Assembly (NCBI RefSeq): GCF_041956535.1
Contig: NW_027192191.1
Span: 1,506,087-1,570,086, forward strand
From: Calcarisporiella thermophila CBS 279.70
Taxonomy: Eukaryota; Fungi; Calcarisporiellomycota
DNA length: 64,000 bases
Reading direction: 5' to 3'
Of the stretch, positions 1-64,000 are shown in pieces (position 1 is the stretch's first letter; each line of letters begins with the position of its first letter). The position numbers were made by a program, and so were the translations under genes. Below the pieces are notes generated by a model. That model was not told where the DNA came from. It saw only the letters and a program-made list of their open reading frames with translations, and did no database searches.

Positions 1-172
1 CTCTCCTTTGCGTTTGAGCTTGGCAGTGGAGAACGTGGTGGCAAAGATGGCTGTACGGTAGCCTTCTGGAGCATACTTTCCTGTCAGGTTAAGAAGTGAG
101 ATGCTTGCCCATAGGGATACCGTCGGGTCCGATGCTGGTTTCTTCATTTCTCTTACGAGTTTGGGAAACCAT
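1..172 (-). CDS. Possible 5' end of a gene running off the left edge (unknown product)
   Basis: Minus-strand ATG at 172 (MVSQT) followed by a GTAAGA donor and a CTTAACCTGACAG branch/acceptor; the frame is then open to position 1. No recognisable domain. Confidence 0.3.
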
Positions 173-403
173 GATGCGAGTAAGGCAGTTGATTGTTGTC
201 TAGGGAGAATGAGACCTAGGCCTCCCTCCTCTCGCGTTTTAGAAAGGAGGCTAAGATTGATCTGCGGGCCTCGTCCATCCCATAGAAATTGTCGTAGGAT
301 TGTGTCCAGTTCTTTGAAGAAATCCGCGCGCTACGCCGTGTTCGCTAATTGTAATTTTACATATTTTGGTCGGGCAACGAATCGGTGTTCAATGTGAATG
401 ACA

Positions 404-476
404 GCCCAGCTAGCTCATCTGGGAGAGCGTTAGACTGAAGATCTAAAGGTACCTGGTTCGATCCCGGGGTTGGGCA
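404..476 (+). tRNA. tRNA-Phe (GAA), intronless
   Basis: Acceptor stem GCCCAGC/GTTGGGC plus discriminator A; D-arm TAGCTCATCTGGGAGAGC; anticodon arm TTAGA-CTGAAGA-TCTAA; T-arm CCTGG-TTCGATC-CCGGG. Confidence 0.97.
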
Positions 477-481
477 CAATA

Positions 482-491
482 TTTTTATTTT
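482..491 (+). terminator. Pol III T-run terminator of tRNA-Phe
   Basis: TTTTTATTTT immediately downstream of the tRNA. Confidence 0.7.
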
Positions 492-1079
492 ATAGAATAG
501 AACGTTTTATTTTATATTTTAAATAGCCAGAAGGAACTTATCGTTGGCGGAAGGAAAGGAAATAAATAGGGTAGAGCCCCGGTGGAGACCATTGCAGTTG
601 CTTACATGATACTCACAGCTTAATTAATTAATGCATCTGGATTGTCCCATTGCATAGTTCCACGCGATGATAAAAAAAAAAGCTCTAGCACGTCGAAACG
701 GGATATACAAGGATTTTGCATCCTCTTATCCCTATATAGAATTCAACACCCTCCAATGGCTCCCTCTTGTATTTGGCCCGTAAAGCCAAAAGAGGCTAGA
801 CTGGCACTTTCAGGGGTAATATATCGATTATCCTATTTGGAAATATAGCTTTTTGACATTTCATGTTGAGCTCTTTTGGGGTCATCTCGCGACTTCTACC
901 CTGGGGGATCCGAGCTTTTTCGATTTTTCCAGATTAAAGTTGAACATAATAGTTGCATTTCCATATTTGCTTCCGTTATAACTATTAGTTTTTGAGAGAG
1001 GATGATTTATTTCAGATTTCTACCCACAATGGAGCAACCAGTGTATGTCAAACCCTATAATCACATCGGATATAACGAA

Positions 1080-1570
1080 ATAGCTGATATTTTTTGAAGG
1101 CAAACCCCCGAGTTGAGATCCTGGGGAAATCTCTTCTCAAGTATGTACACGAAATGCTTCACTCCTAAGCGGTAAAAGTTGCATGCTTAGGATAACCGAG
1201 GTTTCACCCATATTTCCCACGGCTCAATGCACTTTTGAGCACTCATTTTTCAACACCTCTGCTGTCGTTGATTCAACTTTCTTGTACTCGTTGGAACACA
1301 ACCACCAGCGTACCGCCCACTAGTGCCTTGACATAACGCAATCATGGCTGTATGGCCAATATTTGGACGCAAATGATGCCTGTCGCGGTACATATAGTTG
1401 GTTACACTGCTGTGAATAAAAGCATAGCTAATTCCTCTTTCCGCTATATTGGTGGGTATCCCAGTTTTACCCGCTCCCTATTCCATCTCAGCTAGCGCCA
1501 CCAAGCTCTCCTTTCCATTCAAATCATATGATAATGGCTTCCAAGTAGACCCTATTTTGAATCTTTCATT
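1080..1570 (-). mobile_element. Possible highly degenerate Ty3/gypsy gag relic
   Basis: Stop- and frameshift-interrupted minus-strand translation gives AWWR*LRWNRERVKLGYPPI*RKEEL ... ALCQGTS ... NEYKKVE ... QLGGL, in the order of retrotransposon gag motifs (WW..., PI.TWEE, L.QG..SV.EY, FL.GL). Confidence 0.3.
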
Positions 1571-2421
1571 GGCCATGCATGGTGTAAGATCTCTCTCCTT
1601 TCTCGGAGTTGGGGAGTACCAGGCCCAAAGCCCAAAAGTATAGCAATATATATATTGACGTATTGAGCCTACTAATTTTGTGCACTTTCCATAAAGATCC
1701 ACCACTGGCCACCCGGTGGGAGCAGTGTATAAGCAATGTTGAGTTTTCTCTATGAAGCAGCAGTTTCCATTGCCCCAATGCACATCAAGATGAGCGTCTA
1801 TCTAGTGTGCCGGTGCGTATGAAAAGCCCGAAAAGCAGGATTCGCCTTATTAAATTAAAAAAACAGAAGGCATCGAAATTGGGCGTTGGTTTCAGACGGT
1901 GAAGGTCCATGAAACTTGGATTTCCCTTGTAACATCCGATTTGGGCATTTTCCTCTAAACTAGGGTTCATTGGCAGCAATCGAGGCATCCATAGGTGGAT
2001 TTTTTAATTTGCGTGCTGCTTGAGGTCCTTGGAGTAGCGCCTTCAAGAGGAAGGAGAGGCGAGCGCATGCGCGGTGGAGCTTGTGGGGGAGACGAAGAGG
2101 ACAGAGGCGAGCTGGCAAGAAGAGGGGCCTGGGGCGGCGGCAGTCCGTGGTCGAGGCCGATGGAGAGATATAGCATATGCAATTATGAAAAATTTTCCAA
2201 TCCTGGCTCGAGTTGGCGGAGATTCTCGATGTCTGGTGGAATATATGGAGAAAGGCAGCGGTAATCTTTTAATGATTTTTTTTTTTTATATTCTTCCCCC
2301 ATCCTTTATTTTCTATTTGCTGTGCTACTTTTGTTTTTTATTTCTGTTCTAGCCGTATTTTTCCTTCTCGCGATTGTACACTCGGACAGAGTTCTGCCCA
2401 CACGCCATTCTAGAGGGAGTA

Positions 2422-5002
2422 ATGCGAACGAATTACGGCCCTCATATGACAAGAGTATCTTGGATAGCGTTTTTTTGCCTTGGGACTGTTTCCGGCTCGC
2501 TCTTGAAGAGACAGCGCAATGAGACTCTACAGGTGGCACCGCTCCCGACGATAGTCGACTCCATCAGCGCGCCCTCATTCAACTTCACCGATCCCTATGC
2601 CTTGTATCCTATCCCGACCCCGGTTCAAACCCCGTATGATCAATACACAAGACTGCTGGGCGACTCATTGCTGTTCTACGAGATGCAGCGAAGCGGGAAA
2701 CTAGTCAACAACCGGATACCCTGGTGAGTGTTGCGTGATGCCGAGGGCTCTTTGGGTCGAGATTCTCACTCCCCTCCCTCCTCTCCCCTTTGTCCCATGC
2801 TTTCCTCCCTCCCTCCCTCCCCACCGTAGGAGACACGACTCTGGACTTGCAGACGGCGCTGATAACCGCGTTGATCTTGTGGGCGGATATTATGATGCGG
2901 GGGACTGTATGTGCTTCCTACAGCTTATTAGGCAGAGCTCTCGCATGTTTAACCGAAAAGATTGATGTCTCTAAATTTTTAGACGTGAAGGCCACGTTTC
3001 CGCTCTCATTCACACTTAATCTGATCAACTGGGGAGCATTAGAGTATTTTCAAGGCTATGTTTTGGCGGACCAGGCGGGGAATCTGAAAGACATGGTGAA
3101 GTGGGTAAGTCATTTGTCGCCGAGGTTAGTGTTTGAAGAAACGCCCCTTCATTTCTCTTCTGGGGGGCGTGCAGGGGACAGATTGGCTCATCAAGGCACA
3201 CAACGCGAACAACTCGCTCTATGTGCAAGTCGGAGATGGCTGGATAGATAACAACTATTGGGGTAAGGGTGGAGGGGAGGAGATTGTGCTGCTGGTTTTA
3301 ACAAGGGTCTAATCCTCCCTTTCGCCTGTGAAAGGACCTGATACAAATATCCCATCGCCGCGTCGTTCGTTCCGAGTCGATCCGCTGCACCCGGGGACGG
3401 ATGTGGCGGCGGAGACCGCCGCGGCGTTTGCCTCCTCTTCGCTACTTTTCCGCCGCCATTTCTCCAGCCCGGACTACGCAGCCCTATTGCTTCAGCACTC
3501 CAAGGAGCTTTTCCAGTTCGCCATGACGCCGCCGCTGCGGCGCTACAGCCAGGACCGGCATTTTCTGTACTCCAGCTCCGGCTTCGGAGATGAGCTCCTG
3601 TGGTCTGCCTTGTGGATGTACCGAGCCACGCGCAACGAGACCTATTTCGAGTTGGCGCGCGAGTTCTTGGACACCTATGGGCTGGGGGATGCCGTGTTGC
3701 CTGTGGACTGGGATTCCAAGCATGGGGCGGCCTATGTGCTCGGGGCGGCCTTGAGCTCGGGGCTGGATGGGCTGCCCGTGCTTGCCGATGCACCCCAGTG
3801 GAGGGCCCTAGCGGAGAGCTATTTGGATCGGCTCGTGGATGGGGTGTTTGGAACGCGAACACCAGATGGTCTCTTCTGGTTTGATGGATCAAGGTAGCCT
3901 ATTTACTGGAGAGGGGGGGGGGAGGGGAAGACCGAGGAATGACCGCAGCTAACCCTGATTCCCACGATTTTGCATTGTAGTGAGAACAATTCTCTGCCTG
4001 TGTCGCAGGCTACCTCCTTGCTCTGTTTCCTCTATAGCTCCACCACTCTCAGGGCGCACCCCCTGGGCAAGATCTCCAACTCTACCGTCGCCATCAAAGC
4101 AGCCAAATACGAGGAATTTGCAACCAAGCAACTAGGTGAGGATCTGAGGCGATTCGTGGTATGCATAGCGGGGATGGGACCGTTGACAGAACTTTCTTTT
4201 CTTTTTTTTATATTCTTCGATCCTAAAAGAATACCTCTTGGGGAACAACAGCGCCGGTCGTGTATACGTGGTCGGCGAGCACCCGTCGTCTCCAAAGAAT
4301 CCTCACCATGCGGGAGCCCATGGGGGCACCCATATTCATGATCTGATGAACCCTGCGCTGACCACCAACGTGCTTTTAGGAGGTGAGGAGCCCAATCACC
4401 TAAGAAAATCTCCCCGCTCTACTCTCTCTGACCCCTCCCCCCCCCTCTTGCTCTTTTAGCTGTGGTGGCTGGGCCCGATCGTATGGATTCCTTTATTGAC
4501 GATCGAAGAATATGGACGCAAACCGAGGTATGCCCGAGCTTTTATTTTTGGTTCAGAGTGGGCCGCCTCCTCACAGCGGCTCTTTGTATAAAAAAAATGA
4601 TAGCCTGCCCTCGATTATAATGCCCCATTTCAGTGCAATGTTGCCCGACAAGTACTGTACGCCACCAAGCCTCCTCGATTCATTCGGCAACCGGTGGAGC
4701 CACCGTCTCTTCAGCCCACCTCCGGCTGGAGAAACGAGTACCTGTGCGCGATCCTGATACCTCTTCTGGTAGGTTTGCCGGCAATGGGAGCGTTCCTTTG
4801 GTGGTGGCAACGGAGAAGACGAGAGCGGACGGGCAAGCATGAGGGAGAATTTAGGATGGGCGAGGTGAATGGCGAAATGCGTATACCCAAGGAGGAGCTG
4901 GTCGGCGGGAGCCCGGGGCCATCGGCATGTTCCACCCAGAATGATGAGGGCTCGGGCATGGAGAGTACGCTGGTGGAGGATGGCGACCGAGTTGTTAGCT
5001 AG
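2422..5002 (+). CDS. Glycoside hydrolase family 9 endoglucanase with signal peptide and C-terminal transmembrane helix (multi-exon)
   Basis: Spliced motifs [70 protein letters not shown]. Hydrophobic N-terminus from ATG 2446; TM segment [23 protein letters not shown] followed by RRRR. Confidence 0.93.
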
Positions 5003-5231
5003 TATTTATTCTCGAAACATTTCTAATGAATTTTAAGTTTAAGATCCCTCAACGTGAAGTCAGGTGACGCCTGCTAATAATTTAGCTCGATATTTTTTCC
5101 TCTTTTCTCACAAGTTCGAGGCTTTTTTTTCCTTTTCTCCTTTATCTCTCCCTCTGTTCTCCTCGGTTTACTCTGCAAATAAATTACCCAACTGTCTCCC
5201 ACCGCTTGCTTTAAACCCAGTATCAGACAAG

Positions 5232-5756
5232 ATGCCGCTCCAATTGAAGAATGGCGAAGAGCTTCTCGCCGGACATCCCCCTGCAAGTGAGCATTGTCAC
5301 ACATTTTACGGCTGGGCTCCCAGCCCTGGAATGGGATTCTCATGGGGAGGGGGAATGTTTCTCTTCTTGCTTTTGTAGACAAGATCGGCGGAATGCGCTG
5401 TGGCATGGCGAACCATGTACCCTTAAAGACGAGGTCAAGGTATGCATGTCCATTCTGACGCCACCGCCTGTCCTGCTGCTAACTGTGTGACTTTTGCACG
5501 CCTTTGTTCTGCCAGAGAGCAGACCAGCTCGCCCGATCATGCGAAGGAGGAGCAGGATGAGCGGGCCCTGCAACGCATCCACCAGGAGGCCGTGAAGCAG
5601 GAGCAACGGTCCCAGCTGATGGATCTCCAACGGCAGCAGCGGCAGCAGGCCTTGCACGACAAGCGCCAGCAGTCGCGTGGGGCGAAGAGCGTGCAGCAGC
5701 CCCGTTTGCACAACCACTTTGTATTGAGACCCAACCATATCCCGGAGAGCCTCTGA
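5232..5756 (+). CDS. DAP1: DAP (death-associated protein 1 / Dap1b) family small protein, 3 exons, 118 aa
   Basis: Exons 5232-5286, 5379-5439 and 5516-5756 (GT-AG) join in frame. The protein has AGHPPANKIGGMR (human DAP1 AGHPPAVKAGGMR) and SVQQPR (human HIQQPRK). Confidence 0.82.
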
Positions 5757-7240
5757 GCTAGAGGGAGGCTCTCGCTGGCGCTTGAGTTTGTTTTCTCTCG
5801 TTCTTCATCCCCCCAATATTTGTATAAAATCCCTTGAGGGCAAGCACATCTTTTCTGTCTTCTCTTTGTTTGCTTCTATCTTGACCCATATGTATGTGTA
5901 AGAACTTGTTGAATATGCTTATTCTCGTTTAGTGTACCGATTGAAAGTCAATTAAGTAAAAGGAGTGTAAATCCAGTGTATCCGGAAGGCGTACAATGGG
6001 GGAGGGGAGGCGAGCCAGGGGCCCTCCAGGCTGTGCCGGTGATAACGGGAAACGGGTGGACGGTATCACTACGTAATTTCCTGTGCTTCTTATTAGAGCA
6101 GGATGAGATAAGCGTGAGGGGGAGCCGCCACAGCCGAAAAAGGAGTGACACTGGCTGTGGTTTCAGACCTCTGCAGGCCCGGCGGGGGCGGGCAGTGATT
6201 GGCGGGCGACCCGCGGGTAATTTATTTCTCGCAAGGTTAATGCATTCTCCTTCTTCCGCGTCCTCGCCATGCTAAGCGATCAAGCCTGCGTCGGTTGACA
6301 AGATGTCCATCGCCGTGACGCACGATCACCGCCGCTGGGGGGGGGGGGGCTTTGCAGGGGGAGCAGAGTGGGCCACAAGCAAGGGCAAGGGCCGGCCGCA
6401 GCCGGCCCTGGATTTGCGGGGCGAGCTTCGGGCCACGCTGACTCACGCGCGCCTCAGCGGCACCAGCAGGGCCCGGCGGCATGATCCAGGGCCTTGCTGG
6501 AGGCGGGCTGCTGCGGGGTCTGGGTTGGGCGAGGCCGCGGGCGCTTGCCGTGTGGGCGGGGGGCGGCGGATGGGCTTCGCTCTTCCAAAAGCGTTGGCCA
6601 AATCGCCGCCAAACTCTCCGGAGCCGGCTGAGTGTGAAGCCAGGCAAACTCACCGGGCAGAGGGGAACGAGTAACGGCCTGTCGCGTGGTTTATTTAGAG
6701 TTTTTTTTTTTCCGCGCACTGGCCGTGTTGATTCGGCCCCAAACTTTTTTTTGTTCCTCGTTGGACAAGGAGGTGAGCGGTTTGCCTTTTTCTCTCACAC
6801 ACAAACGTTGCAGCGGCTCCCTCCCCTGTGCCTCCCGTGCTCTTTTATTTTGTGTTGTTCCCTGGCCCTCGCCTCTGCTCTCCCTCCCGGCGCCGCCTCA
6901 GCTGCTTGCTCCTTCTTCGTCTCTCTCATCCGGGCAGAGCATCCTTGACATGTCATCTGCTCTCTCGCTGTAATCGCCAGCCCACACGCCCTCAATCCCG
7001 CGAGATTACTAAAGCCGCATGCACTAACTGCACCCATCTCTGTAATTCGTATACCAATCCCATATATCTCTGCTGCTGTTAATTCTTGGATATCGCCGCA
7101 TATACTATTTAATCGCCGTCATTCGCACCCATTGTCATCCTCCCGTCGGCTTCTCCGGTCTATCTATCTCTCTCTCTCTGTTTGTCTAGCTGTCTGCCGG
7201 CCCACCCTCATACCTTGATACACACTCCTCTTTCGTTCGC

Positions 7241-9019
7241 ATGCATTCCCTCGACATGACGCAGCCGCAGCCCTACCAAAATGAGGAGATCTCCACCATC
7301 TTTGTCGTGGGCTTCCCCGACAACATGCAGGAGCGTGAGTTCCAGAACATGTTTACCTTCTCCACCGGGTTCGAGGCGGCCACCCTCAAGATCCCGCAGA
7401 GCATGGAGGACGAGAACGGGGCCCGGAAACAAATCGTAAGTACTGTGTGCACGGCCCTCGGTTGGGCCGGTAATGCTCTATGGATACTGATCAATCTCCC
7501 CCCCCCCCATTGCCCTGCAGATCGGCTTTGCCAAGTTCCGCACGCGTGAGGACGCCCTGCGCGCAAAGGATATGCTGAGCGGGCGCAAGGTCGATGCAGA
7601 CAAGGGCTGCACCCTCAAGGCCGAGATGGCCAAGAAGAACCTGCACACCAAGCGCGGGCTCTCCATCGACCACGGCCTGCGCCCGTTCACGCTGCCCCAG
7701 CCCGGCACCTCGCCGGCCGCCGCCTCGGTCGGCTCGGGCAGCCTGGGCGCCCGCCGATTCACCAGCCCCAGCTCGCTCAACCTCGCGTCGTCGAGGTACG
7801 ACCCCTTCAGCTCCGCGCCCCTGGCCTCCCCGCTCCCCAGCGACCTGCTCTCGCCACTGGAGTACGCCGACATCTTCTCCGAGATGCTCTCGCCCCCCAC
7901 GCCCACCACCCCCGGCACCTTCTCCGACCTGCTCGGCCGGCTGGACCTGCGCGACGAGGCCGGCGGCCCCAACGGCGCACACAACCCCAGCGCCGGCGCC
8001 GGCGCCGCTGGTGCTGCCCCGCTGCCCAAGCCGCCAAGTGCCGGCTGGGACGGGTCGCGCGCCGTCGGCTTCAACCGGCCCTCCTCGGGCAAGAACAGCC
8101 TACTGGAGGTGGACGTGGCCGGCTCGCCCGATCCCCTCGACTACCTGTCCAAGTCCACCCCGGCCCTGTCGGAGCGGGTGGGCGGGTTCGGCGGAGGGGG
8201 CGCGGGCATCAGCCCCTGGGCGGTGGACAGCCACGCGGCGCGCCTCGCCTCCAGCCTCCTCCCCTCCCCCTCGCTGCCCACCGGCGGCAACCCCTTGCGC
8301 CTCATGCACTCCGCCAACCCCGCCGACCAGAACCCGCCCTGCAACACGCTCTACGTCGGCAATCTCCCGCACGCCGCCAGCGAGGAGGAGCTGCGCCAGA
8401 TCTTCTCGCGGTGCAGCGGGTATAAGCGCCTCTGCTTCCGCACCAAGGCCAACGGGCCCATGTGCTTCGTCGAGTTCGAGAGCATAGAGCATGCGACGCG
8501 GGCGTTGAATGATCTCCAGGGGACGCCGTTGGCAAGCTCCGTCAAGGGCGGCATCCGGCTCTCCTTCTCCAAAAACCCGTTGGGGGTGCGGCAAACCCCG
8601 CCCGTCAACGGGTCCACCATGAACACCAACCCCTCCACCACCATCACCACCAGTTCCATCAGCACCAGCACCATCAACACCACCACCAGCAGCAGCAGTA
8701 CCACCACCAACACGACCTCCACTTCCACTACCGCCCCCCCCACCCCCTCCTCCCTCCCCCCCTCCTCCACTCACCACTGAACGGGACCAGCGGAAACGGC
8801 TTGGGCTCCATCCTGGGGAGCAAGGCCATCGCCCCCCCGCCCGGAGTCCTTCCCGCCATTGGCGGCGAACGGCCGCTCCCGATGCGGTCGGCAACGGCCC
8901 CCCCCCACAACGCATTCTACCTCCAGGACCTGAGAAGCCCCACCTCCCCACTCGCGGGCGGCCTGCCGTTTGTGATGGAGGGGCGCGAGGAAGCCTTCAC
9001 GTTCCATCCACAGCTTTGA
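7241..9019 (+). CDS. WHI3: Whi3/Scw1-family two-RRM RNA-binding protein; 0 frame stops at 8780, coding-like -1 frame continues to 9019
   Basis: RRM1 [22 protein letters not shown]...[11 protein letters not shown] (intron about 7436-7520). RRM2 [18 protein letters not shown]...[21 protein letters not shown]...[15 protein letters not shown] is diagnostic of Whi3/Scw1. Confidence 0.9.
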
Positions 9020-9415
9020 GTTCATTTTTCTTTCCCCCTATCTGTTGTTCGTTTCTGTTGTCTATTCTTCCTTTTCCTTAACTCCCCTTATTTTTTCCTC
9101 CTCGAATATATATATACTTTTTTATTATTTAGCATCCTAAACATTGGAAAGCGCATTTTTCTCTTCTCTCTCTTCTTTTCTCTTTATTTTTTCTTCTATT
9201 ATTTATTGATTCTATTATTTATCTGAAATCGTTTCTGGTTGTTTTTTTTTTTTTTTTCGTCAGGGGAATAAAGAGATTTTTTATAGGCAAACATGCTCAG
9301 CCATCAGGTATTTTTTTTTTTCAGTGACATAAAAAAAAACCAAAGGGAAATTTTCCCTGATTAGATCAGAGCTATTCACCTTTCCTTTTCCATCGTCGCC
9401 AATCAACATTCCAGG

Positions 9416-10647
9416 ATGAACGCGTCATCGAGCGGCCTCCAAAGACGGCGCGTTGCCGCCCCCCCCACCACCGAGGAGTCCCGTCGGCCGTCCGAGGAGG
9501 AGAAGGAGGAGGAACAGCCACGCTTTACCATAATGGAGGAGGTTCTTCTGTTGGGTTTGAAGGACAAACAGGTAAGCTATCTCCTCACCGCATGGGCCAT
9601 TCATCATCCCCCCCCCTCCATCTTAGTCATCCCTTGTCTCTGTTCCCCCCTCCCCCCTGTCAATTCGCTCTTGTACATTATTCACCAGTAGCTTACCTCT
9701 CTTTATAATGTTTTCATTGGAATGGGCGGATTTCAGGGGTATTTATCGTTCTGGAACGACAACATTAGCTACTGCCTTCGCGGATGTATTCTTATAGAGC
9801 TTGCCTTCCGTGGGCGAATAGCGATGGTTCCGGATCCCAATCGCCGGCGGCAGCCTTTGGCGGAGCGATTCATCGAGGTGATTAATGATGAGTCCACGGG
9901 GGAGGTGCTGCTGGATGAGGCGCTGAAGCTGATGAAGGCTAGCGAATACATGTCGGTCATGAACTGGATTGATCTCATGAGCGGTAAGGATCGATGTCCC
10001 TCGTGGCAATCCCTTTCTTTTTTCTTTTGGCTCTTTGCTCTCTCTTGCGTGTGTGTTGAAAAGGGTGTGCTCACTCGGGGCATCTTGCGTTTGCCCCCCC
10101 CTCTGCCTTTGCTAGGTGAGACCTGGAGCGTGATGAAGGCGGGGTATCAGCTCAAGCAGGTGAGAGAGCGCCTCGCCAAGGGGCTGGTAGACAAGGGGGT
10201 GCTGCGGACGGAGAAGCGCAACTTCCTCCTCTTCGATATGGCGACGCACCCCGTCAACGACTTTCGTGTCAAGGAGGAGATCGTGAACCGGGTGTGCTCC
10301 ACGCTGATTTCGCCGGTCGAGCCCGACCTTCGCACGGCCGCCATGGTCTGCGCCGCGTATGCTGCGAACGTGCTCGAAAATGCGCTGGTGACTCTGAGCT
10401 ACGAGCGCAGGGAGCAGGCGCTCACGCGGGTGGACGAGCTGCTGGGAGACTATAGCGTGTGGCCGATGCAGGGCAAGGCGGCGAACCGGTTTCTGGACAA
10501 GGGTGGCGAGCTGTGCATGGAGGTGGTGAGCGCCGTCTTGGACGTGTTCACAAAGGTGGATTCCATTGTAAGTGCCCATCTGCGCTTTCTCTCCGAGCTG
10601 TTTGCGCGCGAATCGCTAATGTCTTCCCCCTTCTGTGTTAGCTATGA
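9416..10647 (+). CDS. VPS74: Vps74/GOLPH3 Golgi phosphoprotein (4 exons)
   Basis: GLQRRRV N-terminus; TIMEEVLLLGLKDKQ/GYLSFWNDNISYCLRGCILIEL; QLKQVRERLAKGLVDKGVLRTEKRNFLLFDMATHP. Last mini-exon CTA TGA at 10642-10647. Confidence 0.96.
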
Positions 10648-10883
10648 ACCCCACGAAATACGAATGTGGTGTACTATAGGGACGAACTTAAATTTATATA
10701 TATATATATATTTCGACAAAAAGGCAAGACCTTTATTTTTTTCTTAAAATCAAAAAAGCCTCCCTTCCTTCCCCCTTGAGAAGACAATTTTCCCCTCGCT
10801 ATCTAGGCTCAGGAGAGACGGGGCTCTCTTCCCCTTATTTTTTTTTTTTACAGCTTTTCCTCTTCTCTCTTTCCCTCATTAAT

Positions 10884-10912
10884 TATATATATATATGTGT
10901 GTGTGTGTGTGT
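10884..10912. repeat. (AT)n(GT)n compound microsatellite
   Basis: tatatatatatatgtgtgtgtgtgtgtgt. Confidence 0.85.
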
Positions 10913-12159
10913 TGGATCCTTATTCACTCGACTCTCTCTTTCTCTTCTACTTCTATTGACCCTTCATCTCGTTTGATTCTCTTTTAATTGTGTTCTTCTT
11001 TTCTCCTTCTTTCTGGATCATGCTCTAGTTCATGCTATTGTATTAAATATTACTTTATCCACTTTTTCTCTCCACTCGAGTTTAGTTGGAGGCAGAGGCT
11101 CGGGCGCCGGTGTTTTTGTCGGCGCCCTTTCCTATGCTTATATAAGGTTGCCGCCTAACCTTCTCTTCATAGGGGGCGTGATGCGGCAAAAAAGGAAATG
11201 GGGCGATGCCTCTGAGGACAACCCCGGGAGAGTCAGCTGGCGATGACCTTGACCAAGCATGGATGAGTACGCTAGAGAGCATAGGTCCTTCCGGAAAGAC
11301 GAGTCTGTCTAGGCTTGGGCCCCGAGAGTGAAGGGCAGAGGGCCAAACTAAGGGGGAGCCTCCTCCCTCCAATCCCCTCCCGCCCTCTGCCACGGCCGTA
11401 TTGGCTCATCTCCACCGGCCAGTTCGGGTTGTGGCAGCTGTGGCTTCATGATCCCCGCTCTCTCTCCTTTGTTCACCAAGGGGAGGGGGACCTCAACCAT
11501 GCTTATGATCCAGGTGTTGGCACCCCCCGTCCCTGCTTACCCCCTCCCCCCACCTCGACATTGCCTTTCTCCCCCTGACCTTCCCGAGGCACGGGTAAGG
11601 GGCCACAGCCTAAGCGGGAATCAAACCCGAGTCCTACGCTCCCCAAGCACTATATTGGTTGCCCTCCTGGGGGCCAAGCGCTCGGTGCAAAGCGCACCGT
11701 GTTGCTCCGGTGAGCAGGAGTCGAAGCATACTTGCTCGCCAATGAAAGCCTGCCTTGGCCGTTGACGGGTGGAGGCTACCCTTCTACAAAGAACGCTAGC
11801 CGGAAGCTGCATTTATTTGGCACAGTTGCACATGGAAGGGAGAGGCAGAGCCAAAGCGTCTTGGAACTCTTCCCTATGACCTTGGAGACGAAATAGAAAG
11901 TTCAGAAATCAAGGTCACGTGCAAACGTTCGGGTGGCTAAACTCAAATGTCATTTCATTCCCCATTTCAATAGGCAGCTCGAGTAGTATGGACATTATAA
12001 TAAAATTGTATTATTCAAAAGGAAAACAGAAAACAATACAGCAAAACAAGCGTTAAGTACGGTGATTCATTTAACATCTGATCGTGTTCGAAAATTCAAA
12101 TAAGAAAAAAGAAATCATGAGATAAATTAAGACACTCCCTCAAAAAAAAAAAATCCAAC

Positions 12160-13005
12160 TTATTCGGGGACAGCCGCAGCAAGAATTCTTGCTGTAAGGG
12201 CACGATGGGCTTCACTCAGTTGCTCCTCGAGCTTCTTGATCCTCTGCATGTGCTCTTTGTCACGCAGTTCAGAACTCGTCTTTTCACTTTCCAGGACGGC
12301 CGTCTTCACTTGGAGCCTGGCATTCTCAGCTTCAAGCTCGGCAACCCGCTTCTCAAGCGTCTCCATACGGTGCAGCTTCCTCATCCGAGATCGGCGGGCA
12401 GCGTCCGTGTTCTTTTGGCGCTTAAGAGCCAGTTCCTCCTCAAACTGAGGGGTGTTGGGGAGAGGCTCTTCACGGGTGCGCTTGCGACCCCTTCGACTCG
12501 CTCCAGTCTGAGCCATAGGGGGGCTGGACATCAGCGGAGTAGCAGGCGTGGGCGGGGCCTGATGGTTGGGCGTGATCGAATTGAGTGGAGGGGTCGGGAG
12601 CTGCAGGGAAGCCTGCGTGAGAGTGGGGGTGCTGGAAGAAGCCGGCTTGAAAAGGGCCGAGGCAAGGTCTGGGAAAGCGGCGATGGCGGCGTCGAGCCAT
12701 GGGCTACCATCGGTGAGAGAAGCATCAGGGGACTCGGGAGAAGAGTGGATGGTGGAGTCAAAGAGTTTGCCCATGTTGTCTTCGTTGAGGAGGAACTCGG
12801 TATTGGAGGGCGATTCGTGAAGAGCGGGGCTGGGCTGAATGGAGTTGGAGAAGTCTTGGTCGGGGGAGGAGAGGTCGTGGTCGTTTTCGTTGGAGAGATG
12901 GCCAGCTGCAAGCCACTCATCAAAAAGGGAATCACCGGATGGATTGTTTTCGATGTGTTGCTCGCGGGGGCTAGCCGCGGTGGGGAGAGAGGTTGAGTCG
13001 ACCAT
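12160..13005 (-). CDS. GCN4: Gcn4/Cpc1/CpcA bZIP amino-acid starvation transcription factor
   Basis: bZIP ALKRQKNTDAARRSRMRKLHRMETLEKRVAELE matches Gcn4 [32 protein letters not shown]. Acidic/hydrophobic activation patches (LFDEWL, KLFD, PWLD). First in-frame ATG at 13005; uORFs in the leader. Confidence 0.92.
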   Translation of the reverse strand: MVDSTSLPTAASPREQHIENNPSGDSLFDEWLAAGHLSNENDHDLSSPDQDFSNSIQPSPALHESPSNTEFLLNEDNMGKLFDSTIHSSPESPDASLTDGSPWLDAAIAAFPDLASALFKPASSSTPTLTQASLQLPTPPLNSITPNHQAPPTPATPLMSSPPMAQTGASRRGRKRTREEPLPNTPQFEEELALKRQKNTDAARRSRMRKLHRMETLEKRVAELEAENARLQVKTAVLESEKTSSELRDKEHMQRIKKLEEQLSEAHRALTARILAAAVPE

Positions 13006-13112
13006 GGCAGGTTTGTTTTTCTTAGAGGCGGATTTAGACAGTTTAAACTTGATAACGGAAGATTTGTACGGGTGCGCTGGTTTACGGTTTTTGGAACCCA
13101 ACTTAATGGATA

Positions 13113-13226
13113 TTAGCGTAGGCGAACGGGAGGAGACTTGTGTGGAGGAGCTCTTGTTCTTGCTCTGGAGAGGATTGGTGCGGCTTGGCCGGGAAGAGGT
13201 TGCTTGTGTTTCTTGAGGTAGGCCAT
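13113..13226 (-). promoter_or_regulatory. uORF2 of the GCN4/cpc-1 leader (37 aa, MAYLKKHKQPLPGQAAPILSRARTRAPPHKSPPVRLR)
   Basis: ATG at 13226, TAA ending at 13113, out of frame with the main ORF; one of only two ATGs in the approximately 600 nt upstream of the main ATG. Confidence 0.8.
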
Positions 13227-13324
13227 ATTGGACTACGTTAGGTTGTTGTGGTTGTTGAGAATGGTGGTGATGGTGTTGTTGTTCACTGTGTGAATCCCTG
13301 ATGCAGACTTGGGAGTCTGAGGGT

Positions 13325-13354
13325 TTAGAAGTGGTGGAGGGCGAGAGAAGCCAT
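13325..13354 (-). promoter_or_regulatory. uORF1 of the GCN4/cpc-1 leader (9 aa, MASLALHHF)
   Basis: ATG GCT TCT CTC GCC CTC CAC CAC TTC TAA on the minus strand, out of frame with the main ORF. Confidence 0.8.
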
Positions 13355-13667
13355 AAAAGATAATCAGAAGACTGGTCGTCTAACTGAGGCAAATACAAGT
13401 TAAAGGGGGGAAAAAATAAAGATAATTAAAATGTTTAGTTGACCGCAAAGAATATGCCAACTAAACAGTCGCGCGCGTGGAAATAGTTAAAGGAGGCTGT
13501 GAGAGGGTGGGGAGGGCGCCTATTGCGGACGTCGCTTAACAACCACGGGGAAGGGGGTTGGGGAGAGAGAAAAAGGAAAAAAAAGTAAGGAGGAGAGAGG
13601 ATGAGGCGGCCGGCGAGGGACTACAATTTATTCGAGCGATGAGGGCTTAGTTTGGAAATTCCTGGAA

Positions 13668-13676
13668 ATGACTCAT
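13668..13676. promoter_or_regulatory. Gcn4/CpcA recognition element ATGACTCAT upstream of GCN4
   Basis: Perfect 9-bp consensus about 660 bp upstream of the main ATG; a variant TGAATCA lies at 13752-13758. Confidence 0.7.
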
Positions 13677-13945
13677 AAAAAATAACACTAATCGGCTAAT
13701 TGGGGTCTGAAATCCGATCACGAAAGGCAGAAACAAAAGGCCTCAGTAAGCTGAATCACACCGCCTCGACCACTCAAGGCCGCGATTCTGACCCAAGTCA
13801 TGGAGCCTCCCAAATAGAGTAAATTTCTCGGAGGCTGGGCCTCCAACGACCCTCTCTCGGCCGGCCCAAGCTTAGATGGCCGCGGCTCCTTGCGGGGAGT
13901 CGAATTATTGCCATTGATAACCGATATTAAATTCAAAGTCTAGGA

Positions 13946-15241
13946 TTAATGGGACCTCGCCAGCTTCGAGACCCAGAATCCATACGCCTTTGCAAATCGC
14001 ACGCTGTCTGGATCGTCATCTCCATGACCCATGCTTGCATTCGCGCTATCGCCCACTTCTCCACCGATACTCTCGCTCTTGCGCATCCATTCCTCGGCAA
14101 ACCGCATTTCTTGCGCTTGAACATCGGCATCAATCCACCCAAACCATCGTATCCAAAACGATATAAAGCGCAAATGATACCATAAGGACTCGTGCTCCGG
14201 ATAGCTCTCTATCAAACCTCTCATCCACGCTTCCTCCTCTTTCCATGCATTGTTGGCCTCTCCATCAGAATGGACCTGTCTTTCCTTCCACAGCTCCGTC
14301 CGAGATGGCATTGGTAGATCCTTCAGCTGGCATCTTGCCATCGTCCATCGTAGCAAACACTGCTGCCGATGCTGGATTCCCGAATAGTCCGACACATGTG
14401 TTTCCACCCATTGTCTTGACCACCGTAGTTCTTCAAGGCATTCGCCTGTTGAAAGTTGATGCAATAGCCAAGTCCGATAGGACCATGCGTAGTAGTTCTT
14501 TGGATAGAGAGTGAAGGCACGTTCTGTTAGGGCCAATTCTGCTTGCCAAAATTCTAAAGACGACTTGTGGGCGATTCTCTGAACTAACCATTTCCTAAAG
14601 AAAAAAAGATAGAGAATGAAGTATCAAAAAAGGAAAAGAATACGCATAAGCAAACTTACCGATGATGCCATAAAACAGAGCTCTTTATGTTGCGCGGCAC
14701 TGTGAACACAGGCTGCAAAACCCTTAACTCATCTAACACGTCTAGTTTATTACAAGCTACTAATTGCTTCCGCGCATTTAATGCAGTATAGCAATCGGGA
14801 TTAAGAATCATCATAGCCCGAGATGATTCGAGAATATCTTGAATATCTACATCTGAAGCGAACAATATGTCAAATGGTTTGCAACAAGAAACCCTCAAAT
14901 ATCACGGAATTCTCAAATTTAGCAAAGAATTGAATTAATAGATACCCGAGTGAGTTGAGCGAGCGTACACCTTAAAGAATAGGTCATGAGCCTGCTTGAA
15001 TATCGGAATGAATAAAGGAGAAGGGACACCGAGCTTCGTATTTTCTGCTAATACAAAAGGGTATGCAGGCTCGGTCTGGGACGGTAAAAATGGCAATAGA
15101 CCAATCTCATTTCTAACCACCGCGAATGTCAGTTAATGTGTCTATGGATTTTGGTGGAGAAAAAAAATACATTTGAGGATTACGATTGAGAAGCGTGGTT
15201 AATCGAATATAGACATCGTCCCAAGGTTCGCTTTCTATCAT
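13946..15241 (-). CDS. PTAR1: Protein prenyltransferase alpha-subunit repeat protein (PTAR1-like), multi-exon
   Basis: NEIGLLP, LNPDCYTALNARKQL, KSSVLWHHR, YPKNYYAWSYR, HVSDYSGIQHRQ, YPEHESLWYHLR PPTA repeats; start MIESEPW at 15241. Confidence 0.88.
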
Positions 15242-15408
15242 ATTCGGAATAAGCGTATGCTGCCAGATAAGGCAGCAAGACTCGAATACACTGGTTCCAT
15301 CTCTAAGTGGCTTAGATGTTTAATTTTACATTTCCCGTCAACGTTCGTTCCCTACCTCTCCATTGTACCAAAGAAGCCGTGTCGCAACCCCTAAGGGGCA
15401 GAGAGAAA

Positions 15409-18147
15409 ATGAATACTAGAGGGTGGGACACGCAAGCTTTAATTCCACCTGAACAGTTTGAAAATAGTTTACTGCGTCCCAAAAGTCAGCCTCACCTCAA
15501 TCAATCCAATCTTCGACCCCACCGAGATCATAATGCCAGCAGCACTGTTCAGGACCCGTCAACCGAATCTTCCGACAGTCGGATAAATCAAAAAAACAAA
15601 CACAGACCTAAAGAGAGCAAACGAAGCGATTCCGACGAGCTCCTCCACCAGAGGCAGAGCAGCGCTAGAGAACAAAGTAAACGCAGACAGGATCAATCGA
15701 ACGAGAATCATCATTCCCAGCAAGCCGATGCTTCGTTGCAGCATCGAACTTCTAGCATCCTATCCTCATTGAAACAGCAAACAGTTGAAGCATGCGAAGT
15801 GGAACGTGTGAAGCGAGCACGTTTGGAATACTGCGCAGAAACTCAAGATGATAATCAAGCGATCGAGCACGATATGCACCTCGAGACTCAAGAGCTGCCT
15901 ATCTTGTCACCTCAATCCCATACTATTCCATTGGCTTTTAATCCTGCTCCAATTTCTATCCCGATCCCACCCTTTCCTCCCATGCAGCACCCATTGCCTA
16001 CTGGTAATTGTTTGGTCAATCACTCTTTCCATATCTCCTGCAATTCTAATTCTGGCCCCCACTCTAGACATTGTTCCCGTAAGTGCACAGCAGCGACAGC
16101 GCAAACAATCTAAAATCCATCGAGGCGAAATCGCAACGTTGACAAGCGATTTATCTGCAAGTGACGAGAGCGATGAGGATATCGGAATTTCCGAAAAACT
16201 GGAGGACAATCCTTGGAAACTTCATGGGGAATTGCACGATTTAATGATGAAGCTGGAGAGGCAAAGAGCAAAACATCAGGCCTACCAAAATAAGGTGATT
16301 AGCCTATTATTCTATCTTCTTCCTCCTCCATTCCATGCTGATAGTCCTACAGGCGAAGATCTACGCAAAGAAAGTTCAGACAACGATAGAAACAGCCGAA
16401 AGAAAGCTTCGCTTCCTCCTCCAAATCGGATCATCTTCACTTTATGGCGCCAATATCTCTGCCACCACCCCCCCCACAACTACCACCACCGCCATGGTGA
16501 TTAGCCCACCTATGGAGGGGAATATTCCCCCAATGCCCCACTTGAACGGAAATGGTGTCCACGAGCATGCCTCCACTCAAAGTGGTCGATGGGCCGCCCA
16601 ATCTAGCACCTCTGTGCCCATATTAACCCCTCCCCTTAGAGAGCTGCCCGAGGGAGCTACGGCGAATCAATCGTCGAAGTCAGGCACCCTAGCTGAAAAA
16701 CCTCGTCAGAATGAGCATCCCTCCCCAAAGAAGCCTCGAGCTGGATCTTCGTCCTCCAATTCGTTCTCTGCCCCCTCATCCTCCTCCACCACCACCACTA
16801 CTGCCGTCACCTCCTCCGCTTCCTCCTCAAGGAAAGCCCCCAATTCGCTGAGGAGTCCGAGTGAAAGTAGCTCCGCAAAACCACGAGAGTGCTCATCCAA
16901 GGATGGAGAGAGTGTAGATATTCTTGTGGGTGTCACCAAGACCTCCCTCAAGGCCTTCAAGCGTAAACCTCGTACGCTGCTCTTCAACAATGCTAGAGAA
17001 GGCGATTTATCGGACATGAGCGACCTCATGGTGACGAGTTCTTTAGACGGCGAGATATTGTTTTGGAATGCTCGAACTAGAAAGTACCCTATTTACCCAC
17101 TGCCTAATGTCCCTGCTCCTTGCTAATCCTAGCCCCACATAACGCCATAGGACGATCGACTCCATCCCCCCCGCCAAATTTAATTTTGCGTGGCCTGAAG
17201 ATATGTGTTGGATCAACGAGGACACGCTCGCAGTGGCTGCCGCCAGTGGGCGCAATCCTTTCGGCGAGGAGCAGGTGAACTTAATCCAAGTTCGCCCGCA
17301 GGGTAGTCACCGGGTCCAGTATCGTTTACAGAGGCTCAAATACCCAGCACATGAGCGAGGGATCAGCGTCATCGCACCGATAGAGCGAGTCGGCGATAGG
17401 ACCCTCTTCGCAACCGGAGGTCTGGATAAAATTGTGATGGTCTGGGAGGTCCAACAGTCCCATTCCGGAGATTGGAGTCGAGAGAGGGGGGAAAAAGAAG
17501 GTGGGGCAAATATTCTGGGAGTGAGATCGGTTCTCTCCCGCCATACCTCCGCGGTGCACTCGCTTGCCTATGACAGCCGGCACAAGTGGCTTATATCGGG
17601 CGGGGCGGACTGCAGATTGTTTATTACCGACATGGAACGGAAGACAAGAATTTATGATAATAAATTCGCAGAACGGGTAAGCCATCCCAAAGCCCAGCCT
17701 AGCCCATTGTCGAAATGACACAAAGCAGCTAACACGTGTTCCCCTTTTGCACCATGTTAGATCAACCATACTCTTCTAAACCCCGCCAACCCGAATTTAG
17801 TCCTCTTGAACTTCTCCTCCAAACAGCAACAGTTCCGCTTGCTGGACACACGCTCGCCCGAGAGGAGTATTTTCAGCGCCGGCATTGATGAACCTGAAAA
17901 CTTGTCGCGCTACATCTCTCCCTGTTGGCACCCTGCCGGCAATATTTTCAGCTGTGGGAGCAACGCGGCAGGGCGCATTGGGCTGTGGGACATCCGGTGT
18001 TCGCGGAGCCCATTGCAAACCCTGTCATGGCACGAGAAACGCGTCCTGAAGGCCATGTTTCTGCCTGACGGCCACTCCATCGTCAGCGTGAGTACGGACC
18101 TGACGGCTTGTTTTGGACACTTTCAATTGGCGAGTACAAAATTGTAA
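15409..18147 (+). CDS. WD40-repeat protein with long low-complexity/coiled-coil N-terminus (multi-exon)
   Basis: MVTSSLDGEILFWN, WPEDMCW, FATGGLDKIVMVWE, HTSAVHSLAY...LISGGADCRL, GRIGLWDIR. Introns near 16004, 16294, 17084 and 17677. Confidence 0.82.
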
Positions 18148-18739
18148 ATAGCCCGCAATCCAATGTCATCTCTTATTTAACACCCAGTCAATAATATTTA
18201 AATTTTTCCTGCTTCTTGGCATTAATAAATAATAAATGAGTAAAGGATAATACGCATTAAAATCATCATTTTGGAGCACCGGGTCTCTTTGAACTCCTCC
18301 AGGCCATTCGCTGGACTAAAGGGAGCACACATTTGAATGAAAACGGGGGGCTTTCTCTAGCCCGCTCTATTCTTCCCAAAACAGGGTGTGAGAAAGCAGT
18401 GGTTAAACTAGACCTCCCACCCTCGATTGTTTTATTTTCCAAGGAACGAGCTTGAATGGATAGGCTTGGTTCTCGTCGGAACTATTTTTAAACTGGAATT
18501 TCTACTGTTGACAAGTACGAACTGGAGTTTGCCATACAACGAAAAAGGCCAAGAGCCTGATTGCCTTAATTACAAACTCTTGGCGCGGAGATTAGAGAGT
18601 TTGACTTTTGCCACTGGGTGAAATTTATAATTTCGAGTGCAGACTGCTCACATTTTCCCGAGACCATTTTTCCTCTTTCTTTTACGTGTGCGCTTCTTAT
18701 TTTTCACTTTTTGAGCATTAATTCCTACATTTCATTCCA

Positions 18740-19938
18740 ATGGCATTCCCTCAAGGTAATTCATAAAGTACCTCATTCAATGCCATCAAGGTCTACACTA
18801 GGAATTTATGGAGCCCACCAATCCACTGAATTGAATTCACGCTTCATAAACTGGGAATACTAATACCATCCTTTGTCTATTGGTAGGCTGCTACTTTTTC
18901 ATTCAGTCTCAAAAGTACCCTCAACGCGTGCTGGATGTGGAAGGAGACTCTCTTTCACCGGGTACCCGGCTATGCTTTTATCATCGAAAAGATTACCAAA
19001 ATGATAACCAGCTCTGGACATTTCAAAATGGGTGCTTGGTCAACAAGCTCTCTGGCCAGGCCATCGATGTTGAAGGCGGTAAATATAACTAGAATTCCGC
19101 TTCTTTACTATTGATTACTAGTAAAAAAAAATTACGCATTTTCTACCCGTCCATCTAGGATATGCTCAACAGGAAGTCCACCTATGCCAGAACGGACCGA
19201 AAATGCAATGGACAATAGATCCAGAGGGATTCATATTCTCACTCGCAACTGGGCCAGATCTTGTAATGGTAAGCAAGATTTCTATTGATCTAGGTTATCT
19301 TTTTTGGAAATAACGACCACCATAGGACATCAAAGGTGACCACGACCGAGATGGTGCCCATGCCATTTTGTACGGGCGCAAAGCGTGGGGAGATAACGCA
19401 AACCAACGGTTTGTCTGTGTTCCATATGGGTTATCCAATGGGTATCAACAGAGTTATGTACAGGAGAGCTATATCCAATATGAGAATCAGCAAGGAGGAT
19501 TCCAGCAAGGAGGATTCCAGCAAGGGGGATATGGCCAGCCAAGCGGATACAACCCCATGATGTCACCCCCGCAGTGGCAGGATGCGCACCGACAAGGTAT
19601 TTAACCTCTTTGCGGCATTACCCTATAAACCAACCGTTCTGTAACCCATTGCTATTTCAGTATACCAGGAGAAGAAGGCCCACCTCTCCCATGAGATAAT
19701 CGGAGGCGCGGTCGCATTTGAAGCAATGCGCATGTACGCGAAGCGACAAGAAGCTCAAGGCCAGCCCATGAAGCATGCCCTTGCAAAGGAAATTTTAGCA
19801 GGAATAGCCGCAGGAGAAGTCACCAAACTTGTTGAGGAACACAACTGGCCGTGGGAAAAGAAAAGGGAAATAGAACAGCAGGCCCAGCAACAAGTGAATC
19901 AAATGTACGAAGCACAATACGGCGGGAACCGGTGGTGA
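18740..19938 (+). CDS. Ricin-B (CBM13, mucoricin-like) lectin fused to a CipC/DUF3759 domain, 5 exons
   Basis: MAFPQGCYFFIQSQKYPQRVLDVEG...NDNQLWTFQNG...QWTIDPEGFIFS...PDLVMDIKG...NANQRF (QxW repeats); Q/G/Y-rich linker; KAHLSHEIIGGAVAFEAMRMY...HALAKEILAGIAAGEVTKLVE (CipC-like). Confidence 0.88.
19488..19532 (+). repeat. 15-bp tandem repeat x3 encoding QQGGF-QQGGF-QQGGY
   Basis: CAGCAAGGAGGATTC CAGCAAGGAGGATTC CAGCAAGGGGGATAT. Confidence 0.9.
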
Positions 19939-20465
19939 ATGCAAGCAGGTGAATGAGGGCAAAAATAAAACACTGTTTGTAAGTTTTGTCTTTGCTATTC
20001 ATTCAGAATGTGCAGAGCCCAATTTCTACTCCATCACTGCATGCATTAACCTTCTGCAATAAAAGCTGTTCATTGTATTTTTTAATATAAACTCAATCGT
20101 ACTTCACCATTTGTTTTGCCTTGGTCAATTTTCAAGCACACGCTCAGAATAATACTGTCGATAAAGCAACTATTGAATGTTAGGTATGATCCGCTGGGAA
20201 TTTTGATTTTCAGTTTTAAAATATTATTTTCCCGCTTACATCTGGATAAAATGGGAGAAAGCGCGAGGATAGCTAAAGTGAAAAATAGCCCTCATTCAAG
20301 TAGGGGGACCTCCTGCATTAGCTGGTGGTTTTTTATTGGTTTTGCTACTTATTTCTCAAAATGTAGAATAAGAAGGAACGAAACGGTTAATGGTTTAATG
20401 GTTATCTCGAAAAACATATAGTGAAAAGTTGAGCTAAGGAGTCACCGTTTTTATTGGGTGAATAC

Positions 20466-21338
20466 TTAGCAACATTCAAGGAATTCCTCAAAGGATAGAG
20501 GCTTGATCTCTGGGAATAATCCATTGTCATTGTGGGGGAGATCGTAGTCGCCTTTGGCGATGGACACTCGGAAATATTCCATCACGGTGGCAAACGGGTT
20601 CTCTTGGTTGATCGCCTTCTGAGCTTCCTCCATGCTTATATACTCCACGTCAAATTTGCCAAAACGGGTCTCATACTTAGCAAGATATTCGTTCAAGGTC
20701 ATATAATCGCCCCAGAATGTGAGTTGCCTGTTTTTCATATCTGGGCGATCGAAGGAGGCTACGACGAATCTCGCTACATCTCTCATGGAAGTAGCCACCA
20801 TTCGGGAGTCATTCCCATTACCGACGATAATCGCTTTCTTTTCTTTGATAAGGAAGTTTGGATTCATGCCCACCAAATCTTCCATAAACGGACCGTTTAT
20901 GTAGAAAATGTACTCCATGCCATATTTATCATTGTACTCTTTCATCATGAGTCGAAAGTCTCGTTTAGGACCGTAGAAAGGTCCGCCGAGAGCAGAGACA
21001 TCCGTGGTGAATTCCGCTGGGATAAAGCGACTTACGGTAGCATCTTTGCAGGCCTCAAGTAGCTTCCTTTGCTCCATGACCGCCATGTCGCTCAGGGTGG
21101 AAATTACAATATCGGCTTCCCTGACAGCATTTAAAAGTTCATCAGGATTGTTGTAGTCGGTCGAAATACATCCAACGCCCATCTCTAAGAGTGCTTTTTT
21201 CCTGTCATCCACAGTCGAGTTTTTACGCTGGAGGATGCTCACAATATACTTTCCTGTTCTAACGAGCTCTTGTGTCAGAATATGTCCAAAATGGCCAGAG
21301 CCCCCGGCAATAATGACTTTTTTGATTTGCTGGTTCAT
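20466..21338 (-). CDS. NmrA-like / isoflavone-reductase-like NAD(P)-binding protein, intronless
   Basis: KVIIAGGSGHFG Rossmann motif, LLEACKDATVSRFIPAEF, FYGPKRD, TSMRDVARFV. Confidence 0.92.
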   Translation of the reverse strand: MNQQIKKVIIAGGSGHFGHILTQELVRTGKYIVSILQRKNSTVDDRKKALLEMGVGCISTDYNNPDELLNAVREADIVISTLSDMAVMEQRKLLEACKDATVSRFIPAEFTTDVSALGGPFYGPKRDFRLMMKEYNDKYGMEYIFYINGPFMEDLVGMNPNFLIKEKKAIIVGNGNDSRMVATSMRDVARFVVASFDRPDMKNRQLTFWGDYMTLNEYLAKYETRFGKFDVEYISMEEAQKAINQENPFATVMEYFRVSIAKGDYDLPHNDNGLFPEIKPLSFEEFLECC

Positions 21339-22120
21339 TGAAGCTCTTTCTGAGTTGGGAATAATGTAGTTTGAAATTTAATTGTATTGAATGTAAGCAA
21401 AACTATCTCTACTTTTCTCCACGCAATGGTATATTTATACCTTCGACCTCCTTCTTACATTCCAATTTCGGAGACCCAATTCGCCTAATATTAATATAAT
21501 TGGAAAATTTAGAGAAATAACCTGGAATAGGAAACATGGTGTTAAATCTTTTCCTCGAGATGGGGTCAACCCAAGCCAAACTCGTACGAAAACGACCATC
21601 AAATAGTATATTGGTAATTGGATATTGGTTCAGTAGACTTTCCATTGGCGATTCTCACGATTTGGACTTGGACCTTGGTCAAACCTGGTCAAAACAAATC
21701 ATCTCGCATTACGATTGTAAACGTGTCTATTTAAGTAATAGTTAGAACAGACCATTCTCTATTTTGTCAGTGGCGTTCGGAGAGAATATATTTTTGCCAC
21801 TCAATTAAGAAAAATCCAAGCCTGATGCCACACATCACCGATACAGAATATATAGTGCTCGATAACACTTGCAAAGTGCTTTACCTCCCAAACAACCTCC
21901 CTTAGAGGCTTGTCATTATGGGGTGAAGGAGGAAGAACAAGTAAAAAACGCTATTCTATTGTGGATGGAGTAACTGTCCAAGTCCATATCAACTTGTAAA
22001 TATCCATGACAATTATAATGGTCGTCTGAAATTAATCTGATATAAAGCATAATTTTGCTTGGTGATGAAACTGAATCGCGCAATTCTGTATTTTCTCACC
22101 TAATTGCCTAATTCTTAACA

Positions 22121-22683
22121 ATGTTCAATTCAGTTTTAGCGCGAATTCCTGCACGCGGTACAGTCAATGTTCAGGCTTTACGGTCATTGCATCAAGTAAG
22201 GCCTTGCTAGCTTTCATATCATTGGTGTGATGTTGACGTTCATATATGTCTATCTTTATTTTATTTTTGTGAATGTGATAGACGCACCCCAAGCTCTCTC
22301 GCTTTTCTGATCTTGTACGTAAAGTTGAAAAGGAGCAGGGAATTCACTCGATTACTGTTTCACAGCTGCATCAACAACTTTCCGTGACCTCTCCTCCGCA
22401 TGTAATAGATGTCCGTGAATCAAGTGAAATATCCAGAGGAAAAATCCCGAGGGCCATTCCTCTTCCTCGTGGCATTCTCGAACGTGATGTCGAAAAGCAC
22501 ATCAAGGCCGAAGATGAGAGCAAAGTTGTGGTTTACTGTGCTGGAGGGCTAAGGAGTATTCTTGCGGCCGAGAGTCTAATTCGAATGGGGTACAAAAATG
22601 TCTTGAGTCTCGAAGGCGGTATAGACGCTTGGAGGAAGGAGGGCTACGAGATTGAGGCTGGGGAGAAACAAGGGGATGCGTGA
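22121..22683 (+). CDS. Single-domain rhodanese/sulfurtransferase with probable mitochondrial presequence (2 exons)
   Basis: Exon 1 MFNSVLARIPARGTVNVQALRSLHQ; exon 2 VIDVRE...IPRAIPLPRGILE...VVYCAGGLRS...LEGGIDAW. Confidence 0.9.
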
Positions 22684-22995
22684 ATAAGGTTAGGCAAGAA
22701 ATGAAATAGATATATGTTTCTATATTACATGCTGATTTATCTGGAAGACAATAAAATTACCAAGTGCAGCGCCAGGCTTTTGGTTCATATTAAGATTTTC
22801 TCTTTACGAAGGCCATCTCCACTCCCCATAATTAATAAATCGATAAAAAGAAATTGAACCATACAAGGATGTCTACGTCACCTCTCCGTCTATAGCTTAA
22901 AAAAAGAAGCACTAGTATCAACTCTCACACACCCTTAAAAAAAAAAATCGAATTACTGGATTTGATTATCCAATCCTTTATCCATAGCACACACC

Positions 22996-23648
22996 ATGTC
23001 TCTACCTTTGTACGGAATCGATAGGGGTAGGTTCATCTTGGTGGTGATGAGTGATGAGGTGATGGCGGTTCAATAACGTGTTCTATCTTCACCCTAGAAA
23101 TTCACAATCGCATTAAAGCGAAGTATGACCCGGAACGTGAGCGCCAGGCGCGGGAGTATATAGAGACAGTGACGGGTGAATCTTTTCCCTCGGAGGATTT
23201 CCGCGAGAGCCTTAAAGATGGTGTATTGTTATGCAAGTCAGTATCCAACAGTACTTTCTCTTGCCCATAGCACTCCGCTAATACCCCCCCCCAATCGCAA
23301 TAGAACTCTAAATCAGGTCCTTCCAGGCGAAGTGTCCTACCGTGAATCCAAGATGCCATTTGTGCAAATGGAGAACATAGCTGCTTTTCTCCGCGGGGCG
23401 GAGAAGCTCGGCATGCCAAAACATGATCTCTTCCAGACGGTAGACTTGTATGAGGGAAAGAACATGGTGCAGGTCATCGATACGATTTTCTCGTTTAGTC
23501 GCCACGCGGTAAAGCATGGTTTTGAAGGGCCTGTAAGTGACTTTTAGGCATATACCGATAAAGAAGGAGCGAGGCCACTGACTACCTGTTTCCTTATATC
23601 TAGGTGCTTGGACCAAAGCTTGTGGACAAGAATCCCAGAAAGGAGTAA
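22996..23648 (+). CDS. SCP1: Transgelin/calponin (Scp1-like) CH-domain actin-binding protein, 4 exons
   Basis: LYGIDREIHNRIKAKYDPERE, SLKDGVLLC, KMPFVQMENIAAFL, DLFQTVDLYEGKNMVQVIDT, GPVLGPKL. Confidence 0.92.
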
Positions 23649-24517
23649 AGCTCTCTATTGCGGAGATGTCTTTGTTATTGTTTGCTTCCCTTTGTGCCCC
23701 CTTCTCTAATTGTATTTTTTATTTGGTTTCTCCTGCGCTACGTTCCAATCCTGCAATTCTCTCTTTCCCTTTCCCCATGGACGCTCCCTTCCAATCATTA
23801 TCTGCTCTTTGCAATGCAATAAATTCAAAAAAGAAATACTGAGCTGTAAACTCCTAGGCGGCTAATGTATGGATGGCCGGTTGGGCTTGCTGCTGGAGCA
23901 TCCATACGGCCGGGTGATCCATCCCTCGCCAGAAAGGCCCTGGGATAATCGGTAGAAGGGCGCGGGAAGAGTGGGAGAATGGAGAATAGAGCCAAGAAAC
24001 AAGAGCCAAGAGAGAAGAACCAACTGAGAAAGTTTAATAATCAAGTAGGTTGATTTTGAGAAAAATTAAATGACCGATGCTCCCTAATGGGCGAAGGAAT
24101 CGATCTGGAGATTGGCCAGTGGCCACATTTTTTTTTCTTCTCCCTGTTAATTTTTTTTTCTCACTCTCTTAAAGCACCCTGAGCTCTTGGGAACTTGATC
24201 ATTCCTTTTCGCCACTTGCACTTATCTCGCCAAACGCCAACTTCTGCCACACTAAGACTCCTTCTTCGCCCCATATTCTCTCCCCCAATTTCCTTTTTAT
24301 TGTATTTATTTGTATTTATTCACTTTTATATATTCGACTTGAGCAGTTATTATTCCTCCCTCAGAAGAAAGTTATAGGTCCATTATCGCGCCTTCAGCCC
24401 AGTTTGATGGTGACCCGCCCGCTTTCCCTCCCCTGATCATCTCTAACCATGAAGGCTCATGCATCTTTTGACTATAGGAGAAAAAGTGCGATTGTTGAAT
24501 TTTAGCCTCAGGAAAAC

Positions 24518-26319
24518 ATGGCGTCCCCCGAACACTTTCTCGAAGCGGAAATCGACGATAATTGTAGGTGACAGATCGATCTCCATCCAATCAGAATGCT
24601 AATTATTGGACCCTCTTCTATTTAATTAATACTAGCTTCTTTTGAGGAAGGCTTAGTGGATGAGTGGTGGCACACGGTATGTATTCTGGGTCCGGTGGAT
24701 GAAGGCAATCTGATTGATGAGTTGATTATTATCCGAGTAGAAGGAGGAAATCACAGATGACGACGTACGGAATGGCCTGGATATGCAGGGGATACAATGG
24801 GATGCGGTTGGGGTTACGAGGCAGCGATATCGGGAGCTGAGGTATGTTTTTTGAGCTGGGCTAGCACAGCACTCAATGGGGGCTAATCGGCTGTAACCTG
24901 CTTAATAGACTGATCGGCTATTCCAATTACGAGAGTGTTACCGAACCCAACGAAGGCGTGTCCATTAAAGTGATGGTAAGTAGAGCCGATCGATCGACAA
25001 AGCCATAGCCGTGTGCGTATATACTGATGACCCCCATTTTTAGCCCGAAATACAAAGCGTGAAAACCGACGCCGAATACTACAAGTTCAAGTATACGAAA
25101 TTGAGCGAGCGCTGTTCGTTGGTGCACTTTCAGCTTCGAAATTTGCTCTGGGTTCCGTCGAAAAACGACGTCTTTTACACACGTAACCTTTGTGGCTTGC
25201 TGTTCTCTCCCATCCATTGCGACCACTAACCCATCCATGTCGCCCTATTTTCATAGAGGGTCCACGAGTGCAACACTGGTGTCCAATTACGCACGAATCG
25301 CGGACAGTGATGGCCATGGACAAATCAGAGGTGTATGGCAGCGTATATCCCACAAAAATAACTACCATGGCATGCCGAGAGGATGTGCTGCTGGTTGGAG
25401 GTAGATGATAGCTCCTCTGGGTTCTCTTTTATCACTTTCCCCTATTGACCACTCTCATGGATTAGGGTTTTGTGGCGAATATGCATGTCGGAGACTGGAC
25501 GCGGAGGGAACATACACCGGGTTCATCACCAAGGATAGCAACGGCATCACAAACTACGTGGACATAACTCGGTCAAGAAGTGGTGGTAAGTGAAATGCTG
25601 GAAGCTCCCTGGCTCTCTTGCGTCCTCCAACGTGACTTTCATTAGGGCTCTGCTCGATCATCTCGAGCAACGACAAGCGAACGCGGACCCTGGATTTGGA
25701 GCGCCTAGAGTTCACGCAATCATTTGAATTCCAGTGGCCTGTCAATTGTGCAACCATGAGTCCCGACAAACGTTTACTATGCGTGGTGGGCGACGGAACC
25801 GAAACACTGTTGCTGAATGCCGAGAGCGGAGAGGGTAATTGCACCAGCCACCAGGAGCTGCGTCGACAATAGGCATGACTAACCCCCGCCTCTGCTCAAT
25901 ATGTAGTTTTAACCGTGCTGGATGGCCATCTTGATCACTCATTTGCGTGTAGTTGGAGCCCGGATGGGATTCTGCTGGCCACCGGCAACCAGGACAAAAC
26001 CTCTCGACTCTACGACGTTCGCTTTCTGTCGAAGCCGCTCTGCGTCCTCGGGGCTCAGATGGGGGCCATCCGCTCGCTGCGGTTCTCGGATGACGGCAAG
26101 TTTTTTGCCATGGCGGAGCCCGCCGACTTCGTCCACGTATTCGACGTCACCAACTTTGACCGCTCGCAGCTGATCGACTTCTTTGGAGAGATTGCAGGTT
26201 TCAGCTTTACACCGGATGCCGAAGGGTTGTATATAGCGAACGCCGATAATGCCTATGGATCAATACTCGAATTTGAGCGTGCTTTTTCCACTGTAAATTA
26301 TGTTATGGACTGGCTGTAA
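24518..26319 (+). CDS. WD40 protein of the DUF2415 / S. pombe C2A9.03-like family (multi-exon)
   Basis: GLDMQGIQWD...RQRYRELR, LVHFQLRNLLW, GHLDHSFACSWSPDG...ATGNQDKTSRLYD, AMAEPADFVHVFD, IDFFGEIAGFSFTPD. Confidence 0.88.
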
Positions 26320-27626
26320 ATTGATTATCCTATTCTATCGCTTTTTCCCTCCTCCCCTATTCACTCTTAAAGGTTTTTTTTTATTAAATTCCACTTTTCT
26401 TCTTCTTCTTCTCTATCCTCTAAACAAAAATTCTGCCCACTTTTTTTTGTTTCTATTTTTATTTTTATTTCATTTTATCTTATTTTTTTTATCGTTTCCT
26501 ATTTAGCCATTTTCACAACTTCCTTTGTTTATATTTTTTATATCTTTTTTGAAGATGTTGGATCGAATAAGGTCCCCGTTTTGCGTTTAATAACACATTG
26601 GTTGCATTCTTTTTTCCTTCCGCGTTTTTATTGCTCCTCGCCCCCAAATCCCCCTTACGCCTCCCCACAGAATTGCATCAGGACCTGATCCAGTGGTCAT
26701 GAAGGGGGAAGGGAAAAAAAGTATGCGTATCAATAGGAAGCAATATTACGCGTGGATGGTGAAACATAATTAAAAGCAATAAATATTATTCAACCGCAAT
26801 GTGATCTAGACGCCTTTTTGGTCAAGTAAGACATATGAAGGCATCAAATACGGGTTCGGGGGGAACGCAACTTGGCTTGGAGGGATTGAGGGAGGTTACT
26901 CAGAGAATAATCCCCTAGTTTGAGTGGGCGTCGACTTGGCCCCATTGGCCAGAGGGAGAATTTATGGTTAATATAGAGTTGGCTGGTCAGTCCGTCGGAA
27001 TATTCTTTTTCGTTTCTAGAAATCGATATTTCTAGTTAGATTGAAAAAAAGATGGCCTATTGTGGCGCAGCCCTAAGCTCTATGGTGCATTGTGGGAGAC
27101 TTTCCTCTGACCTATTTGAGCTAACACGCTTTTTGACATTCTCATCTTTTCTAAATTTTCTCTTTCTCATCTATTGCTCTTCCCCGTATCTCTCTAGTTG
27201 TGGCGAGGTTATTAGTCTGATTCCAGAAGTCGTTTAATACCATTTGAATTAGAATTGGCCATTGGCATTGTATCGCGTCATTCGAGCCTATTACTTGGAA
27301 CATCGCTTACCACAAAGCTTATTCACTAGCCCTGGGTAGTGGTGCAAAAGATGATTGTTGCCTGATACACCTATCCCATCGATTACTCTATCAATACCAG
27401 CCCATCCTAGGATAAGAGCGTGTCCTCTGCCATTGATTTCTTCGCCTTGAAATCCTCATCACCTTCCTTTCATACTTTCGCTTTTTCATCTCTTCCCACT
27501 GTTTTCCTTTATTTGAGGGAAAACGATTAAGGTGGACTGCCCTCCTCTCCTTCATCCCCTCCAAAAGAAGTGGATTACTCCATTTTGTATTATTGTATAA
27601 TATAATTCGAGCTCGTTGGGTGGATA

Positions 27627-29078
27627 ATGTATAGGATACGATTTATATCAAAAATAGTAAGTTGCTCACTTCCTGGGTTGATGAACAATCTCTAATCAAT
27701 CTAATAACTTTATTTGACAGCTGGGGGAGTCCAAATCTGCTCGTTTGGCCGTGTTGATAACGCTCCTCCAAGTTTTACTGGTGATCACCTTCCAGCTAGT
27801 TATATTTTTTATGCATCTTGACCAACTGAAAAAGATGGACGGTAGGCGATGACACAGTGGACATTTTAGCACTGACTTCTCCCTAATATTAGTGTTATTA
27901 TTTTTTTCATTTTCACCCAGGCCTAGGGGTACCTATTGATACGTACAGAAACGCGCAGAGTCTAAGTGTTTACCATGTTTTATTCATGGTTGCGCAAATA
28001 TTTCAATTAATGTATTGCCTAGACGCGGTAAGAAGAACTATTATCTTAATTGCATGGAGCCTGACCCCTCATGCTCATCTGACTTGTTTCCATCTTAGGT
28101 CAACCAAAAGAATACGATCCAAATCATTGCTCTTGCATTCTTCGACTGCTGCCTTTCCTTCTACAGCGCGGTCCAATTTTACCAGGCTGCGAATCTCCTG
28201 AATAATTTATCACACAGTTTGCGTCTCGAGTTGTTAGCCTCCAATAACAGCGGAAAATGGGCACTAATAGTCGTGATTGTTATCATGCTAACCTCGTCGC
28301 TCATGTTCATGTATCTGGCCTACAAAATGTATCTCGAGTTTGGATGGAGAATCTACAAGAAAATTGGTGCGGATTTGGCCATGCGGGGTAATATTCTCGA
28401 TAGATCTTTCTTTATGAAACCCAATTTTCAAGGAGGCTGATCCAGTTTAACTGTTTGATGTCACCTTAGACATGTATAAGATCTACCAAATTTTCATCGT
28501 ACTCCTAAAGTTCGACGCTTTTTTCTTTCTCGCCTTCTCGGTTCAGTACCTTGCCGTGCTACTGAACTCCAACTCGACCGATCATGGCTCCTCTCTGTTC
28601 GGCCAAAACCTCTTCTATCTGATCATTTCCTTCCTCTCCACCCTAGTGACCATGGTGATGATTGGGTGCTATTTCTTGGGAGTTCGCCGGGAGTCCACGG
28701 CATTGATTATCATTGCCAACCTCTCCAACCTGGGGCAGATGGCCTATTTTATTTATGAGCTCTGGGATGTGAACAGTCGTCGGGGCGATTTCGTCGGGAG
28801 TCAAATCTTCCTAACCTTTTTCTGTAAATATCCTGCCATCATGTTGTCCCTCCCTAACCTCCCCTCCCCTCCCAGAAGATTGACCCATCTCTACACTTCT
28901 TTGTTTAGCGGCTGTGTGCTTCGTCATGGCAATTTTGACTCTTGTCGTCTCTATGCTTGCCTTCCGGAACTTCAATCGCGGATTGAAATCACATCTCACA
29001 CAACCTCCCGCAACGGATAATTCAGGGCACTCGATGAATTCGACCACCGCGCTGGGCAAGCGATGGTCTATCGAATAA
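27627..29078 (+). CDS. Fungal multi-pass membrane protein (UPF0658 / C1952.10c-like), multi-exon
   Basis: Multiple TM helices; KNTIQIIAL, YLEFGWRIYKKIGADL, MYKIYQIFIVLLKFD, GVRRES, NFNRGLK...RWSIE. Confidence 0.82.
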
Positions 29079-29592
29079 TAATACCACATCTATTTTTTAT
29101 TTTATAATCTTTCCAAGATATTATTTTAGCTTATTTTTATACAATCATTTAATCTCGAGAGAAGGGTTTTCTTTTTGTGTTGTTGTTTATTCCTTTTTGA
29201 ATAGCCTTTTTTTTTTCGTCTCTCCATTCCTCTCCACCCCCTGATATCTTCTGTTTTTACGCAGTTTCATGGTCTTCTTATTTTGCCTCTGTAATAAGTT
29301 TTTTTTTCTGGATTTCTGTCGTTTTTTTTTCTCGTTAGTTTTTTTTCCCTATGAAAAAAAGGAAATGGTGTATCTGTACCCTTTCTCTAATCAAATCTAT
29401 TCATTTCATATTATTAGAAGGGGGCTCAGGATGGGCAGAAAATGGAAAAGAGAGTAGGGATGAAGAGGGAAAACATGAAATAATGTATATAAAATAAGTA
29501 GAGCATTGAAGCTGAGAAAAATAAGCAAATAAAAAAGTAGTTTATATATATATCGTTTAAACAGCAGCCCTCGTGTAATAAGGGCATGGGCG

Positions 29593-30881
29593 TTAAGAAG
29601 TGTTTTCGCGTTTATGGAGCGGGAGATAATCTATCTTCTGCTCATTTCTCCATAGGTTGTATCCATAGATGCCAGCAATAGAGATGATCAGCCCAATCAC
29701 ATTGACCGCGTTCAGTTGGTCACCATACACTACCACAGAGAGCAGCACCACCACGATCTCCTTGCAGATTCCCGCCACACTCAGCGTCAGAGTATTACTT
29801 GCTTGGATGAGAAAGAGCTCTGCCATCATCATGCAGAACGCAAGGATGCCCCCTGCGGCCATCAGGGCCAGAGTTTCAAGAATGGCGTTCAGCGTTGCGA
29901 AATGGCGGGAGGTGCGGATCTGAGTCCACGGATCCTCGGTGCATAGTGAAAATATCAGCATGAAAATACACATCAAGGGGGCAAGTTGGTTCAGCGTTCG
30001 TACGGGCCCGCTTGTCCCGCGCATCAAAAGCTCCGTAAGTACCCATCTCAAGCCGCTGATGACGGAGGCACCCAGGACCAACAGGAACCCAGCCAGGTTG
30101 AACTGGGTTTCTCCGAAAATGGTCAGCAATACACCCGTAATAATAACGGTGATGATTGCGATCAATGAGAGACGCGGCTTTTCTAGGCCGGCTAGGAAAG
30201 CGAAGAGCAAGACATAAATAGGTGTGGAGGATTTCACCTGTTAAAGCGAACACGGAAGCTGTGTAAGAATCACAAGACCGGATGAGATAACGGGTCACAT
30301 CTTGTATACATACCATTGTATAAAAGCTAAGCGTGATATAAATCAATGATGCGTTGGCCAACCCAATTTCCATCGCTGCTGCCAACGCGCAAGGAATCTT
30401 CAATTAAAATGAAATGAACGGGGGATATATAATCGATTGAGTCGAGAATGATAGACATACCACTCTTTTAGGATAAGAAGGCTCCCTTCCAAGCTTTTTG
30501 GTGCGCCTTTCGCCGAATTTCTCGGGAAAACATCGTATCAGAGCTGACGAAATGACATAGTGCATAAGCGCATGGATGGCCGTCATTAGAAACGGAAATT
30601 CCAAATCCCTGTCGAAACGTAGACGTCAATTTGGTTAACACAAGGTAGATTTATCAATGGCAAAGCGACAATTACCACTTATCCCTCCCTAACATGTTTT
30701 TGTTGTAAAAGCTGATGGATATTGAAAAGAAATACCAAGCGCCAATGTACGCCGCCAGTCTCCATCTTCTCCTATTTGGCGATGACTTGTCATTATTTGT
30801 AGTTGTGCCACTGTCCACATCAGTGGACTTTCTTGTGGGGGATGGGGAAACAAATATGGTGGTGTTCTGAGGATTGTCCAT
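29593..30881 (-). CDS. Nucleotide-sugar/triose-phosphate transporter family (SLC35C2/Ymd8-like)
   Basis: WYFFSISISFYNK, FPFLMTAIH, IGLANASLIYITLSFYTM/VKSSTPIYVLLFAF..GLEK, SGLRWVLTELL, LTLSVAGICKE. Confidence 0.92.
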
Positions 30882-31258
30882 CCTCCTTTTTCCTCTTTTT
30901 TCCTTATCCGCAAGTGAAGATGGAGATCGGGGGCTGGGCTATTCGCACTCGATTGGGATAAATATGATAAATAAGGGGAAATGATAAGTGAGCGTAATGT
31001 GCAGCAAAGGGGAGATATTGGGAGTTCAAATGGATATCTATCAGGTTTAGTGAGGAAATGGGAGAAGGTGGAGCGAAGGAAGAGTGGTGCCTTATTCTTA
31101 TCGTGTGTAGGCAATTAACGCTATAATCATCACTGATCTTCGGAATTTCATAGCTATCGGAGTTTATTCAAAAGGAGAAAAAGAATGGGAGTGAGAACCT
31201 TAAGTCTAAGGGGCGAATATCAAAATGCAGTGTTGATACAGATATGTGCTGACTATTT

Positions 31259-32313
31259 TCATCCACTAATGAGCTTAGTGAGGTTGCGAAGTCTGTCCTT
31301 AAGCTGCCGGTCTGAACTGGAGGTGCTCTCGGCTATGCTTGAGAACTATAAATAAAAGAGGAGGGAAAATGTAGAGCGTCGTAGTTAGCGCAGATTGTAC
31401 GGTTCAGCGGCATCTTACATTATTGCTTAGAATTTGGGTCTTCAACTCTTCAAACTTGGTGTCGCTCAGGGGGTTAAAGCGTATTGTATTTGATTCGGGG
31501 TAGTTGTCGTATAGAATGGATTCGGTGATAGAAAGCTGTGCGCATTGCTGAGCGAGTTTCGCAAAAATGTGCACCTCATTACGATACCTAGTGTAAATGG
31601 GTTAGAATTAGCCTCCATATTGGTTTTTTCCAGAGTGCCACGCTAGAACTAATTCGTCAACCATGCCTACATTCGATAAGCCTCTTTGTTAAGGCAATAT
31701 TTTTCCATCAGGCCATCTAGAGCAACTTTTTTGAAGATGTTCCGCACATAATGTAAAACGTGGAATATGTAATCTCTATTGGGAGTCCAGGTTGGGAATT
31801 GCTGTCCTATCGAGAGTTGACCATTCTGGTCAACCAAGGGATGAAACATATCGGTTATAAATGCGACACCAGGGGCACGCTCCGGATATTCGCGAGGGAT
31901 GTTGATGCGGAATTTAAAGACACCATTCTTATAATAGCCTTTGCGGACAAAAAGCACTCCATACCAAGTGTTCATATCATCTATGGCGGGCATGATGTAT
32001 ACTCCAGAAGGACAATGTTTAGGATTGCGCAAATTGGTGCTAGCAAGAGAGATGCAACCTTAGTCCATTATTCATAGAATCTAGCAGAGAAAAAGCATTT
32101 ACAATTCGATCATGAGCTCATAACGCCTAAAATACTGTGAGTAGAGTGGTGGTTTCTTTCGTTTGGTGGTCAAGTCGATGAGATTATTTTGACGCGTGCT
32201 TTGGTTTTGAGAACGTGCAACATTCTAAGAAAAAAAAAGTAGGTGTAAGAAAACTAGAATATAAATCAAACAGAAATTGTAGCGAGTAGCCAAAAGATGT
32301 TCACCTGTTCCAT
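31259..32313 (-). CDS. AKTIP: AKTIP/FTS/crossbronx-like inactive E2 variant (FHF complex subunit), multi-exon
   Basis: YELMIEF, CPSGVYIMP, WYGVLFVRKGYYKNGVFKFRINIP, MFHPLVD; no catalytic Cys in the E2 fold. Confidence 0.85.
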
Positions 32314-32775
32314 GTGAGATGATTAGGTAGAAATTCTCTAAATTAACTAAGATAATACTCTTCACACAATAGTAGAAATTATGAATCGAATGGACTTTTT
32401 CAAAGCCACCATTTCGCTGGATCGAGAATTAGTCTGAGACTAGGCAGTTCTTTAGTATAGTGTTGTCATATTTACTGAGTTTATGAAGCTATGACCTTTG
32501 CAAAGCAATCTATGCTCCCATAGATAATGTTGAGGACCGACCATGAATAATATGTACAATTTCTTTTAATGCTTTTGGGGTTAGCGTATAAGTTCTTATT
32601 CATTTCTGAACTTGAAACAAGAAATAGATACATGTTTTCTGCAAAACTCTCATTCCTAGTTTCATTAAAAAGACATAGGTTCCATACACATATACATAAG
32701 ACCAATAAATGCATGTCTTTATTGGTCCACATATTAAATGCTGAGTCTATAGCGACTCTTAATATCAGAACAAAT

Positions 32776-33369
32776 TTAGTTTAAACGGCTTCTTTGCTTA
32801 ATTAACTTCCAAAAACGCTTTTTGGTTCCAGGCTCGTTCAGTTTATCTATAGGTTCTTTGACTTCGCCTAGAAACACGAATCCGGCCTTTTCTAATGTAC
32901 GTCGCGAAGCCCAATTCTCGGTGAACGGGAAGCCTACGATTTCCTTCAGCCCGAGTCGTTTGAATGCAACCTCCTCTACAATTGTCTGCACAGCGGATGA
33001 CATCACTCCTTTCCTCCTCCACTCTTTCGCTAAGTAGTATCCCACTTCCCAAGAACCTTCAGGTACCTCACGCTTTTGACACTTATCAGGTGTGATTACT
33101 GATAAACCGATGGTGCCGATATATTTGCCTTTAGGATCACGGATAGCATATACGCAGTGGTCAGGAAGTTTGGTGATATGATTAAGGAAATACTCTCCAT
33201 CAGCTAGTGAGTACGGCTTAGGGACCGATAAAGTAAATTTGAAAACGTCTGGATCGTTACAAACCCGTACAAGGGCTTCTAGATCCGATCGTTGTAATGG
33301 TGAAAGAAAGTAGGGAGTTCCGGAAATAGGAATGACATCCCCCTTATCCGATTGGGGTAGACTCGACAT
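32776..33369 (-). CDS. GNAT N-acetyltransferase, RimJ/RimL family, intronless
   Basis: YIGTIGL, EVGYYLAKEWRRKGVMSSAV (acetyl-CoA motif A), NWASRRTLEKAGF. Confidence 0.93.
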   Translation of the reverse strand: MSSLPQSDKGDVIPISGTPYFLSPLQRSDLEALVRVCNDPDVFKFTLSVPKPYSLADGEYFLNHITKLPDHCVYAIRDPKGKYIGTIGLSVITPDKCQKREVPEGSWEVGYYLAKEWRRKGVMSSAVQTIVEEVAFKRLGLKEIVGFPFTENWASRRTLEKAGFVFLGEVKEPIDKLNEPGTKKRFWKLIKQRSRLN

Positions 33370-34107
33370 TGTTTTAACCCACTTGATATATAAACAATTT
33401 TTACCACCCCAACTAGCATTCTTTTATACTGAAGGTCCCTCCGAAATTGTAATATCAAAATCGATCATAAAAATTGACTCAGGTTTACCATTGATGAACA
33501 CCGATTTAAGGTCTTACCAATTTTGTAGCCGTGACTAATTACAATTCTCGGTAGATAAAACGTGTGTAATGATATATCTAAAGTGCCTCCCCACTTTTAC
33601 TTAGAATTTTCCTTAGAAGTGTCAAAAATATGTGTATTAGGATGACAAGGCTAACGACATTTCTTGTCGATGGCACGTGTTGGTTAGAATTTGAGCTTTT
33701 GGGGGCTTTATGTTCAATGCAAGTCGTATAGGATCGAGCGTTAGTTTCTAAACCCACTGTGTTGACTCTTTTGTAGAGTCCAGTCGTATTATGGACTGTA
33801 GATTTCATATCCTCCCAGTATACTGATGCCCTGATTTCGATTCCAATTGATCTAGACATCCTAGTTTGGACTTGCGACAATTTAGAATTCCTAATCGTGA
33901 TTAATGATAAATTCAGAAAGCAGCCCCACGTGGTCACGAGTCTTGGTTACTATCATTCTTTGGACAGAGACATAGGTTAAACATTTCCCCTTTCATTTTA
34001 ATTCATCGATCCGTTCTACTATAGCGTCTGACATCTAGGAAGATCAAAGGGTGCCTCGACCCAACTATCAGGTTATTAGTTGTATTGACATAGCATTCTA
34101 TTACATT

Positions 34108-35487
34108 ATGAATCGATTCCAAAGATTCAATGTATCTCTTCTTATCTTGTGCATTTTTGGATTCCTTACATTGATCTCCTCTTTTCCTTCTCCTCGGATC
34201 TTCAATTCACTTCTCCCCTCCACTCAACTCATTTTTTCGACCCCCTCTCCTTCTTCACACAAACGTTTCCGCCTTAAACATCTATACGAACACAAGCCTA
34301 ATGGAGAAGGAGAGACTTTCTTACGCCGCCTAGATGTTCACTCAGCAGTTTCCTTCTATGCTAACAATGAACCTCCTGCTCATGCGATCAAAATTAAAAC
34401 CGGGAGCGTCCGTCGCCCTAAGAATCGTCATGCCTTCAGAGATGTACGCACAACCTCTCACTTCAAGCGGATCCTTGCTCAAACCGAGTATACTCGAGAT
34501 GAATTTGCCGTTCTGCCTGATCCAAGCGACCGCAATACTATCCTTGAGATTGCAAAGATGACATTCAATGCCTACAATAATCATGACGAACCCATTTTGG
34601 CTAGAAATGACAAGTGGTATGATTTGGGAGATAGATGGCGACTCAATTCTAGCTTTGGATGGGGTTCTGACGGCGTTCGGGGACATGTGTTCGGAGATGA
34701 GAATGCGTCCACTCTCTTTATTGCCATCAAGGGAACCTCTGCAAGCTTTCTAGGCGGCGGTGATACCAGCGCTAGAGACAAGCTTAATGTGAGTAGCATC
34801 GACCATGAATTAGGCTCCCTGCAATACTAAACCCTGTATAAATCATTTAAACTATAGGACAACCTTTTGTTCTCATGCTGTTGCGGTCGAGTGGACACGA
34901 CCTGGCATCCGGTTTGTGATTGCTACAAGGACTCGTACACTTGCGACGAGAACTGCCTCGAGACTAGCCTTGACAACAAGGAACTCTACTATGCTGCAGC
35001 AATGCACATCTTCTTTGACGTCGTAGACAAATACCCGGATGCAGATATCTGGCTCACCGGCCATTCTCTAGGTGGATCGTTGGCGGCCCTCTTAGGCCTC
35101 ACTTTTGGGCTTCCCACCATCACCTTTGAAACCCCTGGCGACAAACTGGCTGCTCAACGGCTTCACCTACCAATGCCTCCTGCAATCAATGGAAGTGACG
35201 TCCCTATCTGGCACTTTGGGCACACGGCCGATCCTGTATTCATGGGTGTCTGCACAGGCCCGACCAGCAGTTGTTACTATGGGGGGTATGCGATGGAAAG
35301 CAAGTGTCACACAGGAAAGGTATGCGTTTACGACGTAGTGGCCGATCTAGGTTGGCGGCTCGACATCCGGAGCCATAGAATTGCGGATGTCATTGAGCGG
35401 GTGTTGAAGAAATACGACAAGGTTCCGACTTGTGTTGAAGATACTGAATGTGAGGACTGTGGAATGTGGAAATTCCCTGAGTATTAA
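34108..35487 (+). CDS. ATG15: Atg15 vacuolar autophagy lipase (2 exons)
   Basis: N-terminal TM helix; FGWGSDGVRGHVF, IAIKGTS, DKLN/DNLLFSCCC, IWLTGHSLGG (GxSxG), WHFGHTADPVFMGVC, ESKCHTG. Confidence 0.96.
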
Positions 35488-35756
35488 GGTGTAAAGTTGT
35501 GAATATTTTTTTCTTGTATAATATTTTCATTAGATTTCTATACGTTTATATATACATATACACTATTCCTATTTGATTATGATCCCACTTTCAGATTGTC
35601 ATATTGGCTGTAGTTGTTTCTTCCCCTATTCAAACCACAATAGTGAAGAATAGAAGATTGTATTTTATTGAATCTCCGTAGGGTAAAATTGCCTTTCCAG
35701 TTTTAGTTAGATGCCATCTGGTTCTTCTTTTCTATCACAATGATATAGCAAAATCC

Positions 35757-36654
35757 ATGGATCACACAATACTCTTTCCCAACAAGATGCGAAAGTGGAA
35801 ACCCGATGAGACATCGGATCTCATCCGTGGTTGCCATAAGGTACTCACGCTCACTCTTTCACAATGCTAGTTTTTATACACTTACTTCATTTTGATTAGC
35901 ACGGAGTTGGCGCGTGGAAAAAAATAATGGATGATCCAGAGCTGCACTTCTGCAATCGCTCCTCCGTTGATCTCAAAGACAAGTGAGTAAGATGGCACTT
36001 ACTTTGCTTGACTCAGTGCTTACTTTTCTCTCTTTCAGATTTCGGACCCTCTACCCGAATGAATATAAACGACTCTATCCCGGGAAGGGTATCATTGGAT
36101 GCACGGATGAAAACTTCCGGAGAGTTGGACAAAAAGTGCGACATGTCTACACAATAGAGGAAGACAGGGCATTGGAGAGAGGAGTTGAAAAGGTATTCCA
36201 GATTACTAGACTATACCTTTTATTTTTAATCAAACCGGTTATTGTTAGTACGGCCCATGCTGGGCTAAGATTGCGAAAGATCCAGTGCTGGGTTTATCCC
36301 ACCGGCGGGGAATACACTTGCGAGATAGGTGCGGAAGCCTCTCTTGCCTTCTTATGACTGTGCTATAACCCATACTAATTCACTGGCATGTGCTCTAGGT
36401 ATAGGACACGATTTCCCAAAAAATATAGCTCTTTTGGCTATTCGACGACTGGCCCTCGGCGCTTGCGAGCAGACGCATGGAGCAACGAGGAGAATGACTC
36501 GTCGGCCAAGAGACAACAGACAGAAATAGAGGAGAGCTCGTCCTACATCTCCCCGGAGGAGGAGTTTCAACGATTTCAGAACGAGCTCTCAAACAACGAG
36601 GTCTGGATACCGGGTGATAATGACCCTGCGATGAAGGGGCACTATATTCAATAG
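35757..36654 (+). CDS. Tandem telobox Myb-domain protein (Tay1/Teb1-like), multi-exon
   Basis: Myb1 RKWKPDETSDLIRGCHKHGVGAWKKI...RSSVDLKDKFRT; Myb2 YTIEEDRALERGVEKYGPCWAKIAKDP...HLRDRYRTRFP. Confidence 0.85.
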
Positions 36655-37069
36655 TTGAATGCTTGCATATCTTTATTGTATAATAATATTGTTGTCAATA
36701 AATTTATTGGTTTTTTGTTTCCGGCAATTAATCTGGTTGTTCGGGCTTTCTCGCATTTTCCTAAAATAATGTGATGTCAGGTAACGCGAAAAAACACGAA
36801 TTGCTTTAGCGAATCTACGTTCTCTCTAGCAATAATATTTGCTTCTTCCATCACTTCTATTATTTTTTTTTTTTTTTCGTTGAAGGAGAAAAAAAATACA
36901 CAACACTTTGTCTCATTTTTTGAATCGTTAACAACTCTTTGTTAGCACTACTTTCTTATCTTCACACACAATCTGATTGCATTTTTCAAATATTCCATTG
37001 CACACTTTTTTATAATTTTAGTCTTTCAACTATTTGGCGTGTTCTTGACACGAATATTTTGGCACCTTG

Positions 37070-40000
37070 ATGACAATACAACCAGAGGTAACAGCCTAAA
37101 TTATTTTTTTTTCTGCTGGTTATCTATAAAAATTGATTTATAACTATCACATGTGCCTCTTTCGGTACTGATGCTTCCATAGACAACTCGACTGTTGGAT
37201 AATTTGGGCTTTGTCCACGAGAGTAATGATTTGGTCGTTGGGGAAGAACAGACAATACAACGCGAAGAGAAAGCAGTGAAAAAGCGCTGGCTTAACTTCT
37301 CCGCCCTCTCCACACAATGGCCCTCGGATTTGGAAACAATCCACGGTCTAAATGAGAATCCGAATGAACCAGTTTCTTCGGAGTTGTTTTGGTGTAATTC
37401 GCTAGCAGCAAGAGGTAGGCGCACTTAAAGTCACCCCCTTTGAGGGAAAGTAGAGCTTATTTTTCTTTTTGTGAAGACCATGATAATTTCATGGGAACAG
37501 ATAAAATACTAGGACATATATGTATTTCACTGCTACGAAATTCACAGGAGAACGAATACATGGCGCTTGTACGAACGAATATCGTAAGTGCTCTATTTCC
37601 TCGGTGTAGCTGTGCTTTTTATTTTATTTCATTTGCTCTTAATGACTTTTTCTTTTTTCATTCACTTAGAAACTCGCTGTCATCAAACTCCTTCGTTCTG
37701 ATATAACCTCTAATGCCAATATCCTGGGGGCCCAGTGTCGCAATCTATCGGCCGAATCGCGTACAATCCTCGCTGCAGTGCTCAAGAAGTATCTCGAGCT
37801 AGTGCACGACGATATTTTATCCTCTCCATCGTGCGAAGCCCCGCCAGCGATTGACGATAATCGTATACTGAGCATTCTTCTGCAACTCGAGGAGAAACGG
37901 CAAGATAGTGTAAGGCTTTTATTAAAGAACATGGAGTTTCCGCGTATTAGAAGATATCAGCACTTGGATATTGTGGTGGATGAACGAGAGCGCAATGATG
38001 AAGAGCAGCATAGGCTAGAGAAATTTTTGGCCATTTTTGGAGCCAAATTGGATGGATCTCAAGCAGGAAGCAGTGGGCGAGATGAGTTGGTTCAGGGTCA
38101 AAGTGGCTTTCGCCGAGAGTTTATTTTCAACGACAAGAAACGGTCGCGCCATATACGGGAGTTTATCGAAACAGAGAGCACGTTTGTTCGAACAATGCAA
38201 ATGCTAGTGGATGTATTTGTGAAGCCACTTCGTAGTGCGGCCAAAGACCGAAATAGTGCAATTTTGCGGTTGTACGAATGCAATGTAATCTTCATTAATA
38301 TTGAACAGATTCTTGCTGCGAACCGGTCCTTTCTCGATGACTTGGAGGGGCTAAGGGGATCCTTTGATGGATTTGGGAGAATTTGCGCCAAACATGTAGG
38401 CTATCTCTTTTGCTTTTTGTAGGATTGGCCTAGTGCATTTAACCCAAACAACTATTATTTTCTCTCAGATGGCCAACTTTGAGTGCTATTCAAAGTTCTT
38501 ACAAGGCCGTGAAGACTCTCGTACTTGCCATTTGCGCGAGCAGAAAACAAATAGTGTTTACAAGGCATTCTTGCAGGTAACGGCTAAGCAATGGTAAAAA
38601 ACAGTGTGGGACACTGCTAACATATCTTTTATTTTTCGTTTGCCCATGGATAGAAAGCAAGGGATAATCCTGAAGTGCGTCGGATGGCTCTTCAGGATCT
38701 ACTAGTACAGCCTGTGCAGAGAATCGGGCTCTACACGTTAATGTTTGAGAGTAAATAGTTTTATTTTATTTTATTTTTTGGTGCTAGCGAATTCTGACTT
38801 TGCGCTGAAGATATTCTGAAGCATACCCCTGATGACCACGAGGACTACCAGTTCCTAGTAGAGGCTCGTTCAAAAGCAAGCAGCATTGCACTCATGGCTG
38901 ATGACTACAATACGAGATTAGCGCAAACATTCTTCAACATGCATAATGCAATTGCAGACTGTCCGGTGAGCTTTCAAACGATCAGCATTATCCATCGCTT
39001 CCCAAAAGGCTAAATACTCTTTATTATCTGTTAGGCGTCCCTGATTAACCAGCGGCGTTCTCTCGTCCGTCATCTTGATGCAACTGAGGTTGATATCACG
39101 AGTGCAAAGCCAATTCGTCCCGTCACACTGTTCCTCTTCACTGACCGCCTGATGATCGTCCGCCGTATCCCAAACGTGACGAATGGACTCGATGCGTGCG
39201 GCATTGAGAATCATCAAAATGGATATAATAGCAAGGGCGCGATACCAGGCACTCCTGGTACACCATCGAATGGTGGAAGCAGTGGCGGAGGAAATGGGCC
39301 AAAATCAAAACGGGAACGCAGGACATCACAAAGCTCTGGGGAAAAGCCCCTTAAATTCAAAGGATGGCTCGGTCTAACCGAGGTGGATGTTCTAGACGCC
39401 GATACCAACGTAAATCCGGGGGGATTCTTTATTCGCTCTGTGAGTGTCGAGCTTCAACAGCAAAGGACACCTGGATCGAGAGGAGAAGATGCCACCATGG
39501 GCGGGAAGCGCATGGTGTCCGACTCCTACTTCGCAAAGCAACATTTGCGAGCATTTATAGCCTGCGAAAGTCGAGAAAAAGACAAATTCTTGAGACAATT
39601 CGCGCGAACACGTGCCTTGCTCAAGGCACGGGACGAGGAGAGTGTTGTACGCTATCGACAACTGGGAGGCCTTGATGTTTACGCAAACATATATAGGGCA
39701 GATCGGTATAGCGAGGCATTGAAAAGAGTATGCATTTCGTTTTGGCATTGATATTGCACACAGACTTTGAAATCTAACTCGATTTTTCTCCTCAGAATCA
39801 CGTCGCTTTATGGTTTTCTGAGGATTCTACCAACCTCTCGAGATGCATACCTGATACGCCAACCGACCCGCGTATACTTGGGGTGGTGTGTCCCCAGGAG
39901 GAGGGATACTCTCTGATATTCAGAAGCAGAGAATGGATAGGGCACTCCCCGCCCCCTGGTTTCCAATCTACACCTTACCTGAAAGTCCCGGTCCAGGATC

Positions 40001-41301
40001 TTGAGAGAAAGTTGTTCAGTCGCGTGATACGGGATGAGTTTGCGCTTCGTAGTCATATTCCTCTGTATCGACGCCTCTATGAGCGCGAAAACGAGCTTAT
40101 GCTAGCGACCATAGTCCGTACGCGACCTCGACTCATCAAATCGGCAAGTGATATACTCACTCGGCCCTCCAGCCTTAAGAATCTTTCACGGCTACTTTCA
40201 CCCAGTGGAAGTGGAATCGGCAGCGTAGGAGCGGGACCGCAGAGCCCCTCAAGATCGGCCTCCACTCTTAGTAGCAGCATTGGTCTGCAATCCGTCGTGA
40301 GCAGCTCCGAGTCAGCAAGTACCTTCACGACGATTGACAGCGGCTTTTCAAGTATAAGCAGTTTAGTAATGGCTTCGGGGATCGGATCAGGAGGCCAGGC
40401 CTCCACGGGGGTGGTTCACAGGATGGGCGGGTCGGCGGTGCCGCATAAACAGGAAGCGCAAAGCGACCCGGCCAGTAGACCATTGCCAAGGTTGCCCGAA
40501 CGGCAACACTCGCGATCTGCATCGAGTCTGTCATCAGACGAAGATGAAGCAGGGGGAGAAGAGGAAAATCAAGCCCTTAAATCCGATCCAGACGATATTT
40601 TTGCTCCCTCGCTTTCCAAACAAAGGAGTAACTTGAGCTTTGACGAGTCGGGAGCCGATTCCGAAAGGGGCACACGGCCAGCAGCATCGTCAAGTAGCCA
40701 CGCTTCCAATGCTGCCGAGTCAAGAATAGATGGTGGCGGCGATAAAGGGGTCGAGGACCACGATAGAGAACCCATCAAGATGACGGAGGCCGGCATGGAG
40801 GCGAGAAGACTAATAGGGCAACTGCGCGCAATTCTTCCTGCCGATACTCATCATCTCTCTCTTCTTTCACAGCTTAACACCACGGTTGATCTCCTGGTAT
40901 CCACCTTCTCTTCCAAGACTGAGTTGGCTTCGCGTGAAATTGATATCCTGCGGCGGGAGGCTCGCCTGCGGGAACAGGCACTCCGCGCCGCAGAAATGAA
41001 GTACGAAGAGATATCGGAGGAAATTGATATGGTATATGAAAGGTGCAACGAGGAGCTTGATACGATCTGTCAGACGATAGAGGCAGGGGACCAGGATGGG
41101 ATCTCAAAGATGATAAAGGAAGCTGTGAAGGAGAGAAATCAGTGGCGAGATAAAGCCGAGTAAGTTGACATTCTACCTCTTTATTGTGAAGTGGACCTGG
41201 AACACTGAATTAACGCTTCTTGATGTCGGTTGAATAGGCAACTACAGCGCGAGTTGAATGTGCTGCAGAAGTTGAGAAAGAACGAGTCAATAACCAAGTG
41301 A
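37070..41301 (+). CDS. Rho guanine nucleotide exchange factor (DH/PH) with C-terminal coiled coil, Gef2-like, multi-exon
   Basis: KRSRHIREFIETESTFVRTMQMLVDVFVKPLR, IFINIEQIL, LQDLLVQPVQRIGLYTLMF, ILKHTPDDHED, VTLFLFTDRLMIVRR, YERCNEELD. Confidence 0.9.
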
Positions 41302-42692
41302 ATTCCCACATTTTTTTTAAATACTATTTATATTTTCATATCCGCAAGAATGAGTTATTGATTTATTTTTCTTGTCTCTCTCCTTTAATTATATCCCTTG
41401 AACTTCTCCTTTTTTTCTGTAGACCTTTTTGAGCTTTTCCTCCTTTATTTTTTATCTTTTACCTTTACAGCACGATAAGTAATAAAATCGTACATATCCG
41501 AATTCTGCCTTATTTACACCACCATTTTTCTCAGCTACAGCATATATATATGCCTGGAAATCATGTTGAATGTCTTTAATTTTTATGAAAAGGTAAAGTG
41601 GTAAGCACGGCAACTTGTTTGATACATGAACAGTATTTATGAGAGTTAACTTGCCTCACAGTGTTATAATAATCTGCTTAATTTTTATCCCAGTTCTAAG
41701 GTCCAAACAACATACCTCATGCAAATATTAGGAATCACTTAATCAGCCGAGAGCAACTTTATCACTTTCAGTACACTACAAATTTTGCATCAATTTTCTC
41801 TAGACGCCCCCGTCTTACTGGATGAATGGAAACATATTTGATTTGGATGATTATCCAAAATAGTGCTATGCAACCGTATACGAAACTAGTCTTGCTTCAA
41901 TACAGGTATTAATTCCTTTATTATTGTATAGGTTCTACTCAAACACTTAAAGGGATATATTTGTTATAACAGAATGATGAAAGAAAGGGCTTTCAACATA
42001 GCCGATTACGGACCAAGAGTGAGATGCTCGAACGTATCCCATGATTTGCCAAACAAACTAAGACTTATCTTTGCCACACCCATTGCTGACGACCGCCCGG
42101 GTTTGTGCCATAGATCTTAGTTGTGAGACAACCGCTCAATACTATGGTCCCGATTCTGAGAGACTTTAAAATTGACTATGGAAGAAGAAAAATTTGATTG
42201 CATGATGGCCTAAGAGTTCATTTGAAAAGAAAAAAAAAATTCTATACGAGTTTTGTCACGAAGGATATAAAGAATATTTTGGTAACTGCAAAAATATGAG
42301 ATTTCAAGCTTGAGCATACTGGATTTAGATATTGGGGAGTCAACGTTTCAGAAATATCTGCAACTATTAATATGTCTTCAAAAATTTGATAACCAGAGTA
42401 ATAATTCTCGAATACTACAAGCGACTGTGAATTTATTGCACTAAAAATGAGAGGTCTAAAATAGATATTCGCAGAGCTATTAGCTCTCAAAAGTTTTTGA
42501 TACAGTATAATACTGAAGATTTATATCTAAATGGTTTGACCAATCAATTTTCACAATTCTTATTTCTACTACTAATTCTCTTATTTCGGTTCTATGATTT
42601 ATACGCTTTATTTTGTGTTTTGCTTTTTGCTCTAATTCCTTTACATTGAGAGGCGTATTGAAAAAGACAGAGCGGTAGGGGGAGTAGCCCGA

Positions 42693-44504
42693 ATGTTGTC
42701 AACATGTTCCCAAGTCAAAAGCGACGACCCTCCCCCATACTCTGAGTGCGATGAAAGCAATGTCAGTAGTATTGATCAGGTAAATAGGAGAGTTCAAAAG
42801 TTGAAAATAGTGCTATATTGAAATGCGATCTTTTAGAAAATAACTCAACTAGAGGGATTGATAGCACACATGCATTATTATATTGTAAGCAATATTAAGT
42901 TGCAAGTGTCAGCGCTTCAGAACTCCCTCAACACATTAAATCGTCGTCAAAGCGGCATTAATCATGCTGTGAAGGAGAGCGGAAATGAGAGCTCTTTGAT
43001 GAAACAGGTGCAAGGGAACGATGCGGAATTAGAAAGTAATAGCAGAGAGCAAGTAATAGCAGAGACTGATACCGGGCTCCCTTCCCCCCGCTGCCTGCAT
43101 TTATCCTCGACCTTCAATCCAGTAGATCTCTCGGCTACTAGAGCTTCTAGAGCAAACTGTGAGCATGAAGAGGAAGCAGCGATAGATCGCATTTGCGACA
43201 AGCTCACTACCATGATATCATCCTGTAGTGATGCTCTTATTTCCTCTTCACCCACCCCTCCCCCCCAACACAGTTCAGAGTTCTCACAAGATTCATTCGC
43301 TGAACGAGTTCAGGAGATGAGAAACCGTGTTGTTGGCTCATTTCAGCGCGTCAACTCTAGTATCCGAAGTCTAGATTTATTGTCTCGGGATCTCGCGGGA
43401 CCAACGGAGGAAGAAGTGCGGCAGCAAATTATAGAGGCTATGAAGACAAGTTTATTTGATGGCGTGAGCCTCCAAGAGATAGGTGGTAATGGGGAAGCCA
43501 GCTCCCCACCACTGATATTACCCAATGGCTCAGCACAAAACGTTAGTTTGAGTTCTATGCACCATTCGACTGACTCTACATCTCCGCAAGATACCGACGA
43601 GGATGATATACCTGTGAGAAATGTAGGATGCTCAATCGGTCATGCTTCTTATATGACGATCGCTTGGCTCTTAGGAAGACCTGTATTTTCCAGTGGGATT
43701 GTGCGAACCATGCATAGAAAATTGGGAAGGGGTTTACTCGCGTGCCACGCGAGTAAATCGAATGGCAAGGGAATGAGAATAGAAGAGACAGAAAACATAC
43801 TCGGGCATCGAACCCACCAGTTGTCCTTAGCACAGGAAGTTAATGATATCCGGATTCCATTCCTTGCGACTGTAGTAGGTGAGACAGATAAAGAACCAGA
43901 TGCTATTAGAAATGATAAAGGGGATGGATCCAGCAATCTGCCTAACAATACTACCCGTAATCCGAAACAGCTTTCAATTTCTACCAAGTGTCCTACTCAT
44001 CCAAAACGGCACTTTTCACCCAACGCTCTCTCCTCATACTCCACTGGGGATCTCTCCGATACACCCTCAGAAGTTTCCCTAATCACTCCACCGATTCCCT
44101 CCACCCCTACTGCTCGCCCTTTGTATCATCAATATCCGCGTTACCCCCATCGGTATTCCCCACGTATACGCCATGCTCGCTCGACTTCTCGCCTCAGGCG
44201 AAGGCTGGTTATTTCGCCTGCTGGCGATGAGGAAAGCCTTGTGGGGAAACGCACATTTGCATCTGGGACCCACAAGCGTGCCTTATCGAGACAACGGGCT
44301 GGAAGCTCAGCGAACTATCTTCAGATGGAATGTGAGAATTGCTCCAGACAACGCTGCTATTCCCCCTCGCCAAAGCCAGATATTGGCGAAAATGATGGTG
44401 GCTATGGGTGTGCATCACCAGCGGCTGCTGAAGGTAAAGGTGGTTGGATCATATCTCATTTTAATAGGAGAAGTCTAAAGATTCGTAGACGTTCATCAAT
44501 ATAA
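42693..44504 (+). CDS. Hypothetical protein with N-terminal PPxY motif, short coiled coils and disordered tail (2 exons)
   Basis: Exon 1 (42693-42779, MLSTCSQVKSDDPPPYSECDESNVSSIDQ) splices in phase 0 to 42837 and joins the 548-codon ORF. Confidence 0.72.
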
Positions 44505-44557
44505 TACAATATAATATAATATAATTTTATTCTGTTTTGTTTTGTTTTGTTTTGTTT
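44501..44557. repeat. (ATAAT)n and (TTTTG)n microsatellites in 3' UTR
   Basis: ataatacaatataatataatataat...gttttgttttgttttgttttgttt. Confidence 0.8.
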
Positions 44558-45052
44558 GCTTTACTTTGTTCTGCCTTGTTTTATTTTAGTCTTTTGTATT
44601 GTGTTTATGATATCTTTTACCTTTAGGTTTATGATTAATATTTATGATTGATTTTATGCTTAATTCATACTCTCACTTCCTATTGACTCTATCTCCACAT
44701 TTAGTTTCATGTTATTCTATCCTACTTTACACCTATACCTCTATATGACCTTTATTTCAACTGTTCTCGCTTGTTTTTTAAGCTATTTTTTAAGTCCAAT
44801 CATATTTTTCTCAATCAACTTAATGTTGGTGTAGAATGATTCCAATATTTGCATAGAATTTTCTAAGTGGGTATTGTGGCAAGAAAATATTATTTCTTAT
44901 TCTAGGAAGGAGAATGATGAGGAGAGGAGGATGAATTAGAAATATATAGAAATAAGGACAATAAAATCATAGGACCAATATATGTTTGAAAACAATATCA
45001 TCAACATGCTTCATGGCTCAACCGAGGAGTAATGTACAATTCATATTGGTAT

Positions 45053-46609
45053 TTAAGAGAAGGAAAGGTCGAATTGGAGGCCGGGGTTGAGGAACCACCA
45101 TTGCTGCTGCATTCTATCTATCCAGCTGGATACAATACGCAGCCGTTCCAGAGGGGAGGTCACTGGCATGAGTTGGTATTTTTCGAGCTCCGATATTGGC
45201 ATGATGGCCCCGCACCAAAACGAAAGGCTGGCTGGATTATCCGCCGGCACCGGCCCATACTGCAACTCGAGTCGCTGGGCCAGTGAGGCAGGAATCACCT
45301 GGAAATATCTGCGTACAAATCGGAGGAGTTTTTCAACTTGCTCGCTGGCTTCATTTATATTGGCACTCGGCTTCGTGAATTCCGGATCATCTTCCACGGG
45401 CACAACGGTGGCCGTGTCATATCCGTCGGTGACGGCGCGCTCCACGACCCGAAATCGTCCTTCGGCAGTGGCGCGGAGCAGCGCTCGCCCGTCTGGGAAT
45501 ATCTGCACGTTATCGATACGCAGCATTGTGCCATAGTCGACATACCCGGTATCTTGGTCTCGTAGTATAAAGCCGAAGCCGATCTTAGCCGCCAAACACC
45601 GCCGCAGCATCAATCGATAACGCGGTTCAAATATATGTATAAAACATGCGTGTCCTGGAAACACGACCGAGTAAACAAGAAGCGGAACTTGGTCAGTCCG
45701 TAGCTCCGCTTCCAGTTGCGTGCGTCTTTCATGGATCTGCTTTGGAAAGAATGCTTCAATTAGCGACTTGAGGACATGGTTCGTCGGCTGGGAATGAAAG
45801 GATCCATAAAGTGGGAGAGAAAATCGACAAACAGGGCAATTAGTTCCATAGTCGAGCACACGCAGGAGGCACCATCTGCAAAAGGTGTGGCCACAGGTTA
45901 GCGTGATGGGTTCGTTGAGGAGCTGGTTACAGAGTTGGCATTCGAGCTCATGTAATAACTGGGCGAGAAAACTGTCCAACGAGCCGTCGATGGAAGGCAT
46001 TAGCAAGTTGAGAGACATGGCATGAGAGCCTAACCCCGGCGAGGAGATCGGGGAAAGACTAGACGAGAGTTCCGTGGCAATTGAGATTGGAGATGACGAT
46101 ACGTCATTGTGGAAATTCCTTCCGTGCATCGTATTCTCGCCTCCCTGAGCCTCAGTTCCGCTGTCATAGTCAGTATGAAAATCAGGCTCGGTATCGCTGC
46201 TATCTTCCCCCTCCCCGAAGTACTCGTCAGAATCCGATACTAAACTCTCCCAAGTATCCGGGCTCCTCTCCCGGGGCATGTCTCCGATTCTCCCTTTATG
46301 CCCCGGGATTCTTGTAGAAATTGGGCGGGCCAAGGACCGAGCCCATGGAACTATCAGGTCAACCATCTTTGACAATGTGATATCTACTCTGGTCTCCACC
46401 TGTACCGGTTTTCTGCAATCGTCTCCTAAAGGACACCTCCTCCACCCGCTGAGGGCCGCCTCCGAGGACTTCCAAACACCCTCTAGACAAGAGCCGCACA
46501 CACTGATACCACACGCCAGCGTTACTGGCTGCTGGAGCCAGTTGGCGCAGAGGGGACAGGCAAGGTGGTGTGCGAAGGACTCTATTATGAACTGTTCGTT
46601 AAGCACCAT
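45053..46609 (-). CDS. LON peptidase N-terminal domain and RING finger protein (LONRF-like E3), intronless
   Basis: Two RING motifs (CPLC...TLACGISVCGSC; CQLC...TLTCGHTFCRWC...CPVCR) and a LON substrate-binding domain (FP...IHIFEPRYRLMLRRC, YGTMLRI, PDGR...RFRV). Confidence 0.93.
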   Translation of the reverse strand: MVLNEQFIIESFAHHLACPLCANWLQQPVTLACGISVCGSCLEGVWKSSEAALSGWRRCPLGDDCRKPVQVETRVDITLSKMVDLIVPWARSLARPISTRIPGHKGRIGDMPRERSPDTWESLVSDSDEYFGEGEDSSDTEPDFHTDYDSGTEAQGGENTMHGRNFHNDVSSSPISIATELSSSLSPISSPGLGSHAMSLNLLMPSIDGSLDSFLAQLLHELECQLCNQLLNEPITLTCGHTFCRWCLLRVLDYGTNCPVCRFSLPLYGSFHSQPTNHVLKSLIEAFFPKQIHERRTQLEAELRTDQVPLLVYSVVFPGHACFIHIFEPRYRLMLRRCLAAKIGFGFILRDQDTGYVDYGTMLRIDNVQIFPDGRALLRATAEGRFRVVERAVTDGYDTATVVPVEDDPEFTKPSANINEASEQVEKLLRFVRRYFQVIPASLAQRLELQYGPVPADNPASLSFWCGAIMPISELEKYQLMPVTSPLERLRIVSSWIDRMQQQWWFLNPGLQFDLSFS

Positions 46610-47107
46610 GTACAGGCATTATCTGTTCTGTGGTTAGGTTGAGAGATAATAGAAATGACTCGGATAATGTATAATGAGGGGGCTAGCAGATATGAGCAGG
46701 TGCGAAACTGGTGAATCGATGCTAACGATGGAGATTTTATATTCAGAAGGTACTTTAAATCTCGATTCCTTTAGATCGGCTCGATGATTATTTGTTCCGA
46801 AGCAGCTCGCCCCACCTCAACTGCCACAAAGGCCGGACTCACCGCCAAATTTTACCCAAATTAAGAATAAGACTGAAGTTCTAGGTCGGCCCAGAGTTGG
46901 ATCAATTGGCATTGGGCGGCCAAATTTTTGGGAGTATATCGCCTGATCCCGATTCCACAGTGGCCCAATTTGGCATTAAGTATTTCGTTTTTCAGTTTGG
47001 TTCTCACATTGCCAATCCTGGCCAACTGAGCCATTCATGTATATATTTATATTTGTATATGTCATTTTATAGATTTACAAAAAAAAAACAAACATACAAT
47101 AGGGATC

Positions 47108-48369
47108 TCATAAGATCTTGCGTCGGTACCCGTTTGGAACCACATATTTATCAATGATGAAATTCCTAAGTCTATTACACACAAGCTCAGTCACCTTGGG
47201 TACATCTGTCAGCCGGGTGCGCGAGCCGATTGCGGAGCCCACTGAAAATTCGATGTCAAAATCGGGAAGCAGCGATATGACAAGGTATCGATCAGGGGGG
47301 GTAGATACGAATTCAAGTGTCATCTAGAGGAGCAAAGAGTTGGAAGGTTAGTGTTTCATATGAAAGTTCTGTCAAGGGATTGGGCCAAGATAGAAAAGCC
47401 ATATTCTGGATGGAGTCCCGTCGGGATCATGCGACCAACACAAGAGTCGGCACTCATGCTTGAAAAAAGACAAGGAATAATTTCCCACTACTTACAGTTG
47501 CTGAAAACTTTACCACAGAGAGGGTGAGTGAGACGGGCAAAGCCGCGACGCACGGCTTTGGCCAATTTACAAGAACTCGCGTGTCAAGTGATATGGTTAT
47601 TTCGTCAGCATACTCGACGTCAATTTCGGCCCGCTGGAATCAAAAAGTTCACGTTATATCAGATAGGAGGAATAAAAAATAACGAAAATGATGAGAGGTA
47701 CCAGAAGACCAGCCTTATTTGATGGTCGTATCCGCACGTTAGAAAACAGGGGAAATTCTTCACCGAGAGTGAGGCCCTCGATATGAATGGGGCCCTAGAG
47801 TAGGTATATCTATATGTCAACCATTCTATTTTCTCCAGCCCTAGACAAATAAGGAGGGGTAACTTACAATAAAGCTGGGTCGCACATTGTTAAGTAGCCG
47901 GTCAACCCATTGCATCAAATCTATCTTCACTTGTGGATCGTGCCGATAGTGAGTGAGTAATTGGGCGCCAAGCACGTTAGCCCAGTCAATAGCTTCCGAG
48001 GGGTGTGAGTATATCTCATAAAAAGTTTTCATAAGTATATGCGTGACACGTTTGTCGGGGGATAGAGGTTTGGATGGGGAAGATGCTGTCTTTTGCTGTT
48101 GTCTTGTGTGGATTTTCTAGTATGAGAGATGGTGTCAATGCAATTCAGAAATTCTAGAAACTCTAGGAGTGTTTGTATACCATGGTGGTCGTGGTCCGGT
48201 TCTCAGAAAAAAGGTAGTGCATAAAAAGGATAACGATAGCAATCGTGATGAATTGCCCTACAATAACACCCCCGAAAAACGACAGTCTTAACTGTGCCGA
48301 TGAAATGGTAGTGTTTATTTGAGAGAGAATTTCTGCCACAGGCTGTGCATTGGGGGGAGCAGTAGCCAT
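47108..48369 (-). CDS. MMM1: ERMES subunit Mmm1 (SMP domain), multi-exon; 3' end approximate
   Basis: SFFGGVIVGQF TM segment, HPSEAIDWANVLGAQ, LGEEFPLFSNVRI, LVNWPKPCVAALPVSL, SAIGSRTRLTDVPKV. Confidence 0.92.
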
Positions 48370-48648
48370 GTCGAGTCAATCCAAATGTGGCCCAAAAGAA
48401 ATAGTATAAAAAATATGAATAGGGTACAGGCTCTATGTGGTTTTGCTATCTACACTAATGAGGTATCCTCATATATATTCATCTCCAATGTCGCGTTCCT
48501 TGCCAGTCAGATAAAATTCTGAAACTTGTTTTGTTATTGCGCTAATGGCGCAGTCATTTCCTCCAGCGAATTCGAAGCGACCACAATTCAAAGCCAAAGT
48601 TTTATCGTTAATCGTCCTCGCTCGCTCATTTTTTTTCAACTCGAACAA

Positions 48649-50126
48649 ATGTATAATCAAGGCTACAGCAATCGCCCGCCACCACAGCATCGCACTCCCA
48701 ACTATAACGGACGTGTTTCCAGCCCCCCGTTCCCAAACCGGCCAGCATCTGCCTCACCGCCCCCTCTTCAACATCCTATTCCTACTCATCCTTTCCATGT
48801 TAGAGATACAGGAACTCCAACACCGCCTCCATCTTCCTCACAGCATTATGGCGGTCATGGCCGTGGGATGTATGGCCACAATAATACCGGCTATTCATCC
48901 ACATCTTCAGCATCTATGCAAGGGCGCGGTCAGCAGGGTGGACAAGGAGTAGGCGATTTTAATCAAATGCTCGGGATCGATGATGCGACTGCAAGGCTGG
49001 GTATGCAGTTCGGTAAATCAGCGGTATTGGCCGGCCACGACTATGTGGAGAAAAATGTGCGATTTCAGCTCCTTGCTTCTCGAGATTGTGTTGTCTCATC
49101 TGTTTTTCTTTTGGATGCGTAGTTTAATCGATATGTTAATCTTCCGGCGCTCAAGAACTACTTTAATGTGACCAACACGTACGTTTTGAACAAAATACAG
49201 TTGTTATTATTTCCGTGGAGGCATAAGGTATAGTCCGGCTTTCTTGTCATCACGATTTCGCCGGCTTTCTAAATTTATTGGACCTGGCCGATTCTAATCT
49301 ACTTATTAGCCGTGGTCACGCTCAGTAAAACGTTCCGAGCAGACAGGACAGATGGAGGGATATCTCCCACCAAGAGAGGATATTAATTCTCCAGATCTCT
49401 ATATTCCCAGTAACTGTCATCGAGACTCCTACGCTTGTGTTATAATCTAGCTAACTATCTCGCTTATTTTATATAGCGATGGCATTTGTCACTTATGTTC
49501 TACTTGTTGGGCTTATCCAAGGACGTGCACGCGCGTAAGTTTCTTTAGACACTATTTCACGACATTGGTCTAACCACGACCCCCATACCTATTCAGATTT
49601 CATCCCGAACAACTCGGCATCACCGCGTCAAGTGCTTTAGCCACCATTGGCTTTGAGATATTTTTAATGAAGTTAGGATGTTATCTCCTTAATATCACAT
49701 CGGATAGTCAGGTGCTTGATTTGCTTGCTTATTCAGGCTATAAGTTCGTGGGGTAAGCATTTAACTTCTTATTGCGATAATTGCGTACTTGTACACTCAC
49801 GGCTATATTGCCGGGGACGATAGAGTGATATTGACTTTGCTTGCGAAGCTGCTGTTGCCGAATTGGGCAGTGATTAGCTGGGTAGTGTTCTTCTACACCG
49901 CATTCTCGGTTGGCTTTTTCTTGGTAAATCGGCAGAATTTTTGCTCACGCTTATAGGATTCTCAACTGATTTTTGTTGTCATATTTAGTTGCGTTCACTG
50001 CGCTACATGGTTCTACCTGATTCATCCACCACGACTGCAACTGCATCTCCGCAGCGAAAGCGGCGTGTCTACTTTCTCTTTGTGCTGGCGGCCCTTCAGT
50101 TGGTGTTTATGTTTGTTTTGCTATAG
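48649..50126 (+). CDS. YIF1: Yif1/Hrf1 ER-Golgi membrane protein, multi-exon
   Basis: ARLGMQFGKSAV, LKNYFNVTNTYVLNKIQLLLFPWRHK, PPREDINSPDLYIP, LDLLAYSGYKFV, LRSLRYMVLP. Confidence 0.94.
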
Positions 50127-50986
50127 TAAGAGTGCTACAGTGACCGGGCTGTATAAAATTTATATACGATAATTAAAACTTATTTGAGATATTTGGCTTT
50201 TTTTGTATTATTATTTCTTTTTTTTGTTGAAGGGAAGGAAATGTAGCTCATCCTATAATTATAGAGGCACAAGCTAAGTTTGGATTTTGATGGTCCTCAA
50301 AACACCTGGAGGGGGTCTTTTCTCTTAAAACAAAAGATCCCCCATGGATTTCTACTAGTTTTTACAAGCCATAGGCTTAAAACACCCGTCCAGTGAGCTC
50401 TTGGACTTATATCGAGCAATAGAAACTATCATTTAGAAAGGCATCCTATCCCTTGCGACTTGGACTTCGGTTGATGCTCTGTGTGCGGCCAAGCTATTGC
50501 CATGAATCAAAGAGGGTGGAAAAATGGGCGCTTCCCCGGTAAGGAAATCATTTGCCTCCGCGGCCCTCATATGGGGCCATGGGTGCATCACGATAGAGTT
50601 GAGACTAGCTCTTCTCCGGTGAACTATCAGTTTGCTGGGATATCAAGTATTCAGTCTTGCAACCTCAGGTGTACTCGTGTCCCAACTAGGGCTTCCCCTT
50701 ATTTATCCGTTTCGGGCCTGCCTAAACTTTGCAGGACAAGTTTTAGAATTTAAGATGAATCGAAACATGTTTTATCCTCTGACGGCCAATATAATTTGAA
50801 TGAGGCAATGACCAGTAGCGAGGGCTGAGTTTGATGCAGTCAACGTGACCTTTCGAGTCCTTTTTTTCAATCCTTCTTTTTCTCCTTATTCTTTATCTTA
50901 TTCTCTTTTCTTGTCTTTGAGCAGCTTTTACTAATTAACCCTTCTCATTATATTTCGTCCAGAGCAACTGCAGTGTGCTGTTTATT

Positions 50987-53009
50987 ATGAAACTTTCTTT
51001 TTTTTCTCTGGTGGCCCTCACCACGCTGACGGCCGCTAGTCCTACGCGCCAAGGCTCCCTCCGCCTTCAGCTCCAGAACGCAGGGCAATATGTTCAGCAG
51101 GTGTGGCATGATGTGAAAAGTTATGCCCATGATGTTGAGGACACCGTACGCCAGCAATTTGACAGACTTAAGGATGATTGGGTGCGTGTGTTTGAACATC
51201 CCGCATTCCCGGATCATACGATGCGCTATAAACATCCGAATATATGCGATCCGGGTGTTAAACAGGTAAAATCCCATACTGGTTTGAGCTGAAGCCGGGA
51301 AGGAGAAAAGACGGCTCAATGGCATTTTTTGGTGCTTTAGATATCAGGTTACCTGGATACGGACGAGGATAAGCACTTCTTTTTCTGGTTCTTCGAATCA
51401 CGCGGAAACCCGGAGAAAGACCCCGTTGTCCTTTGGCTTAATGGTGGTCCTGGGTGTTCGTCCATGCTCGGCCTTTTGATGGAGTTGGGGTATTAAACTT
51501 AGGATTGTTTCCTTTCAAATGCCGAAGCGTCTGATTTATAATCTCATTTCCTCTAGGCCATGTCGTGTAAAAGTGGACGCCTCCGGTCTTGACTACAACC
51601 CTCACTCCTGGAACAATAACGCCAGTATCATCTTCCTCGATCAGGTATTTAAAGCGGATATTGGGCGCTCTAAAACTCCCATGCCTACACTGAATATTTT
51701 TCAATACCTTTTATTTAGCCTTTGAACGTTGGATATTCTTATGGAAGCTCTGGTGCGACCAATTCAATGGCGGCTGCTAAAGACGTTTATGCATTCCTAC
51801 AGATGTTTATGAAGGAGTTCCCGCAGTACGCGGATTTGGACTTCCACGTTGCTGGAGAGAGTTATGGAGGTAGGGGTTCTTCGTTTTCACGCGTTCATGG
51901 CTAGATGAATGTGTTTACAAACCACGAAATTCCTCTAGGACACTATGTGCCCAGCATTGGCTCCGTTATCCATAAGCACAATGCTGGCGAATTTTCCACC
52001 TCACATCTCGCTGCCAATGCACACACTTTGCGCCCGCTAAACCTCAAATCTCTTCTGATCGGCAATGGCCTCACCGATCCTCTGGTGCAATACAAATATT
52101 ACGAGCAGATGGGATGTAACAACACGTATCGCCCGATCTTTTCTCCCAGTACATGCCAGCGCATGCACAGAAATTATCCGACTTGCGCCAGGTTGATCGA
52201 ATCGTGCTACTCGTCAGAATCGCGCTGGACATGTATCCCTGCCAGCTCCTACTGCAACCAACAACTCATCATGCCATTCCAATCCACCGGTCTCAACATC
52301 TACGACATTAGGAGAAAATGCGGAGACAATGCGCTCTGCTACGATATCATCCCTGCCATTGAAAAATACTTGAACCGGGAGGATGTGAAGCGTGCGGTTG
52401 GAGCCAAGGTTGATCGATATGAGGGATGCAACAACCAAATCAACTTCCAGTTCTTGATGGCGGGTGATTGGATGCTTCCATTCCACAAGAAGCTGCCACC
52501 ACTTCTTGAGGACGGAGTTCGCGTGTTGATTTATGTAAGTTTTGTCAAACTTAGGGAGAGGGATTCGCTGTATCTGACTTTATTTTTTCACTTGTAGGCT
52601 GGTGACGCAGACTATATTTGTGAGTAATTTTTTTAGTATCTATTGAGGACGCGTTTACTCAAGATGGTTTTCTTTAATCTCTCTTTGGTTTAGGCAACTG
52701 GTACGGTAACAAAGCATGGACTCTCGAACTCCCTTGGTCTGGAAAAGAGGAATTCAATGCCGCCAAGGATACCATTTGGACGAACCAAGCGGATCAGACC
52801 AAAGCTGGTGAACTTCGCACCACTGCGGACAAACGCTTTGCATTCTTGCGCGTGTTCGAGGCAGGCCACATGGTCCCGTACGATCAACCAGCTAACAGCT
52901 TGGTGAGTCATAATTCCCTCTGTTACTCTGAATCCACCTAGGGCTAATTTGTCCCAATTTACCACTTGCACAGGACTTTTTCAACCGGTGGTTGCAGCGT
53001 GAGCTCTGA
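50987..53009 (+). CDS. PRC1: Carboxypeptidase Y (S10 serine carboxypeptidase), multi-exon
   Basis: Signal peptide; [67 protein letters not shown]. Confidence 0.97.
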
Positions 53010-53841
53010 TAGAGAGGATGGATGCCAGTATTTCACCTCGGCACGGTAGAATCCCTTAGATTCGTGTATATCACACTGATCCGAATATTTGATATGAATA
53101 CTTTTGAGTTGCTCTTCTTCTGTATTGTACCCAATCTACAGCAGTATATTTCTCAATAAACTCTTGCACAAAAACCCTGAGGGTTTTCGAGCTAGATGAT
53201 TTCTACCGCTGAGCATGCTATTGAGGGGATTGGATTGAGAGAGGGAACCCACAAACCGGTCGGAGCTCAAAGATGCCGTGTCTATTTGCCTGCGTGGTTA
53301 GGGGCGAAAACACCGAACATTACCTAAACTACTGCATATGTTCAAGCAGCCGTTCGGGTCTCATTAAGGTTTTTTTCGATCAAAGAGCATTTCGAGTCTT
53401 CTATGCGCCGATTTGCGTAGAGGGAGCACATGCCTCGATTTTCATCATTCACCCTGTTACAAGGTGTATCGGTAGGCAACCCAGCCGTGACACCCTGCAC
53501 TCCACGCCCCCCGAGTGGCCTCTACACTCGAACAATAAAAATAGACTTGTCGACATCTTGTCATCATTTCATTGCGTTTCATTTCATTCCGCCGCATTGC
53601 GTCCGGGGCTGCCGTCAGTTGCCACGTCCTATTCGATAAGCATTGCCCCCAAGCCGGCGAACCTAGATGTAGAAGCGCGCACAAACAGCCATCGGCTCAA
53701 ATAGACGTGGGGCTACACCACTCCCATAGACAGACGCATCATCTATTCATACACGTATATTTGTAATATATATAAATCGGAAGGAAATAGAATCCAGCCC
53801 CGCCCCCACTCACATCCAACTCGACCGCCCCATAAGAATAT

Positions 53842-55492
53842 ATGCATAGAAAAGGCAACGCGCTGCTCAGCATCGAGATCCTGACCGAAATCCTCCATTT
53901 GCTCCAAGAGAAAGACTACTATCACCACCTCTTCACCGCTGCAAGTGTCTGTCGCCTCTGGAATCAAATCGCCACCCCCTTTCTCTACTACCGCCTCTCC
54001 GTCTCCCGAATCTCGACGATGCGGCTCCTCGCCCGAACCCTCTCGGCCGAGCAAGGGCATCATAGATACTGCGAGTTGGTTCGCGAGGTGGACCTCAGCT
54101 GTGTTTCCCAGACCCACGACATCAAAGGCGAGGATGTTTTCTGGTTAGAGTCGCTAAGGGGCCTTGAGAGGGCGAACTTGATGTTTTGTCCGGTGGATGA
54201 TGAGCTACTTGATGCTTTGGCGACGAACAGCCCAGGCCTACTAGAGCTTCGATGTTTCAATAATTCGAGGCTGACCGGCAGGGGATTACGGGCCTTGGCG
54301 AGGAAATGCAAGAGGCTGGAGCGGCTCTCACTAGGCGATTGTCTACAGGTGAAGGGGTGCGACATTACGGAAGTGGTAAGCTCCACCGAGGTCAGAGAGC
54401 TCGAACTTTTGAGCGTAAACTGGCTTGAGGATACGTCGCTTCTCTCCATTGCAAGCGCAAGAGGGCCAATGCTTACAAGGGTCCATTTATGGGAGTGCCG
54501 TGAGCTGAGCGATGACGTTGTCATTGCGTTTGTTCACGCCTGCCCAAACCTTCGCTCGGTCGTGTTCCGCCACTCGCGTCGACTCACCGACCGCGCCATT
54601 GTTGCGCTCGCCTCGTGTACTCAGCTAGAGAGTTTCGGGATTGGAGGCATCGAGGGCGTCACTAGTAAATCGCTTGGTGAGGTGGTGTCTAAAACGCGGC
54701 TGCGCTCGTTGGATTTTGACCTCTCGACCCCGGTAGAGGATTTTGATTTCCTTTCACACGCAAAGGAGGTGGAGTGGCTACGGATGAATGTGTCGTGCAC
54801 GCCTCACCCAGACGATGCACTCTTGCAGCTAGCACGTTCCAATCCCCCACTCAAAACCCTGCATCTTCTCAACTCCGCCTTCACCGACGACGCGCTTGCC
54901 GCCATGTGCTTCTGCACCAATCTTCATACTCTCGGGCTCTACCGCTGCCAAAAAGTTACCTCGCGCTCCCTCAGCACCCTTACTCCTCGCCTGCACGAGC
55001 TCATCATCGTCGGTTGTGAGGGGATCAACCAGATCAAAGACATGGTGAAGAGAGCGTCTGATTTGAGCACATTCAATTTGCAATCGGATATGGAAATGTC
55101 TGCAGAGGAGCTCATAACGTTGGTGGACGAGTGCCCGCGCTTAGAGCGCCTGACTCTGCCAAGCATCGAGCGTATCCCAGTCGATGTAAGTATTGGCTTC
55201 GTCCATTCCTCCTCACCGTTTCTACTCTTGGAGGTTGTCCTTGTTGGCGTCTCTAATGTCTATCCATCGATACCAGTGCGCTCTACGCAGTCTCTCGAAG
55301 CTGAAGAACATACGATCACTCCGCCTGGACCTCACCCCCTTCACTCCCTCGGATGTCATGAACCTTATTTCTCTATTACCAAACCTACGCGACCTGCATC
55401 TCTCCGAGACAGAGAATCTCTCTCTGGACTATCCAGGATGGGGCCAAAGACCAAGACCACTGGTGCGGATAGGGGAAATGATCCTAGAATAA
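53842..55492 (+). CDS. F-box/leucine-rich repeat protein (intron about 55186-55276)
   Basis: F-box LSIEILTEIL...AASVCRLWNQIATPFLY; cysteine-containing LRRs (L..C..L..L.L..C..LTD). The last exon uses the 55193-55492 frame. Confidence 0.88.
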
Positions 55493-55757
55493 GGCATAGT
55501 AGGGCTGTGATGTCACTTTATTATGAGTGGACAAAAGGAAAAAAGAACAGTATTAAAAATATATTTAAACAGAATCTCTGATGATATTAAATATGTGTAG
55601 AAGAACGACAAAAAAAAAAGTGGAAAAAAAGAAAAGTTATTTTTGAAAAGACAATTTATCCTACAAAACTAGAAAACAGCTTAAAGAATAAGACAAGAAA
55701 GAGATAGGTGCTACGAGGTTCACAAATATAGATAAAGTAAAAAGATGCAAGAGTGCA

Positions 55758-56963
55758 CTATTGGTCCTTTCTGCTCTGTTCTGATTCGCTGCCCGAATCC
55801 TTCTCCTTCTTGCGGCGAAGGTTAGCCTCTCGGCAGGCTTCAAGTGTAGGCGCATAGGTGCCGAGCAATCGATCCCAGAGGGTGAAGAAAGGCTGCGAAA
55901 AGTTTGCCTTGATGCCTACAGGTTGATGATGTATATCGTGACTGTAAAAAAAAACGGGAAAAAAAGAAGTTAGGATATGACTCCTTGAAAAAATATATAT
56001 ACTATTTGCTTACTATTTAGCATTATTATTAAAGAACAGTTGCAAGGGGTTCCATGGGAAATCGTAACCGGAATGATCATCCACTAATATTATACATATT
56101 CGCTGTCCATTAGATACTGCAATAAATAGATTTATCAAGGCACAGAAACATACCTGTCTTAATGGTGGAGAAGGTGAAGAAAATAGCTGCACTCTTGACG
56201 GTCATGCCAGACAGGAAATAGGCTAGCCCACCGCCCACTGAATCCATCACAAAGCCTTCAATAGGATGATTGTAAAGGGCACCGTAGGCATACGGCACAT
56301 AGAGGCGATGGTGAACCGAGTGCAAATGCTTGTAGAGGAATTTGTTGGTATGGAAGAGGCGATGGAGAAAATATTGGTAGGCGTCGAGTATAAACCTAAT
56401 TCGAAATCAGGCGAAAATTAGATTTGATTCGTAAGCAATAGGATGCGAAGGAAGCCGACGCCTGTATTCAAAGAAGGCTGTACTTACATTGCAACAAAAA
56501 ATCGCACTGCTGGCTCCACATACCAGTACATCCATCTCGCCAGCTGCTCCACAGCTGGTCCATTGAGCATCGACGTCAGATAAGCCTCCATTCCCAAAGT
56601 ACCAACCGATTTCGCAATCCAGGCCTGATGCCAAGCAAGCGTAGCACCCTGATTGACTCCCGTCTCCTCTACGCCGCTTGTTAGTGCCAGCGCTAGCATT
56701 GCCTGGAGAACCTGCTGCAGAAACACCCACCACACCACCTTTCCTTTCGATACTCGATTCTTTTTGAGCTCTTCGGGGGTGTGTATGCGGAATGGCTCGA
56801 GAAAAGAGAAGTTACAGTAGTCGAGGAGCTCGTACATTAAGGAATAAACCCAGTAGGCGACCACCGGGAGAAAAACGGAGAGAAGCGAGTCAGAGATGAA
56901 GGGGAGAAGATCGGCGGATTCATGTGTATGTGGCAAGGAGGAGGTTGTGTTGGCGATGGTCAT
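55758..56963 (-). CDS. SUR2: Sphingolipid C4-hydroxylase Sur2 (fatty acid hydroxylase family), multi-exon
   Basis: DAYQYFLHRLFH, HLHSVHHRLYVPYAYGALYNHPIEG, KTVDDHSGYDFPW, YHDIHHQ..GIKANFSQPFFTLWD. Confidence 0.96.
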
Positions 56964-57188
56964 TACGGTATAATTAGGAGTTTAGCGCGCAAAATCAATC
57001 GGGGTTTTTGAAATTAGATATTAGAGATGTAGTGATATTATAAACAAAAGTAGGGGATATTAAACAGTGATTTTATTGATGTAGAAGAAGAAACAGTAAA
57101 ATACCAATTGTTGCACACGCTCAACTCATTTTTATTTTTATTTAAATTGGTTTCTGCGCCACTGCCATCTCACCCTTCTGCTTGCCTC

Positions 57189-58012
57189 TTAGAACTCGGT
57201 CGTGGTCCACAGCGGGTCGTTGAGGTAGTGGATGTTATCGACTCCAATACCCTTATTCACTTTCCGGCTATAGGAGAGGGAGAGAGAGAGGATTGGTTAA
57301 TAACGGAGTAATATCTTGGCCAAAGTAGGTCTCTATATTACATATCCTCAGTAGACATTTTGGTCAAACCTATGGCAAGGGCGTGCTCCTTTCCTTCTGC
57401 CATCACCGTGACAATGCTGTCTGTCGGAAGATCAACATCAAGACGGGCCCCAGGGGACGTGAGACCGGGGCACATAATGTTTGCGCCTGAGAGGACGAAT
57501 TTAATAGCGCCTCTATCCACTTGAACTTTGGGGAGAATATCCGGGTCTATTCAAGATGAGTTAGGAAAAAAGGCGTTAAAATCGAGAAATAGGTTATGCC
57601 TACATTTGTGAACTAAACGCAACGCGGGGTAATAAGGCCCGTCGAAGTGCTGGAAGAATAGGATCTCGTTGTTCACCGTCAAGAGTTGGATGTGTTCGCG
57701 GCTAAAAGTGTGATTTTATCAAAGATCGTGAGCGTAGGCCCCTCCATCGTACTCTACAGACGCGTTGTTTTGAAGCATGCTTACCATTTCACTAAAACAA
57801 TAGGTGTCTTCTTGGGCAGAATCTCGTCGATAATCCCCTCCAGTGCGGGCATTTGCTCCAAGAGTTTTGTCCTAATCCCGCGCTGTATCGAGCTTTTGAG
57901 CTGGTTTTGACCAGATATATCCTCCTTGGCATTGAATCTATCCTCCCAATGAATTGCGTTAATAAATAGCAGCGATCTTGAGCTAAGAGTTCGAGGATTA
58001 CTTTTTGAACAT
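57189..58012 (-). CDS. TMA20: Tma20/MCT-1 PUA-domain translation reinitiation/recycling factor, multi-exon
   Basis: MFKKFNAKEDI...[63 protein letters not shown]. Confidence 0.96.
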
Positions 58013-58209
58013 GGCTGGTCTATTCACTTAGAGGATAGAGTAATATCGTCCAAATAACGAGAGGCTTTGCTTTTTTAAAATTTGAAGGGACTAGTGGCAG
58101 AATAGAAAAATTTATAAATTTTGTACCTAGTCTCTCCACCCCTACTCTCCCTCCACCCTCCTTCATTCTCATCATCAGAGGGAACATCATAGAATTAGAC
58201 ATTAGCAAC

Positions 58210-59843
58210 ATGCCAAAAAACGGCTCAGTGCTTCAGCGTCTCCGAGGCTTTGATGCCTATTCCAAAACGCTCGATGAATTTCGCGTTAAAACGCTTTCAG
58301 GAGCAACCGGTGAGTATTATCATCAGGTTCTCTCCATGCATCAATATTTTGATTTAATTACCCAACTCGTGTATAGTGACGATTGTGAGCGCAATCATCA
58401 TTTTAATTCTTGTCCTGTCTGAATTCCAAAACTATCGGACAGTGAGTTTCAAACCAGAATTGGGCATTGATACATCTAGAAAGGGCAAGATGACTGTTAA
58501 CTTCAACATCACCTTCCCCCGTATTCCCTGTTATGGTTGGTTTAATAAGAGCAGTGATGATGCGTTATTGGATTCACTAATTCTATTGGTTCATTCTGTT
58601 TACGTTCTCAGCACTTAGCTTGGATGTGATGGATGCATCGGGCGAGCATCAAGAGAATTATGACCATCATGTCTACAAAGTTCGACTAGACCCTGAAGGC
58701 AGACCGATTGTTGCCGAAAAGCAGAATGGTAAGGCACACGCTATGCTTTATCCTCCTCTATAGATTAATATAGCCGTATTTTATAGAGCTTGGAGATAAT
58801 ACCAAAAATATCCCAAAGAATCAGCAGGAAGACTATTGCGGAAGCTGCTATGGTGGTGTAGAACCAGAAAGTGGATGCTGTAATACGTGCAGCGACGTTC
58901 GTATGGCCTATATGCGTAAGGGGTGGTCGTTCGTACCGGACGAGGTTGAACAGGTACATATTTTGTTGTTAATATTATGATCTCTCTCTCATCAGTTCAA
59001 TCTAATAATAATGATCTGTTCGCCTCCTAGTGTATTGCGGAGGGATGGAAGGAGAAGATTGAGCAGCAATCGAAGGAGGGGTGCAACCTCCATGGAAACC
59101 TGATCCTGAACAAAGTGCCAGGAAATTTCCACATCGCTCCTGGAGAGAGTTTCCAAAACTCGCACGTTCATGTCCATGACATGCAATCCGTCATTACACC
59201 GGGGGCCAAGGTACATGCTTTTTCAACAATTTCATTCTATTGTCATTCATAACCGTATCCTTTGTCTCGCCTTTGTAGTTTGACCTAAGTCATATTATTC
59301 ACGAGCTCAATTTTGGCAGAGGCGTCTCCTCCGAAATTGTCCAACCCCTGGAGGGCGTTAGCAAATCGGCCAAGAACTGTAAGCCTTTGTCCATATCCTA
59401 TTCAATAGAATCCTGCGGCTAAATTCGCTATTGATGTTTATTAGTTGGATACATGTATCAGTACTTCTTGAAGGTGGTCTCGACCGATTTTGTGTTTTTG
59501 AACAAAACAAAACACCGCACAAACCAATACTCTGTCACGCAAAATGAGCGCGAACTGGCTGGGCACATGGGTCATGGCGGTCTTCCTGGTAAACTTTTGG
59601 AAATCTATTTCCACTTGGAGACAACTATGGCTAATAGAGATTTCTCTAGGCGTCTTCTTCAATTATGAGATCTCCCCCATGCTGATCACTTACAAAGAAA
59701 CTCGCGGCTCCTTCGTGCAGTTCTTCACTGGTGTTTGCGCCATTGTTGGGGGTATCTTTACTGTGGCTGGGCTGGTCGATGGTTTCATCTATCAGGCAGA
59801 ACGACGCATCAAGAAGAAAATGGAGCTGGGGAAGGCATTGTAA
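58210..59843 (+). CDS. ERV46: Erv46/ERGIC3 ER-Golgi vesicle protein, multi-exon
   Basis: FDAYSKTLDEFRVKTLSGA, YCGSCYG...CCNTCSDVR, EGCNLHG...NKVPGNFHIAPG, YQYFLKVVST, GVFFNYEISPM, TGVCAIVGGIFTVAGLVD. Confidence 0.96.
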
Positions 59844-60709
59844 TACCCCTCCGTCTACACGAAAAACCACGACTATTTATAGCTTTTTTTTTGTTTACTT
59901 TTTGCTTTGAATGGACGCAGTTTTATTCGTTATTCTGTAATATATATCTCTATTCTTTCGTGGAGAGAGAAAGACTATACAATGAGGTGGATCGGTGAAA
60001 AAAGGAAATAGAGGGTTTCATTTTGAGCTGTTTCAGGATAGAGCATAATCGATTTTCCTTACCGAGAAAACATGGGGGCCATCCTATTGCCTCGAAATAG
60101 GATCCGGCCTCGAAAGGTCTGAGCGTCATCCCTGCATTGGGGGATAACTGCGAACGGGAATTTTCAATTGGAATGATTGGATTGGAACTGATAGACAATG
60201 AATTTTCCCATTCAGCAAAAAGAATCCATTTGCGGGGGGGGGGAGCAAGCGTACCATAGTACACCCTTTGGCACCTAAACTCCACCATCTCCTTCCTCCG
60301 TATTTAATATCTGCAAGGACGGTCAGCATGCAGATGTAACGGCACCCGAGCATGGCAAGTAAAACGGAAGTATCTCTTCATGCTTAATGTCCGAAAGCCT
60401 GCAGGCAGTAATATGTCTACACCAGGGCTTTAATGCTTCTTAGGAGGGGCTACAAGATGGCCTGGGGAATTACGACTAGGTGAGATGAGCTCTCGGAAAG
60501 CACACGATTTATGAAACGTAAATCGCGGATTCAAATAGAGAGATTATGCCCGATGATCAACGAGCCCCACAGCCAATATGCCCTCAAAAATTTAACGCAC
60601 TTTCCAAGTTTAGCCACAAGGGGACCGGTGAAATATGCACGCTACTCTGTTATATTTCCTTTGAAAATCAAGCACAGCCCTCTTCTCACTCTTTATTGAT
60701 CGCCTGACC

Positions 60710-62954
60710 ATGAGTTTGCTTTTCATCTCTGCCCTTGCATGGAAAGCCGCGCTTACCATTGCCCTGATGCTGGGCATTGCTGCCATTCGAACGCTCATCA
60801 ACATGTTTCTCCCGCCTGCTCATCTCCGCCATCTCCCTAAAATTCCAACCTTCGCATTCATGTTTTCCATCATTCGGTCAGAGGGGAATGACTCGCGTGA
60901 AAAGCGTATTCTCTTGCCCATTCTTGACAAGAAGGGCATGGCAACTGTAGAGCTACTTTTGTATTACCAGGCCTTGTTTGGCTCCAGGCTTACTTGATTC
61001 TTTTTCCTTTCTATCAGATCTGGTTCAATGGAACTTGGAGTGTCCTGTTAAGCGATCCCGCTTATGTTAAAACATTTATGACCAATGCAGGTAAGCCACG
61101 GTTTTTTTTTTTGATTTTTGTAGGTAGTGTTGGGATGACTGGACCGCTTTCCTTGTAGATACGATCCCCAAAGATATACGACTATTGAAACAAAACAAGC
61201 TCAAGTGCAAGATGTTTGGGCTTGACAATTTGGGCATCAAAAACAAGGAGGTAAACCTAATCTTGACTCCTCCCTGAATGCTCCATGAAGCTAACTATAG
61301 TTTAATATGTCCCAAATAGGAATGGAGATACCACCGAAAAGTGACTATCTAATTGCTACTAGTACTGATACTGATTGTGGTTGACTGAAGCTTTTGTCTT
61401 TGTTTGAAGTTCCTTAATCCAGCCTTCCGGCACACGTTTCCGACACAGATGTTTGGCGAATGCACCCACGAACTTTTCGAGATCCTTGACCAGGCTATCT
61501 TGTGCGAACTTCCCGTCGAGATTCCGCCCCTCATGAGCCGCCTATCACTCGACGCGCTTGGAAAGTACATCTTCAAATTCAATTTCAACGCGCTAAAGGG
61601 AGCAGGCGATGAATATTGTCAAAAGTACAATGCAATGATGAAGGGCATGTTCAATCCACTTTTCATATTTTTCCCAAAAATCTCCTTCTTGCCTCTTCCC
61701 GTGGTACGGCGACTCTCTAAGACCATAGATGACGTGAACGAGGTAAATAGGCAGTTGTGTGAAAGATTTGTGTTGATAGACGTAGATATTGACGATGGTT
61801 TCATCGTGTGTAGCTTCTCTTTGGTATTATCGAGAGGAAAAAGAAGGAGCTTGATGCGGGTCTCTACAAGGACGCTGATGAGCACGAGAAAGATGTGCTG
61901 ACCTATATGATCGAAGGGCTTGCCACCGAAGATGAAAGCAAATGGTCGAAAGAGCAAATAAGAGTAAAGATTTGTTGGATTGCTAGGTCACCCAGGCCAC
62001 CCTTGATGACCTTGTTTCTATTGCTTTGCAGGCGGACCTGCTTATTCTCTTTGGAGCTGGGCATGAATCAACCCAAGGGTATATATTTGTCTCTGTCCCT
62101 CTATTGATGTGCACACCTCCAAGACTTCCCCGAGAAACATCTTATTGATCTCTCGTCCCATTAGCTCTCTCTCGCTTGTCCTCTATTTCCTTGCCGTCCA
62201 TCCTGAGTACCAAGAATTAGCTCGGCAAGAAGCTGATAGCATCCTATCTGAGTTTGATCGCATGCACATCCCAAACGTTGAACAATGCAGACACATGAAA
62301 TACATCGACTGCATTATCAAGGAGGTGCGCAACTCCATTTTCCGATAATTCACTTGGGATGAAGCAACTAACTACAAACGCTATCCCTGTTATAGAGTCT
62401 TCGTTTGCACCCCCCTGCTTCTCTAATAGGCCCTCGCGTGTTGGAAACCCCCATGAAAATAGGGGACGAGACATTCCCCCAAGGCACTTATTTGCTCGCT
62501 AATCTCTTTGCTCTGCAGAATTCATCACGAACGTGGAAAGATCCAGAGCGGTTCTGGCCGGAGCGCTTTCTTCCTGAGAATAACCCGCCCCGTGACGCTT
62601 GGATGCCGTTTAGCGGAGGGCCGCGCATTTGCGTAAGATATTTTCCCCATAAACTGTTCACATCCAATACTTATGGTTATCACCACTCCTAATGTCTTCA
62701 CTCCTCCATAGCTAGGGATGCAATTTTCATTGACTGAGCAACGCGTCGTGGTCTCTATGTTGCGTAAGACTCTAGTTTTTTTTTCCTTAAGAGGTTCAAC
62801 CCGCCTTATATATATTTATAACTCTCTCTAAGTTCGTAATTATACGTGGAGTCTGCCTGCCGACTCACCGCATGCAAACGGTCTCAAGACAAATCCTATT
62901 TTCGGCCCTGTTCACTTGCAAAATCTCAAGCTTAATTTCAAGCGACGGAATTGA
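60710..62954 (+). CDS. Cytochrome P450 monooxygenase, multi-exon
   Basis: N-terminal TM helix plus PP motif; WRYHRK; I-helix AGHEST; K-helix ESLR; PERF; heme motif PFSGGPRICLG. Confidence 0.95.
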
Positions 62955-63223
62955 GCCTATGCTTGACCGTCCGGAGATTCGAAAAGAACGGAGCGAGCTA
63001 GATAGATATTGAACCTTGAGCCTGTTATATGAACACTTCAATTTCCATTTATTTACTCCTGTAGAATCGAGGATTCGATTCTAACCATGTGTCTTTAGAA
63101 CAATTTTGTTTCGTCTTCTTCTCTGCGTAGCACCGATACTAACTATTAGGTATTAGATTGTAGTTTGTAATATTAGGCCGTAATGAATAGAATTAGGGGG
63201 GGGGACTGGCTGTTTTGACTTGA

Positions 63224-63780
63224 ATGAAGACTCTCTTTCAACTGAATCATAAAAGGTTGCAGAAACAGGGGAATCATAATGAAATGGGTGCTGAACTCAT
63301 TGGGTCTTCACCAGTAGACTTACTCTACTACAAAGCCCCTCCTCAACGAAGAGTTGCTTTAGATCATAATGAGGCTAGGCAATGTCTGGTGGCTGGCCAT
63401 GAACACGCCTGCTAGAGGCCATATATGTCTCTTCGTGTTTTGGATGCTGAAACTTGGTGTTCATTACGGCACAGGTTTCCAGTCGCCGCCGCACAATTGA
63501 TGAAGGATCCCAATATGGATAAAATTAATCATGGTTCAAGTACACCTCTAGCAACACGTGAGCCTACCATGCATTTCAAAAGGGAGCATTTTTTGGATTT
63601 ACACGAGGCCGAAGTTTAAGCGAGGCTGCAATTTGAGCTGCAGGAATCTAATTCGAGCCTAGGGCCGGCGAGCAAATGAAAATGGCGCGTGGGGATTATC
63701 TAATGGAAGCTGACCCTAGGTAGATTAATTAGCTTTGGATGCTACGGAACTGGGCCGGATGGCCTCAGGTCAATTTGGCC
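63224..63780 (+). mobile_element. Possible degenerate retroelement integrase relic
   Basis: Two same-frame ORFs split by TAG 63413: LLYYKAPPQRRVALDHNEARQCLVAGHE*...ETWCSLRHRF. This loosely resembles the region leading into the integrase H2C2 domain. Confidence 0.2.
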
Positions 63781-64000
63781 GCCCAACCTTCTGCGATCCG
63801 GGTTTCCCAAGATTGATGATTCGGATTGCTTCATGGTGAGATGATTGAATACGTTTGTTTCAGGAACCTTGGCACCCCGCTCACACCAAGGCGAGAGAAG
63901 GCTCTCACGGAGGGGAGCTGAGCCGGGGGAATCCGGCGTTAATCAGCGGGGCGCTGCGAGAGCTCCACAAGCTTCCATGAACTCGCTGGCTATCGCCATA

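Follow-up and report, generated by a model that had tools for sequence, protein, structure and literature searches.

A three-exon gene of the early-diverging fungus Calcarisporiella thermophila probably encodes a divergent DAP-family protein with a possible role on vacant ribosomes

A gene at positions 5232-5756 of the forward strand, within a 64,000-nucleotide window of the Calcarisporiella thermophila genome (the window being the whole stretch of DNA that was analysed), encodes a 118-residue protein that is likely, to judge from its sequence, to belong to the DAP1/DAPL1 (Dap/Dap1b) family as a highly divergent member. Our preferred reading, to which we give a probability of about 0.6, is that the gene is real, that its product is a divergent DAP protein and that this product would most likely bind vacant ribosomes and repress translation when nutrients run short or spores lie dormant. 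The parts of this reading differ in strength. That the gene is real is very probable, the homology is likely and, once homology is granted, a role as a ribosome-binding repressor, argued by analogy with animal proteins, falls a little short of an even chance.

Dap1b-type plugging of the ribosomal tunnel is shown, in the literature that we examined, only for animal proteins. A functional homologue in a fungus, if this is one, would make the hibernation mechanism older than the split between fungi and animals. That DAP proteins occur in early fungi is already known to databases, because Pfam tags some Mucoromycota proteins as DAP. What is probably new here is a divergent, sub-threshold and unusually shaped member of the family with two apparently unusual features, a helical linker and a tail. 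Calcarisporiella thermophila, a thermophile, belongs to the phylum Calcarisporiellomycota, and the sequence-only reading, which had been made from the DNA letters, was correct in assigning the gene to an early-diverging fungus.

Likeness to animal DAP proteins and a possible role on the ribosome

In fish and frog eggs, animal DAP/Dap1b plugs the ribosome tunnel (Leesch et al., bioRxiv 10.1101/2021.11.03.467131). According to the same study, animal DAP proteins are unstructured, contain 15% proline and carry two motifs, an N-terminal PAVKAGG[MK]R, which lies at the tunnel exit, crosslinked to eL31, and a C-terminal I[QH]QPR[KR]x. At the peptidyl-transferase centre of the egg ribosome structures, the two glutamines of IQQPR bond with 28S rRNA and with the eIF5A hypusine, and the chain of Dap1b terminates about five residues beyond the glutamine that touches this hypusine (bioRxiv 10.1101/2021.11.03.467131).

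For the Calcarisporiella protein, a counterpart of each motif had been claimed from the DNA alone, and both counterparts are there. Residues 14-25 read GHPPANKIGGMR, within which P17-A-N-K-I-G-G-M-R25 is identical to PAVKAGG[MK]R at seven of nine positions and is preceded by G14-H15, and VQQPR occupies residues 98-102. The segment AGHPPAxKxGGMR lies equally far from the N terminus in the two proteins (residues 13-25 here and 14-26 in Dap1b), and [IV]QQPR follows approximately 75 residues beyond the N-terminal motif in the fungal protein as in vertebrate DAP. The likeness to Dap1b/Dapl1 and DAP1 (PF15228; 7OYA, 7OYC and 7OYD) extends to size, with 118 residues here and about 100-113 in the vertebrate proteins, and to a net basic charge, the small fungal protein having 19 lysines and arginines against 13 aspartates and glutamates. 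Terminal parts that are disordered, by prediction in the fungus, are a further common feature.

The two differ in what lies between and behind the motifs. A single-sequence AlphaFold2 model of the fungal protein contains one helix, at residues 46-91, with pLDDT values of 86-96, and low-confidence tails on either side; outside this predicted helix the protein is, according to the model, largely disordered. The linker would accordingly be a 46-residue helix rich in glutamine, glutamate and arginine, whereas that of vertebrate DAP is a proline-rich coil, and proline makes up 7% of the fungal protein (8 of 118 residues) as opposed to 15%. After QQPR (99-102), a leucine takes the place of the basic residue found in vertebrates, and 15 more residues follow it, which gives a tail of 16 residues where the vertebrate proteins have 1-3. 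Given the long predicted helix and this tail, the geometry of the fungal protein can hardly equal that of Dap1b.

The N-terminal motif and QQPR, which the fungus shares with animals, are the segments that touch the ribosome in animals. Since only these ribosome-contacting segments appear to have been retained across the distance from fungus to animal, a conserved role in ribosome binding is suggested. The conserved activity would be binding to vacant ribosomes and repression of translation when nutrients are limiting or spores are dormant, and release from the ribosome might be brought about by proline-directed (TOR-type) phosphorylation. The candidate site for the latter is Ser44-Pro45, the one Ser-Pro in the protein, located 19 residues past the N-terminal motif, and the analogy is with Ser3 and Ser51 of human DAP1, which is described in a passage of PMC7161711 citing Koren et al. 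2010 as an mTORC1 substrate at these two residues. Membership of the family is no guarantee of this function, since the Dap of Drosophila fails to bind ribosomes from rabbit (bioRxiv 10.1101/2021.11.03.467131). The ribosome-hibernation role in spores or starvation that the sequence-only reading had proposed meets further obstacles in the residues that follow QQPR, in the near-zero contribution of the C-terminal motif to the Pfam score and in the long predicted helix of the linker.

The same homology evidence (Pfam, ESM-Atlas and the N-terminal PDB matches described below) would also serve a protein with the role of mammalian DAP1, that is, an autophagy suppressor that is phosphorylated by TOR and active when dephosphorylated in starvation, with no stable plugging of the tunnel. 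Such a role, which could coexist with ribosome binding and does not exclude it, seems to us rather unlikely as the explanation. It gains from the TOR connection, with DAP1 reported in that passage as an mTORC1 substrate at two serines and Ser44-Pro45 present in the fungal protein, and from the 16 residues past QQPR, given that Dap1b ends so soon after its hypusine-contacting glutamine. It is also consistent with the weak or absent ribosome binding of zebrafish and Drosophila Dap (bioRxiv 10.1101/2021.11.03.467131). However, the action of DAP1 in autophagy has no known molecular mechanism, and the segments that the fungal protein has in common with animals are only those that contact the ribosome. 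In addition, DAP1 has two proline-directed phosphosites and the fungus a single candidate; no Ser-Pro lies near its N terminus.

A more specific proposal can also be made, in which DAP is an ancestral dormancy factor of opisthokont ribosomes that early-diverging fungi kept and Dikarya lost, and which in Calcarisporiella became a modified, thermophile-adapted ribosome plug for spores or starvation, under TOR control. This proposal is speculative, and we consider it unlikely. In such a modified mode, QQPR would sit with eIF5A at the peptidyl-transferase centre, the 16-residue tail might extend into the tRNA-binding cleft, and the helix at 46-91, if rigid, could span or cap the tunnel.

Among factors of other kinds, the closest analogy of mechanism is with SNOR, an SBDS-like factor of S. 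pombe that, on dormant ribosomes, has its peptide tail in the exit tunnel and in contact with the eIF5A hypusine. The analogy ends there, as SNOR has a folded SBDS domain, enters from the side of the peptidyl-transferase centre and has no sequence relationship to the Calcarisporiella protein. The tails of Rei1 and Nog1 also occupy the tunnel or the peptidyl-transferase centre and are likewise comparable in mechanism only. In reviews and in the papers on SNOR, Dap1b is described as a factor of vertebrates or of animals, and among the papers that we searched in full text none deals with a DAP from a fungus.

Genes for other dormancy-related proteins were sought in the same genome with family profiles. 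The eIF-5a family was found above its cut-off at two loci (G000:C29:189365-189568 and G000:C8:1013093-1013296), and eIF5A, the hypusine-bearing partner of Dap1b, appears to be duplicated in Calcarisporiella. SBDS_N was found at three loci (G000:C19:459477-459674, C7:1067516-1067761 and C20:511552-511849), one of which should be Sdo1, with a SNOR-like dormancy factor perhaps among the others. Further matches (G000:C11:231149-231352, C23:337971-338105 and C3:73016-73240) were to Stm1_N, at two loci, and to Ccdc124/Lso2. The six-frame scan for HABP4_PAI-RBP1 (PF04774) gave no match, a result that is uninformative for a disordered protein split among exons. These eIF5A, Stm1, Lso2/Ccdc124 and SBDS-type genes, as identified from sequence, point only to a general dormancy toolkit in the genome.

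If the preferred reading is true, Calcarisporiella would offer a thermophilic microbe, whose stable ribosomes are suited to cryo-EM, for studies of the entry of such a factor into the tunnel, its release and its control by TOR. We regard the interest of the Calcarisporiella protein as moderate, and it would be higher if the fungal branch of the family binds ribosomes.

Probable kinship with the DAP family

The DAP kinship proposed by the sequence-only reading stood up in part. The full-length protein, for which we used the public product VTP21DRAFT_645 retrieved by a word search with exon 3, was compared with 24,736 Pfam models. DAP (PF15228) was the top family, at 22.2 bits and an E value of 2.8e-4, with residues 13-102 aligned to profile positions 2-98 of 98, which is end to end. 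The match is significant and is joined by matches to Dap1b/Dapl1 in the PDB and to DAP clusters in the ESM-Atlas, but its score lies below the Pfam gathering score of 27 bits, an operational cut-off and not a biological feature. The profile check that had been proposed for this family therefore came out borderline, with a low E value on the one side and, on the other, a cut-off that was not reached and no DAP match when the exons were scanned singly.

Dissection of the score by fragments locates the signal. Residues 1-45 by themselves scored 20 bits (E 1.3e-3) and matched no family other than DAP, and residues 1-90, from which VQQPR is absent, again scored 22.2 bits, while residues 46-118 gave no Pfam DAP match. 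Nearly all of the Pfam score is therefore due to the N-terminal motif, and the C-terminal motif adds approximately 0 bits. The N-terminal motif was also what the PDB search picked out. When residues 1-40 were compared by phmmer with 177,635 PDB sequences, only zebrafish Dap1b (7oya) and Xenopus Dapl1-B (7oyc) were matched, at E values of 0.5-0.9, through the residues AGHPPA-K-GG-R; the full-length protein and its C-terminal 39 residues (80-118) had no match in the PDB.

For the C-terminal motif we turned to composition. In composition-preserving shuffles of residues 25-118, [ILVM][QH]QPR arose at a rate of 0.46% and bare QQPR in 1.8%, the motif being set in a stretch rich in glutamine and arginine. 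The spacing and order of the motif are also as expected, and this appears to provide modest but independent support for DAP kinship.

A search of ESM-Atlas features, covering 7.7 million clusters, returned DAP-bearing clusters at all of ranks 1-12. At rank 1 was a 234-member, mostly Mucoromycota cluster (score 0.92, 208 of 256 features shared), 18% of which carries PF15228, and chordate DAPL1 and DAP1 came after it. Residues 46-118 alone brought up the same families at scores of 0.81-0.83, values that, being below 0.9 for a partial query, count as leads only. The Mucoromycota cluster, whose representative has 125 residues, is the nearest by features, similar in length, from early-diverging fungi and partly recognized as DAP by Pfam; however, phmmer with the Calcarisporiella protein reached none of its members at E <= 0.001, so it is a remote relative at best.

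Direct sequence searches brought back the protein itself. By phmmer against 1.84 billion representatives, the self-match was the only one at E <= 0.001, and VTP21DRAFT_645 was all that word-index protein searches retrieved, whether the query was exon 3 or the full protein. No candidate emerged when the genome was scanned in six frames with PF15228, a paralogue search in the same genome matched nothing but the gene's own three exons, a metagenome locus scan gave 599 pattern matches of which 0 were confirmed, and an exact-protein look-up across contigs had nothing on record.

It is conceivable that the protein is no DAP homologue and is instead a lineage-specific, charged, glutamine-rich helix with disordered tails that has come by two short DAP-like motifs through chance or convergence. 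Several of the above results are what one would then see, including the Pfam score under the gathering cut-off, to which the C-terminal motif contributes nothing, the lack of any sequence relative among the 1.84 billion representatives, the empty full-length PDB search with E values of 0.5-0.9 for the N-terminal part, and the partial-query ESM scores. The glutamine- and arginine-rich composition and a helical linker unlike that of animal DAP fit it as well. Against it, Pfam, the PDB and the ESM-Atlas are partly independent lines and converge on one family out of thousands. The order of the motifs, their spacing (98 profile positions against 90 residues) and the total size all agree with DAP, and the N-terminal motif retains its seven identities out of nine and the GH ahead of it, as in animals. 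We consider this explanation improbable, and slightly more so than the autophagy role. Taken together, the Pfam match, the N-terminal PDB matches, the shuffles of the C-terminal motif and the ESM-Atlas features make homology with the DAP family likely.

Structure of the gene and its surroundings

Reading of the sequence from 4900 to 6100 and exon-by-exon translation gave a product of 118 residues from three exons separated by two GT..AG introns on the forward strand. Exon 1 (5232-5286) begins with the ATG at 5232, which has an A at position -3, and comprises 18 codons, MPLQLKNGEELLAGHPPA (Met1-Ala18), and one base of codon 19; it ends within the N-terminal DAP motif, after AGHPPA. Intron 1 (5287-5378) is a phase 1 intron of 92 nt that runs from GTGAGC to TTGTAG. 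If the reading frame is followed from the ATG without splicing, it ends at an in-frame stop at 5376-5378, which coincides with the acceptor of intron 1. Exon 2 (5379-5439) completes the split codon (A/AC, asparagine, codon 19) and continues with KIGGMRCGMANHVPLKTRS and two bases of codon 39; its residues, 19-38, carry the second half of the N-terminal motif, GHPPA/NKIGGMR, which intron 1 interrupts. Intron 2 (5440-5515) is a phase 2 intron of 76 nt from GTATGC to TGCCAG with a branch-like CTAAC approximately 30 nt 5' of the acceptor. Other acceptors near 5516 were considered and rejected, no neighbouring AG being in frame. Exon 3 (5516-5756) completes codon 39 (AG/A, arginine) and adds 79 codons before the TGA at 5754-5756. 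It encodes residues 39-118, with the Ser44-Pro45 site, the predicted helix, VQQPR (window positions 5691-5705) and the 16-residue tail (5706-5753).

The exon translations equal, residue for residue, the public protein VTP21DRAFT_645, a 118-residue product of Calcarisporiella thermophila listed as uncharacterized in NCBI and UniRef, so the three-exon model put forward from the sequence alone is borne out. The same reading had called the gene hidden, and it is invisible in a view restricted to open reading frames, but it has already been annotated publicly, though without a name.

The composition of the exons sets them apart, with GC contents of 0.54-0.63 against 0.38-0.41 in the flanks (0.38 at 5003-5231) and a GC3 of 0.835 in exon 3. 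Codon usage was scored against a small reference, seven long open stretches taken from the window, which makes the score crude; for exon 3 the claimed frame came first by a small margin, with 0.25 bits per codon, exon 2 was neutral (approximately 0), and the tail after QQPR scored lower, at 0.125. This weak codon-usage support, together with GT dinucleotides in the tail that could act as donors, is what might suggest a spurious or unexpressed gene, or another 3' end that drops the tail after QQPR, but such an error is highly improbable given an independent public annotation with the identical product, canonical GT..AG at both introns, the contrast of exon 3 GC3 with the GC of the flanks and a family motif that is restored only by splicing, which would be unexpected of a spurious model.

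Directly upstream of the ATG, a pyrimidine-rich stretch that includes the putative 5' leader occupies 5090-5231 of the forward strand, with a long CT tract at 5090-5200. The upstream gene on the forward strand stops at 5002, approximately 230 nt before the ATG, and the interval available for promoter and leader is very compact. On the reverse strand, an open reading frame for 132 residues (5340-5738) overlaps exon 3; it is unlikely to be a gene, its leucine-rich sequence mirroring the CAG- and glutamine-rich coding strand.
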